NCBI RefSeq assembly: GCF_018977255.1 | Contig: NW_024704742.1 | Span: 73,596,001 to 73,660,000, forward strand | Reading direction: 5' to 3' | DNA length: 64,000 nt | Source: Callorhinchus milii | Taxonomy: Eukaryota | Shown here: piece after piece, positions 1 through 64,000 of the stretch | Layout: each line of letters opens with the position of its first letter | How positions within the stretch are numbered: the stretch's first letter is position 1 | Position numbers and translations under genes: made by a program | The notes under the pieces: model-generated | What the model was told of the DNA's origin: nothing | The model's database searches: none | What the model saw: only the letters and a program-made list of their open reading frames with translations

Positions 1-284
1 ATATATATATACATATAATCAAGTTGTTGGTGGTGGTGGTGGTGTTGTGAGGGGGTGACACGGAAATTATCAGAGAAGTCAGTTTAGTCAGACTTACTAA
101 AGGAACACGCTATAATACACAGAAAGTAGAATGATTTAAAAAGGAATATTGAGGATCTGAGCTCATTTGCAAGGATTATTATTTGATCAATGTTTTATTT
201 TACTGGATATTCAATGCTGGGTTGCCATTCTAGTTTTTTTAGCAGCTACATCAACTGGCATACTTTTGTTATAATAATAATAAT

Positions 285-580
285 AATACTCCTTGCATTT
301 GATATAGCGCCTAATCACGTCTTTGAGACGTCTGAAAGCGCTTCACAGAATATACTGTAAAGTTTGTTGTCTGTGTATTTTGTGGGCAAAATGTGACAAC
401 CAATTGTCACAGCAGTGTCCCACAAACAGTCATGGATTGATTGACCAAATATTTTTTAAAGGGATTATTACCCCGGAAAAGTCATCTGCCAATTGACTAG
501 CAACCGAGTTTCTACTTACTGTTAGGTAAATTGAGGCATGTGGAGTAAGAAAATTTGCCCAACGTTTCGCCCTGTCTCAC
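285..580 (-). mobile_element. tRNA-type SINE family A, 5'-truncated copy
   Basis: Matches copies at 21075-21395, 33440-33810, 51410-51747 and 55812-56175. Shared tail reads ccttgcatttgatatagcgcc...aagcgcttcacagaatatactgtaaag on + and ends in (AAT)n. Confidence 0.8.
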
Positions 581-1459
581 ACAAACAAAATGAGGGTTTG
601 CTTGAACAAGCATCAGCCCAAGGATAAGATGTAGAACTTGCAGCATGTATGTCAGCAAAGTGTACATTGATTCTATTCATTCTTTCAGAGGAAGAGAAAT
701 GAGAAGGACAAAGCACGAAGAAAGAGGCCGGTCGTGGCTCCTTCGAGGACAGGCAGCTTGTGAACAGCTTGTGAACTAGCAATCCCAGACACTAGGAATC
801 TCAGGGGGGGAAATGAGCTGTAAAGAGAGATAATAGAATACTAACATTTAGTTATGTTTTGCTTTGTAGTCATAGAGACTGGAAGAATATTGCTTTGTTC
901 TCTGCGCAAAATAAAATACTGAAGAAAATGACTTAGATACATACTGAACATCATGATTACCATCCAGTTGGCTGCAGACTTGCAAAAAGGAAACAAATGC
1001 TGGTTTGTTGAAAAATACAGCAAGGTCAGAAGACTGTGAAAGACTAATGCTGACAGCAAGCAGTCTGTTCATTTTTCATGTGAAGTTGTTACTTTGTCAG
1101 CCTGTGCGATGGTGGCATAGAGCCTGACAGTACAGCAGTTATCGGAGAGAATTTGTTTGGGGGGGTTGTTCACCTGCATGCAATCTCCTTAGTCCTCTAG
1201 AGGACATCTATAGAGATCACAGTATAACCATTGAGAGGGCTATGCTCACAAGTCAATTGCAGGTACTAGAAATATATCCCATCTTGATAAAATATTCAAT
1301 GACTTTTTCTATCAAGAGATAACTATTGCCCCAGAGATAAAAAGATAAACACTTTCTACTTAAAAAAAATGATGGATTTCTATTTTTAATAATCTGAATG
1401 TCTACAGCAGGGTAGGCCAAGATTTGTTCAGTGTGATTAAAGCAGTAGCTTCAGAACTA

Positions 1460-1660
1460 CCCTCCAGGTGGGGTGGGGGGGTGGGGGCGGGAGAGGTGTA
1501 CAATCTCCTTAGCACTGAGCTGGCTCCAAAGGAATGTTGGAATTGAGTCAACCCTCTGTTGCAGTCTTGGTTGTCCAGTTTCTAAGACAGACAGGTCTGC
1601 AGTACTCCAGGGCACTGCTGCCGACAGCACGGCCAGCCTGGCTCTTCGGCGAGCAGAAGA
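1460..1660. repeat. Unclassified interspersed repeat, copy 1 (diverged partner at 2575-2760)
   Basis: Colinear similarity with 2575-2760 (atctcctt...ctga.ctggc...ggaatgtt.gaattga.tc...agtactc..gggcactg.tg...gcctggctc). Confidence 0.55.
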
Positions 1661-2574
1661 TTGTGGGTTCATATCAAGGCTTAAAGTCATAATCTAGGTT
1701 GACACTGGAAGAGAGCTTTCACTTCGGTGAAATTGCCTTCCTTCAAATGAAACATTAAACAAAGAGAGTCTAAGTGGACCCTAAAAAATAGGCTCCAACA
1801 TTCCCCAGACTGACACGAGAAGAATGGTCAATTGGACAAAGCAACAAAGGAAACATAGCACCAGTACAAGGAAAAGGAGTCCAAAATGTTTTCAGGGCAG
1901 GAGGAAGAGAGGGCGTAAAAACAAATCAGGCAATAATACTCCTTTTGTCCCGAGCCATGCATAAAAATATTTAATACAAAAATGAATTACTTCTGAAAAA
2001 ACTAGTAACAGGTTGGCAAGGACCCGGCAATCAGTCTTGTTTTAACATATGAGCATATTTTGATATGAATTCTGGCAAATGTCACATAGTGCTGGCTATA
2101 TATTGGAGCTAAGGTCTGATAGAGCTGTTTTTAACTTTTATGCTGTCTTGAAGTGCTGAATGTATGGAGGCTGAGTCATGGGGTCCTGGTCTGTCTAAGG
2201 TAGTACAGCAGTGGATCTTTGGATCACAGCCTTGTGTGCTAAGGTGATGCACCATGTAAATGTGCTTCTGAAATATGCTTGAATAGACAAGCCTGTCATG
2301 TTTAGTTACTGTTTCTACTGAATGTGCCTTTGGCTTCTAAGAAAACTATGTCTACTTTTGCCAATGTTATTATTTCCTGCTCTGAAACATCCAGTTATAT
2401 TTCTGTGCTTCTCAGAGACAGCACCTTCTGACTTCCTCACATTGTTTAACGATGGGTGAAACATTTTATAAGACTGTCAAGATGGTGATCATTGGCAGCA
2501 CTAATAAACTTACTTATGTGTAATGGGGATCCCACCATAAACACATAAATATCCCAACTAAAAACTCTTCTCTT

Positions 2575-2760
2575 GGGGTGGGAGGGGAGGTAAGTGGGAT
2601 CTCCTTGAAGCTGAACTGGCATCAAGGTGATATGGTTAGCAATGGAATGTTAGAATTGACTCGGTTCTCTGTGACGGTCTCTGTAGTGCAGTTTGTAACC
2701 AGGCGGGTCCATAGTACTCTCGGGCACTGTTGACTCCAGACCGGCTCGCCTGGCTCATCA
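2575..2760. repeat. Unclassified interspersed repeat, copy 2
   Basis: Colinear similarity with 1460-1660. Confidence 0.55.
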
Positions 2761-3264
2761 ATCAGACTTTAGTGGGGCAAACTGGGGCCCGGAATTCTTT
2801 CCACATTTCCTGCAAGCTAAAGCCCTAATGGGTGGCCCCACCTGGACAAGCAATGGGAAGCTTGCCAGATAGTGCTTTACATGGTAAACTGTATAGTTTT
2901 AGCTGGTTAAACTCCAGCAGTACCCCTCTGCATCCCCAGGCAACCTACGGTTAATACTCCGGATTTAATTAAGCAGGGTACGTGTCCCCCCCCAAGGAGA
3001 GAGTGTGTATTCCATTCCTGATATAGGGAAACCTTCAGGTATAGGTGACATAAATATGTGGGAATCTGTCCAGTTTGGATACTCTTAAGAATGGTGATAC
3101 GTGTCTTCATGTGTCGGGCTCAGACGTGACCAAAAAAAATGTCACTTGTATTTACTATAGGCGCATCATAGATCGCAATGATATATCTCAAAAGCTATCA
3201 ATGTAGTGATGTGCTGAGACCTCAATGGTATGTTTTTTGTAAAGCTCTAAGTTATACACATCAG

Positions 3265-3525
3265 CGGTCGGGCCTCCAGTTTCTCTGCCCCCACCCTCTG
3301 GAACTCCATCCCCTTTGCCTTGCTTTCTCCTTTGCCTCCTTCAAGGCATGTCTCAAGACCCTCCTCTTCGACCGGACCTTCAGCCACCTTCTAACTGCTA
3401 CCCTCCCCACTCCACCCTCCTGTAGTCAACCCCCTGCTCAGGTCCAAATCCCTGACTGTCCAGCGCCTTGGGATGTCCTCCCGATGTGAAAGGTATGATA
3501 CAAGTGTAATTCATTGTTGTTATCT
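3265..3525 (+). mobile_element. L2 LINE 3'-end fragment
   Basis: Translates to ASFKACLKTLLFDRTF, followed by the L2 tail cagcgccttgggatgtcctcccgatgtgaaagg...ttgttgtt. Confidence 0.8.
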
Positions 3526-6500
3526 TAGGCATCTTTATTTTAGTCACCTTGGACACACATTTCAATACATTGGATATAGCAACAACAATAATAATCCTTC
3601 CATTTGACCCAGGGTCAAAATTACTTAAAACATTCACAGTAAAATATTGTGACTATGTATTTGCAATCAAACACGTGATTTGCATTAACTCATATACCTT
3701 CGGGGGTTATCTCCTCTTAACCAATGTTATTGAAATATTGCTCACCTCTGTCTCAAGCAGAAAATTATTACAAAATATAAGAAAAAATAATATACATATT
3801 AGAAAAATAATGAAAATAATGAAAGGTGACAGATAGAAATATTAGGATGTAAACGTTTCTTTGTTGAACTATCAGAATCCTTCTTAATTCACTAATATGC
3901 AGAGGAAATGCAATATATATTGGATCTAAAATCACAACTGACTGTGTAGGCATAATATTCTGAATCTGGTTAGAATAGCTGCAAGCACTCAGAAACATCA
4001 CAGACTTATTTGATTTTTAAGAAATAAGAACTTTATACATTTCAATAGTTCCTGATCATGTCAAAAGATCTCGAAGCTTTTGAGATCATTGCTGTGAAAT
4101 GTAGTGACTGTTTTTATGCAACAGCGCTGGATTTAATTGCTGCATTAGCCGTTGTAGTACAGCAAGATCCCACAGACAACCATGAATGACCAATTTATCT
4201 GGAGAATTGTTGACTAGGTCAGTGAGAGAAATTGTTTGATTCTGGCCCTTTTTACATACTTTGTTAGCTTTTGAGACTTGCTCTTAACTATACTTTACTG
4301 TAAATATCGGATTGGGTCCGATATGTGACCAGAAGTTGCAATTAGCACATTGAATCATATTTGCAAATATCACTCATTAAATTGTGTAGTCACTTACTAA
4401 TACTTAAATGATTTACTTAGTATTGAACCACAGTTGAATTTTAAGTGATCATTTAGTAATGGAGCTGAATTTGACTCAGAATTGGTAGATTTGCACTGCA
4501 GTAATGATAGTGCTCAGCCCCACGTTACACTGCATTTTTTGCAGCAATTAAATCCAGTGCATTTTTAGGGCCAATTCTGCCTTTGAACCAAGTGTGTTTT
4601 CTCACAGGGTTGTGACATTAAATTCCACACTATCCTGCCATATTGCAACCTGAGAATCCTCAACCCACATGCTTCAGATTATTGTATACTGGGGGGTTAT
4701 GTCTAATGAAATGAATCAGTTCCCAGCAGTCCTAGATTTACAGAGCGAATCTAGGATATCCCCCACAGAGCAGTCACTTTAGGAAACCTTGATTATTGTA
4801 TACACAACACGACTCCCACAACTGCAATACTTTCTGAATCAATTAAAATTGTAATGATAACAGTACAACAATATTACCTCACCATTCAGAGGGCTAAATA
4901 GCAGTGACATAAAATTCAAATTTAGAGATATTACTGATAAAGGATAATATTAGGAACACTAGTGTTAAAATATGCAGTGTGTGATTTCAGGAATTTGAGG
5001 CTTTCCCAGTTTTATTATCATGGTAATAGAAAGATCAATATCTTGCATTAACATGGGCATATTTGCATTCTGAAATCAAATTTATGTTGAATGTAAGCTT
5101 TAATCCTGTTGTAATGGAGCACCACCAGCTGGGACACATGGACACACTAGTCTTTCATTAAGTTCTTCACCTCAATTGTATTTCATGTTTTTCAAAATCA
5201 AGGAACAAAAAGGTGGCTTTCGATTATCTGGATTCAAGTGTTTTTTTTTTGATTGAGAAAAGTGGCTCTTCAAATCATTTGTTCCACAAATGAGCATAGA
5301 TTTAGTCTGGATTGCATTTCACTGCGAAATACTGTGTTTCGCCCACAAATATACAGTCAATTCACTTCACAATATATTCTATGAAGCGCTTTGAAACACC
5401 TAAATGACATGGTAAGATTATTCTTATTACCTGGCAGAAGGAAATAAAGCCTTGTCTGAATGTGGTGCTTTTTCATCTGCATCATGGAATGCGGAGGTCA
5501 CACGGCAGAACATTCCCGTTTACAGGGAATCTGACCAAATTTGCTGCCTGCATTCCTGATGTTTGCACGAAGTGAGAGACTGACAGGTCAGAAGTGATGC
5601 AGTTCATTTTCCACAGCATGGTGCACTGCTTTGGATTTGAATTGCATCTGTCAACACAATGCTAAGTACATGTGTTTTGGACAGACTGCTTGGCACGCCT
5701 TTGATCCAGCATTCACTTAAAATCTATGAAATAAATATGATTGAATTTAGGAACCTTTGAGGATGGAATGCAGCATAATTCAACTGCAGTGCGTTGTTAG
5801 ATTAATGAGGAGGCAATGAGAATATGCATTAGTATGTGTGGGAGGAAGGCAACCCCAGTGATATCACACTGGTTGCAGATCTCTGTACAGACTTGAATTG
5901 AACATATAGCAGAAGAGCACAACTCACCAAATTGGATTATAAAATCTTTAATGGCACCTGATCAAGGAATAACTTGTTTCTTCAAAACAGGGTAGGTAGC
6001 GAAAGTTGGTGGTGGTGGGGACATTTGTAAACACTGACAAACATTATGAGGGAATCAGTAGTGTATAGATACTCCGTGAGCAGTTCTCCGTGCTTATAGC
6101 ACCATCAATCAAGTGGGAAGAGTCATAGCCTGGTATGCTTGGGGCCTTCTGACCAGGTTGTTAGCGATGTGAACAAGCCAGCCAGACGTAGTAACTATAC
6201 ACTGCAAAGGGTTTGCAAGGCTGGAACCCAGATTTATCAATTGAACCCAGGAACCTGTATTTTATTAGCAACTGCCCAATGTGCCGAGTCCTGTGGCTCT
6301 CATACTCCCCAGCCCCACCACTTTAACCAACCTCCTCCCACCAGTGTCAATCTCTGCCCAAAACACTCTTTCAGGCAGTCAGATGGGGTAATTACAGACG
6401 TTATTGCAAAGTTAGGTACACAACAAACACACCCCACCACACAACACAATTGCCATCTTCAGAAATAACAGGTAAACTATTATACAGAGTCTCATTGTTT

Positions 6501-7574
6501 GGTCAGCGTGTAAACTGTTGCTACAGAACATATGAAATATAGCCAGTATGCAACTGCAATAGGACCCTGTGATTTCTGAAGCTATCATGCTATCGGTAAT
6601 GTTCCCTTTTGTGGCAAGGTGCTGAACACATCATTCCCACCAACCTCACACTCACCTTGACAGCCAACCATCAGTCATTCATATCAACAACAACAACAAT
6701 TTGCATTTATATCATGCCCTTCACATGGGGTAGCATCAGTGAACCATCCACTGTTCAGAATGTGCTGGGAACGTTATAACAAACAATCCCACAAAACATG
6801 AAATGCGCTGGAGCAAACCACATCAGACATCGGCAAAACGAACAGGCTTTCCTTAATCCTGATAGTGAAACAACAGATCTGTGTGATGAACAAGCCGACA
6901 GTCAGGACTAGAGTCCCCAAAACACGTTTAACAAAAACATTTGCATTTAAATCGCAACGTTCACATAAAACAACATCTCAAAGGATGACAGCTCTATCTG
7001 ACCCCTAGTCAGTGACTTTTTTTGACAGCCGGGTATTTGACACATACGGAAACCCATCGCCATGCTTAAGATTATATCCAAGCCAAGCTGAGAATTCCAT
7101 GTATCTCACCAACACAGTCAGTGACCCAGACACTCTAATGGAGTAGAAACAGCATGGGATTGAGGCCATAGCTCAACAATATGGTAAACTCATGATATAT
7201 CATCACTCCAAGGGAAAAGAGCTCAGGGCTGACTATATAGGCATGAGTCCTCTGAGGCATGACTGGCTGAACTGTGCAGGAAAGTCTGTTTCGATATTAT
7301 ATCTGATATTTGACTTACTGGGATGTTTAGAATGCATCTTTATCTGTTGCAAGCAAGCTCTGAAATAAAGGAGGGGTTCCTTATTCACATTTTGCATGGG
7401 ATGTGGCCGGATATTGACAGTATGGTGATATAAGCCAAGGTCTTATCATTAGGAGTTCACTGTATTCAACCCAATTTAGAAAACAATGCAAGCCCATGAC
7501 CATACCCTACAGCTTTATAATTCAAGAGTGTGCAGGTTGAGTTTAGTGACAGATTTAGATGTATTAAAATAGAT

Positions 7575-9015
7575 TCATAGAATGTTACGGCACAGAAGGA
7601 GGACATTCGGCCCATCTTTGACAGAGCAAGTCACTTTCACTAACCCCAATCACCAGCTTTCTCCCCAAAACCCTGCAAACCCGTCTTCCCCAGATACCTA
7701 TCGAGTTTTCTCTTAAAGGCTGTTATCGAATCGGATTTCACTACCCTTTCAGGCAGATCCATGTAAATAACGTCCACCGCATTTCCCTCATCACCCCTCG
7801 CAGTCACCTCTTCAAAAAATTCTATTAGTTGGCTGTCTCTAATTACCTCGTGTTCCTCTAAGTAGAGATTTATTCTGTCTCGAATTATGGTCTCCAGTAG
7901 CTTTCCTATTACCGAAGTTAGGCTGACTGGCCTGTAATTTCCGGGTTTGTCTTTCTGCCCCTTTTTGTAGAAGGGGGTAACATTAGCCACTCTCCAATCT
8001 CTTGGCACCACTCCTGTATCCAATGAAGATTGAAATATAATGGCCAAAGCCTCTGCTATTTGAACCCGTATCTTCCACAGCAATCTTTTCAGAACTTCCT
8101 CTCTGTCTATAGTAATCTGATCTATTTACTCTGCTCCTCTATCTCACTCCGGCTGTCTGGTGGTCTATAGTAAACCCCTATCAGTGTAACCACTCCTTTC
8201 TTATTTCTTATCTCTAACCAGATGGATTCTGGTGTCGGGCCCTCCAGAGCCTCGTTCCTTTCTACAGCTATAATTGTATCCTTAACTAATATTGCCACCC
8301 CTCCTCCTTTTCTTCCTTCTCTATCCTTTCTGAACACATTATATCCTGTAATATTTAACTCCCATTCCTGTCCTGGCTTGAGCCATGTCTCAGTTACTGC
8401 CACCACATCGTAACCCCCGACGGCCAGTTGAACCTGCAGCTCATCAACCTTATTCCCTAAACTACGTGCATTTAGGTACATGCATTTGAGGAAATTGTCC
8501 GCTTGTACCTGCTCTACACTTCCCACTTGTCTTTTTCCTTTAATCTCTAATCCATTGTTTATCCTTGGATACCCATCCCCCCTCAACACTGGTTTAAATC
8601 CGCCCCTACAGCATTTGATAGTCTCTTGGCAAGGAGCTCACCCCTGCCTTGTTTAAGTGCCGCCCATCCTCAAGGTAAAGATTCCACCTCCCCCAGTAGT
8701 GGTCACAATTGTCCAGAAAATGGAAACCTTCTTTTCCGGACCATTTCTCCAGCCAATCGTTCATGAGCCTGATCCTTTCATTATGGTGCCTTGTTGCCCG
8801 AGGTACCGGGAGTAACCCAGAGATCACCACCTTGGATGTTCTGGACTTGAGTTTGCTCCCCAGCTTTTGATACTCGCCCTGGAGCATCTCAGCCCTCTTC
8901 TTACCAATATCGTGGGTCCCCACATGGACCACGACTTCCGGACATTCTCCTTCCCCCCGAAGAATCTTGTCCATGCGCTCTGTGAAGTCCACTACCCTTG
9001 CACCAGGAAGGCAAT
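7575..9015 (-). mobile_element. CR1 LINE, internally deleted copy (ORF1 esterase piece + APE endonuclease N-terminus + RT pieces + 3' end)
   Basis: ORF 8606-8992 VVVHVGTHDIGKK..SKVVISGLLPVPRA is CR1 ORF1 SGNH/esterase-like. ORF 8122-8589 LKCMYLNARSLGNKVDEL..VAVTETW..GVYYRPP is APE. ORF 7640-8083 VPRDWRVANVTPFYKKG..PGNYRPVSLTSV is RT. CR1-type 3' end gatgggccgaatg..ttctatga at ~7575-7616. Confidence 0.92.
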
Positions 9016-9974
9016 AATTTGTTGTTTATATAAGATTTACAAACTTTGTAGGAAAACAAAAAGTACATTTGGCTGGAATGCAAGAAGACACCTTTGGACT
9101 AATTCAGTTAGAAAAAGGAGTCAAGAGAGAATGATAAGGGTGTAGGAGCAGTTGAAAAACACAAACACAAAAGTCTTCCAATATAATACCACAGGATAGT
9201 GCAAGAAAGAGGTTAAATCTTAAAGAAGATCCTGAGCATAGCGAAGTACCAGCATGCTGAATAGTTAGCTGGGTAAGTAGAATCAAGCCAACAGGAGAGA
9301 CAAATCTGATGACAGCTGAGTATTAAACAGAAAAGAACTGCAGTGGGCAGGGTGTGGGCCCGAGGGAAAGACAAAGCAAGCAGACTGGAGGAGACTGAGG
9401 TAGCTAAGCAAATTGACTCAATTTCGAGCAAAGTTCATGAGCTGCTTACATTTTGAATTCAGAGACACAGCAAAATCAGGAAGACAGGCTAAGGAGTCCT
9501 ATTCCAGCCAAGTCCAGCCCTGGTGAACAGTTCAACTTTGCTTGCTCTGCGTTGAATGTTTGAAGTTTTACAGCTGGAAACAGATTACCTTGGAACTATA
9601 TATATATATGCACATGAGTTAGTCTTTTGATTGACTTTATCCTCTTTTATACTTTAAGAGGCTCATTTACATTCATTACATCAAGAACATTAAATGAGCA
9701 CTAGCATTAGAATTCTAATGGGATCCACTGACCTAGTTATATTAAAAAAACTACAGCTAAATATTCGAGCATTTAATCTTTAGGTTTTTAACCCCTATGT
9801 AACTTGACTGAGCTATATTATAGTTTAATAAACACGTTGAGATTATGTGTCATAGAACCAAACAATAACTTTAAATTTACCAAATGCTCATACACAAAAG
9901 TATTTTTAGTGTCATTTCACTAATTTGTAGGAGGAAACGATGATCTATAATGAAACCTTATTGTGTATAGCATA

Positions 9975-10718
9975 ACAACAATGACAAAAATGACAACAAC
10001 AAATTACATGTGTACAGCGCGTTTTATGTAGGGAGGTTGTCCCAAGGCACTAGACAGTCAGGAATTTGGACCCGAGCAGGGGGTTGATATCAGGATGGGT
10101 GGATGGCATGGGTAGGAGGATGACCAAAGGTGGGATCAAAGAGGAGGGTCTTGAGATGTGCCTTGAAGGAGGCAAGGGAAAGAGCAAGGCAAAGAGAGTG
10201 TGGGATGGAGTTCTAAAGAATGGGTAGAGAGGCTGAAGGCCCGACGCCGATGGTGGGACAGGATGGACAGGGGACATGGAGCAGGCCGGAGTCAGCTTAG
10301 TGGAGGGATCGGATAGGTTGATATGGAGTTAGCAACTCACAGAAGTAGGAAGGAGCAAGACCGTGGAGGGCTTTGAAGGCAAGGATAAGGATTTTGAACT
10401 CTATCCTCTGGGGCATGGGGAGCCAATAGAGTTGGGTGAGGGTGGGGCTGATGGGGTCACGGAGCCTGGTTCGGGAGAGGACACAAGCTGTAAGGTTCTG
10501 GATGATCTGCAGCTCGTGGAGGGAAGAGTTGGGGAGGCCGACAAGCAGGGAGTTTGCATACTCGAGCCTAGATGAATCGAATGCATGAATGAGGGTCACA
10601 GAAGCCTGAGGAGAGAGACAATGGCAGAGTCGGGCAATGTTGTGGAGGTGGGGGAAGGCAGAGCAGGTCATGGCACGAATGTGGGGTAGAAAGGATAGTT
10701 GAGGGTCAAACATGACAC
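9975..10718 (-). mobile_element. L2 LINE, 5'-truncated
   Basis: ORF 10297-10713 [40 protein letters not shown]; (CAA)-rich tail at ~9975-10003. Confidence 0.9.
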
Positions 10719-11490
10719 CAACAACAACAACAACAAAATTACATTTATAGAGCGCCTTTCACATCGGGAGGACGTCCCAAGGCGCTGGACAGTCAGGGGT
10801 CAGGACCTGAGCAGGTGGGAGGGGTGGAGTAGGGGTGAGGGAAGACAAAGAGGTGGGAGGGCGACCAAAGGATAGGTCGAAGAGGAGGGTCTTGAGACCG
10901 GCCTTGAAGGAGGCAAGGTGAAGAGAAGGTGAAGAGACTGAGGGATGGAGTTCCAGAGTGTGGGGGCAGAGAGGCTGAAAGCCTGGCCACCGATGGTAGG
11001 GCAGGTCGGGTGGGAGACATGGAGCAGGCTGGAGCCCGCTGAATGGAGTGAGCGGGCAGGTTGGTAGGGAGTCAGCAGGTCAGAGAAGTAGGAGGGGGCA
11101 AAGCCATGGATGGCCTTGAAAGTGAGGACGAGCATCTTGAATTCAATCAGTGCAGTTGGGTGAGGGTGGGAGTGATGGGGTCACGGAGCCTGGTGCATGA
11201 GAGTACACAAGCTGTAGAGTTTTGGGTGATCTGCAGCTTGTGAAGGGAAGAGTTGGGAAGGCTGATGAGGAGGGAATTTCCATAATCGAGCCTTGATGTG
11301 ATGAATGCGTGGGTGAGGGTTTCGGCAGCCTGAGGAGTGAGGCAGTGGTGGAGTCTGGCAATGTTACGGAGGTGGTGGTAGGCAGTGCTGGTCATTGCGC
11401 GGATGTGGGGGAGAAAGGAGAGTTCAGGGTCAAACAAGACACCCAGGTTCCGGACTGTCTCAGTGAGGTAGAGCGTGCAGCCATGGATGG
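10719..11490 (-). mobile_element. L2 LINE, 5'-truncated, abutting the previous copy
   Basis: (CAA)n tail at 10719-10736; ORFs 10800-11135 and 11147-11437 (SRLDYGNSLL). Confidence 0.9.
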
Positions 11491-12029
11491 TGAAAAGAAA
11501 TAGTTCATTCTAGTCACACCAGATCATAATACCATTTTCTATAGACCGTCTCTGTGCTACTTATTCACAAATTTACTGGCACACAAATCTTTTTTGTCAT
11601 TCAATGTGTCCCTTTGTTGAACATTTCCTGTAAACTGCCCTTTAAAAGCTGTGCTAAATCCGACTGAATTATTTAGCTCACACTTTGTTTGGGATCTTGA
11701 TGGTCCAATCAATGCTGCAGGCTCAGAAGTCCAAGAACCACATGTGTCTCAGTAAGTAATGAATAATAAATAATAATAACTCTTGTAGTTGATATAGCAC
11801 TTTATCATATCATTAAAATGTCTCAAAACACTTCACAGGATTTTACTGTAATATGTAGTGATTGTCTACATGTAGGCAATGCGACAGCCAATGCAGAGCA
11901 ATGATTAAATGATCACTTTTTATCTAGAATGGAAGGGGAGGGTCCGATATTTTGGCTGCTGAGGCAGGATGCCACACTTGGGAATCGTCCACCGACCACA
12001 TAAGCAATATTTTTGTGTTTCCCTTCCAG

Positions 12030-13490
12030 AAACACTTACACAGCGCCTTTTCATGTCAGAAGGGTGTCTCAAGGTGCTCAACACTTCCAGCTGGCCATTC
12101 AAGCTGGGGCTGGGAGCCAAGAGAATTGGGATGGGGAAGGGAAAAGATAACTGAAAGCGTGGTGAAAGAGTTAGGTCTTGATGTGCCTGAAAGAGGGGAG
12201 GAAACAACAACAACAACAAAATTACATTTGTATAGTGCCTTTCACGTCGGGAGGACGTCTCAAGGCGCTGGACAGTTAACCGCATTTCAGACCCAAGCTG
12301 GGGTCAGGGGGGAAAGGGAGGGCAAGGGGAGGGGTATGACCGATGCCATGGTTGAAGAGGAGGGTCTTGAGGCAGGACTTGAAGGAGGCTAAGGAGGAGG
12401 TGAGGCGGAGTGACTGCGGATGAAATTCCAGAGATTGGAGGCAGAGTGGCTGAAGGCTCTCCTGCCAATGGTGGGGCGGGTGGGGCGGGAAACGAGGAGC
12501 AGGACAGAGCCGGCTGAGCAGAGGGAGCGGGCGGGTTGGTAGGGGGTTAGCAGGTCGCAGAGGTAGGGTGGGGCGAAGCCATGGAGGGCTTTGTTGGTGA
12601 GGACCAGGATCTTGAACTGGATCCTCTGAAGGATAGGGAGCCAATGGAGTCGGGTGAGAGTGGGGGATGTGGGGTCACAGAGTTTGGTGCGGGAGAGGAC
12701 ACGGGCTGCAGAGTTCTGGATTATCTGCAGTCTGTGGAGGGAGGAGTTGGGAAGGCCGACAAGCAGGGCGTTTGCATAGTCGAGCCTGGAGGTGATGAAG
12801 GATGAACAAGAGTTTCAGCGGCCTGAGAGGTGAGGTGGTGGCGGAGTCGGGCGAAATTACGGAGGTGAGGGAAGGCAGAGCGAGTCAGGGCTTGGATGTG
12901 GGGAAGAAAAGACAGTTGAGGGTCAAACAAGACACCGAGGTTCCTGACTGGCGGTGAGTTGTAGTGTGCAACCATGGAGGTTGATGCTGCCAGAGCCTGA
13001 GGTGCAGAGGCGCTGGCGCGAGCCAATCAGGAGGGCCTCAGTCTTGTTCACATTCAACTGTAGGAAATTTCCCCTCATCCAGTCTGTCAGGACAGCAGTG
13101 GTCCTGGGGTTGAGGGTGGAGGCAGAAAGATAGGGTAGGGTGTCATCTGCATGCATATGGAAGTTGACCCCATGTCTGCGGATGATGTCACCAAGGGGGG
13201 ATCATGTAGATATTAAAGAGGGTCAAGGACAGAGCTCTGGGGGACGCCAGAGTGACAGTGCGGGGGCTGGAGGAGAAACCGTTAGAGGCAACAAAGTGGA
13301 GACGGTGAGAGAGATAGGAATCGAACCAGGGAAGGGCAGGCCCGCGAAGCTCCAGAGAGCCGAGGCAAAATGGCAGCGGGGCCATGTGGTGGGGGGACAT
13401 GGTGCTTGCTGGGCAAAGGGAGTCGCCAGGTTGAGAGGTCGCAGAGGTAGGGGGGTGGGGGTGTGGGGAAGGGGAAGGGGAATGAAGGAC
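12030..13490 (-). mobile_element. L2 LINE fragments (short 3' piece plus 5'-truncated copy 12205-13490)
   Basis: (CAA)n tail at ~12205; ORF 12923-13156 MHADDT..WMRGNFLQLNVNKTEALLIG (RT, YADD-equivalent motif). Confidence 0.88.
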
Positions 13491-13949
13491 GTAGAGGTGT
13501 TTTTCACTGGGGAAAGAGTTTTCTGTGAGGAAACTACACGGCTTGTCACGAGGTGTCTGTCCTTGGTATCCCCTGTGGTGGCTGAGACAAGCTCTGATTG
13601 TCTGTACTGACAGTGAACCACAAAAAAACACACATACAGAGAGAGACACACACAAACAGAAAGAGATGCGCACACACAGATACAGAGAGACGCCCACTTC
13701 CCGCCCGCACCACCGATCCCAACATCCCCCACACTGTGACCGCAACACCCCCACACTTTGACCCCAACACCCCCCACACTGTTCACATGGGGCTGGAGCT
13801 GCTCCGCCGACAGCAGCGCACACAGAGGAGCTAAGACCTGAAGTCGAGCAAACAGAAACCCGGGCCCGAGCAAACTCCACTTTTACTGTTTTTCACGGAG
13901 AGTGTTGCATTTTTCTGTTGACTCAGGTTATTACACAGTTGCAATATGC

Positions 13950-14790
13950 CAGTGTTCACAATGGCAACCACACAGTTTTAATGGGGGTCAACCTCTTGCA
14001 GTTACATCCCTGCAACACACACTCTGGGGTTCCCCCAAACTCTGTTGGTGAGGACAGTGTCCCTGGAGTAACCTAAGAAGCTCAAGTGCAAGCAATGAGA
14101 AACACTTCCCACACTGTAGTTATCCGTAACACATGAAGCATCCAGAAACTCCCACAGGTTCCCACGCACTGGAGGCATCAGCTGTTCATCTATAACTAAT
14201 CCAATCCCTCCTTAAAGTGCCACAAATGCAATAACTATGTGACTTACCCAAGAGGTAGCCCAAAATCAGCACTAATTCCATGCTCATCACCGCTTTTACA
14301 CTTCAAAAAAATAGAAGTGGATTCCAGGCCCTGATGTAAGAACTCGAACCAGGTAACTCCTTACAGCAGCTGTTGCCCCAAGCCTCAGAGTTTCCTCATC
14401 AACTATCTGATGGACATCTGCCTTCAGTGTGGGAGAACCTTTACAGGACAGCTCATGACGTGCCAACCACCTTGATGTTCTCGAGGTAGGGCCAGTCCAG
14501 CGCTGTGCTTTCCATGCTTACTCAGCAAATAGACATACCTACCATGAAGCTGACTCCACTGTGAAATGGCTTCAGCCTGCAGGGCGCTCAGCAACAGGTC
14601 AGTGAAGCCTCCCTGCAGCCCCTTCTCTTGTTTATCTTAAATCAACCATACTGCTTGTTTCTGGACGTCTCTGCATTAGGTGGAAAAAAACATCCACTAC
14701 ATGCCCAGGAGCTTGGAACCATGAAGGAGCACTGTTATGTCGCACATCTGATATGCACTGGAAGCTGAAGTATGTGGAGGTGACCCTAAT
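13950..14790 (-). mobile_element. Decayed non-LTR retrotransposon, same family as 23930-25460
   Basis: 14341-14770 aligns by eye with 24358-24810, e.g. gccccaagcctcagagtttcctcatc and cctttacagga..ccaccttgatgttctcgag. Confidence 0.7.
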
Positions 14791-15824
14791 AATAATAATC
14801 TTTGCACAATGTCTCGAAGCTCTTCACAGAATTTACTGTGAAGTGGAGTGTGTGTATCTACAGGCAAATACAGCAACCCAATTGCTCACAGCAATGTCCC
14901 AGTCATGAAACAGTCATGAATTGAACGACAAATTGTATTTGGGGGATTGTTGGCCAGGACACCGAGAGAAACTCTTCTGTTTTTTTCCATTTAGCCAGTT
15001 ACTAATCACACTTCAATAATTGGCCATATGAGTGACTTTATTTTACAATAAGTATGATGCAGAAAAAATAATCAGTGGAATCAGCAATCTGAATTGATCA
15101 CAACATATGAGAAAATAATATGATAGATCTGTGACCAACAATCAGGAACGGCAAAACATGAGTTGCCTCAGGATGAGATCTTATATTCAGCAGGACACGT
15201 GCCTACAAATAGATCCAAGGTCATAAAGACACAATGCCTCTAATTGACCTTCCCACATGGGAGAATGGCAGTTTTCAGTCCAGTCCAGAAGTGATCGTTG
15301 AATGAATAACAAAAAATGTTGTGATATTTGTGGACAATGTAAGAACATTATTGGGGCTGAATTATTTTACACTGTAATTTTAATGATTCCACATCAGGAA
15401 GGTGGAAAATCCTCTCACCTCCACACCTCAGCTACACTCATATCTGGACATCCATAAGCATGTCAAGGGCCAGATGTTGAGATGACAACAGCACCAGTCA
15501 GTTGCAGGAAAAACATCTGCAAAAAATCTCTGCAAAACGAAAAACAGAGCAATAGATTAATGGCATCAGGAAGGTTTGCTATGGGTTGTGTGTAAAGGAT
15601 TAGATTATTGTTACTGCTCTTTTCCAACTAATTAACACAGAATTAAGACATTATCTTCTGCAGTTTAGGGGGTGTAATTTATTCCCAGTCATATTTTATT
15701 TCAACATTAAGATAAATTCAGCAAAACGTTTTTTTAAAAATTTAAAAATCAGTGGCAAGACAACAATTGACTAATAGCCTGAGAACACCAATTCATGACT
15801 AGGAGAGTGATGTTTTGTCAGTGA

Positions 15825-16105
15825 TGCTGTTAAATGTCAGGTGTTAAACCAAAGCCCATGACATCTGCCTGTTCAGGTGAACGGTGAAGATCTCATGGCA
15901 TTAGTCAAAAAGAGAAGAGAGTTTCTCTGGCCAACAATCCTCCAGATCAATCGGTCACTTCATGACTGTTTGTGGGTGCTTACTGTGCAGAAAGTGTCTG
16001 TCATGTTCGCAAACATCATCAATGTATTTGCCAGCAATTACCTGTCCAACTTACTTTGAAATATTTTGAAGTTGCAGGCCCTTTATAAAATGGAAGCATT
16101 ATTAC
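15825..16105 (+). mobile_element. SINE family B (Deu-domain/AmnSINE1-SacSINE-like) fragment
   Basis: tgttaaacc..ctgcctgttcaggtga..aagatctcatggca..gagaagagagtttctc domain followed by the shared SINE tail. Confidence 0.7.
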
Positions 16106-17659
16106 TTATATAGAGTATAAAACATTAAAAAACATACTGATTGAAAATATAAAAAAAGCATTATTTCCCAGGATCCACAAATGGTTAAATTCTGCTCATC
16201 CTACAATGCTGCAGTTTCCATGGAGTATGTTACTCATACATCAAATGAATAGAGTCCTCAGTGTCAGGCACAACACCCACTTTCTGATGACAAACACCGC
16301 CCACTGTTACCAGCCCATGACAGTGTCAAGCAATTCTGTCATTACAAACAATGAGTTCAGTTTTACAGTATTTTCTTAACAGCAATTTTAAATAAATATA
16401 TTAAGGAGTAAAATTCTCAGTAGTTTCTTAACTCATTCCTTGTTTGAAGACACGGGTTAAGAAAACAAATTTCTTCCTATAACTCAGTTAGGATCACTGT
16501 TCCTCAGCCAAAATTTACCTGTACTCATTACCTGCTCGCAGCCTCCAATCCCACACAGCCGACTACTTGAATCCCTGAGTTAAAACTCTGTATTTGAAAT
16601 TAAAACTGCTCTGAGGGTATACATTATGAAATGACTATATAAAGTTAGCTTCCTTTATTTTCTCACCAGCAAAGCGACCAGGTAATCTGGAGGAATGCTG
16701 CATTGGAGATAAGAACAGCACTCTGAGTGCAATCAAGTCTGTTTAAAGAACAATAATAATCCAGGCACTTCACAGGATTTAAAGTGAAGTAAAGTGACTG
16801 TATATTTGTAGATGAATGCTGCAGCCAATTAGCACACAGCAATGTCCCACCAACAACCACAAAGTGAATGATCAATGTTATCTGGAGGAAACGCCACTCT
16901 CTGATGATGCAATGGTTCTAATTGAGTAATTGGAACACTTTTACAGGCATTTTGTAATCTTTCTTGCTTTAGTAACACAACGAATGAGATATGACACATC
17001 ATAAATTGTACTTCTAGGTTGTGTTGCTAGTCTGTGGGAACAACACTTCAACTTAATCCATTTGCAAATTAGAGTTCCCTTGAGTCAGCATGAAGGGCAT
17101 GACACATTTGATTAATGGAAGGATCCCCTGCTCAGACTTATTAATTATGAAATCCTGTGATGAATTGCTGCAAAATTAGAACCATAGAAATTTATAGCAC
17201 GGACGGCCATTCGGCCCATTGTGTCAAAAAGTGTAGTGCATCGTCAGTGTGAATCAGGCGGATGTTTCAAAGTGCATCTTTAGTGTGAGTCAGGCGGATG
17301 TTTCAAAGTGCTTCACAGGATATACTGTAAAGTGTAAACGACTGTGCATTTTGTACGAGATTGCTGTCCAGATCATCGAAAGAAACTACCTTTTCATTTT
17401 GCATAGTGCCGCAGGATCTTTAATGTCCAACTGAATGGGCCAACTGGCAAATGTCCCTCAGTGTAATATTCCACCTGTGGACAGCACCTCCGACAGCATT
17501 GAAATGTCATCTTAGAATATATGAGTTCATATATATACATGTAGTTTACCCACAAAACACAGTCACTAGACTTCACAGTGTATCCTGTGAACCACATTGA
17601 GATGTCCTCCTGATGTGAAACGATGTAATGATTATTATTATGTAAAATTGTGTGATCGC

Positions 17660-18965
17660 AATGGTGCCTCGACCCCCTCCCCACCAACTTAATGGTCACT
17701 CAGCTCCCCCTCCTCTGCCCACAAATGGTTGACATCATTAACCAGTCCCTTTCCTCTGGATCAATCCCTGCCACACTCAAAACTGCTGTCATCACCCGCC
17801 TCCTGAAAAAACCCTCCCTAGATCCCGCAAAAACCCGGCCATTACAGCCCCATTTCTAACCTGCCCTTTCTCTCAAAAGTTCTAGAACGCGTCATTGCCA
17901 ACCAACTTCACGCACACCTCTCCTCCCATTCCCTCTTCGAACCCCTCCAGTCCGGTTCCACCCTGCCCACAGTACAGAGACTGCGCTTGTGAAAGTCACA
18001 AACAACATCCTCTCTATCTGTGACCAGGACGCCCTCTGCCTCCTTGTCCTCCTGGACCTCTCCGCGCCGTTCGACACAGTCGATCACGCCATCCTCCTCC
18101 ACCACCTTTCCTCCGTCATCACTTCAGTGGGACTGCACTCGCGTGGTTCGAGTCCTACCTCACAAATCACCAGAAGTACATCTGCACAAACGGCTTCTCC
18201 TGCCTGTCAGATCTCAGGGGCTGGATGAGCGCAAATTTCCTTCAGCTGAATGTTGACAAGACGGAAGCCATACTCTTTGGCTCTTGTCAACGTCTAAAAT
18301 CTCACGGCTCTCACCTTCTCCACCTATCCGACCTCCCTCTAAAACTCTCCTAACCCGTACGCAACCTAGGCGTCAGGTTCGACCTCCAATTATCCTTCCT
18401 CCCCCACATCCAGTCCCTCACCAGCACTGCTTTCTTCCACCTCCGACGCACTGCCTGTCTCCGCCAATACTTCACTCCAAAAGTCACTGAAACCTTGGTC
18501 CATGCCTTTGTCACATCTCGACTGAACTACTCTAATGCCCTCCTCGCTGGTCTCCCATCCACTACCAGGATCGACTTCAAGATCCTCAGCCTCGTATTCA
18601 AGTCCCTGCAGTCCTCTGCACCCCCCTACCTCTCTGACCTCCTCTCTCCTCAAAACAGTGCCTGTTGCCTTCGTTCCTCCGGGTCTGGCCTCCTCCTCGT
18701 CCCCTGAGTCCTTCACTCCACCCTCGGTGGCCGTGCCTTCAGCCACTATGCCCCGAGGCTCTGGAACTGTCTTCCTCACTCCTTTCGCCTTCTTCCCTCC
18801 CTTCCCATTGTCAGGTCTCTGCTGAAGACCTTTCTTTTCGACCGCGCCTTTGGTCACCTTCCTCCCCCTCCCCCTGGCTCGGTCCCGGGATCCGTTACTG
18901 TGAAGCGCTCTGAGACGCCGTCCGGCGTGGAGGGTGCTATATAAATCTAAGTTGTTTTGTTGTTG
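17660..18965 (+). mobile_element. L2 LINE, 5'-truncated and internally deleted
   Basis: ORF 17989-18228 [28 protein letters not shown] 18495-18707; tail gtgaagcgctctgagacgcc..ctatataaatctaagttgttt. Confidence 0.9.
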
Positions 18966-19244
18966 GAATAAATCTGATGTAGGATTCAATTACGTTACCA
19001 GTCAACCTGTCAGGATACTCTTGTGCCTGATCACAGGAAGGCCTCAATAATATTATGTGATCAATACTTATTATTGCCTAGATAGGAATGAGATTTTTAA
19101 TACAGACTAAAGGTGTCATATATTCATTTCAGAATTGCAGTTTTAAAGAATATTTGGTGGTGAATCATTTCCTGTGAACATTGAGGTGGTTTTAGCAGTA
19201 AGTGTGCAAACACAGCATGTTTATTGAGCAGGGTAGAAGATTAA

Positions 19245-19650
19245 ATAATGATAATCCTTGCATTTGATATAGCGCATCTCAAAGTTCTTCATTGTCAATA
19301 ATCCTGCTGGAAACATTCACTTGTGTATTTGGTGAAGAACGGAGCAGCCAATTTGCACACAAGAATGTCCCATAAACAGCCATTATATGAATGACCATTT
19401 TTATCTGTGGGATTGTTGGCCAGGATACCGGGGAAAACTCCCTTCTCTTTTCAAATAGTACTATGGGATCTTTAATGTCCACCCAAACAGACAGATGTTA
19501 AAGACCTCAATCTAACATTTCGATGGCACCTCTGGCTATCTAGTGCTTTCCTAGGACTGTACTGGAATGTCAACCGAGACTGTGAGCTAAACATCCCAAC
19601 GTGAGCCTTGAACCCATAACCTTCTAATTCACGAAAGAGTACCACTGCTG
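19245..19650 (-). mobile_element. SINE family B (Deu-domain-like)
   Basis: Reverse complement of gtggacattaaagatcccatagtactatttgaaaagagaagggagttttccccggtatcctggccaac; B-box-like gggttcaag near 19606-19615. Confidence 0.75.
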
Positions 19651-21074
19651 AAATTTAGAGGATTATACACACATACAACACAATCTGGTTCCTGAGCCAG
19701 GCATGTCCACAGTACTACAAGATATTCTTGATGACTTACCAGACAGCACAGCTCATGAGCCTGCCTTAGAGGAGCAGATTGATCCCTGGGAGCAGGGATT
19801 TATCCCACTTGACTCTTTTTAACACTGCAAGGCAAATCCTTAAGGGATAGGGTGGTCCAACCCTGGGTTCACAGCTTAAGCTGGTTACACTTCAGTAATA
19901 ACCCAACACTCTAGGGACAAGACTTGGCAAGAAAGAATACACACAGCAAATTAAAATTTCCATGCAAATCTGAAACTCTGGTTTGGTTTGTAAACATGGT
20001 AATGGGTTTCTCATGTCAGACACCCGATTAACCCAAAATACACATCCTATCCCTCAATGTTTGATGCTCATGTGATTCTGAGAAAGCAGCACTCAGAGAT
20101 AGTATCTGCTATGGCCCCAGTGTCCTCTCCATTAACTCAGTACTTTTCTCCATTAATGTCCCTTGTAACCTCTCCCACTAACACCTCTGCCATTTACCCC
20201 AATACCCGAGCACATATTGATTGTTTTCCAAGATCATTAATTCTGTTTCCCACCTCAAGGTTTACTTTCAGTTTCTTTTCTCCCTCGCCCCCATTCCATC
20301 CTCAATTTTAATTTTGTTTGTTAAATGAATACATAACATGGCTGCATTTGCCTAAATAACATTCACTTTATTTTCTAACAAATTATAATTCATGAAGAGA
20401 TTTGAGATAATTATTCTATGTGAAAAGTAGTACATGAATGCAAGTTATTATTAGCAAATGACTTAACGAAGAGTGTCACGTAGAAACTGTGTGCAGTGAT
20501 CTGTAACAAATCTTGGCTGCTTCTGTTGGGACTTTACTAATTTGTGATCATGGTGATTCCTGGTATTGAACATATGGCACATGATAGTGCGGGCATCTCC
20601 TGGCAAATGAAAGTGCACAGATGAAGCTTTTACCATTCTCATCACCCTTTGCTTCTTATTCCTGAGTTACTTTTCTATCCAACTGGCTCATTTATCACTA
20701 TTTTCGTGGGATTTATTAACCTTCATTGAAAGCCTCATATGTGGACCTCTATCCAATGCCTACTGAGAAATTCAAATGAATAATAATACACTTTCATAGC
20801 TTTCATCCTTCATGTTCATCCTTCCCAAAGAATTGTCAAGCACTTTGGGACATCCTCCATCATAAAATGAGCTATGTAAGTTTAAGTAGTTGTATTTAAA
20901 TACTTCTTCAAAGAATTCCAGATTTGTAAGGAGTGATTCATTGCATTTCAATATATTTGTAACTACAGTATTTGTGTAAATTGAATCCGGAGTAACTGTG
21001 ACCCACTGAGTCACAATAACAGCTTCAGCCTGTTAAAACATCTATTTTCTAATAAAAAGCCTTGAAAAGGTGGA

Positions 21075-21395
21075 TTTGTGTAGCTTAGTAGTTAGTGCAC
21101 TCACCTGACAAGCGAAAAGACCTGAGTTCGATTCCCAGGCAGGGCCAAACCTCAGGCAAGTTTCCTTACTCCACAGGCCTCTGTTTACCTAGCAGTAAGT
21201 AGGAACCCGGTTGTTAGTCGATTGGCAGATTGCTTTCAATCCACAACTGTTTATGGACACTGTTGGGTGCAATTGGCTCCTGCGTTTCGCCCACAAAATA
21301 CAGTCAATCCACTTTTACAGTATATTTTGTGAAGCGCTTTGACATGTCTCAATGACATGATAAGCCACTATAACAAATGGAAGGATTGTTAATGT
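21075..21395 (+). mobile_element. tRNA-type SINE family A, near full length
   Basis: A-box-like tagcttagtagtt (21081) and B-box gagttcgattccc (21124), then a MIR-CORE-like segment ggcaagtttccttactccac.ggcctctgtttacctagcagtaagtagg and the shared tail. Confidence 0.85.
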
Positions 21396-22079
21396 TATGT
21401 TGGAAGGGAAGGATTTCCTTTCACATCAGACCCTTTTCGAAGGAATTCATCTCCTACTGCTCTCTTATTGCTGCAACCAGACACTGAAGGAATACGGTGG
21501 TGGGTGGATGAGACATCAAGATCTGCTGTTGGGAGGTTGGGAAATCAGACCTGTGTCAGAGCTCCCTTGATGTCTCCCAGCAGGAAGAACAGATTCCTTT
21601 TTCATTCAAACAGGGAGTCAGCAAGCTAACACATATGTTCTCATTCACTTTTAAACCTACAACAGAATGAGTAAATCAAAATAGATCATTACGTCACTTA
21701 CAAGTGATAGCACAATGGCAGCAAAATGGACAACATCAAAATATCACTTCATTTCTGACAGCACAAATAGTCAATTCTGTCACATGGTTATTCATCCAAA
21801 CGGTCTGTTAGTTACTGTTAGTTTGTTCGACTTCTGATGTCTGCAAGAGCAACTGGACAGATTATTACCAAGCGTAGCAGTGTTGGAAATCATTGAAGGA
21901 AAAAGGGCCGCTCAGGCTGACTGACAGGCTATCCTGTGACAGAGGATTTGTTTACCTAACCCATTCTAGAGTAAAATTAGAGGTATTAGGATAAGTGTAA
22001 ATTATTGCAAAATGTGCAACATGCGATGTTTCATGTGAAGTAGCATTGCAGGATTTATACTAAACATAGTGTAATAAAT

Positions 22080-22505
22080 AGGCCTGCATCAAGCTCCATG
22101 AGCCTATTACCCATGTCCTCACCCAGCTTCAATGGCTCCCCATCCCTCAAAGTTTTGCGCCTCCCAAACTTTGCAACCTGCTTAAATCTTACCAACCTGC
22201 CCATTCTCTCCACTCACTAGCCTGCTCCACATCCGGAACTCTCTCCCCCGAAAGGCTGTGGATGCTGGATCAATTTAATTTTTCAAGACTGAGGTTGTTA
22301 GATTGTTGTTAGGTAAGGGTATCAAAAGATATGGAGCAAAGCCGGTTGTGGAGTTGAAGTACAGATCAGCCATGATCTAATAGAATGTTGGAACAGGCTT
22401 GAGGGGTTGAATGGCCTACTCCTGTTCCTATTTCTCCCACCCTGCCTGCCCCCCATCGGCGATTGGGACTTCAGCCTTTCTGCTACTACCTTCTGGAACG
22501 TCAGC
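22080..22505 (+). mobile_element. L2 3' relic with a nested CR1 3'-end fragment (~22232-22433)
   Basis: L2 sequence (tggctccccatccctcaa...ccatcggcgattgggacttcagcc) is interrupted by a CR1 tail ending gatcagccatgatct..gaatggcctactcctgttcctatttct. Confidence 0.75.
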
Positions 22506-22689
22506 AGAGCAGGTAAACAGTCTAACCACAGGAAACATCAGCTCCCTGATCTGCTTCTCTCCTCTGTTTCCCAGGAAAGGAACATATATTGTACCTCTCT
22601 AAGCTCTTCTGGAGCAGTTCAGCTGCAAGTAGACCCCTCTTACCTCGCCACTAAGGAGGATAGTCACTCGTTAGTTATTTGATATCAAA

Positions 22690-22950
22690 CAGGCCTGTCT
22701 GCTACACGAGGTGGATGACAGGTACTAGGAACTCCCTGCGAGCAACACAGCTTAGCATGAATATCACTTAGCACAGCTTAGTATGAGAGCATTGCCACTA
22801 TCCTCCTGCCCACAGCTTGGACATGCATCCCTTCCCATTGAGTGACAGTTCCAGCAATTGGAGGTGTGGAGCTTGAGGAGCAGCTGCTTACCTCTCTGCT
22901 CACAGATCAACAAATCACTCGTTCATGGATTGTGCACAAACTGACTGTCA
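22690..22950 (-). mobile_element. Decayed non-LTR retrotransposon, same family as 23930-25460 (zinc-knuckle region)
   Basis: Aligns with 24100-24310; minus strand reads DACPSCGQEDSGNALILSC. Confidence 0.7.
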
Positions 22951-23579
22951 CCGTGGCCAAAACCAATCCTTATATGTGCCAGTAATTACTGTCAAGTGTT
23001 TTGGAATGTTTATAGATGTTATTGAAATGGAAATTCTTTATCTAGTTCCAGCCTTAGAGGCAAAAATTACAAAAGGATTGAATTACAAAATGGATTGCAG
23101 AGAATACAATACAATTTACAATAGCCTTGCTCTATATAAGTCTAAATCCTTGACTGTCCAGCATCTTGGAACATCCTCCCGATGTAAAAGGTGCTTTTCA
23201 AATGTAATTTGTTGTTGTGTTGTTCATTGGGAGGACATCTCAAAGCTGTTAAATTGTACCTGGTTGCTTCAGTGAAAGAGACCTTTCAGTATTTTGTGTT
23301 TCGGCTTTTCATTGGCTATAAAACTAGATGGTGGAGGACAGGACACGATCTGGGGAGTTCTGGATGAATATATGTTTGTTTAAGGTGAAATCTGGGAATC
23401 TAGTGAGGGGCGTGATGCAGCAATCTATCTTTGAGGTGATGATGAAGGCATGATCCTTATCAGTGATGGTGAGATAGAGGCACAGGCATGAAATATTCCA
23501 GAGGTGGAAAATGCCAGTCCAGTTGAGGATCAGATGTGGGACATTAAACTCAGCCAGGGTCAGGGTTGCCCCCATCCTG

Positions 23580-23930
23580 CTTACAACAACAACAACAAGA
23601 TTCCATTTATAGAGCGCCTTTCAAGTCGGGAGGTCCCAAGGTGCTGTACAGTTGGGTCGGGACCCGAGCAGCGGGGGAAATGGTCAGGGGGAGGGGAGGG
23701 AAGGGAGGGAGCGAGGAGGGGGAAATGGTCAGGGTGAGGGGAGGGAAGGGAGGGAGCGAGGAGGGGGGAAATGTTCAGGGTGAGGGGAGGGAAGGGAGGG
23801 AGCGAGGAGGGGGTAGAGAGTCGAGAGGGGAGCTGAAGGCACGGTCAAAGAGAAAGGTCTTGAGACTGGCCTTGAAGGAGGAAAGGGAGGAAGCAAGGCC
23901 AAGGCACTGGGGGATAGAGTTCCAGAGCCA
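23580..23930 (-). mobile_element. L2 3'-end fragment, same subfamily as 48038 and 58840
   Basis: (CAA)n tail and caagattccatttatagagcgcc; internal tandem expansion of a ~44-bp G-rich unit. Confidence 0.85.
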
Positions 23931-25460
23931 CCTAATTCTGGAAAGGATTAGGTGCAGGTTGGCAAGAGCCAAGGCTGGGGAACCACAGAGTGTGGGGTAT
24001 TGCTGGAATCTATCCAGCTAAAACTGCATAGCTTGCCATTGATATTGCTGTGTTGAAAGCTTTTCCACTGCTTGTCCAGCTAGGTTCACCCTATCCGTTA
24101 GGGCTTTGCCTTACAGGATTAACAGGAGATACGTGGAAAGAAACTCCCTGTGAGCTTCCCGGTGGGCAACGCATCTCAGTATGAAATACATGATAGCATT
24201 GCCAGCATCTTCCTGTCCACAACTCGGGCACACATCCCTTGCCATTGAGCGATGCTTTCACCAATTGGAGGTGTGGAGTTCAAGCATTAGCTGCTTGCCT
24301 CTCTACAGGTCAATCAAGGTGGAATCCAGGAGCTGGATGTACAAATGTGTGTTCACTAACTCGGACTCCAGGTAATGCTTTCCAGCACCTGTCGCCCCAA
24401 GCCTCAGAGTTTCCTCATCAGCTATTTGGTGAGCATCTGGCTTCAGTATGGTGGGAGGACCTTTACAGGATAGCTTGTGTCATGCCAGCCACCTTGATGT
24501 TCTCGAGTCCAATGCTGCGAATCAGGCTTACTCAGCATCAGCTGCTTAATTTAGGTCCTTATGTGGGGGGCCTTGGCAAATAGACATGCCGGCTATGAAG
24601 TCACCTCCGCTTAGCAACAGGTCAGTGTTGGCTGGAGCCCTCTCTCCCTTTAGCCGCTTCCCGTGTTTGCTACAAATCCACCTCACTGCTTGATCCTAGA
24701 CTTTGTAAATAGGTTGGAGGAAGTCTTTCTGCTGCTTCCCCAGGAGGTCAGATCCATGAAGGAAGACTGTTTGCACACAGGTCTTGTATACCACAAGACT
24801 GACCTGCATTAAGACCTTGCTGTCCTTGAAGAGTGATGAACACGACCAGAATCCCCTTGCGCCTTTTCAGGGCGGTCCTTCAGGGCAGTGTCCAGGCTGA
24901 AGTTGATGATCCCGAGATACCGATAAAAGTTAACAATTGGGACTGATGCCCTTTGGATCTTCCAATCAATTCCCTCAATGTCTTCCGTTGAGCCGTACAG
25001 GACCAGGATTCCGCACTTGGTGGCACCGACCACCATGTCCCACTGGTTGTCCAGTGTTCAAAATGGTGAGTGCAATGCAGAAGATCCCCAGGTGAGTCCG
25101 CCTCAGCGTAATAGCATCCTCAATCACAAGCACCGCAATCCTGTCAGAGAGGCCTGGAACAGATACACCAAGTCCTTCCCCTTTAATGCCATCCAACACA
25201 TCGTTGATGAAAACATCAAACAAGGTGGGTGACAATGGGCAGCCCTGCCTTACCCTCTTTCCAGATGGATGTGCTCACTGTCGATCCTGACATGGATCTT
25301 GGAGCTGGAGTACACATACCTTAAAATCCAGGATTCGGCCATGTACACCCATGGCTACTAGTTTCATCATGAGAGTCTCATGCGGTACTAGGTTGAAAGT
25401 CTTGCGAAAGTTGATGAACACAATGTAGATGGGTTTCCCCTCAGCCCTATGACATTCTGC
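23930..25460 (-). mobile_element. Decayed non-LTR retrotransposon ORF2 (RT plus C-terminal CCHC-like knuckle), not L2 or CR1; clade unassigned
   Basis: Minus-strand peptides YIVFINFRKTFNLVPHETLMMKL, RQGCPLSPTLFDVFINDVLDG..GVSVPGLSDRIAVLVIEDAITL, MVVGATKCGIL..VPIVNFYRYLGI, and CPSCGQEDAGNAIMYFILRC near 24170-24235. Confidence 0.8.
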
Positions 25461-25463
25461 GAG

Positions 25464-25657
25464 AAGGAGTGTGAGAGAGAGGAGTGTTAAAGAGAGGAGT
25501 GTGAGAGAGAGGAGTGTGAGAGAGAGGAGTGTGAGAGTTAGAGAGAGGAGTGTGAGAGTTAGAGAGAGGAGTGGGAGAGAGAGAAGAGTGGGAGAGAGGG
25601 GAGTGGGAGAGAGGGGAGTGGGAGAGAGAGGAGTGTTAGAGAGGGGAGTGGGAGAGA
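25464..25657 (+). repeat. Purine-rich minisatellite, ~15-bp unit (GAGAGGAGTGTGAGA)n
   Basis: Directly visible tandem array. Confidence 0.9.
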
Positions 25658-26171
25658 AATGGCACAGTCTCATCACTCTCGCACTGATGAGAGTGTGCAA
25701 TCTCTCTCAGCGTGTCAGAGAGAGAAGGAGCATGCCCCATCTCCCTCTGGCTTGCTGGGGTTGGTGCTGTAGTTGGGATGAGAAAGGTGGAGACCTTGGC
25801 TTGGTCCACGATTCATGGTGTTCATGGCTGGCCCCAGGTTGGTTAATGCCTAGAGCAGGGGGGGATTGAAAGTGTTTGGGTGTGTAAGAGGGCTGACAGG
25901 ACCACCCATAAGCTCAGGTGTCTGCACCGCACCCCTCCGCAGTTGTGTTGTGGGTTTCCCTTGCCCGAGATTCAACCTGTTTTACAGTGTGAATCTTCAT
26001 GTATCTGTATCTGCTGGGCTCAGGGATCCATGCTACACTTTATGAAAATATTTTATTAAATATTTATAATTGATGAAAATACTCAAGGTGTTTTCCCCAT
26101 TGCAAGATGTTAGACTGCTTGGTCCTCAGTTCCCAGGTTCACCTTTTCGACCATTAAGATCTTTTTAATCT

Positions 26172-26475
26172 TCATTTGGATGAGATGTTAAACCGAGGAC
26201 CTGTTTGTCTGTTCAGATGGATATTAAAGTTCCCATGGCACAATCCAAAAAGAGAAGGGAATTTTTCCTGGTGTCCTGGGCAACAATCCCCCAGATAAAA
26301 TTGATCACTCGATCCACGACTGTTTGTGGGACATTGCTGGCTGCAATTGGCTGCCATATATAGCCCACAAAATACACAATCAATTCACTTTACAGTATAT
26401 CCTGTGTAATATTTTGAGATGTCTCGACAACATGATAAGGTACTCTAACAAGTGCAAGGATTATTATTATTATTA
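26172..26475 (-). mobile_element. SINE family B/A-type fragments (Deu-like domain and shared tail; lies on + as written)
   Basis: ggatgagatgttaaaccgaggacctgtttgtctgttcagatggatattaaagttcccatggcac, then tttgtgggacattgct..caattcactttacagtatatcctgtg..tgcaaggattattattatt. Strand assignment tentative. Confidence 0.5.
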
Positions 26476-27699
26476 AGCTAATACTGTAATTGCTGACCTC
26501 CTGAACTCAGGTACATGCCCTCAGGATTCACTGCAAAGAATCTCCACCCTGCCACATGTTAGGTTTGTATTGCAAGTGCACAACAAGAATTAAAGTTCAG
26601 TTTTCAAACACATCATCTGGTTTGTTGTGTTCAGTGATGTGTAAACATATTCTAATGTGCCTGAGTTAGTATTCAGATCCAATTCCATCGTACTTCATCC
26701 TGCACCAAACAACCTCAGCAGAATTGACCAAATATCATTATGGATTTGCAGTGACTCTTGTCACAGGAAGTAGCAGAAAGGAATGGCAAGGCACGGAAGT
26801 AAAGCAATGAGAAGTTATTCATGAATGAACTAATGAAGAGGAGCTGTCGCTTCTTGTCAAGCGAGGTTCAAATAAATGAGTGTTAACAGATCACATAAAT
26901 CACAAGGAAGCTGAGCACAGCACCTAACAGCTGAGCTACTTTGAGCAGAATGCAAAAGGAGCAAGTGTTCAATAATTAAAGCTGTACGAAATGTGCAGTA
27001 GAAAGCCCTGACTGAAAAGCACAACCGTACACTTCCACTGTTCACTTGCAAGTAGTCCAGTATTTCTATTCTGACAGGTGAAAATATATTACAAACCCAT
27101 ATCACACCAGTAACATTCTTCACATTAGGATTTGGGATCGGACAAAAAAGTTAATTCAGTCTGTCAAATGTGGGGTTTGTCCTGACACAAGACATGGGGT
27201 GTAAGAGAAAGTTTTCCCTGATGAAATGGAAAGCTTTCAATTGCACAGCCCCTTGTTCCTCCTATTGAACAGGATTTTTTAAAAAATATATATTTTTCAC
27301 CAAGTATATTTGGTTCAATGGTGTTCTACAAGATTCAGGAACTCTCTTGAGTTGAGGGGTAACAACAACAACAACAAAATTACATTTGTGGTAATAAAAA
27401 TTAATGGATGCCATTCCAGTTACAAGGTAGTCACAGTTCAATGAAGCTCTAAATTATGTTGGTAACTAATTAACTATTTATTATCAGGGGAAATTTCAAC
27501 AGCAGCTGCTTAGTCAGGGATTCAGGGTTTGGAGGGAAGTCTGGAAGCATCTTCTGGAGCAAAATCCAGTTTAACACCCTGCACTGAGTGTTCCTTTCTC
27601 CACAAGCTCTAAATATTCCAGCCAAACTTTAATAATGAATGCTCGTAGAACAGTGGCCAAATGTCCTCCCTCAGGTGATAAAATGCTGCCTCTGCCCTC

Positions 27700-29035
27700 C
27701 CAATCGCCGCTCCCTGTGCTCACAGCATGGAAACTCTCTGGTCAAGGTGACAAACAGCATTTTGTCCATCTGTGACCAGGGCTCCCTCTACCTCCTCGTC
27801 CTCCTGGATCTCTCTGCTGCCTTCGAGAACGTGGACCACACTATCCTCCTCCACCACCTCTCCTCTCACCTGAAACTTCAATGTTCTGTCTTTCAATGGT
27901 TCAGGTCTTATTTCTCACAATTGTCTCCGCCAACGGTTTCTCTTCCAGGCCCCGCACAGTCTGTGCTGTGTTCCTCAGGGCTCTGTCGTTGGTCCCCTCC
28001 TCTTCAATCTCTATATGCTCCCCCTTGGTGACATCATCCGCAGGCATGGGGTCAACTTCCACATGTATGCGGATGACACCCAACTCTATCTTTCTGCCTC
28101 CACCCTCAACTCCAGGACAACTGATGCCCTGACAGACTGTCTGTCAGACATTAAGTCCTGAATGAAAACCAATTTTCTTCAGCTGAATCTCAGCAAGACT
28201 GAGGCCCTTCTGATTGGCTCACACCAGTGCCTCAGCATCTCAGGCACTGGCAGCATCAGCATCCATGGATACACATTCCACCTCACCAAGCCAGTCAGGA
28301 GCCTGGGCGTCTTGTTCAACCCTCATCTGTCCTTTCTCCCCCATATCCATGCCATGACCGGGTCTCCCTTCCCACACTTCCACAACATTGCCCGACTCCG
28401 CCACTGCCTCACCCCTCAGGCCGCCAAAACCCTCATATGCACATTTGTCACCTCAAGGCTCAACTACGGAAACTCTCTCCTTGTCAGCCTTCCCAAATCT
28501 TCCCTACACAAGCTGTAGATCATCCAGGACTCTGCAGCTCATGTCCTCTCCAGCACCAGGCTCAGCGACCCCATCAGCCCCACCCTCACCTGGCTCCACT
28601 GGCTCCCCATCCCTCAGAAGATAGAATTCAAATTCCTCGTCCTCACCTTCAAGGCCCTCCACGGCCCCTTCCGCCCTACATCTCTGACCTGCTGACCCCT
28701 ATCAACCTGACCGCTCCCTCCACTCAGCAGGCTCCGGCCTTCTCCAGGTCTCCAACCCGACCTGCCCTACCATCGGTGGCCAGGCTTTCAGCCTCTCTGT
28801 CCCCACCCTTTGAAACTCCATCCTACAATCCCTTCACCTTGCTCCCTCTCTTGCCTCCTTCAAGGCACGACTTAAGACGTTCCTTTTTGACCATGCCTTC
28901 AGCCATCCTCCTACCTCTCTGCCCTCCCTCAACCCAACCCTGCCCCTCACACTCGAGTCCTGATCCCTGACTGTTCAGCACCTTGGAATGTTCCTCCAAC
29001 GTGAAAGGCACTTTACAAATGTAGTTTTGTTGTTG
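27700..29035 (+). mobile_element. L2 LINE, 5'-truncated
   Basis: [22 protein letters not shown]; cacatgtatgcggatgacacc (YADD) at ~28060; MKTNFLQLNLSKTE; tail ending ttgttgttg. Confidence 0.9.
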
Positions 29036-29084
29036 TCACCTGACACAGGCTGCCACCTAAGTGAGAAATACCTCTCTCTTCAAT

Positions 29085-31115
29085 ACATAGACAAGCACAT
29101 CGACATTCCTTGGCTCACAGAAACCTGGCTGTGTCTGGTGACCTTTTCCCCCTGATTGAAGCTGCTAAATGATCACCTTTTGGCAACCCTCAACTCCCTT
29201 GCCCTCCTGAAATCTACATCTGTCTCCAAATGTACCCACTTCACCTGGTATAACAGTCACCTTGGCTCCCTCAAAACCAAAATCCATCCATCCATCACCT
29301 CCTCCACTCACCCCCTCCCCAAGCTTCCTCCACCGTCACGTCAAAGGTCAAGTGTGAAGAGGTCCTAGATTTCTTCATGTCAAAGATTTAAAATATCCAC
29401 TTGGCTGCGCCCCCCCATGACTTACACCACCCCCTCCTTCAGTAACGGCCCCTACCACTCCCCCCTACCTACACTCCTTTGTCCCAATTACTCCCTCTCA
29501 ACCACCTTCTCCCAGGTGAAGTCCACCATCTGTTGCCTCGACCCCTCCCCACCCAGCTGCTGGTCACCCAACTCCCCTTCCTCTCTTCACTGCTGGTCAA
29601 CACAATCAACAGTCACTCTCCTCAGGTTCCGTTCCTCTCCCTCTTAAAACCAGTGGCATCACTCACCTTCTTAAAAAAACCACCCTTGATCCCTCCAACC
29701 TTACAAATTACCGTCCCATTTCCAACCTGCCCTGCCTCGGCAAAGCGCTGGAATGCGTTGTCGCTAACCACCTTTGCTCTCACCTCTCCTTCCATTCCCT
29801 CCTAGAGCCACTCCAGTCTGGTTTCAGCCCTGCCCATAGCACAAAGGCAATCGTCAAGGTCACAAACAATGTCCTCTCTCTCTCTGACAAGGACTCCCAC
29901 TGCCTCCTCATCCGCCTGGACCTCTCCACTGCGTTCAACACAGTTGACCATGCCATCCTCATACACCACTTCTCCACCCTCATCCATCTTAGTGGGACTG
30001 CACTAGCCTGGTTCGAATCCTACCTAGCAAACCACCTTCACTTTGTCTCTTCAAACGGTTTATCCTCCCCCACCCCCCGCCCAGTCATCTGTGGTGTATC
30101 CAAGGGCTCCATCCTTGGCTCCATCCTCTTGCTCATCTACATGCTGCCTCTTGGCAACGTCATCCGCAGACATGGGGTAAACTTCCACATGTATGCAGAT
30201 GACACGCAAATATACTTTACCTCCTCCAGTACCAACTCCAGGTCCGCTGGTGTTCTGTCGGCTTGTCTGGCAGACATCGGAGCCTGGATGAGTGCAAATT
30301 TCTTACAACTATACGTCGACAAGACAGAAGCATACTCTTTGGTTCCCATCAATGTCTTCTGTCCTGCCGCTCTGACCTCTTAACCTCCCCAGCCTATCCC
30401 TCAGACTTACCAAATCAGTGCGCAACCTAGGCATCAGGTTCGACTCACAGCTGTCCTTCCTTTCTTAAATCTGGTCCTTGACCAGGAACATCTTCTTCCA
30501 CCTCCGCCACATTGTCCACCTCTGACTGTACCTTACCCCAGATGCAGCCAAAACACTCGTTCATGCGTTCGTCACCTCCTGACTCAGCTTTTCAAATGTT
30601 CTCCTCATTGGTCCCAATTACTCCACCTGCACAAGATCCAGCTGATCCAAAACTCCATCACCACATACTCACCCGCACTAAACTCCTGTACTCCGATCAC
30701 ATCAGTTCTAGCCAAGCTCCACTGGCTCCCTCACCGAACAGCTTGATTTCAAGATCCTCACATTCATTTTCAAATCCCTTCATGCCCTGGCACCTCCTTA
30801 CCTCTCCAATCTACTTATCCCCCAACCCACTACCCACTGCCTCTGCTCAACTGGCTCTGGCTTTCTGCATGTCCCTCTTGGCCTCCGTTCCACCATTAGT
30901 GTCCGTGTTTTCTGCCATTGCACCCCAAAACGCTGGAACATTCTTCCTCTACACCTCCACTTTGCCCCTTCCTTCCCCATCTTCAGATTGTGACTGAACA
31001 CCTTCCTCTCATGTTCCAGTCACGTCCCCGCGGCTCAGCATTGTGGTTTGCTGTCAAGCTCTCTGGAACACTACCCTGCATGAGGGGGCTATATAAATGC
31101 AAGTTGTTGTTGTAG
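29085..31115 (+). mobile_element. L2 LINE, internally deleted copy
   Basis: ORF 30129-30383 [27 protein letters not shown]; tail ctatataaatgcaagttgttgttg at ~31089-31112. Confidence 0.9.
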
Positions 31116-31129
31116 ACCTTACAGTCTAA

Positions 31130-31430
31130 ACTGCCACTCCAATGTGCTACTGTAGGTGCAATGAATTGTCAGAGGTGCCATCCTTCAGCTGAGATGTGAT
31201 GTTAAATCGAGTTCCCACTTGCCTGTTCAAGTTAAAGATACCATGACACAATTTGAATAGACAAGGTAATTTCTCCCCGTGTCCTGCCCAATAATCCTCC
31301 AGATAAAATTATTAATTCACTTCACAGTTGTTTGTAGAACTTTGCTCTGTGTAAATTGGCTACATATAAAGTCACTATACGTGACAGCAATACCTGTGAG
31401 TGCTCGCAGACATTTTGACATTATCAGGTG
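31130..31430 (+). mobile_element. SINE family B fragment
   Basis: gtcagaggtgccatccttcag.tgagatg..gttaaatcgag..gcctgttcaagttaaagataccatgacac. Confidence 0.65.
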
Positions 31431-32044
31431 AAATATATCAACTGCAATGATTGTTATACTAATATTTGTTTTATGTAATATGAGAGCCATAGGCAAGAAT
31501 ATTCGATTTGACATTTTTGTGATTTGGAAGAAAATGAAACAGGAAAGCCGTTCAGTGTGGTACTCAACGGCTCAAGTTAAAAAAGATACAAGTTAAAAAT
31601 TAGGAATTTTGAATCAAGCTGAACAATATTAAATGTGCTAAATTAACCTCAAAGTGTCACCTTATCTCATTCACAGATTTGCTGTGAATCATCCATGCCA
31701 CAATGGTAAGTCGAGGGTAAAGGCAATTTGGGCATAGCATAATGCTATGCAGAGCAGATGGTTACAGGTTCAAATATTCAGCACGGACTAGATGAAAACC
31801 TATTGAGGTGCTGCTATTGGCCTCAGGGCCCTGCATTAAGGAAATGAAAATTGCAAGACTTTTTGCTCCAGATTCCTGCTCCAGATTACTATCCAGAGAT
31901 TCCTCCTGGAAGGTGATCGTTGGATGAGGACCATGTGGTTCTGTCGACTTCACATCATCGATTAGTATATTATGACAATTGGCTGTGCAGGTTGACAGAG
32001 CACTTGGTCCTCACATACTGTGACTACTGACAGTGCTTATATGG

Positions 32045-32852
32045 GTGTTATCCTCTCCCACCTTGTCCATCCCTTCCTCTAACGCTAACTGCAAGGTGAT
32101 GCTGGACTTCCTTGAAGCCAAAGTCGAGGGTATCCACTCAGCTGTCTCTGGCCTTCCATCCACTAACCCCCCACCACCCATCTACTCTACAGTGCTCTGC
32201 CACTGAAGAATAGTTATGAAGTAGAAGCCGCTGAGACCCTCATACATGTATTCATAACATCCAGGCTTGATTTTGCAAACACTCTGCTTGTTGGTCTCCC
32301 CAGCTCCTCGCTCCATAGGCTGCAGATAATCCAGAACTCTGCATCCCATGTTCTCTCCCACATCAGGCTCTGTGACCCTATCACCCCCATCCTCACCCGA
32401 TTCTACTGGCTTCCCATCACACAGAGGATGCAGTTAAAGATCCTGGTCCTCACCTTCAAAGCCCTCCATAGTCTTGCTCCCCCTATACCTCTCCGACAAC
32501 CTAACCCCCTCCCATCCTGCCTGCTCCCTCCACTCAGCAGGCTCTGGGCTGCTTCATATCCCCCGCCTCACCCACCCCGCCATTGGTGGGCGGGCCTTCA
32601 GCCACTCTGGCCCCACCCTCTGGAAGTCAATCCTACGTCTTTCTACCTCATCCCCTCCTTGCCTCCTTCAAGACCTGTCTCAAGACCCTCCTTGACTGTA
32701 CCTTTGATCACCCTCCTTCCCCCCTGCCCTCCACCCTCCCCAATCCCGACCCCCAGCTCGGGTTCGAAACACTGATTATCCAGGACTTTGGGACATCCTC
32801 CCAACATGAAAGATGCTATGCAAATGTAATTTAGTGATTATTGTTGTTGTTA
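32045..32852 (+). mobile_element. L2 LINE 3' fragment
   Basis: SRLDFANTLLVGLP-type region at ~32255-32300; tail ggacatcctccaacatgaaagatgctatgcaaatgtaatt..gttgtt. Confidence 0.85.
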
Positions 32853-33439
32853 CCAGTTCACACCAGCAAATCTGAACATTCAGTGCACCTCCATTGATTT
32901 TGATCTGTGGCATGTCCCTCATCCATTGTTAGGGTGTACCTTTGTATTCTCTGACAGCTTAGCACCACACTGAGGACTCTCTTCATGAAATACATATTTT
33001 GGATGTCTGATGTTGATTTTCCATGCCCAGAGAATTAGATGTCCTTCAGTGTCTTATCACTGCCCTTTGAGATAATTATCTATTCTGGGTAGATGCAGTG
33101 GAGCTGTGTGAAGACAGCTCATCTGTAGAAAACATGAAGAACATAATTATTTTCCAACCCTTTGGAGCCAGAGCTACTTTAAGCTAACCTCACAATATAA
33201 AGGTCAAATGACTCATTTTCAGTTATTAGGCAAAAGTTATTCAGGTGAGAAGTTTACATAACTTTTAAGTAATTAACTATGTGGACGACTTACCTTACTG
33301 CTCTTGGGAAGCTAACACAGACTTTGATGGAAAATAGCTCTTTTTTAAGCTTGGTTATAAATGGGCAAGTTTTCTTCAGGATTGCTTGAGGTGACAAAAT
33401 GCCCATAGCTCACTATGTTCAAAGGTTCAGATCAATGAA

Positions 33440-33810
33440 AAGCGTATTGGTTAGAGCATTGGCCTCGCAAACAAGAGGACCTGGGTTTGATTCCTGGGCA
33501 GGAAATTCCTGAGCAAGTTTTCTCACTTCACATGCCTCTGTTTTCCTAGAAGTAAGTAGGAGGCCGGTTGTTATTTGAATGGCAGATCACTTTTCCAGGG
33601 GTAATAATCCATTCAAAAATTAAATAATAATAACAATTTGGTCACTCAATCCATGGCTATTTGTGGGGTACTGCTGTGCGCAATTGTCTACAGAGTTTTG
33701 CTCACAAAATATACAGTCAATTCACGTCACAGTATATTCTGTGAAGTGCTTTGAGACGTCTCGAAGACATGATAAGATGTTATATCAAATGCAAGAATTA
33801 TTATTGTTAT
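33440..33810 (+). mobile_element. tRNA-type SINE family A
   Basis: B-box-like gggtttgattcct, CORE-like segment, shared tail ending gcaagaattattatt. Confidence 0.85.
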
Positions 33811-34019
33811 GGGACTTGAGTTAGATACTCCCAGTTTGCTGCATGTGAAGGAATAAGCTCTATCTTTTTGACAATACATTTCTCAACATGCATCCAAGTA
33901 GGGATAGCCTGTGAAACGCTATGTGGAGCCCTTTTTTTTTAACTGATTCAATAAGATTACATTGAATATGTTATGAAATGTCACAATTTTACCCTCTCCC
34001 AAATGTATTGCTTGGTACC

Positions 34020-37000
34020 TGATCGCTCGCTCCCGGTCTCTGCGTGCACGTTTTGGCTGCCACCCTGACCCGAGCTCCCCCTCCACTCTAAATGTCTCTC
34101 CTCCCAACCCCCTCTATTCGTTACTCCCACTCTGTCCTTCCCTCCCACCGCCCCAACCTTCTCTCTTTCCTGGACCCCATCACCACTTCCCTCTGCTCCA
34201 GCCTGGGCATCCTCCACAAGGCCCATCGTGGCTACAGGCACTGGCTGTCCCAGAGCAGCAACCCCAAGTGTCCCATCATTCACCCCCTCTGCACAAACTA
34301 CCTCCTTAAGGCAAACACAACTTCCCCCTCCCTCATGTGTACCCTCCCCAACTCTCCCCCACCCCGGACACCACAGCCATCTCCTCTGTACACCGAAAAA
34401 TCCTCTCTGTATCACCCTCTCCTCCCTCTCCTCCCACCAGCAAACCCACCCACATTTCCCTTCAAAATGTCGGTTCCCTCACAAACAAAGCCCTCACCAT
34501 CCATGACCTCATCCTGGACGAGCACCTTGACATTCTTGGGCTCACCGAAACCTGGTTCTCCCCCAATGACCCTGTCCCCCTAGTTGAAGCCTCCGCTCCA
34601 GGCTACACCTTCCACCACACCCCCCCGTCCAAGCCAACGTGGCGGCAGCATGGCCTTCATTTCCAAAGCCTCCTTTGGTCTTAACCCCTTACTCCTCTGG
34701 CTGCTTCCCCTCCTTCGAGCACCGCACCCTCTTCCACCCCTCTCTCCCACTGAAAATCCTGCTAGTCTACCGCCCCCCCCCTAAGCCCCTCGGCTCCTTC
34801 CACACAGACATCTCTACTCTCCTCTCTTCCCTGTCCCTCTGCTCCGAACGCCTGCTCATAATGGGTGATTTCAACCTCCACTTAAACTCCCCTTGCACCA
34901 CTTCTTCTGACTTCACTGCCCTCCTCTCCTCCCTAAAGCTCACCCTTCACATTAACTCATCAACCCACAACCGTGGTCATGCCCTTGACCTCATTATCAC
35001 CCACAACCTTGACATTTCCAACCTTAGCATAGTGACAAGACCATCTCGGACCACTTCCTCATTTCCTTCTCCTCTCACGTCCCTCTCTCCTCCACCAAGC
35101 CCTCAACCATTCTCTACCGCCCATGGAAAAGGCTACCCCCTGAGATCCTCACAAAGGCCCTCACATCCTCAAATATCCTATCCCTCTGGCCTTCCACCCA
35201 CAGAGATCCTGAAGCAGTGGTCCAGCTGCTCCATGATCACCTCTCCTCCACCTTCAACTCCCTCGTTCCCCTGAAATCCAGGAGCATCTCCAAACCTACC
35301 CGATTTCCCTGGTATAACATTCATCTCTGCCACCTAAAAACTCAAACCCGGCTGCTCAAGCGCAGATGGCAGAAAACTGGCCTGACAGTTCACCGCCAAC
35401 TTTGGCTCGAGCTTCTCCACAGCTACCGCTGTTCCTTGACGTGCACAAAAATGGCCTTCTACTCCAACATCACCTTGGAGGCTAAAAACAATCCCAAAAT
35501 CATTCTTTCCACCACCCACTACCACCTCCGTGCCCCCCCTCAGGCCTCCTCAATCTTCACATCCAATGCCAAGTGGGAGGAGGTCATGGACTTCTTTTCA
35601 TCCAAAATACACAACATCCGCCAGGCAGCCTCATCCACCTGCCTATTGTCATCCACCACCACGCCCTCTCTATCCCCCTTACCCTCCCCATCATCTGCTC
35701 CTACCACCATCCCCATCCTACATCCCTTTCTCCCCATCTCTCCTTCCTCCCTCTCACCCACCATCACCTCAATGAAACCCACCACCTGCTGCCTCGATCC
35801 CCTCCCCAGAAACTTGCTGGTCACCCAGCTCCCCCTCCTCTGCCCACTACTGGCTGATGTCATCAACCAGTCCCTCTCCTCCGGATCAATCGCTGCCCCC
35901 CTCAAAACTGCTGTCATCACCCCCTCCTCAAAAAACCTTCCCTAGATTGCTCAAACCCCAGCCATACCATTCTATTTCTAACCTGCCCTTCCTCTCAAAA
36001 GTCCTAGAACGCGTTGTTGCCAATCAACTTCGCGCACACCTCTCTTCCCACTCCCTCATCGAACCCCTCCAGTCTGGTTTCCGCCCACAGTACAGAGACT
36101 GCACTTGTGAAAGTCACAAACAACATCCTCTCTATCTGTGACCAGGGCGCCCTTTGCCTCCTGGACCTTTCCGCCGCTTTCGACACAGTCGATCACGCCA
36201 TCCTCCTCCACCGCCTTTCCTCCGTCATCCACCTCAGTGGGAACGCACTCGCCTGGTTCGAGTCCTAACTCATGAACCGCCAGCAGTACATCTGCACAAA
36301 CGGCTTCTCCTCCCGCCCTCACTCGGTTACCTGCGGGGTACCCCAAGGATCCATCCTTGTCCCCCTCCTCTTTCTGATCTACATGCTCCCTCTTGGGGAT
36401 GTCATCCGCAGACACTTCTGTACACTTCCACATGTATGCGGACGACACCCAACTCTATTTTTCCACCTCACTTTGCGACCCCGGTCCCCTGATGTTCTGT
36501 CAGGCTGCCTGTCAGACCTCAGGGGCTGGATGAGCGCAAATTTCCTTCAGCTGAATGTTGACAAGACGGAAGCCATACTCTTTGGCTCTTGGTCAACGTC
36601 TAAAATCTCACGGCTCTCACCTCCTCCACCTATCCGACCTCCCCCTAAAACTCTCCGAACCCGTACGCAACCTAAGCGTCATGTTCAATCCCCAATTATC
36701 CTTCCTCCCCCACATCCAGTCCCTCACCAGCACCGCTTTCTTCCACCTCCGACCCACCGCCTGTCTCCGCCAATACCTCACTCCAAAAGTTGCTGAAACC
36801 TTGGTCCATGCCTTTGTCACATCTCGGCTGGACTACTCTAACGCCCTCCTCGCCGGTCTCCATCGACTACCATCCATAAAATCCAGGTCATACAAAACTC
36901 TGCCGCCCGCATTCTCACCTGCACAAAACTCAGCTCCCCGATCACCCCAGTCCTCGCCAGACTGCACTGGCTGCCTGTCCCAGAGAGGATCAACTTCAAG

Positions 37001-37152
37001 ATCCTCAGCCTCGTATTCAAGTCCCTGCAGTCCTCTGCACCGCCCTACCTCTCTAACCTCCTCTCTCCTCAAATCTGTACCCTTTGCCTTCGTTCCTCCG
37101 GGTCTGGCCTCCTCCTTGTCCCCCGAGTCCTCCACTCCACCCTTGGCGGCAA
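34020..37152 (+). mobile_element. L2 LINE, near-full-length single-ORF type (APE + RT), frameshifted, 3' tail missing
   Basis: APE: ISLQNVGSLTNKALTIHDLILDEHLDILGLTETW (34337-34684) and LLVYRPP..IMGDFNLH..THNRGHALDLII (34639-35274). [35 protein letters not shown], tatgcggacgac (YADD, ~36436), SRLDYSNALLAGL. Confidence 0.93.
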
Positions 37153-38424
37153 CGTGTGTAGTGTGCTCCAGGCCACTTTGCAGGCTGAAGAAGGAGAGAT
37201 CTGGAAAACTTGAATTTTAACCTGGAGTGTCAATCAAGAATAGTCAATGAATAGTCTCCTAATATGGTGCCACTTACTGTGACAAAGAGCTGCGTAAGTA
37301 GATTGTAAAGTTTACAGAATATCTTGTGTGATTGAGAACTCCAATATTGCCTTTGATTTTCAGTGAGCAGTGAACTGCAATCTTCTTTAAGAAGTATTGA
37401 TGTCACTCTGCCCTGATCTTTCTCATTATTGATTCACACATACTCCCCATGTATCAATCCTTTGGCTCAATATGTCAGAATTCCAGCAGCGTCCTTTACC
37501 TAATTTGCTGCTTTGGATTTTCATTTGAACTAGTCGATTGTTTTGTGTTGATTTTTTTTTCTTGGTGTTTCTTCTTTTCCTGGAGATGCTTCTTTCAAAC
37601 ATTTTCAGACCAAATTACAGTTGTAATTTTATTTTCTGTTATTCTTTTTATGATTTAAGTACTTCCATCCATTGAAGGATATTAAAAAGATCATCATAAA
37701 TAAGAATAGATTATTTGACCAGTTCAACCAACCCACTCCTAACGCATTTGTGAACAATTTCATAGGATCACAAAAGAGGTTTGGATAAACTCATCCTTCC
37801 AGAAAGCACAATGCAAATGCTGTACCTGAGAACACAGTATAGACGATGTATTGAGAACATGATACAGACATTGTACTTCAGTGGTTCACAAAAAATACAG
37901 ACACTGTACTGAGAGCACAGTACAGACAACCACGATTTGCATTCATATAGGATCCTTCACAAAGGCTAACATCTCAGAGCTCTTAACAATGGTGTCGTTT
38001 GACAGTGAGCCAGAGAGAAAGGAGGTGACCATTGGCAAGAGGAAGAAGAAAATCCTCAGGTACAATATGAAGATGGGCAAATTGAGGCAGGGAATTCCAG
38101 AGTCAATGCACCTGAGAGCACCATAATTTACCCTTTTGTTGATCAAACGCTAGATTTCAGCTCTAAGCCGGCTGAATAAAAAGCTTCAGGCTCTGAGAAG
38201 TGCTTAGTTGAAGTCTTGAAGTCTTTGTTCCTTTTGTTAAGATTTAATGATAATGAAATCTCTGCTGTCAAACACAGCAATCTTAAATTGCTTGGAGCTG
38301 ACAAGTTGCAAGTTATCAGTAGATTCACCTGCCATTGGAAACTCTGGCTTTCAATCTTGTGGTTGCTTTGAAATCAGAATTTCAGACAATCGTAATATTT
38401 CTCCCCTTCATCCTTTGGTTGAGA

Positions 38425-38612
38425 TCCTGTTCAGTGGATGTTAAAGATTCCATGGCACTATTTGAAACGAGAAAGGAGTTTCTCTCAGTGTCCTGGCCAA
38501 CAATCCCCCAAACTCACTCTATGGCTGATTGTAGGACATCACTATGTGTAAACTGGCTGTGGCATTCATGCACAAAATGCACAGTCAATCCACTTTACAG
38601 TAAATCCAGTGA
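38425..38612 (+). mobile_element. SINE family B fragment
   Basis: cctgttcagtggatgttaaagattccatggcactatttgaaacgagaaaggagtttctctcagtgtcctggccaac. Confidence 0.75.
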
Positions 38613-38614
38613 AC

Positions 38615-39250
38615 AATAACCACAACAAAATTACATTGGTGTAGCACCTTTCTCACCTGGAGGATGTCCCAAGGCGCTGGACATTGAGGGTTTCGGACCT
38701 GAGCTGGGGGTCAGGATCGGGGAGGGTGGATGGCAGGGGTGGAAGGAGGGTGACCAAAGGCACGCTCAAAGAGGAGGGTCTTGAGATGGGTCTTGAAGGA
38801 GTCAAGGGGACTGCGGGATGGAGAGTGTGTGAGAGTGGCAGAGCCAGGTGATATTGGGTAAGTGGGGGATGGCAGAGCAGGTCATGGCACGGATGTGGGG
38901 TAGAAAGGATAGTTGAGGGTCAAATAAGATGCCAAGGTTCAGGACCGGCCTCGGTCTTGTTGACGTTCAGCTGTAGAAAGTTAACTCTCATCCAGCACTT
39001 GATGTCTGACAGACATTCTGTCAGGACAGCAGGTAGTCCTGGAGCCGAGGGTGGAGGCAGAGAGGTAGAGTTGCATGTCATCCACATACATGTGGAAGTT
39101 GACCCCATTTCTGCGGATGATGTTACCAAGAGGGAGCATGCAGATATTGAAGAGGAGGGGACCAAGGACAAAGCCCTGAGGAATGCTGCACAAGACGGTG
39201 CGGGGGCTAGAGGAGAAACTGTTAGTGGAGATGAAGTGGAGACAGTGAAG
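38615..39250 (-). mobile_element. L2 LINE, multiply deleted copy
   Basis: ORF 38981-39253 IPQGFVLGPLLFNICMLPLGNIIRRNGVNFHMYVDD; L2 tail at 38615-38700. Confidence 0.88.
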
Positions 39251-40039
39251 CACTTTGAGACTCTCAATGACATGATAACATGCTATATCAAAGGCAAGGA
39301 TTATTATGAATTATTAGCAGCAGAGAACAATGAGCTAGCAGCAGCTGATAAAAATACTTAGCCTGATATTTTATGTGCACCTGCAGCCAAGGTTTTACAA
39401 TATCATCTTCCATCTGCTTCGGAACAAAGTCCTATTGACGTATTAAGAATTACATTCATACAGGCAGAGTGAATTGAGAAGATATTTAATGCTTAAACCA
39501 AAACTACTTCCCATTCCAAAGAGAGCCCTGGATCAGAATTCCTGTATATATTCTAGCCTTCTTAAAGTGACGGCGTCATAAATTGATTTTGATCTATATA
39601 ATGTTTACCTTACAAAAGAGTAGGCCAGCTGTCATGTTCACCTACAAAATACACAGTCACTACACTTTACTGTAAATAATAATAATCCTTGCATTTGATA
39701 TATAGCCTTATCATGTCTTTGAGACTCCTCAAAGTGCTTTCCTTGTGAAGTGCTATGAGACACCCTCCTGATATGAAAGGCGTTATATAAAATTAAACAT
39801 TATTATTATCTTCCTCTTACCTGTAATTAAAAACATGAACTATGTTTTTAATTACAGGAACCTTGAAATTAATATGTTAACATTATCAAGAGAGCCTAGT
39901 CATTTGCTTATCATATGACAAGCACTGATGTGATAAAATGTAATATCAGCCACATATATTCAGCTTGAATTTGTCTCTTATAAAGTCTGCTCTTTGTTCT
40001 TGAACCTTTGTCAGTTTGACAGCTTATTTTTTGGATCAA

Positions 40040-40600
40040 CTTTATCAATCCCCTTCATAATTTTGAAAAATGTCATTTCAAGGACTTTCTATTCCAGTGA
40101 GAACAACTATCTTTAAACCTTGGATTCCTGAGACCAGAAGCATAAAATTCCAATGCAAGCTGGAGGGAAAAAAATAATTTTGTTGAAGACAATCTTGCCT
40201 ATTGTTTTCCATTGCTCCTAGTACAGAGGAACCACCCCAATAGCACCACATAAAGTATACAAATCCTATGCAGATGTTTGAAAACACTAAAACAAAATTG
40301 AGTTCCCACCTCTACGCCATTTACTTTCAGCTGGAAGAATTCTATTTCACTGGTCTCATCTTCCAGTGCCTTAAACAGTGCCGGAAATTACTTTTGTGAT
40401 TTGTATTCTGCTCCTTGTAATCCAGTGCCTTGTTCTTTTTCACTTGAGGCTGACGGTTTCATCAATTTATCCACAATAAACTTCAAATCCCTTTCCTGAT
40501 CAGGATGCTGTGTGATGGTTCTATTCAATACACACTTCTCACTCTCCTCATTTTGATTCCTTGCTCACTTAGCTACACTGGGCTCTAACATGGAATATTC
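40040..40600 (-). mobile_element. Old CR1 relic
   Basis: Minus strand reads QERDLKFIVDKLMKPS and EYKSQ..LFKAL, resembling the CR1 RT C-terminal region. Confidence 0.5.
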
Positions 40601-40699
40601 ACACTGGGATACGTAAATATTGAATCCAGACAAGAATTAGGTGTGAGTCACTCTGTTCCTACATGTCCAGAAGGAGATTGCAGTGTAAGCGGTTACTCA

Positions 40700-42346
40700 A
40701 GTGCAGGTGACAGAAAACCAGCCTCACGGTTCACCGCCAGCTGTGGCTCGAGCATCTTCACATCTACCACCGCCAAAAACTGCACACTACTCAAAGATCA
40801 TTCTGGAAGCCAAAAATAACTCCAAAATCTTATTCTCCACCACCTCCTTCGTGCACCTAATCAAGCACGCTCAATCATTACATCAAACACCATGTGCAAA
40901 GCGGTCATGGACTTCCTTACCTCTAAAATGGAAAACATCCACCTGGCAGCTTCATCCTCCTGCTACGTATCCCCTATCATCCCTCCCCCACATTCCATCT
41001 CCTTCAGCCCCCCCCCACCCCAGCTCCTCCCATGACCCCCATCCTACATTCCTTTGCCCCCATCTCTCCTTCCTTCCTCTCATCCTCCATCTCCCTGATG
41101 AAATGCACCACCTGCTGCCTCGAACCCCTCCCCACCCAACTGCTAATCACCCAACTCCCCTTCCTCTGCCCACTGCTGGTAGACACCACTAATCAGCCCC
41201 TCTCCTGAGGATCAGTCCCACTTCCCCTCAAAACCGTCGTCATCACCCCCCTCCATAAAAACCTACCCTCAACCCTTCCAACCTTGGGCACTACTGCCCT
41301 ATCTCAAACCTGCCTTTCCTTGCCAAAGCTTTGGAACGTGTTGTTGCCAACCAACTTCATGCACACCTCTTCCTCTACGCCCTACTCAAACCCCTCCAGT
41401 CCAGTTTCCGCCCTGCCCACAGTACAGAGACAGTGCTCATGAAAGTCACAAATGATGCCCTCTCTATCAGTGACCAGGCCTCCCTCTGCCTCCTCATCTT
41501 CCTGGACCTCTCTGCCATGTTCAACGCAATCGATCATGACATCCTCCTCCACCGACTGTCCTCGATCATCTGTGACCTCCAGTCCCTGATGTTCTGACAG
41601 CTTGTCTTGCAGACATCAAGGCGATGTCAAGGTGAGCGTAAATTTCTTGCAGTTAAATGTCAACAGGATGGAAGTCACACTCTTTGGCTCCTGTTGACGA
41701 CTTCTGTCCTGCGGTTGCAACCTCCTTAACCTACCCGATCTATCCTTAAAATTCTCTGAACCCGCGTTCAACTTAGGCGTCAGGTTCGATCCTCAGTTAT
41801 CCTTCCTGCCCCACATCTGGTCCCTGACCAGGACCACTTTCCTCCACCTCCGCCACATTGCCCATCTCTGACAATACCTCACTCCACAAGCTGCCGAAAC
41901 CCTTGACAACGCCTTTGTCACCTCTCGGCTGGCCTACTCTAATAATCTCCTCGCCTGTCTCCCCTCTTCCACTATTCACAAAATTCAACTCATCCAAAAC
42001 TCCGCCGCTCGCATTCTCACTGACACTAAAGTCCACACCCCGATTACTCCAGTCCTTGCCAAACTCCACTGGCTCCCTGTCACAGAGCGGATCGACTTCA
42101 AGATCCTCACTCTAGTGTTTAAATCCCTCCATGCCCTATCACTCTAACCTCTGCTCTCCCCCCAACACTAGCCGCTGACTGCTCCTTGTCCCTTGAATCC
42201 TCCGCTCCCCCATCGGCGGTCGTGCCATCATCCACTATGCCCCAAAGCTGTGGAACTCTCTCCCTCAATTCTTTCGCTTTGCCCCTTCTTTCCCCATTTT
42301 CAGGTTGCATGGAGAGTGCTATATAAATGCAAGTTGTTGTTGTTGT
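40700..42346 (+). mobile_element. L2 LINE, internally deleted
   Basis: [52 protein letters not shown]; tail ctatataaatgcaagttgttgttgttg. Confidence 0.9.
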
Positions 42347-43164
42347 AGGCAGTGTCCTGGTTACACTGCAGAATCTGTTACTATAATACTACTAATAATA
42401 GGAGATTCAGAGTGTTCACAGGAAATACACTAAACTGGTGTGACTGTGTAATTTGTTGATGAACATGGCAGTCAATTTGCACACAAAGATGCCCCACAAA
42501 TAGCTTGACTTCTTTATGTGGGGAATCCTGTTCTCAGTTGGGCTCTTGATCATTTGGGACCCAGAGTGCTTTCTACCAAGCCTACTCCCACACAGCCTTC
42601 CGCAGTCAGTAATAGAGAAAGAAATCAGCAATGGACATTGAGGCCAAGCTATCAACCACCTTAACAACAACTTACATTTATAAAACCCTTGTCACATAGG
42701 GCCTTAAAGCACTTGAATGGCACCCAGAGGGTAGAAAACTAAAGAGAAGAATAACAAGAAAATAACAAGACCCTATCCATAAGGCTTCTTTCACCAGAGA
42801 CTGCTGGGTGTGTGGTGAACGATAGATGTCACAGATGTGAGCAGTATTGAATAGTAACGGTGAGGCTGGGTGTGAAGGAAACTGCTTATTCTTGCTTCGC
42901 ATTATTTGTGAAAATAAACTTTGGGTCTAACTTGCTCAGTTGCACAAACCATTATGGAATTGATGTCCATCTCCTCTCACAGTAATTCTTATATAGTTTA
43001 TAAATAGTTCAATATGTTTTTGACATCTTGGACAGCAAGTTATTCAGAAATGTCAGAAATATATTGAACAATTTCTGAACTATATCAGATTTCTGAAAAT
43101 AATAAATTATTAAACAATAATAACAGTCTAGCTGTACTGCATTGGGAAGCTGAGGATAAATAAA

Positions 43165-43690
43165 TAATAACCCTTTGATACAGCACCTTTCATGTTGGGA
43201 GGACATCTCAAAGCACCCCATAGGATTTAAAGTAACGTGCAATGACTAAGTGTATTTTGTAACCAAATACACCCCAGCCAAGTTTGCATACAGTAATGTC
43301 CCACAAAGAGTCATGAAGTGAATGACCAATTTTAAATGGGTGACCGTTGGCCAGGACACCAGGAGAAATTTGCTTCTCACATAGTGCCATGGGATCTTCA
43401 ACATCTACCTCAAGAGCAAGATGAGACCTTGGTTATCAGCACCTCCAACAAAGCATCACACTCCAGCACTGCTTTGGACTGTCAGTCTACATTATGTAAG
43501 TTCCAACAAGGAGCCTAACAGTGCCCCAAATAAAATTAGCCAATCACTTCATGGAAATTGTAGTGTGCAAATTGGCTACTGCATTCGCCCAATTCATCAA
43601 TTCACTTTACAGTATATCCTGTGAAGCGCTTTAAGATGTCTTGACAACGTGATAAGACGCTAAATCAAATACAAGGATGATTATTATTAA
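43165..43690. mobile_element. SINE fragments (family B on -, shared tail on +)
   Basis: 43165-43480 is a reverse-complement Deu-like domain plus tail; 43520-43690 is a forward tail ending aaggatgattattatt. Confidence 0.65.
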
Positions 43691-44407
43691 TAGACGTGCT
43701 CCAGAAATATAAACCTGCAGAATGTTATTTTTGCAAAGGAGACAATTTAGGAACACAAGTCCCTATTCTCCATTCTAACCAGCATTTTGCAGCCAGATAC
43801 CATGTGGTGAATTGCATACAGCACGTGAAGCAGATGAGGATTAAATGATATTGCTTCTGTAACTTCGCTGATGTGGATCTCCCTTCCATCATCAGCCCAT
43901 TCCCGAGTGGCCGCCTGCTGCCACCTCAATTTTTCTTCTCAGAGAACATGGGAATTCCACTATAAAAAGGTTCATTCTCCAGTTAATTGAAAGAGATTAT
44001 TGTAAAATAAATAAAAAATTCTCACGTGCAGTTTGAAAGCTTGTCTCAACTATCCTGCAAATGTTACTCAATGAATCAAAATTGCAGCATATGATCTCAT
44101 CACATTGACCAAAAAGGCAGTCAAACTCCAGTCAGTAGTTTTCACTAGTCAGGGAAAGGGGGGAGAATAGTAGTCTTTGAATTTTAACCTCTAATTGTAA
44201 GACTACAGTATTGAAAATCCACTCCAGAGCGTGGAATGCATGGCTGTACTTTACAGTCTCTAAACAAGAGATGTCAGTAGTGAGTGAGAATCACAACGGG
44301 GTTTACTCCAGGCCCCTGGAGTGACAAATTAATAAATCTTCACAAAGTACCATTTCAAGACTAAAGCAAATGATTACAATTAAAAAAGTAAAAAGTAAAA
44401 AAAAATA

Positions 44408-44705
44408 TTAATCCTTGCATTTGGTATAGCACCTTATTAGGTTGTTGATAGGTCTCAAAGCGCTTCACAGGATATACTGTAAAATGGATTGACTCTGTAT
44501 TTTGTGGGTGAAATACAGCAGCCAATTTGCACACAGCAATGTCCCACAAATAGCCATGGAGTGAGTGACCAATTTTATTTGGGGGACTGTTGGCAGGACA
44601 CCGGGAGAGAGAAACTTCCTTCTCGTTTCAATTTGTGCCATGGCATCTTTAACATCCACCTGAGCAGGCAGCCAGAACCTTGGTTTAACATCTCATCTGA
44701 AGGAC
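44408..44705 (-). mobile_element. SINE family B, 5'-truncated
   Basis: atccttgcatttggtatagcacc tail...gtgccatggcatctttaacatccacctgagcaggcag..tggtttaacatctcatctgaagg. Confidence 0.8.
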
Positions 44706-44722
44706 AGATGATTTAAAATGAT

Positions 44723-45089
44723 AAACAAAGAGAGCTGGCAAAACTCAGCAGGTCAGGCAGCATCTATGGAGAAAGGAAAGTGAGTCAACGTTTTGGGTTC
44801 CACGACCCTTCGTCAGAACTTGATGGCTTTTAAACATCGTTTCTGTGCACCTCTATTGATGCTTGAAAGTGACAATCAAGCTCAGCTCTCCAGAGATCAT
44901 GGTCAAGCTGTCCAAAGTTCTGGTCAGTGCTCTGATCAGGTTATACCCTGGCCATGTTCTGACGAAGGGTCGGGGACCTGAAACGTTGACTCACTTTCCT
45001 TTCTCCATAGATGCTGCCTGACCTGCTGAGTTTTCCCAGCTCTCTCTGTTTTTGTTTCAGATTTCCAGCATCTGCAGTATTTTGTGTTT
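44723..45089 (+). mobile_element. Penelope-like (pLTR-derived) fold-back insertion: short inverted arm 44723-44820, captured spacer 44821-44955, long arm 44956-45089
   Basis: Arms are reverse complements over ~95 bp. Perfect 14-bp direct repeats tgatttaaaatgat flank the element (44709-44722 and 45090-45103). Arms contain a CTGACGA..GAAACGTT motif. The Penelope assignment rests on my recollection of similar pLTR sequences and their minimal hammerheads. Confidence 0.8.
44956..44991 (+). ncRNA. Minimal type-I hammerhead ribozyme-like motif
   Basis: gtt-CTGACGA-a-GGGTC-ggg-GACCT-GAAACGTT-gac: conserved core, 5-bp stem II, palindromic ACGT in place of stem III, short stem I (a)gtt/gac(t). Confidence 0.6.
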
Positions 45090-45575
45090 TGATTTAAAAT
45101 GATTGTGTTCTCAATTACCTAGATTGTATTTTGATCAAATAATCTCCTTTAAACAGATATGTAAATGTACGTTTTGTTGTTGCAAATTTTGCTGCTTAAT
45201 CATGAATTTTGTAGTGCATTTTATAAATGGAATGAGCAGCTACAGGCTCTCTGGTGACTGAGTGCTGTTGGAAGCTGATGTCTGCCAGTTTTATTGTACT
45301 TCAGGGAAGGCTGCTGTCCCAGATCAGGTTGGCCAGTGAGCTGCGAGACGAGCGTATTACAGTAGCGATCAGCTGGTTTACACCAAACTTATTCTGTCAG
45401 CAACATGTCATTTTGTACAGAAAGTCCCTGACAGACGTAACTGAGTTGGCATTAAATTTATTGCATCATGCACTTGTTTTTCCAGCTTCACAAGCTGGGT
45501 GACACACAATGCTTCACACAATATAAAACCAAATGTGGCTTGTTAACATGACACTACATCAATCAACCTATCCTG

Positions 45576-45732
45576 CAGAACTCACTGAGTGGCTTATCAA
45601 CACTGTTTCTGTGCACCTCTATTGGTGCTTGAAAGTGACAATCAAGCTCAGCTCTCCAGAGGTCATGGTCAAGCTGTCCAAAGCTCTGGCAAGTGCTCTG
45701 ATCAGGCTGTACCCTGGTCATGTACAGTTCTG
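45576..45732 (+). repeat. Donor of the spacer captured at 44821-44955
   Basis: 45605-45722 matches 44839-44956 at 110/118 positions by manual alignment. Confidence 0.92.
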
Positions 45733-46060
45733 GTCACCATAACATACAGATGCTGACCACTCCTTAGGGCAGTTCAGAAAATAACAATTAAGTTAATCTC
45801 CAGTACAGTATTTGTAAGGATGAGCTATGAGGAATGACTGTGGCTTGAAAGGAAGGGATCTCAGAGGGGATCTTAATAGAGGTAAGTGAGATGTTAAATG
45901 AGATTAGGAAAGTAAACCCAGATATGACAAAGCTGCAGAACAAGAGGACACAGGTTCAGTTATGAAGAAGAGACACCAGCAACAAGTTCCCAGGAAGGCT
46001 GGTTGAGGCCAGGATGCTGAACTCACTTACGAAACAGTTTGGTGCTGTAATGGAAAGACC
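45640..46060 (+). mobile_element. Old CR1 relic
   Basis: SSPEVMVKLSKALASALIRLYPGHVQFWSP resembles CR1 (K)S.EV.L.LYKALVRPHLEYCVQFWSP; followed by gagctatgagga..agaggggatcttaatagaggt. Confidence 0.65.
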
Positions 46061-47234
46061 GTTGGGGTGAGTATTTTGGAAGGATAAGATCCAAAGGGTC
46101 ACTTGCATCTCAACATTTATGTGAACTAATGTGTGAACTGATTTGGTTATGTGCCGATCTCTGGAGGTGTAGTGGGGGCACATGTCACAAGCTGTACCAG
46201 TCCTGGGGGTGGCAGAACATGATAGTGCTGACAGTGGAGGGTTTCTAAAGGACAGAGTAACAAAATCAGAGAGGCTGCAGTAGGTCTTGTGAATGGCAAA
46301 GATTGATGGATGAGAGCAGCAGCCTTGACACTGCTTGATGACCTTGGTGATAATCTAAACTAGAGTTGGCAGCCATAATGACAGCGGGAGCCAGAGTGTC
46401 ACATGGAGAGTGCAGGTTGGGCACTCTGGTTGTGGGCAGTATGGTTGTCTGTATACTTACAGACAGTCACTTTGTCCTCAACTCCCCTTCAGCAGCCTAG
46501 AAGATGTGATACTTCCCCCAGTAATAATGAGAGAGTTTCCCAAGAGGCCACTGGTAGCTGTGTTTACACTGATCTGGACAAAGCGCCTGCAGCTCGATCA
46601 TGTGTTCAGTAGTTTATTGAATATCGATAAGATTTTAAAAAAGGATCTCCACTAGCATGGTTGGTAATAATGACTGCTGTTAATTCTGCCACAAGTTCAT
46701 TTAGTTTTGTTACATAATTATGATAGATGGTAAAAGCCATTTGCAGTTTCTGTCATTGTAATTTGTATCATAGCTACGTGTTGACGTCCTGCTATTTTAG
46801 TTCCAGAATTACTTCATGTCAATGTTAGAGAAAATGGCAGAAAAGAATGTTTTACGATATTAATAGGAGTCCCAATTTGCTGACTGTTGCCACTCAAAGC
46901 TCACCGCAGACCATATCCCTCACTCATTCCAATACAAAGCACAATTTATCTGCCTTTATATCTCAGTAACATAACTTAAGAGACAAGCGAGAGATAATGT
47001 GACAAAAAGCAAAGAGGAAAATACTCTTTGCATTTGCATCCCAGTTACATAAGAGTTATGTATCTGACACGTGTTCTTTTCACTGAGGACAGTTTTTTAT
47101 TAGGTTGGTGGAATATCAAGTGTTATTTGTTTTGTATATGCTCTGTAGCTCCCCCCCCCCCCCCACCCCCACCCACCAAACAGGGCTGTGTGACATACAT
47201 CAGGGCTATGAGATGTATATCAGGGTTGTGTACA

Positions 47235-47410
47235 TACATAATAATTGTTGCATTTGATATAGTGTTTTTCACATCTTCGAGACGTCTCAAAGCGCTTCAC
47301 AGAATAGACTGTAAAGAAAATTAACTGTATATTTTCTGGGCTAGATTCGGTAACCATTTGCGCACAGCAGTGTCCCACAAACCGTCATGGATTGAAGTGC
47401 ATTATTATTA
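47235..47410 (-). mobile_element. SINE shared-tail fragment
   Basis: gttgcatttgatatag..gagacgtctcaaagcgcttcacagaatagactgtaaag..gcacagcagtgtcccacaaac. Confidence 0.75.
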
Positions 47411-47424
47411 TTTCTTGAAGGAAT

Positions 47425-47972
47425 TATGACCCATATGAAATCCACCACCTGTTCTCTCAACCCCATCCCTACCCCTCTCCTTACCTCCCAGCTCCACCTC
47501 CTTGCCCTTCTATTCACAGACATCATCAATCTGTCCTTGTCCAGTGGCACCATTCCCACCCCCTTAAAAACAGCCATCATCACCCCTATCCTCAAAAAAC
47601 GTTCCCTAGACCCATCCCTGCTCTCCAACTATCACCCCATCTCCAAACTCCCTTTCCTTTCCAAGGTCCTGGAATGAATTGTTGCTTCTCAGCTTCGTTC
47701 ATTCCTCTCCCGCCACTAACTTCACAAATCCCTTCAATTGGGTTTCCGTGCCGCCCACAGCACAGAAACAGCCTTGGTCAAAATGGCAAATGACACTTTG
47801 TCCATCTGTGACCAGGGCTCCCTTTGTCTCCTCGTCCTCCTTGACCTCTTTGCTGCCTTTGACTGTCGACCACTCTATCCACCTCTGGATATCCACCTCC
47901 CTGACTGTCCAGCACCTGGTGAGGTCCTCCTGACATGAAAGGCACTATACAAATGTAATTTGTTGTTGTTGT
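47425..47972 (+). mobile_element. L2 LINE, internally deleted (RT N-terminal part joined directly to the tail)
   Basis: [39 protein letters not shown], then the tail within ~50 bp. Confidence 0.88.
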
Positions 47973-48037
47973 GTACATGCGTCAGGGATTAATTCACTTC
48001 ATGCCAGTTTGTGAAACTTTGCCCTGTGCAAAATAGT

Positions 48038-50345
48038 TACAACAACAACACCAAGATTTCATTTATAGAGCGCCTTTCACGTCGGGAGGACGTCCCAAGG
48101 CGCTGGACAGTTGGGTCGGGACCCGAGCAGGGGGGAAATGGTCAGGGTGAGGGGAGGGAAGGGAGGGAGCGAGGAGGGGGTAGAGAGTCGGGAGGGGAGC
48201 TGAAGGCTCAGTCAAAGAAAAAGGTCTTGAGACCGGCCTTGAAGGAGGAAAGGGAGGAGGCGGCGAAGGCACTGGGGGATAGAGTTCCAGAGCCTCGGGG
48301 CTGAGAGGCTGAAGGCCCGGCCACCGATGGTAGGGCTGTTAGGGCGGGGTATGTGGAGCAGACCGGAGCCAGAGGAATGGAGGGTACGGGCAGGTAGGTA
48401 GGGGGTTAGTAGGTCAGAGAGGTAGGAGGGAGCGAGGCCGTGAATGGCCTTGTAGGTGAGGATGAGGATCTTGAATTTGATCCTCTGGGGGATGGGGAGC
48501 CAGTGGAGGTGAGCGAGGGTGGAAGTGATGTGGTCGCGAAGTCTGGTGCGGGACAGTACACGAGCTGCAGAGTTCTGAATGACCTGCAGTGTGGAGGGAG
48601 GTGGCGGGAAGGCCGGCGAGGAGAGAGTTCCCATAGTCCAGCCTTGAGATGATAAAGGCGTGGACCAGAGTTTCAGCCGTGTGAGGGGTGAGGTAGTGCC
48701 GTAGTCTGGCGATGTTTCAGAGGTGATGGAAGGCGGTGCCAGTTGTGGCGCAGATATGAGGGAGAAAGGACAGCTCAGGGTCGAACAGAACCCCGAGGTT
48801 CCTGACGGCTTTGAGAGGTGGAGAGTGCAGCCTTGGATGCTGATGCTGTCAGCGCCTGAGGTGCGGAGGCGCTGACGTGAGCCAATCAGGAGGGCCTCAG
48901 TTTTGCGCACGTTGAGCTGAAGAAAGTTGTCTCTCGTCCAGGACTCGATGTCGGACAGGCAGCTGTCAGGACATCGGGGGTCGTGGAGTTGAGGGTAGAG
49001 GAGGAAAGGTAGAGTTGGGTGTCATCCGCATACATGTGGAAGTTAACCCCATGTCTGCGGATGATGTCACCACAGGGGGAGCATATAGAGGGTGAAGAGG
49101 AGGGGACCGAGGACAGAGCCCTGAGGGACACCGCACGAGACAGTGCGGGGGGTGGAGGAAAAGTCGTTTGTGGAAACAAAGTGAAGACAGTGGGTGAGGT
49201 ACGACCTAAACCACTCAAGGACAGGGCCTTGAATGTTGAGGTGGGAGGACAAGCAGTGGAGGAGGATAGCGTGGTCGACCGTATCGAATGCGGCTGATAG
49301 GTCGAGGAGGATGAGGAGGCAGAGGGAACCCTGGTCGCAGATGGTCAAGATGGCATTGGTGACCTTGACCAGGGCAGTTTCAATGCTATGGGCAGCACGG
49401 AAACCCGACTGAAGGGGTTCGAATAATGAATGGGTGGAGAGGAAAGAGCGCAGCTGGGAGGCGACAACTCTTTCAAGGACCTTGGACAGGAAGGGGAGGT
49501 TGGAGATGGGCCGGTAGCTTGATAGCTGCGACGCATCAAGGGAGGGTTTTTTCAAAGTGGGAGTGATGGTGGCAGTTTTTAGGGAAATGGGAACAGAGCC
49601 AGAGGAGAGGGATAGGTTGATGATATCTGTGAGAAGTGGGACAAGGAGATGGAGCTGGGAGATAGGGAGTGGAATGGGGATGGGGTCAAGGGAGCAGGTG
49701 GTGGGTTTCAGGGACAGGATGAGGTTGGTGACAGTTGGTGGGGAAACGGGTTCGAAGGTGTGTAGGGGAGGATGGGTAGGGGTCGGAGTGTGGGATGGAA
49801 GGGGTGGTGGGTGGGTGGGTGGAAGTTGGAGGGGCAGTGACCGCGGAGCGGATCCCCTTGATTTTGGATTCAAGGAAATCCAGCATCTCCTCGCAGTGAA
49901 GGTTGGAGAAGATGACCTGCGCGGGGTGGTGGGGGACGGAGAAGTCGGGATGTGGTAGAAAACAGTAGCATGGGGTTGTTCTTCGCCTCCAGGATTATCC
50001 TGGAGTAGAAGGAAGACTTGGCCGAGGCTAGAGTGGAGCGGTAGATTTTGAGGAGGTCCGGCCAGATTTGTCGGTGGACCATTAGGCCAGATTTGAGGCA
50101 TGTGCGTTCAGCGGCCCGCACCTGGCTCTTCAGTGAGCGGAGGTGGCTGGTGAACCAGGGGGAGGAGCGAGAGTAAGAGACAGTACGGGAGGTGATGGGG
50201 GCAAGAGTGTCGAGTGTGGAGGAGAGGGTGTTGTGGAGGAGGGTGAGAGCAGAAGAGGGGTCAGTGAGGGATGAAGGCCAGAGGGAGAGGAGTTCAGATG
50301 ACTCCAAGGCAGCGGTTAGGGATTGTGGGGGTAACTTCTTCCACG
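48038..50345 (-). mobile_element. L2 LINE, long 5'-truncated young copy
   Basis: ORF 49067-50101 [60 protein letters not shown] in 48886-49218; (CAA)n tail at 48039. Confidence 0.93.
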
Positions 50346-50479
50346 TGTACAGTCACTACACTTGAGAATAATTATTCTGAAGTACTCAGATGCTATAAAA
50401 TGCAAGTGCTTCCTATCTATGCTTTCAATTTACATCAACCCTTGGCGTCTTACAACCAATCATATGTCTTTAGAAATAG

Positions 50480-50720
50480 TGGGGAACATAGAAACAAGGG
50501 GAAGCTATTTATACTATCAAGCCTGTTCCACCCATTTTATTAAATATCATAGATATTTTAATTCCATTTCCCCATCTTTTCTCCATATCCTTTAATACCC
50601 TTAGTTCCTAAATATGTATTTTCTGTTCACGTTTGCCAATCCTTTGTGTATCTGCGGCCTTCTGGGAAGGGCATCCCATGTTCTCACAGCCCTCTGTGTG
50701 AGAAAGATTTCTGGTCTCAA
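50480..50720 (-). mobile_element. Old CR1 3' relic
   Basis: aacatagaaacaagg..ccatatcctttaatacccttagttcctaa..atcccatgttctcacagccctctgtgtgagaaagatttct. Confidence 0.55.
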
Positions 50721-51409
50721 CATCGGGATTCTGTGCTTGTGTGCAGAATTCTCCCAAGACACAACCATTGCATTTGGAAGTGGAAAATATAAATCAGGTA
50801 ATTATGCTACTGCTGAACGTGATATCACTTTGCTTCCAGCAATATAAACAGAGCATGAAAAATAAGTAATGATCTTAATATGAATTTTCTAAATTTTAAT
50901 TTGTCATTTGTAATAAATTAGGTTTCTACATTAAAATAAGCTCACATTAAGTATGTTGGTTCCACTCTTCATGTACAATGTTTTAAAACTATTTGCATGT
51001 CTATCAAATTGCTTTTACAAATTGAACTTACAAATTTTGCTCACTTTGGCAATCCAAAACATACACAGACATTCCAAGATCAAGTGATGTTATTGCAGTA
51101 GTGCTTAACGAAATGTGCATTCAGCTGTTGAATCCCATTTTTTATGTTAATCAGTTGAAGTCATCCAGCACTGTTAAAGTATGAGGTACGTCACAAATCA
51201 GTGAGAATTGTTTCTAATCAAGTCAGGATAATTGAGTTTATATTTGACCTACTGATCTCCACAGGATTTATTTAAGTCATTTTACTTCACTAAAATTTGC
51301 TCTGTAGAGAAGGTACACGTTGTAACTGCTTTTCCCAGACTAGGTTGTTAATTGGTGCAACAATGAAATGTCTATTCAAAATATTGTAAGTGCAGTCTCT
51401 CTGATGATA

Positions 51410-51747
51410 ATAATAATAATAATCCTCGCATTTGATATAGCGCCTTATCATATCTTCAAGACGTCTCAAAGTGCTTCATAGAATATACTGTAAAGTGAAT
51501 TGACTACATATATTTTGTGGGCGAAACGCGGCAGCCAATTGCGCACAGCAGTGTCCCACAAACAGTCGTGGATTGAAGTGACCAATTTTTATTTTTGAAG
51601 GAATTATTACTGCCAGAAAAGCAATCTGCCAATCGACTAACAACTGGGTTCCTACTTCCTGCTAGATAAACAGAGGCGTGTGGAGAAAGAAACTTGCCCA
51701 ACATTTCGCCCTGCTGGAAATCCAACCCAGGTCTCTCGTTTGTGAGG
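51410..51747 (-). mobile_element. tRNA-type SINE family A, head interrupted by an L2 tail
   Basis: (AAT)n tail and full body; B-box region ggaaatccaacccagg is followed immediately by the L2 (CAA)n tail. Confidence 0.85.
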
Positions 51748-53060
51748 CAACAACAACAACAAAATTACATTGTATAGCACCTTTCACATCAGGAGGACAT
51801 CCCAAGGCGCTGGACAGTGAGAGTTTGGACCCGAGCTGGGGGTCAAGATTGCAGAGGGTGGAGGACAGGGGGGGATGCAGGGTGATTGAAGGCACGGTCG
51901 AAGAGTAGGGTCTTGAGATGAGTCTTGAAGGAGGTAAGGGATTGGGCGTGGTGGAGGGACTGCGGGATACAGTTCCAGAGCGTGGAGGCAGAGTGGCAGA
52001 AGGCCCGCCCATCAATGGCAGGGGACGTGAAGCAGGCTGGAGCTCGCTTATCAGAGGGAGCAGGCAGAATGATAGGGGGTTAGGAGGTTGCAGTGGAGGG
52101 GGGGGACAAGACCTTGGAAGGCTTTGAAGGTGAGGACCAGGATCTCGAACTGTATCCTTTGTGTGATGGGAAGCCAGTGGAGCCGGGCGAGGATGGGGGT
52201 GATAGTCATGGAGCCTGGTGCAGGAAAGGACACAGGCAGAGTTCTGGGTGATCTGCAGCCTATGGAGTGAGGAGTTGGGGAGGCCAACAAGCAAGGACTT
52301 TGCATAGTCAAGCCTCGATGTAATGAATGTGTGTATGAGGGTTTCTGCAGCCTGAGGTGTGAAACAGGGCCGGAGCCGGGCGATGTTGTGGAGGTGGGGG
52401 AAGGAAAGGAGATCATGGGCAAATGTGGGGTAGAAAGGATAGTTGAGGGTCAAAAAGACGGCAAGGTTCCAGAATGACTCAGTGAGGTGGAGTGTGCAAC
52501 CATGGATGGTGATGCTGTCAGCGCCTGAGGTGAGGAGGCGCTGACGGGAGCCAATCAGGAGAGCCTCAGTCTTGTTGACGTTCAACTGAAGAAAGTTAGC
52601 TCTCATCCAGGACTTGATACCTGACAGACATTTTGTCAGGAAGGCAGTGGTACTGGAATCGAGAGTGAAGGTAGAGAGGTAGAGTTAGGTGTCATTCGCA
52701 TACATGTGGAATTTGACCCCATGTCTGCGGAGAAAGCAAAGAGGTCAAGGAGGACGAGGAGGCAGAGGGAGCCCTGGTCGCAGATGAACAGAATATCATT
52801 TGTCACTTTGACCAGGGCTGTTTCTGTGCAGTGGGCAGCACGGAAACCCGATTAGAGAGGCTCGTGAAGGGAGTGGCGTGAGATGAAGGAGTGAAGCTGG
52901 GAAGCAACAACTCATTTCAGGACCTTGGAGAAGAAAGAGTTTGTAGATGGGGAGGTAGCTTCTAGCAGTGATGGATCCAGGGATGGTTTTTAAGGATAGA
53001 AGTGAAGACGGCTGTATTTCATGGAGTGGGAGCAGTACCAGTGGACAGGGAGAGGTTTAT
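51748..53060 (-). mobile_element. L2 LINE, 5'-truncated and internally deleted
   Basis: ORF 51662-52606 [33 protein letters not shown]. Confidence 0.88.
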
Positions 53061-53149
53061 AATGTGACCACTGAGCTTCAGGACTCCATTAGTAATCTGA
53101 AGGTGACTGATAGTCTGAAGGTGACATCTATGTGGTGCCAGATCACAAG

Positions 53150-53445
53150 CTTGGTTTGGATGAAAAAGGTCCTTCGGCTCATTTGATCTTCCAACCTACC
53201 GTCTTTCCAAGTTGCTTTTCAAATGGGTTCAGAGTCCAGTGTTCTCGCTTCTACCACTCTTCTCGGCAACCTGTTCCAGTCATTAATTATCCTCTGACTA
53301 AAGAAATACTGGCATCTATCCTGAAATTGATATTTGCAACTATGTCCTCTTGTTCTACTGATTTGATCCAACCTAAAGTATTGATCTGGGTTTACTTTAT
53401 CAATCCCATTTAAAATGTTGTAATCTCTCCTTTTAAACACAGGCA
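53150..53445 (-). mobile_element. CR1 3' fragment
   Basis: ORF 53219-53446 ILNGIDKVNPDQYF..RTRGHS..FFSQRIINDWNRLPRRVVEA. Confidence 0.8.
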
Positions 53446-53849
53446 TAAAGAGCAGCGAGTGGTTGCAAGCTCAGGTCCCAGTCGGAGTTGACTAAACTGA
53501 GATTGAACTATAGTGGATATCAATTACTTTAAGTTAGGGGAAAGGTTGCCTATCTAGTCTGAGCTTTCTTTCCTGTGGTCTGAATTGTGTGTGTGTGTGT
53601 GTGTGTGGTGGGAGAGTGGGGGGGTCTGATCAAAATAAAATTCTGACATTTCACCTGTAAGGCCATTTTGCCTTAAGAATTGTGGAAAATTCAGTCTTAA
53701 TTTGGTAACCAGTTTACCACGGTTCTTAAACTGATTTCCAAATTTTGTCTGAATGTAATAATTCCCACAATTCTACACCAGCAAAATGATCTGACATGCT
53801 ACGACCAGGTAGAATTTCACCACTGATCTCATCATCTTCTGTTCTCCAC

Positions 53850-54066
53850 CTAAATGTTTCCTTTGTTTTTCTTTCTCCGCCCCCTTCTCTGCTTGTCCGT
53901 ATAATCTGCTTCCTTCCAACATCCCCCAGTTCTGAGTAATGGTCATAGACCTGCAATTTTAATTAAATTTCCTATCTCCATAGATGCTGCCTGACTTGCT
54001 GAGTGTTCCAAGAGACTTCTGTTTTTGTTTCAGATTTTCAGCATCTGAAGTATTTTGCTTTATTTT
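53850..54066 (+). mobile_element. Solo, decayed Penelope-like terminal repeat (same family as 44956-45089)
   Basis: ccagttctgag..ggtcatagacctg..tctccatagatgctgcctgacttgctgagtgttcc..ctgtttttgtttcagattttcagcatctgaagtattttg. Confidence 0.78.
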
Positions 54067-54176
54067 AACCTGGTAGCCAGCTCAGCCCCAAGGAGACCTT
54101 GCTTACCTCCCCATCCAGGTGGATATTGCACAATATGTATAATTGGCTTTAAATTCTATGAAAAGCTTTGTGAAGA

Positions 54177-54340
54177 GCTCAGTGGCCACAGGCTGGTAAG
54201 GATGGACATGAGCCATAGAGATCAAGCAGAGCTTTCATCAATCCCCAGTCTCTGCGGAGTGAGCTGTTCTCAGCTGAAGCAGGAGGAGGAGGAATGCTAC
54301 ATTTGGCTTCAGCCTTTCTGGGCCATAAACTGTGTGTGAT
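54177..54340 (+). mobile_element. Possible ancient LF-SINE-like head relic
   Basis: gagccatagagatcaagcag..aatccccagtctctgc.gagtgagctg.tctcagctg resembles, from memory, the LF-SINE tRNA-like head. Confidence 0.35.
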
Positions 54341-54404
54341 GGCAAGGAAATCACAACAAAAACACCTTATATTTATTTATAGCCCTTCATGTAGGATAGT
54401 GTCA

Positions 54405-55093
54405 GGAGAAAGAGAAGCTGAGTGAAGGAGAGAGAGGGGAGAGAGGTAAATGAAGGAGAGAAAGGAGGAAGTGAGTGAAGGAGAGAGAGGAGGGAATGAG
54501 TAAAAGAGAGAGAGAAGGGAGTGAGTGAAGGAGAGAGAGAAGGGAATGAGTGAAGGAGAGAGGAGGGAATGAGTGAAGGAGAGAGAGGAGGGAAAGAGTG
54601 AAGGAGAGAGAGGAGGGAAAGAGTGAAGGAGAGAGAGGAGGGAAAGAGTGAAGGAGAGAGAGGAGGGAAAGAGTGAAGGAGAGAGAGGAGGGAAAGAGTG
54701 AAGGAGAGAGAGGAGGGAAAGAGTGAAGGAGAGAGAGGAGGGAAAGAGTGAAGGAGAGAGAGAGAGGAGGGAGGGAGTAAAGGGGAGAAAGGAGGGAGTG
54801 AGTGAAAGAGAGAAGAGGGAGTGATTGAAGGAGAGAGAGAGAGGAGGGAGGGAGTAAAGGGGAGAGAGAGGAGGGAGGGAGTGAAGGATAGAGAGGAGGG
54901 AGTGAGTGAAGGAGAGAGAGGAGGGAGTGAGTGAAGGAGAGAGAGGAGGGAGTGAGTGAAGGAGAGAGAGGAGGGAAAGAACGAAGGAGAGAGAGGAGGG
55001 AAAGAACGAAGGAGAGAGAGGAGGGAGGGAGTAAAGGGGAGAGAGAGGATGGAGTGAGTGAAGGAGAGAGAGGAGGGATTGAGTGAAGGGGGA
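54405..55093 (+). repeat. Polypurine minisatellite, ~25-bp unit (GAGTGAAGGAGAGAGAGGAGGGAAA)n
   Basis: Directly visible; several exact units at ~54570-54755. Confidence 0.95.
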
Positions 55094-55811
55094 AATGTTT
55101 TAGAAGCAGCGAATAAACTTAATCCAATCATCACTCAATCAACGTTTAAAAACTAAATATTGCATTGTCATTTCACTGGAAATATATTCCCCTCCACAGA
55201 GTAGCGGCCGACCTGCCCGTGTGCAGAAAATGTTATTGTAATAAGCCACGTGAAGCTACTCTGTAAAAATAACCTTTCCTTTACATTAGCATCGAACTGA
55301 ACGTTCAACAATTCCTTTGTTCATCCTCGGAAGCTGTGATTTATTGTGTAATTAGTGACTTTGAGGGTTACACGGCAATGATGTGCGAGAGTAAATGACA
55401 TACTTAGAGAATCCCTCAGGCAGGGTTCAAGTCAGTGGACAGCACAGAACAGCACTGCCGCAGCAACGCACACATGACTCACTGTGCCATTCACTGCAAG
55501 GGTCACCTTGGAATTTTTACGCAGTGAATGAAAGGGACTGCAGTAAACAGCACACAAGTTAAAGTCTTCAGGAAGCTGCTCTAGAGAGGAAATGATTTGA
55601 CTTTTTAAAGAAGGCTTCATCTTATAATTCTGAACAGAATCGAAACTAAATTGGAACAAGATTTCATTGTGAAATGGAATTTTTAATTAATACATTTTGC
55701 TGTTATCGATCCGATTACTGCAATTCTCAAACTTTCTGTTAATAATAAATGACATAAATCCAAGGATTATTGTATAAATCTTGCACAGTGTAACCTCTCT
55801 CCACAGTGTGT

Positions 55812-56175
55812 ATAATAATCCTTGCATTTGATATAGCGCCTTATCATGTTTTTGAGACGTCTCAAAGCACTTCACAGAATATACCGTAAAGTGAATTGGC
55901 TGTATATTTTATGGGTGAAATGCAACAGCCAATTGTGCACAGCAGTGTCCCACAAACAGTCGTGGATTGAGTGACTAATTTATAATTTTTTTTGAAGGAA
56001 TTATTACCCCCAGAAAAGCGATTCCGCCAATCGACTAACAACCGGGTTCCTGCTTACTGCTAGGTAAACAGAGTTATGTGGAGTAAAGAAACTTGCCCAA
56101 CATTTTGCCCTGCCGGGAATCAAACCCAGGTCTCCTGCTTGCGAGGTGAGTGCCCCAACGACTTCACTACAGGAC
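55812..56175 (-). mobile_element. tRNA-type SINE family A, full length
   Basis: Tail ataataatccttgcatttgatatagcgcc through B-box (gggaatcaaaccc) to the A-box region at ~56150-56172. Confidence 0.88.
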
Positions 56176-56539
56176 TCCACCCTGTAACCTCTCTCCTCTC
56201 CACCCTGTAACCTTTCCCCCAGTTCTCGCCTGGAGTATCAACCTAGACCAGGGTCTCCATCTGGTTGATCACTGCTAAGTGGCATCTCTGGAATGCGTAA
56301 TAAAAACAAGAGGCAAAAGCGATATTTTGCTTAAATATTAAAGTTTATATTTTTATTTTGAGACACTTGCAATAGTTTTGTACATCTGGCTTCGTCTTTA
56401 ATAGGACTAAATAACTTCACAGCTCTACCGCTCCTTCCTCTTGCCTCTTTGATCATGCACACAATCGCCACGTAGCAGTGATCCACCAGTTGGAGACCTT
56501 TGGCCTCTAGACTGTGACTGCAAGGTCCTGAGGTGTCAG

Positions 56540-56990
56540 CTTGGCTCATCAGCAGCCCTCTCGCCTCAGAGTCAGAAGTTTGTTAGTTCAAGCTCTACAT
56601 CAGGACATTAAATTTGCATTCTAACGTGACACTCCAAAAAAGTCGGCCTGAGGGGGCGCCTCATAGTCAGATCTGCGTCCTTCGGATAGGCAACAAATCA
56701 CATTTGTATAGTGCCTTTCACGTCAGGAGGATGTCCCAAGGTGCACATTACACTGAAGTCCAGGGTGTCCCTGTTTGTGTAGGTGTTAAAGATCCCATGG
56801 CACTAATTGAGAAGAGAAAGGAGTTTCTCTCGTGTCCTCGTCAACAATCCCCGTAAATAAAATTGGTCACTCACTCCATGTCTGTTTGTGGGACACTACT
56901 GTGTGCAAATAGGCTGCTGTGTTCTTCTTAAAATACACAGTTAATACATTCTACAATAGATCCTTTCAAGTGCTTTGAAACCTCCTCCTA
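56540..56990 (+). mobile_element. SINE family B interrupted by a short L2 tail (~56690-56750, -)
   Basis: Head ctcgcctcagagtcagaag..gttcaag; Deu-like gtgttaaagatcccatggcactaattgagaagagaaaggagtttctc; shared tail. Confidence 0.7.
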
Positions 56991-57140
56991 ACATAACATG
57001 CAGGAGTAGGCCATTCGGCCCTTCGAGCCTACCCCGCAATTCAATCATGGCTGATCTTCCAATCTAACTCCAGCTAATAACCTAACCCTGCCTTATCCCC
57101 ATATCCCTTAATCCCTTTTGCAATAAGAAATCTCATTGTT
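56990..57140 (-). mobile_element. CR1 3'-end fragment
   Basis: caggagtaggccattcggcccttcgagcct..atcatggctgatc, reverse complement of the tail seen at 22360-22430. Confidence 0.75.
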
Positions 57141-57496
57141 AAATATGTTCAAGGAAACCCACAACCTCCTGACTCAGGTGAGAGCATTACCACCCGAGCC
57201 AGCCTGAAATCTTCATCTAAAGTACGAGGGAAGGAGAGGGACCGAGAGAGGCAAATTGGGAAACAGAGGGAGAGTCAAAGCTGGAGAGAGAGAGAGAAAG
57301 TGAGGGGGAAGGAATATATTGAGAGAGATGAAGAGAGTGAGGCACCATATACAGATATAACTCCTGATGGAACACTTCTTTTTAGTTAGCTCTGCAGCCA
57401 GTTTGTATTTTGTGTGGTGTCCAGCTACTCACCCTGTTTGCTTATCCACAACAGAGGTGGAGCTAAGGAGGCGGGTGAGAAAACTATTATGAGTAA

Positions 57497-57910
57497 TCAA
57501 CTGCAGCTCGTGTCCCCTCCTGCACCAGGCTCCATGAGCAGATCATCCCCATCCTCTCCCTGGCTTCACTGGCTCCCTATCCCCCAGAGGATAGAGTTCA
57601 AGACTCTCGCCCTCACTTTTAAAGCCTTCCACAATCTTGTTCCTCCCTACCACTGCAACCTACTAAAACGTTACCAACCTGCCCATTCCCTCCGCTCGGC
57701 AGGCAGTGGTCTGCTCTATGTCCCCTGCCCCTCCACCATCGGTGGTTAGATCTTCAGTCTTTCTGTCCTCTCTCTCTGGAACTCCTTCCAGGAGCCTCTC
57801 TGCATTGCCTCCTCCATTGCCTCTTTCAAGGCCCATCTCAAGACCTTCCTTTTTAACTGTGCCTTCTGTTATCATCATTCCCCCCTTCACCCCATTGCCC
57901 TTCCCCACAC
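57497..57910 (+). mobile_element. L2 3' fragment
   Basis: LHWLPIPQRIEFKTLALTFKAFHNLVP. Confidence 0.85.
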
Positions 57911-58670
57911 TGAGGATAACCAACTACATTGATAAATAGATGTTGGCAAGATTTCTTCTTGGATTCAGGTATTGGTTAGTTCCTTAGGCTTTGCTTTTTT
58001 ACATTGTGTTGTGTCTTTTACATAATAAAAATTCTAACTTCTAGACCAGGAGTCTTCTATGTCCCTGTGCTAAGTGAACCTCTGTCACAGGTAAAGCATA
58101 CTGTCCACCAGGCCTTTCATATCATCTGAACTGTATCCACACCACAGTAGTACTTTGCGTAATTAATGAGACTCTGGTGCCTCGGGTTCTCTGGGAACCT
58201 CTGCATTTATTTTACAGCCCACTGAGGTTTGATCTCAGGAAAAGTGTCCTTGATCTTCAAAATTTGGCAGGATCAACTTTGCCTGGCTATGTGAGATTAT
58301 ATGTTCGCTTGAACGGTTTGCACCAAGACACTCGTGCAGACATATGCAACACTCAGTCCTATCCCCAGAGCATCACACGCAGCTCTCAGTGTAGCGGGCT
58401 CACCAACACACAGGTCACCCTGAGCATGAATAGGCCAAGGGTTGGTGGAGATTAGATTAACTTGAAAGCCTGTGCCTCTTACATCAAGGGCACTCGTCTT
58501 GTCCGAATAACCCTGTGAATCGGGCACCTTTGGCTCTCCACCAGTGGAGGACTGGCTCCCCGAAAGGGCTTGGGATTTTCAGGTAGAATGGGATTGCTGA
58601 TTCAGCATGAAACCTCTGCAGGTTTAAAAACTTTATCAGGGTTTAAACCAGAGGTCGGGATCCAGGCAGT

Positions 58671-58746
58671 GATTGGCTATCATAGCTGTCACTCATCAGG
58701 AAGAGCTGGGTCTGGGTGATGATTGGCTGGTCTGAGCTGTCATTCA
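58671..58746 (-). promoter_or_regulatory. Two tandem TGANTGACAG + CCAAT composite motifs (Pbx/Prep-Meis decamer next to an NF-Y box)
   Basis: Minus strand: TGAATGACAGctcagaccagCCAAT (58746-58722) and TGAGTGACAGctatgatagCCAAT (58695-58672). Confidence 0.35.
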
Positions 58747-58839
58747 CCCAGATGTCCGGGGCTGGGATGATATATCAGAGACAGTCACAAGGCACTCAGG
58801 AATTTTCCCATAGAGCCAGCCCACCCCTGCTCTCCACTC

Positions 58840-59290
58840 AACAACAACAACAAGATTCCATTTATAGAGCGCCTTTCACGTCGGGAGGACGTCCCAAGGC
58901 GCTGCACAGTTGGGTCAGGACCCGAGCAGTGGGGAAATGGTCAGGGTGAGGGAAGGGAGGGAGCGAGTGTCGTAGTCTGGCGATGTTTCGGAGGTGATGG
59001 AAGGTGGTGCCAGTTGTGGTGCGGATATGAGGAAGAAAGGACAGCTCAGGGTCGAACAGAACCCCGAGGTTCCTGATGGCTTTGAGAGGTGGAGAGTGCA
59101 GCCTTGGATGCTGATGGTGTCAGCGCCTGAGGTGTGGAGGTGCTGACGTGAGCCGATCAGGAGGGCCTCAGTTTTGCGCACGTTGAGCTGAAGAAAGTTG
59201 TCTCTCGTCCAGGACTCGATGTCGGACAGGCAGTCTGTCAGGGCATCGGTGGTCGTGGAGTTGAGGGTAGAGGAGGAAAGCTAGAGTTGT
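58840..59290 (-). mobile_element. L2 LINE, sibling of 48038-50345 with a ~520-bp internal deletion
   Basis: Near-identical to 48040-48173 and 48697-49016; junction gagcgag|tgtcgtagtctgg at ~58967. Confidence 0.9.
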
Positions 59291-60559
59291 GCTGAACTAA
59301 ATGTACCTGCAGTGGGGGTGACTGGCTTATTCTGTGCCAGCAACGACACTATAAGCACATTTGGGTAACCACAATTCATTTTGTTAATTTGGAAATTAAT
59401 CCTTAATTTAAGACATTATTTAATTCCTACACCAGGAAATTTACTCTAAAATTAGATTCATTTGCACTATTTCTAAACAGTTAAATCAAATCAATTTGGA
59501 TTGACTTTGTTAATAAACATTAGACTTCAGTTCATTTGCAATTCAATTGCTGACACAATCACTTCAGCAGTTGATGTGAATAATCAGGATTCAAGTTTCA
59601 TTCAGGATTTTCAGCTCGCAGTCTAGATTGATATTCCAGTGGAGTCTGGAGAAATGCTGCAGTATGGGATGTTAAACTGAACTCCCAATTGCCTGTTTAG
59701 GTGGACACTATTATCCGACAAGATTGAGAGCAAGCAAACCTTCTTCCTCCAATTGGGGACCCATCGCATTCGACGAGAAGCAGCATCAGGGAAGGAGCTG
59801 CTGTTTGTGTAGGTAAACATGCAAACAAGAGGAGCAAATGTGTCACCCATTGTCCCTGCTGCTGGTGCTTCCAAGGTTTGATGTCAATTAAGTTCATTAG
59901 TTTAACATAAATGACTTGTTCTGATTTTCTTGTGATGGAGTGAAAATTACTTTCTAATCACGCAGCATATGATCTGTGGCCTCTGCAGCCAATGCACCAG
60001 TTATGATCAATTACTACTGTCTTGTCACTTGTGGGCTCCTTCTGGAGTCTTACTGCACACATGGTGTGAATTGTACATTACTGCTTAAAAAAAGGAGAAA
60101 GCAACAGGCCTAGGAACGTATATGTTTCACCCACAAATACAGTCAATTCACGTTACAGCATATTCTGTGAAGCGCTTTGAGACGTCTAGAAGACGTGAAA
60201 AGCGCTATATCAATTGATTCTACAGTCAGTTGCATAACCTTCAAAAGGAAGTGACAGAAAATCTAAATCAGTGACAAACATAATGTGAAATGGCAAGTGT
60301 TAAATATTCATTGCATGTGCTACCAATTTAGCTGGTACTTGACAACTGAGTAATGTGTGTTTGTCTGGGTCCTCCCAGCTGCAGCACCCCTAGTGGCCTG
60401 AGAGAACTCATGCCCAAACAGTCACCCTGGATATTGGAGCTACTGAGCTCTTTTCCCTTCCAATGATGATATTTCAGTTTACTGTAATTGTAAAAATTCT
60501 CAAAAGCATATAGTCAAATACATTCATAAGGAGCCAGAGATGCAGACAATGTAGATCTT

Positions 60560-61110
60560 TAAATTGTACCTTTAAAAGTGAAATTGCAGTTGGGAAAGGC
60601 AAAGATGGGAAATTAAAGCCACTGGTTAGTCTACATTTGGAGTACAGTGTGCAGTTTTAGGTACATCCATTATAAAAATATCAGATTGTTGGAATGGGTG
60701 CATCCCAGATTAATTGGGACAATACCAGAGGTGAAAGGATAAAGTCATGATGAAAGGCTTAAATACCTGGGGGTCTGTAAAATTATGAAAGATTTTGAGA
60801 GGGAATAGCAAAAAGATTATTATTATTATTTGAATCAGTTACAAGATAAACTTTGTTATTAAGGCATAAAGGGGAGGTTAAAACATTTATTTTAAAGAGT
60901 TATTAGGATATGGAAAGCAAAATTGTGTCAATTGAAGCAGTCAAATACATTCATAAGGAAATTAGAGAGGTCTCTGAGGAATAAAAATACAATATAAAGG
61001 AGTATGGAAAAAGAACATTAAAGTGGGATTAAAGAAGATTGTTCCTACAGGGAGCCAGTATGGCACAGACACAATCTACCAAATGGCCTCCTACACTGCA
61101 CAAAAATTCT
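60560..61110 (+). mobile_element. Old CR1 relic
   Basis: ctggttagtctacatttggagtacagtgtgcagtttt (LV..HLEY.VQF); 3' end aaatggcctcct..ctgcacaaaaattcta. Confidence 0.65.
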
Positions 61111-61119
61111 AATGAATTA

Positions 61120-61530
61120 GCTCTCAGTTTGGCTCAGTTGGAGCACTCTTGTTACTCCGTCAGAGAGTTAGTTATAGGTTTAAGCCCCACAATGAGATTT
61201 GAGATGGTAGTCAGCCTGATACTCTAATGCAGTGATGGAGAAATGAAGCAACAAGAGCTCGGCTGGTCATTTATGTCCTTCGGATGAGACATTATACCAA
61301 CGTCTCATATGCCTGTTTGGGGAATGTTAAAGATCCCACAACAATGTTTAAAAGAAAAGGTAATTTCTCCCGGTGTCCTGGCAAACAATCCTTCAGATAA
61401 ATTGGTTATTCCCTTCATGGATGTTTGTGGGATCTTGCTGTGCACAAATTGGCTGCTGTGTTCACCTTTAAAATATATAGTCACTGCACTAGACAATAAT
61501 TGCCTGTAAAATGGTTTGAATGTTTCAACA
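61120..61530 (+). mobile_element. SINE family B, near full length
   Basis: tggctcagttgg A-box-like, ggtttaagccc, gtccttcggatgagac..gttaaagatccc..ttctcccggtgtcctggcaaac, shared tail. Confidence 0.75.
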
Positions 61531-61683
61531 TTATAGTCTCTACATCAAATGCTATTATTATTATAATTAGATCTGGACCTGAGGATTTTAAAGTGCTTTT
61601 TCTGTTGTGTTTCCTGAACAACAGAAAGTACGATTAATAAAAGTTTTTGCAAAAAGGTTATGATTTCAAAATCAAAATGTACC

Positions 61684-61903
61684 CAAAACATAAAATACTG
61701 CAAATGCTGGAAATCTGAAACAAAAACGGAAGTCGCTGGGAACACTCAGCGGGTCAGGCAGCATGTATGGAGAAAGGAAAGTGAGTCAACGTTTCGAGTC
61801 CACGACCCTTCTGACGAAGAAGGGCCGTGGACTCGAAACGTTGACTCACTTTCCTTTCTCCATAGATGCTGCCTGACCTGCTGAGTGTTCCCAGCGACTT
61901 TTG
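61684..61903 (-). mobile_element. Penelope-like fold-back insertion without spacer (long arm 61684-61811, 7-nt centre, short arm 61819-61903)
   Basis: Near-perfect palindrome of ~82 bp per arm. Flanking 12-bp direct repeats tcaaaatgtacc (61672-61683) and tcaaattgtacc (61904-61915) have one mismatch. Confidence 0.82.
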
Positions 61904-61969
61904 TCAAATTGTACCTGGTTATTTGTTTTTCCAATGTACAGAACAAGCTACACCTAGAGTACTGCTCTA

Positions 61970-61970
61970 C

Positions 61971-62001
<31 letters not shown>

Positions 62002-62010
62002 TACACACAC
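61970..62010 (+). repeat. (TA)n(CA)n microsatellite
   Basis: Directly visible. Confidence 0.9.
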
Positions 62011-62024
62011 GCATAGTTTTTGTG

Positions 62025-62970
62025 TGCCTGCTCAGTGGTAGCAGTCTTGCCACTGAGTCATAAGCTGGGCCAATAGAAAAGTGCGGACATATTGCCCAAA
62101 ATTGCAGGGAATTTTTTTTGGCAAATTTTGCAGAACATTGCAGTGAGTTGATTGGTGCTAAAATGAGGTACATTTTACTTCCAATCATATTTTTTCCCTT
62201 TATTGATAAAAACTAAGCATGAGGAAATAACACACAAATAGATTGTTGCAAAAAAATAACAGCGCTTTGGGATGTCCTCCCAATGTGAAAGGCGCTCTAT
62301 GAATGTAAGTTTGTTGTTGCTGTAGTAATCGCTTCTTTAACAAAAACTGGGTGGCCTTTTTATGGGGAGGGGGAACACCAGCAAGACTACAGGAGCTCTC
62401 AGAGCCCAGCACCGCACACAGACCCAGAGAGAGAGACGCATACACTCAGACACACAGAGACACACACACACTCAGAGACCCAGAGAGAGATGCGCACACA
62501 GACCCAGAGGAGGGGGCTGGCCGAGGGGGGGGGCTGGCGGAGGAGGGGGGGCTGGCAGGGAGGGGGGCTGGCGGGGAGGGGGGGCTGGCGGGATGGTGGG
62601 GAGGAGGGGGCTGGCGGGATGGAAGGGGAGGAAGGGGCTGGCGGGGGGAGGTGCATCCGCACTTTTCTATTGGCCCAGGTCATAAGATTGTGGGTTCAAG
62701 CCCACGTAGGGACATGAACTCACATAGTGGAAGATGACACTCCAATGCAGTATTGAGGGTGTGTTTCATTGCCAGAGGAGGTGTCCTTCTGATGAGACTT
62801 TAAACCGAGGTCCCGTCTACCTGTTCAGGTGGGGGTTATAAATCCCATGGCACTTTTCAAAAAGAGAAACAAGTTCCTCTTGATGACAACAATCCCTCAA
62901 AATAAAATTGGACACTCACTCCATGGCTGTTTGTGGGAAGTTGCTGTGCGCAATTGCACTGCTGCTTTCG
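62025..62970 (+). mobile_element. SINE family B, split by the TIR element
   Basis: Head gctcagtggtagcagtcttgccactgagtcataag resumes after the insertion as attgtgggttcaagccc, then the Deu-like domain gatgagactttaaaccgaggtcccgtctacctgttcaggtgg. Confidence 0.8.
62065..62678. mobile_element. Non-autonomous DNA transposon (MITE-like), 23-bp TIRs, 8-bp TSD (hAT-type)
   Basis: TIRs ctgggccaatagaaaagtgcgga (62065-62087) and tccgcacttttctattggcccag (62656-62678); TSD gtcataag at 62057-62064 and 62679-62686. Confidence 0.88.
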
Positions 62971-64000
62971 CTAACACTAACTACTTTCGCTAACACTAAC
63001 TACTTTGCACACAAAATGCGCTATACCAAATTCAAGATCAATAGAACTAATTTCAACAAATAACTTGCACTTAGGTAGCACCTATCACAGGTGCTACCCT
63101 ACCATCTTTCCATCACAGATAAAAAATGGCAGAACAAAAGAGTTCCCCGCATTATAAGGACTAAAAAGTGGTTTATTTTACATGAAGCAATACAAAACAT
63201 TCTCATTACAGAAGACATTTTAAGTAGCAGAATAGTACAAAGTTGAAGTTCATCACAACAGTTTATAACAAACTGGGTGGTGTCATTTGCTGAAATAAAG
63301 TGAGGTATTTGTTCACATGATCTCTGGTGTAAACCTGAGTGGTTTTCTTTACCTTTGCAAGTAGAGTTCACTTAAGGTGATGTTTTTCCCATGTCATACA
63401 GTAGACTACAAAACTACATCCAGAGTTAAGTAAATGCAAGCCTTGATGTAATCATATTTATTGATCTGAATATTCTAAATAACACAACAGAAAATACTGA
63501 GAAACCACGTGACTCCCAATGCTCACTAATCTTTGTTCACCATTGAGTTGGCAGCAGGCGGACTTTTGCACAATTTGATACAGTAACACCATATGTTGCT
63601 GATTTATTGCCCTGGCATTTTTAGAGCAGTATGCATCACTCAGCAGTCAAAATTATTTTCAATACAATTATAAATAAGATTGACCTCTTGCTGACAAACA
63701 ACCATTCTGCCATAATTTCCGTTCTCGAGCTAACACTGCTTTGTGAACTTGTCATGGAATACGTTTCAGCCTTGTTTCACAGAAGTGACAGAAAGAGAAT
63801 TATGATGTTTGAGGCAGTCTCAAATAGGTCTCATGTTTTTATCCCTTTTGTTACATTTTTATATCATTTTACTCATCAGCACATTAATCAGTGTGGTAAT
63901 AAACATTCACTGCATAACATTTTTGGAAAGTCTAGGTGCTAGATAGTGCATCAGCCCTAATTGGTGTGAATTAGCATGATGAATAATGAGATTAATAATG

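Follow-up and report, generated by a model that had tools for sequence, protein, structure and literature searches.

A fold-back insertion at positions 44709-45103 of the window (the whole 64,000-nucleotide stretch of Callorhinchus milii DNA analyzed here) consists of two inverted copies of the 3' end of a Penelope-like element (PLE) that enclose a segment of host DNA copied from the insertion's own flank, the entire composite lying within one pair of target-site duplications (TSDs). The explanation that we favor, with a probability of roughly 70%, is a single PLE integration in which both target strands primed reverse transcription and the 3' ends of the two cDNAs were then bridged by microhomology-primed copying of flanking DNA.

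Architecture of the insertion and identity of its arms

The relevant features of the window are:

44709-44722, left TSD copy, TGATTTAAAATGAT, 14 bp, an exact direct repeat of 45090-45103
44723-44822, minus strand, short inverted arm, PLE 3' end, arm positions 1 to ~96-100
44814-44820, plus strand, CAGAACT, a 7-nt microhomology at the inner end of the short arm, the same as the donor's left edge at 45576-45582 (from the alignment of spacer and arm ends with donor and flanks)
44823-44955, plus strand, captured spacer, 133 bp, a flank copy in the same orientation, 91% identical to the donor
44956-45089, plus strand, long arm, the full 134-nt PLE 3' end including the predicted minimal hammerhead motif and the terminal "tail"
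45090-45103, right TSD copy, 14 bp, an exact match to 44709-44722
45576-45732, plus strand, donor segment in the 3' flank, made up of CAGAACT (45576-45582), the copied body (~45583-45724) and CAGTTCTG (45725-45732)
53929-54057, plus strand, solo arm copy, older, 81% identical
61684-61903, second head-to-head insertion in the window, with PLE arms as at 44709-45103

The original prediction had placed the TSD, arms and spacer at these positions or a few bases away, had enclosed the whole composite in one TSD pair and had taken the arms for the ends of a PLE; all of this is upheld, the TSD being an exact 14-bp repeat. Inverted repeats run from 44723-44801 to 44973-45051 (79 nt, 94%) and from 44792-44822 to 44953-44983, and BLAST aligns one arm to the reverse complement of the other at 93-94% over 97-100 nt. 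The short arm is without the final 35-40 nt of the PLE 3' end, the "tail", its outer end corresponding to probe position 496 and that of the long arm to position 535. At the second insertion, a long arm on the minus strand (61684-61811) and a short arm on the plus strand (61809 to ~61903) abut without a spacer between imperfect 12-bp TSDs, TCAAAATGTACC and TCAAATTGTACC.

The sequence of the arms is that of a PLE 3' end. Positions 1-134 of the long arm are 96-98% identical to 39 other scored copies, the arm probe finds at least 1857 first-look candidates in the genome, and 11 of the 40 scored top matches have an inverted partner. Other copies extend upstream of the arm into a UTR of ~400 nt and then an ORF; one copy, L020, is 5'-truncated within the end of the ORF. 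A 280-aa ORF fragment shares 54-56% identity with two shark proteins. The shark relative P0002 matches RVT_1 with 32.9 bits (cut-off 29.6), and a third relative, P0003, scores 28.2 bits, slightly below that cut-off; a Pfam search with two ORF fragments of L006 returned no family. Just before the 3' UTR, ORF fragments carry a GIY-YIG-type motif (VYCIRCSQCGLLYIEET...RLGDRFAEH in L006, LLYIGET in L018 and L023), and a description of this motif in the C-terminal GIY-YIG endonuclease is given by Craig 2021 (PMC8557442). In the relatives the Pfam GIY-YIG scores, 21.5 bits for P0003 and 18.9 bits for P0001, are slightly below the cut-off of 22.6.

Inspection by eye predicts a minimal hammerhead motif in the PLE arm. 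Young copies read CTGACGA-A-GGGTC-GTG-GACCC-GAAA-CG-TT, which combines CUGANGA, an extra base past position 9, a G10.1-C11.1 pair, GAAA and a palindromic 15.2-16.2 pair without loop 3; the same features are listed for the minimal dimeric hammerhead by Cervera & de la Pena 2014 (PMC4209133). The long arm of the window locus keeps this core (CTGACGA, helix II, GAAACGTT), whereas the short arm has AAAA for the required GAAA and one additional base in helix II, and the initial idea of two ribozyme-bearing arms does not apply to this copy. Rfam hammerhead models gave no match in the window region (E ≤ 1) or in three young copies (E ≤ 10), and the matches to Rfam microRNA hairpins were spurious, being due to the fold-back.

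Origin of the spacer

The spacer (~44824-44957) aligns with ~45590-45723 in the same orientation at 91% identity, 120 of 132 bases being identical and 12 differing; the same-orientation local copy was already recognized in the original prediction, with a count of 110/118 over the core. Searched against all 991 Mb of the assembly, the spacer gave three matches, namely itself, the local donor and a 57-bp segment of 82% identity on another contig; this weak match is the sole one elsewhere that bears on the putative CR1 relic which the original prediction saw in the donor. No equal or better match was found elsewhere in the 991 Mb, and the spacer, which is not element sequence, derives from its own locus, as had been proposed. 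Among 125-bp control windows from the flanks of PLE-family loci, 52 of 947 (5.5%) had a comparable local paralogue. No arms were found beside the donor. In two related species, contigs are colinear over 45117-45765 (80-86 substitutions, 21-33 gaps) and contain the donor block at ~87% identity, which identifies the donor as the ancestral copy.

One could envision that 44723-45089 is a single mobile unit (MITE-like, a fold-back element or a propagated hairpin copy) with an internal sequence that belongs to the family, and that 45590-45721 is another fragment. Like such a unit, the block has terminal inverted repeats with a TSD, and a few centers do recur, as at four C9 loci that have one center. 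However, there is no other copy of the spacer in 991 Mb against at least 1857 first-look arm candidates, the element whose 3' end makes up the arms has a reverse-transcriptase-like ORF, the donor is without adjoining arms, and the center differs from locus to locus and matches the flank of each. We regard this possibility as refuted.

The local duplication could also be a fault of the assembly, or a chance similarity. Tandem and inverted PLE structures are reported to trouble assemblies (Craig 2021, PMC8557442), and the fold-back itself is spanned by none of the contigs listed. The sequence at 45065-46000 does recur in two further samples of this species, no contig departing from it by more than 3 differences. 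The runs from the two related species leave the interior of the spacer uncovered, a hole that says nothing about an empty site. Nevertheless, two identical copies would be expected from a collapse or mis-join, whereas 12 of the 132 positions differ between spacer and donor, which argues that this is not an assembly duplication. Since the architecture is found, each time with its own TSD, at 21 loci on 11 contigs, and the frequency of a chance local paralogue is 5.5-6.1%, artefact or coincidence is scarcely credible as an explanation.

Recurrence across the genome

Head-to-head pairs found by pattern number ~405. The core-to-core gap is 29 nt or less in 307 of them, and wider gaps mostly reflect longer arms. 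From 97 of 98 pattern-survey loci, 21 with foreign centers of 36-165 nt were chosen by eye and tested, a local match being defined as one with E ≤ 1e-7 within the 3.1-kb locus. All share the same architecture. A donor in the locus's own flank, 248-973 bp away, accounts for 14 of the 21 foreign centers (the window locus, L037, L053, L055, L056, L057, L059, L060, L042, L065, L066, L067, L068 and L070), which bears out the suggestion that other paired copies would have local spacers; 168 of 2739 control windows of 55 nt (6.1%) had a local match. Whole-genome searches gave the local copy as the sole other match for L037, L053, L059 and L065 and as the best non-self match for L055, L056 and L057; together with the window locus, five centers are without a further match of comparable quality genome-wide. 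To say that the family does this "routinely" was too strong, demonstrable local fills amounting to at least 14 among the ~405 pairs. Elsewhere the center consists of sequence from the element itself, of other repeats or of orphan DNA.

Five of the 21 foreign centers are non-local. Those of L054 and L058 are high-copy repeats with equal or better matches elsewhere, that of L043 represents the 3' end of a different repeat family with a (TTG)n tail, that of L063 is a patchwork, and that of L061 has no other match genome-wide. At L062 and L069 the local matches are weak (E ~1e-4). One center is common to four loci on contig C9. Foreign-looking centers of ~30-45 nt also exist outside the 21-locus set, including C1:54186548, C1:129546377, C1:108646390, C2:93422477, C18:703816, C5:57938675, C1:82397992 and C1:89039907. 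Among 12 solo copies, the 130 nt upstream of the arm had no local paralogue in eight, a weak one in three and a place among other repeats in one (L027), and these sequences thus suggest no flank capture at solo 5' junctions; solo boundaries are unclear, since many solo copies have no obvious TSD.

The 14 donors are direct in nine cases and inverted in five; seven lie beyond the long arm, six beyond the short arm and one is unclear. A bias toward the long-arm side, apparent after six cases, was removed by the later ones. This distribution bears on the possibility that the donor was RNA, the reverse transcriptase having switched, at the end of the element RNA, to a nascent local host transcript and then back, so that the spacer would be cDNA. 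Reverse transcriptase is present by definition, and the centers from other retroelements (L043, L054 and L058) are most simply read as jumps to abundant RNAs. Donors beyond either arm, direct as well as inverted, argue against a transcript, however, as does their confinement to 248-973 bp, which is tight for RNA of a transcription unit. None of the RNA runs listed contains the stretch of the window, a result that carries no information. We consider this origin of the local fills quite improbable.

Junctions and arm pairing

Having CAGAACT at one edge and CAGTTCTG at the other, the donor has the arm terminus on both sides of the copied interval, in opposite orientations. The alignment makes CAGAACT at 44814-44820 the likely entry point of a template switch. 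At the right junction of the window locus the observed overlap is just 2 nt; the 8-nt CAGTTCTG lies 3 nt past the end of the homology, and a 5-nt indel must be assumed for its use there. Several donors are bounded by the terminal CAGAAC/GTTCTG of the arm, the matches at donor edges being 7 nt in the window, 6 nt plus 8/9 at L070, 6 nt at L065 and at L053, and 5 nt plus 5 nt at L057. Features of templated insertions are present, with a donor less than 1 kb away in 14/21 and an entry microhomology of 5-7 nt in five cases. Stutters and patchwork at the junctions (a doubled CAAAGTGGA in L037, an additional partial arm in L053) point to repeated template switches.

Arm lengths follow a rule. In 32 of 36 pairs one arm is long and the other short, one ending at probe positions 528-540 and the other at 470-508. 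Among loci chosen regardless of their arm ends the proportion is 26/30, far above the half expected if the two ends were chosen independently. This agrees with the "tail" at a single end that is described for PLEs (PMC8557442, PMC3846280), and a head-to-head pair of 3' ends, one tailed and one not, is the usual product of the family.

Timing of the capture

Pooled over seven long local cases, mismatches between the arms amount to 48/626 (7.7%) and those between spacer and donor to 65/760 (8.6%), which makes the fill about as old as the insertion. The claim that capture took place in a single event therefore stands insofar as these counts favor capture at or near integration; as proof of one event, equal divergence is a soft test, because gene conversion can homogenize the arms of a palindrome.

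A plain, near-spacerless palindrome might instead have formed first and broken later at its center, through hairpin or cruciform cleavage or replication stalling, and have been mended by microhomology-mediated, synthesis-dependent copying of nearby DNA. Such a precursor is the common state, given the gap of 29 nt or less in 307 of the ~405 pairs, and a symmetric break would be expected to draw on either side and either orientation, as the donors do. The arm-terminus microhomologies fit a break at the center equally well; that they are just as much expected if a finished palindrome broke later counts against our preferred explanation. Repairs spread over time, however, should make the spacer-donor divergence clearly lower than that between the arms, and at 65/760 it is not below 48/626. 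Moreover, the stutters and the extra partial arms (L053, L055) need an element template in the same event, most simply available while cDNA or RNA was present, though the arms could serve too. On balance we judge later repair unlikely.

A model for the end of integration

In the single-integration model that we favor, the element endonuclease would cut both target strands with a 14-bp stagger, and each exposed 3'-OH would prime reverse transcription of the element RNA to yield two convergent cDNAs. Both free cDNA 3' ends would carry the same sequence, ...CGTCAGAAC(T)-3'. Being identical and not complementary, they could not simply anneal to each other, and template switching or repair synthesis would be needed to close the gap. 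At the window locus, one cDNA end would have annealed through the 7-nt CAGAACT to the flank ~500 bp off, the template probably being single-stranded through resection of the break. Copying would have proceeded for ~140 nt before the template was left near CAGTTCTG and pairing with the other cDNA end occurred, and fill-in would have made this 133-bp flank duplicate a permanent part of the insertion, between the arms and within one TSD pair. At other loci either flank and either strand could serve, trans copying giving a direct copy and snap-back an inverted one, while the fill could alternatively be a short patch copied from the element itself or a piece of another retroelement. We infer, and do not observe, the identity of the invading end, the role of resection, and the choice of dual priming over snap-back of one cDNA; the flank may have been copied by the element's reverse transcriptase or by host repair. 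Templated insertions made by polymerase theta are short, and the longer tracts seen here (36-150 nt) count against the model.

Biochemical findings lend the scheme some precedent. A purified PLE protein was able to cut both strands of the target and to extend them, and its reverse transcription starts at two internal sites one "tail" apart (Frangieh 2024, PMC11167929). Against the model counts that dual-strand priming has been shown in vitro only, and for a lizard element. How PLE integration is completed, and why tandem or inverted ends arise with a "tail" on one side, are described as undefined in Craig 2021 (PMC8557442) and Frangieh 2024 (PMC11167929).

It is tempting to speculate, with a measure of doubt on our side, that the fills record the second, otherwise unseen half of PLE integration, that is, a two-ended and probably resected break, the strict and coordinated pairing of a tailed and an untailed cDNA, perhaps by a dimer and not through two independent choices of priming site, and iterative microhomology-primed bridging from nearby single-stranded template. 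The template would be flanking DNA from either side, cDNA of the element itself or the RNA of another retroelement. As sequence footprints of the end of integration, the fills would register the free ends (the CAGAAC terminus), a search over ~1 kb on both sides and both strands, repeated template switching and the pairing of long with short arms. This leads to testable predictions for the existing in vitro PLE system and for assays in repair-deficient cells. If the record is read correctly, the PLE family seeds small direct and inverted duplications of host DNA beside its insertions. For annotation, it accounts for small locus-specific duplications beside PLE fragments that might otherwise be taken for new repeats, hairpin genes or errors of assembly.

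Comparison with known systems

PLEs that contain an endonuclease are described as having inverted pseudo-LTRs with a 30-40-bp "tail" at one end (Arkhipova 2013, PMC3846280; Craig 2021, PMC8557442). As in the window, an inverted 5'-truncated copy stands head-to-head with a direct copy inside one TSD pair, one arm is ~35-40 bp shorter, and the repeat holds a hammerhead motif, which in our family is a predicted one. Junctions of pseudo-LTRs are palindromic or overlapping, and a center filled from the element's own flank is not described in the portions of PMC3846280 and PMC8557442 used here; full-text searches of openly available main texts likewise found no flank-derived fills in PLE inverted repeats. 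PLE terminal repeats around foreign DNA within one TSD, as seen here, do figure in PMC3846280. There the capture is read as trans-mobilization or as unspecified host DNA, and the account, in the portions used, states no local source, microhomology or distance, whereas the source in our cases is the locus's own flank, 248-973 bp off.

MITEs and fold-back DNA transposons offer no match: an internal sequence common to members is lacking here, the spacer occurring at the window locus only and the tested centers being locus-specific. The properties of the fills inspire analogies with L1 twin priming (PMC11702581), in which, as proposed here, another round of reverse transcription is started from the second target strand and microhomology is found at the junctions; templated insertions and local duplications are reported at L1 sites as well, along with resection and self-annealing of cDNA. 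In L1, however, the inverted and direct segments are neighboring, essentially non-overlapping parts of one RNA (PMC11702581), whereas both arms of the window PLE represent the same 3' end (positions 1 to ~100), and the endonuclease is of the GIY-YIG type, in another class of element. Because both PLE arms copy the same 3' end, their termini are identical and would not anneal, which likely creates the need for a bridging template. Arrangements of the adjacent-segment, or twin-priming, type were seen at two loci of the PLE family, L031 and L013.

The manner of bridging resembles synthesis-dependent microhomology-mediated end joining (MMEJ) and templated extension by polymerase theta, where a 3' end primes through a few bases of homology, copies, dissociates and re-anneals, and where direct or inverted templated inserts with stutters arise in cis, by snap-back, or in trans (PMC2943611, PMC4912351). 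In contrast to that pathway, the tracts described here are 36-150 nt long, the donors lie hundreds of bases off, and the primed ends would be those of cDNAs.

Structure of the fold-back and origin of its spacer

The insertion under study consists of two inverted copies (arms) of a Penelope-like element (PLE) 3' end, separated by a spacer.

Features of the fold-back
From 44709: left TSD, 14-bp direct repeat TGATTTAAAATGAT, before the short arm
44723-44822: short arm, reverse complement of the long arm's first 96-100 bases
44823-44955: spacer, 133 bp of non-arm sequence, copy of 45590-45721
44956-45089: long arm, complete 134-nt unit
Ending at 45103: right TSD, second copy of the direct repeat TGATTTAAAATGAT

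The spacer is 91% identical to its donor at 45590-45721, in the same orientation (120/132 aligned bases). The donor begins 500 bp past the long arm; leftward, the homology extends to a CAGAACT present both at 45576-45582 and where the short arm ends on its inner side (44814-44820). Searched against all 991 Mb of the assembly, the spacer matched itself, the donor and one 57-bp stretch of 82% identity elsewhere, and nothing more. Given this structure, the donor match and the near-uniqueness of the spacer, the original prediction of a fold-back around a locally derived segment is confirmed nearly to the base. The same search rules out a mobile unit carrying internal sequence of its own. Spacer and donor differ at 12 positions and the architecture recurs at other loci, which rules out an artefact of assembly.

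Contigs of two related species align colinearly with 45117-45765 (80-86 substitutions and 21-33 gaps in 649 bases), so the donor belongs to old single-copy DNA and it is the spacer that is derived. In two further samples of the window's species, contigs covering 45065-46000 show almost no differences, and none of the contigs listed from the four runs spans the fold-back to give direct read support for its junctions. The left flank (44357-44700) is a very high-copy repeat, with a summed contig depth of 1e5-1e6 in all four runs, related species included, which places the insertion point directly at the border of another repeat.

The arms and their pairing across the family

The long-arm probe gave at least 1857 first-look candidates, of which 40 were scored; the other 39 full-length scored copies are 96-98% identical to the window's long arm. 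Upstream of the arm, some copies continue into a UTR of about 400 nt and then the end of an ORF. The ORF fragments read VYCIRCSQCGLLYI(G/E)ET...RLGDRFAEH, a GIY...YIG pattern whose two motifs enclose two cysteines, typical of PLE endonucleases according to Craig et al. 2021 (PMC8557442). No Pfam family matched the decayed fragments themselves. A 280-aa fragment shares 54-56% identity with shark proteins; one of these relatives lies above the Pfam cut-off for RVT_1, and others fall just below for RVT_1 and GIY-YIG. The arms are filed here as PLE 3' ends. At the arm start, a candidate hammerhead picked out by eye would fit the minimal dimeric type of PLEs, going by features described in Cervera & de la Pena 2014 (PMC4209133); no Rfam model matches it in the window region or in young copies. 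The expectation of two ribozyme-bearing arms fails for the window copy, where the long arm alone keeps the core and the short arm has AAAA instead of GAAA.

A pattern of two facing arm cores (at most 2 mismatches) found about 405 head-to-head pairs, and its reversed-pattern controls 0-2 matches. The arrangement is a habit of this PLE family.

Head-to-head pairs by core-to-core gap
0-29 nt: 307 loci
30-89 nt: 51 loci
90-150 nt: 27 loci
151-210 nt: 20 loci

Wide gaps mostly reflect arms extending further into the element: the rows listed continue as the element's own upstream sequence. In about three quarters of the pairs (307/~405) the arms meet at one element position, give or take a few bases, immediately 5' of the hammerhead core; full-length element RNAs extend far upstream of this point. 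One long arm is joined to one about 35-40 nt shorter in 32 of the 36 pairs examined as sequence (loci L005-L070 and the window), and in 26/30 loci selected without regard to arm end. This pairing corresponds to the PLE "tail" at one end, published in Craig et al. 2021 (PMC8557442) and Arkhipova et al. 2013 (PMC3846280). A single long-long pair (L069) and one or two short-short pairs were seen among the 36; mixed pairs would make up at most half if the start site were chosen independently at each end. The composites, that is, the whole units inside the TSD, are bracketed by single TSD pairs, with exact runs of 10-18 bp in seven loci; most other loci show longer imperfect repeats, read by eye. 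A second pair in the window:

61684-61903: long arm minus, short arm plus; arms abut without spacer; imperfect 12-bp TSD

Identical or nearly identical centres recur on contigs C9 (107838, 989128, 1135254, 1449166), C30 (2197529 and 2390065) and C2 (442032 and 452692), which suggests that these fold-backs sit within larger segmental or tandem duplications. L031 and L013 show another type of inversion, resembling LINE-1 twin priming: element sequence from immediately upstream of the direct segment is inverted, and the two segments overlap by 11-22 nt.

Recurrence of local capture

Non-element centres were chosen by eye from the 97 loci listed, of 98 in all, in the three surveys of wider gaps. 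We examined 21 such loci, the window included, with about 1.5 kb on each side; several smaller foreign centres fall outside this set. As predicted, other paired copies also carry locally derived spacers: a local donor was found for 14 of the 21, comprising 7/9 long centres (118-165 nt) and, at E<=1e-7, 7/12 mid-size centres (36-91 nt: L060, L042, L065, L066, L067, L068 and L070). In the same loci, a comparable local paralogue exists for 52/947 (5.5%) 125-nt and 168/2739 (6.1%) 55-nt flank windows, so the recurrence is far above chance. That the family does this "routinely" is an overstatement, since local fills account for at least 14 of about 405 fold-backs only.

Long centres with a local donor
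Window: 91%, direct; donor is the only other good match genome-wide
L037: 84%, direct; no further genome match beyond the local copy
L053: 93% over 70 nt, inverted; no further genome match beyond the local copy
L055: 91%, direct; top non-self genome hit is the local copy
L056: 90%, inverted; top non-self genome hit is the local copy
L057: 86%, direct; top non-self genome hit is the local copy
L059: 93%, inverted; no further genome match beyond the local copy

The remaining two long centres are fragments of high-copy repeats (L054 and L058), matched equally well or better elsewhere in the genome. Among the mid-size centres, the local copy is the sole other match in the genome for L065; the L042 match is a local satellite array; that of L066 comes from within-locus BLAST alone, the genome search having returned just the centre itself. 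Local matches are weak (E about 1e-4) for L062 and L069 and absent for L043, L061 and L063. At L043 the centre (L043:1514-1588; C2:81994265-81994339) is the 3' end, including a (TTG)n tail, of a different repeat family; it is 97-98% identical to its best-matching copies elsewhere and has the appearance of a jump to the RNA of another retroelement as template. The 67-nt centre of L061 (L061:1543-1609; C2:17506142-17506208) is matched nowhere else in the assembly; that of L063 is a patchwork.

Geometry, junctions and timing

The 14 donors lie beyond the long arm in seven cases and beyond the short arm in six (one is unassignable), which overturned an early impression that they were always on the long-arm side. 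Nine are direct and five inverted, at 248-973 bp from the composite's outer end. None is nearer than 248 bp in flanks searched from 0 to about 1400 bp, a mere trend at n=14. We consider it quite improbable that the donor was a local RNA, a source that fits poorly with the two orientations and with the narrow range of distances.

The arm's own terminus is often present at donor edges.

Junction sequences
Window: entry CAGAACT (7 nt); CAGTTCTG 3 nt past exit
L070: entry CAGAAC; exit 8/9 bases of AGTTCTGAT
L065: AACTGA
L053: AACTTA
L057: 5 nt at each end

Other junctions have a few bases of unassigned filler. A stutter in L037 (CAAAGTGGA twice) and an extra 46-nt arm piece in L053 are signs that the template was switched several times in a single event.

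For the seven long local cases taken together, mismatches amount to 48/626 aligned bases between arms (7.7%) and 65/760 between spacer and donor (8.6%). Fills made at random times after insertion would leave spacer-donor divergence clearly below that of the arms, and it is not lower. The equal divergences thus argue against a palindrome centre that was broken later and then repaired, which we regard as unlikely. Together with the single TSD, they favor capture at or close to integration, as originally proposed for a single event, with the caveat that gene conversion may homogenise the arms of a palindrome.

Discussion

Purified lizard PLE protein cleaves and extends both target strands, and its reverse transcription starts at two internal RNA sites one "tail" apart (Frangieh et al. 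2024, PMC11167929). We propose, as the most likely course here, that each of the two staggered target 3' ends primes cDNA of the element 3' end, the outer start site yielding the long arm and the inner one the short arm. The converging cDNAs would both end in ...CGTCAGAAC(T)-3' and could not pair with each other. One end would then find a complementary template and copy it until its new 3' end reads ...(A)GTTCTG, which could pair with the other cDNA. The usual template would be the partner cDNA, leaving either a palindrome without spacer or a patch of arm sequence. At times it would be flank DNA: copying the exposed strand of the other end would produce a direct copy, and folding back onto its own strand an inverted one. 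The RNA of another retroelement would sometimes serve as well. We infer exposure of the flank by resection, and likewise which end invades and which polymerase copies DNA. Arkhipova et al. 2013 (PMC3846280) suggested another way to form the arms, snap-back self-priming of a single cDNA, which would account for the strict long-short pairing and leave the chemistry at the centre unchanged.

In the full-text literature outside subscription journals and supplements, we found no report of repeated filling of PLE head-to-head centres from their own flank (<1 kb), of arm-terminus microhomology in such fills, or of a quantitative one-long-one-short arm rule. Other elements of the picture have precedents. 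Inverted PLE ends, the tail and TSDs are already published (Craig et al. 2021, PMC8557442; Arkhipova et al. 2013, PMC3846280), and the latter source describes the capture of "unrelated sequences between solo pLTRs" in a rotifer. Templated insertions and cDNA self-annealing are likewise in print for LINE-1 sites (preprint PMC11702581).

Follow-up and report, generated by a model that had tools for sequence, protein, structure and literature searches.

Host DNA most likely copied from a nearby donor between the arms of a Penelope-like insertion, with twin priming and a templated bridge as a possible route

A 367-nt insertion (44723-45089), located in a 64,000-nt window (the whole stretch of DNA that was analysed), consists of an antisense arm of 98 nt, a spacer of 135 nt and a sense arm of 134 nt, and its spacer closely resembles host DNA lying about half a kilobase away, the ends of which match the arm ends at both junctions. 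We put at about even the prospect that the structure arose in one Penelope-like insertion event, in which twin priming was completed by a templated patch acting as a bridge; the broader reading, a two-ended join via a templated patch at or after insertion, we consider probable.

The insertion is enclosed by a target-site duplication (TSD) whose left copy, TGATTTAAAATGAT (44709-44722), is identical at 14 of 14 positions to its right partner (45090-45103). The short, tail-less arm (44723-44820, minus strand, 98 nt) has the inner end CAGAACT on the top strand, and its hammerhead GAAA box is broken. It is followed by the spacer (44821-44955, plus strand, 135 nt), a direct-orientation copy of 45583-45725 (blastn E 1e-49), and by the long arm (44956-45089, plus strand, 134 nt), which begins with GTTCTG and carries a one-sided tail of 38 nt (45052-45089, plus strand) that is missing from the short arm. 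The left arm thus ends at 44820 with CGTCAGAACT and the right arm starts at 44956 with GTTCTGACG. The insertion has the head-to-head layout known for units of Penelope-like elements and contains a minimal hammerhead; it is a dead scar for which no function is implied; the arm showed no open frame in the frame tried, and a bacterial promoter scan of the window DNA was empty, and irrelevant here. Loose ends of family contigs were found at 45091, the outer end of the long arm, in runs X1 and X4, and none of the pieces listed, in 4 of the 24 listed runs, was a contig spanning the whole element.

A motif scan, read against the description available in PMC4209133, located a putative minimal hammerhead at 44956-44992 (plus strand), composed of a helix I strand, CTGACGA, an unpaired A, helix II (GGGTC/GACCT), GAAAC-GTT and the helix I strand GAC. 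The candidate pattern CTGACGA...GAAAC-GTT with a 5-bp helix II and a short helix I occurs at both 44959 and 61811. An Rfam search of the element returned generic hairpins and no hammerhead match, and the active shape was not obtained in predicted monomer folds of the motif. The window holds three family loci, two of which are inverted head-to-head pairs of 5'-truncated copies, with one-sided tails of 38 nt (the spacer-bearing element) and 43 nt (the element at 61.7 kb) and with TSDs at AT-rich targets (14/14 and 11/12 identical). The remaining locus is an older solo arm (53927-54057, plus strand), 72-78% identical to the other arms, which shows how the family reads upstream of GTTCTG and for which no TSD was found. 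The arm family is very abundant: the summed contig depth of the arms, which is not a copy number, was at least 10,000-fold above unique DNA in all four of four runs. No GIY-YIG domain was found in the 39 scanned of the 71 window frames of at least 110 aa, and the RT and AP-endonuclease matches among these 39 frames sit in other, LINE-type repeats; no coding part was found, and membership in the Penelope-like elements therefore rests on architecture. Pattern scans for further family copies outside the window gave none in viral contigs and, in metagenomes, none and then 11, all of which covered just 21-27 nt and were discarded as chance.

Two observations concern the inner ends of the arms in the wider family. 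Joints in run X4 (from 44768-44819 to 44957-44995; 12 of 567 rows listed) show other copies in which one arm is connected to the other across 2-24 letters, with connection points that vary in and near the hammerhead. The solo arm has at 53867-53934 a 60-nt tract of 82% pyrimidines that ends in CAG right before TTCTGA, so that hammerhead helix I is preceded at its 5' end by what resembles a 3' splice site; the Penelope intron of D. virilis has been reported to end at helix I (PMC4209133). All four paired arms begin within ~10 nt of this CAG/TTCTGA point, and their common start might reflect a source RNA with a spliced or short 5' end.

The donor core (45583-45725, plus strand) is single-copy host DNA without a protein-family match in a Pfam search, and in each of two other species its flanks and core lie on one contig. 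It is bounded on the left by CAGAACT (45576-45582, plus strand) and on the right by CAGTTCTG (45725-45732, plus strand), which matches the family over 8 nt, 6 of them kept in the element. An earlier note on this DNA had reported the donor ends CAGAACT (45576-45582) and AGTTCTG (45726-45732) together with the arm-end coordinates, and all proved correct on re-check; the match that it gave for the right arm is present as GTTCTG at 44956, with six of its seven letters retained. Because the solo copy at 53927 reads CAGTTCTG at the point where the right arm starts, the right match was probably 8 nt long originally. In the alignment of spacer and donor, 12 positions are substituted and three gaps (3, 1 and 5 nt) occur, each gap no more than ~10 nt from a junction and none in the ~130-nt core, which bears out the small deletions noted earlier at both junctions (3+1 nt at one and 5 nt at the other). 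The inverted pair in the donor restates one fact, namely that the donor ends match the arm ends and the arms are inverted.

The double end match is beyond chance. In a test designed post hoc, with the junctions already seen, a 132-nt core was placed at 122,508 control positions over the two window strands, and no placement matched at both ends (expected, ~1e-6); single-end match rates within 7 nt were 4.6e-4 and 1.6e-3 (product ~7e-7), and the both-end chance was 1e-5 when 30 nt were allowed. Leaving aside pairs that involve the element, the donor is the sole CAGAACT...AGTTCTG pair of less than 1 kb in the window; it sits 472-629 nt beyond the TSD and lay as far from the target before insertion. 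Within 6 kb, the cDNA end has a single 8-nt match, CAGTTCTG at 45725, and its nearest 7-nt match is at 45576. When 45576-45732 was compared with 44814-44961, primer repeat, insert and microhomology repeat formed one direct repeat. The opening step proposed in the earlier note, microhomology-primed copying of neighbouring DNA by a cDNA end, is well supported by the double match and by these nearest and only matches.

Other accounts of the donor were tried and rejected. As an exon, it is spanned by a 71-aa open frame whose best Pfam match (E 0.12) fell under the cut-off, and a base at 45596, which bears on this reading, is missing in both other species. A donor hairpin joining its ends scored z -1.04, and the predicted fold leaves the two 7-mers unpaired. 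Within the spacer, 44916-44922 reads AGTTCTG against AGCTCTG in the donor, either a chance substitution or a third ancestral match that was lost in the donor.

Most likely the donor is the ancestral host sequence, from which the spacer was copied, because two other species have the donor in place on contigs that cross its boundaries, the element is less diverged, and the donor shows neither a flanking duplication nor decayed arms in its flanks. Runs X1 and X4, from these two species, each yielded one contig that covers 45117-45765 and crosses both donor boundaries, with 86 and 80 letters differing (13.3% and 12.3%). Divergence inside the element, pooled from arm-arm (5/86) and spacer-donor (12/135) comparisons, is 17/221 (p 0.03 and 0.06 against the two contigs), so the element appears, on these counts, younger than the split from the two species. 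Direct repeats on either side of the donor do not exceed 4 nt. That the donor flanks are a decayed older arm pair was hinted at by scattered words to the right of the donor and was rejected, with local P values of 0.11-0.48 and, in an anchored test of the flanks against the arm pair, a lowest P of 0.045 among 24 comparisons, most of which exceeded 0.2. Copying in the reverse direction, by which a 157-nt stretch would have left the element centre with 7-8 nt of each arm, would make the inverted pair trivial and would explain the boundaries without selection for microhomology, but the contigs that traverse the donor, the apparent youth of the element and the lack of longer direct repeats beside the donor all speak against it, and we consider it very improbable.

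An empty site was not seen among 15 of 1,502 joints listed, in 4 of the 24 listed runs. Depth over a spacer-only bin (44857-44907) was 0 in X1 and X4, 8.6 in X15 and 2.3 in X16, two runs that may be from the window's own source; the zero depth was not used as evidence of absence because no listed contig joins across the site. Spacer and arms differ at 12/135 and 5/86 positions (p 0.45), and the spacer is thus not younger than the arms; the A/T excess at spacer transitions (7/9, p 0.18) was not significant. At 45765, 33 nt to the right of the donor, the contigs of both species quit aligning though their records continue, a breakpoint that they share against this genome.

A second element in the window provides a comparison. 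The sister element (61684-61903, 220 nt) is spacer-less, with the centre CCCTTC-TGACGAA-GAAGGG, and lies within a TSD (61672-61683 / 61904-61915) identical at 11 of 12 positions; its left half is the long antisense arm with the 43-nt tail and its right half the short sense arm. Arm identity within each of the two elements is 94.2% (5/86 differences in each) and between elements 86.0-89.5%, which agrees, for the two elements in the window, with the earlier statement that the arms of each element share variants. Among seven informative sites, six group the arms by element, one by long and short arm and none crosswise (Fisher p 0.03, the pairs being non-independent). The shared variants that the earlier note had cited for its fold-back model are therefore real and, from the sequence, show a common source, but they do not discriminate between that model and twin priming because both give a common source. 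Under twin priming, six element-specific variants mean that both cDNAs came from one source locus or were later converted.

The two short arms end, to within 3 nt, at a single family position, which is the tail boundary. One informative site separates the long arms from the short ones, and there, 3-6 nt from the outer end, the short arms both carry T; the short-arm outer ends (44723-44730 and 61897-61903) read TTTGT and the long arms CTGT or CCGT, and the TTTGT end may have arisen by substitution or by slippage of 6 nt between GTTT repeats as a second priming began. The loop at 61.7 kb reads in cDNA polarity on the bottom strand, the strand primed at the tail-less arm (n = 1), and the sister centre is explained by two cDNAs annealing via TTC(T)/(A)GAA. 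Fold-back of a target-primed cDNA would put the loop in cDNA polarity on the longer, first-made arm, which is not what the sister has (n = 1), and the spacer-bearing element does not discriminate on this point.

For the single event that we favour, the following order of steps is proposed. The endonuclease of the element would make two nicks in an AT-rich site, one per strand and 14 nt apart, a spacing recorded in the TSD. Each 3' end would prime its own cDNA on the same source RNA, in keeping with the architecture, with the long arm made from the initiation site at the tail end and the short arm from a site ~40 nt further in; such twin priming is suggested by findings in PMC11167929. Judging from the arm ends, both cDNAs would terminate at hammerhead helix I in CAGAACT-3', and identical ends cannot pair. 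One end would then anneal to the nearest 7-8-nt match, 0.5-0.6 kb off, and be extended by ~150 nt until it gained AGTTCTG-3', consistent with the sequence signature at donor and junctions. Most simply, the right flank would undergo 5' resection, leaving the bottom strand exposed for the short-arm cDNA to prime at 45576 in trans; loop-out from the long arm would give the same product. The new end would release and pair with the CAGAACT of the other cDNA, and fill-in and ligation would complete the join with small slips at both junctions, the bridging polymerase being perhaps host polymerase theta or the RT of the element itself.

Twin priming with a bridge is favoured by the direct repeat on one side of the break, which is the signature of loop-out/trans SD-MMEJ, and by the two tails (38 and 43 nt) together with short-arm ends that lie no more than 3 nt apart. 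The double end match, the nearest and only matches within 6 kb, the donor carried in place by two other species, the sister centre, the T shared by the short arms, and published findings on the lizard element (PMC11167929) and on L1 (PMC11702581) count in its favour as well. Against it count the small sample (one spacer-bearing element and one spacer-less pair), the donor distance of 472-629 nt, which far exceeds the ~30 bp of the SD-MMEJ assay, and the argument of PMC3846280 that Penelope inverted repeats stem from self-priming. Deletions beside both matches are not predicted by clean microhomology priming, and neither this model nor fold-back of a single cDNA explains them except as slips.

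The earlier note had instead proposed that the long-arm cDNA, after jumping to genomic AGTTCTG and copying ~150 nt, folds on its own CAGAACT and copies itself; for the short arm to result, this self-copy would be halted or cut at the tail boundary. Such snap-back agrees with the geometry and with both microhomologies, it yields the shared arm variants for free, which counts against twin priming, and in published work self-priming has been proposed for Penelope palindromes (PMC3846280) and the tail was once attributed to endonuclease resolution (PMC8557442). At the sister element, however, the top strand should read CCCTTC-GTCA-GAAGGG if the tailed arm had snapped back, whereas this reading is found on the opposite strand and so on the wrong arm, and snap-back from the short arm could not make the 43-nt tail; this argument would be undone if the sister loop flipped later via recombination between the arms, as it could have. 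The short arms also end at a fixed site that corresponds to an RT start site in a relative (PMC11167929), and the cDNA would need to enter its own duplex flank. Five fold-back sites of 6-8 nt, one of them 8 nt (after 95 nt), lie earlier inside the arm and were bypassed, the actual join being a 7-nt match at the extreme end of the arm, where a second free cDNA end would sit; these passed-over sites weigh only modestly against snap-back. On the evidence of the two elements we regard snap-back as possible but rather unlikely, and the earlier model is supported in its copying step and disfavoured in its folding step.

A separation into two events would leave the same junction chemistry and remove its link to retrotransposition: a spacer-less hairpin inserts, its centre is later broken by cruciform or hairpin cleavage, and the symmetric ends are rejoined by a templated patch. 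Palindrome centres are unstable, and spacer-less centres do exist, at 61.7 kb and in the X4 joint 44819-44957 with 2 letters between; a later break at the centre of such a hairpin would give an identical sequence and would explain why both arms end at the same base. Yet the spacer is not younger than the arms, and the break must therefore have followed soon after insertion, which leads us to regard this sequence of events as unlikely. A further reading is an unintegrated hairpin, either self-primed antisense RNA or cDNA, that had already taken up the donor before it inserted close by and that a single round of copying read from the tail end through the loop. This would yield the loop orientation at 61.7 kb together with identical arms and stands near the antisense self-priming proposal of PMC3846280. 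It leaves the fixed short-arm end unexplained, however, and capture would precede integration, which must nevertheless fall within 0.5 kb of the donor; we judge it quite improbable.

The element, the tail, the hammerhead, the capture of host DNA between pLTRs (PMC3846280) and local templated insertion are each already known in the literature covered. Within that literature, whose coverage was incomplete, inter-arm Penelope DNA traced to a nearby donor with microhomology at two ends was not found, PMC3846280 being the closest, and the available part of a 2026 retrozyme preprint holds nothing on traced local donors. A wider claim, which we hold to be doubtful, is that the Penelope-like dimer routinely primes both nicks on one RNA segment and that its telomerase-like RT bridges the ends by way of a stalled hammerhead-end cDNA on nearby DNA. 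If it were true, many of the numerous cartilaginous-fish copies would carry loops copied from their own flanks, and the element would be a steady source of hairpin-set local duplications and a large fossil record of its insertion mechanism. The locus offers two read-outs that separate the models in any assembly, namely which arm carries the loop, and the side and orientation of the donor; since the arm family is very abundant, such a test in assemblies is cheap.

The window is repeat-rich animal DNA with LINE-type fragments (RT and AP-endonuclease domains) and many short interspersed repeats. Older local direct duplications were observed at 1527-1647 / 2640-2759 (73% identity, 1.1 kb apart) and at 22783-22897 / 24190-24304 (79%, 1.4 kb apart); these two, of ~120-200 nt, have no further copy in the window and could stem from old templated copying or be repeats of low copy number. 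We also observed an AT-rich imperfect palindrome of ~110 nt (42984-43092, single copy in the window), inverted LINE fragments (47436-47885 / 49259-49710 and 47904-48111) with a short palindrome where two copies meet, a LINE 5' region on the minus strand (7640-9025) in which Pfam marks a GDSL esterase-like frame and, after it, an AP endonuclease frame, and a minisatellite (54380-55161) of more than 20 purine-rich 25-nt units.

Among known systems, the nearest in architecture are the EN+ Penelope-like units, whose standard form is described as truncated copies set head to head, one end bearing a tail of 30-40 bp, and whose inverted repeats are said to form by an undefined process (PMC8557442). 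The present element shares with them the inverted 5'-truncated copy, the one-sided tail of ~40 nt, the short AT-rich TSD and the minimal hammerhead, the last of which was described for Penelope-like elements in PMC4209133 and agrees with 44956-44992; it differs in having no coding part here and in that the inter-arm DNA of published units is not traced to a donor in the texts available. Opposite-strand hammerhead pairs 100-700 bp apart, comparable to the arms here, have been noted in Schistosoma. In the Penelope-like element of the green anole, both DNA strands are nicked and extended in vitro, the tail lies between two RT start sites and the protein is predicted to be dimeric (PMC11167929). 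Pseudo-LTR capture in Adineta vaga (PMC3846280), where self-priming is argued to be the origin of Penelope inverted repeats, likewise places unrelated sequence between pLTRs inside the TSD, but the Pen1 spacers are 0.9-1.5 kb, the pLTRs are mostly direct, and the available text names no local donor or junction microhomology, whereas the present donor lies 0.5 kb away and matches at both ends.

With regard to repair, loop-out/trans SD-MMEJ (PMC5728401) shows the same succession of primer repeat, insert and microhomology repeat on one side of the break, with the last microhomology pairing with the other broken end and not with the same strand. The repeat layout and above-chance microhomology were found here and the closeness of the template was not, as the donor lies 472-629 nt off with an insert of ~140 nt, compared with tens of bp in the assay; in addition, both ends here are retroelement cDNA, and one 7-mer acts as primer and, inverted, as microhomology repeat. 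Given a scale so far beyond the assay, we say that the event works like SD-MMEJ, not that it is shown to be SD-MMEJ. In LINE-1 experiments (PMC11702581), oppositely oriented RT products have been explained by two extended ends being joined, and DNA templated close to the site was present in three insertions. The two systems have in common the extension of both target ends by RT, the retained TSD, the inner microhomology and the occasional nearby DNA, and oppositely oriented products within an intact TSD with inner microhomology are indeed what we observed. The L1 copies, in contrast, are adjacent and derive from nearly non-overlapping parts of the RNA, whereas adjacent segments are not seen in the present element and both of its ends copy the same 98 nt.
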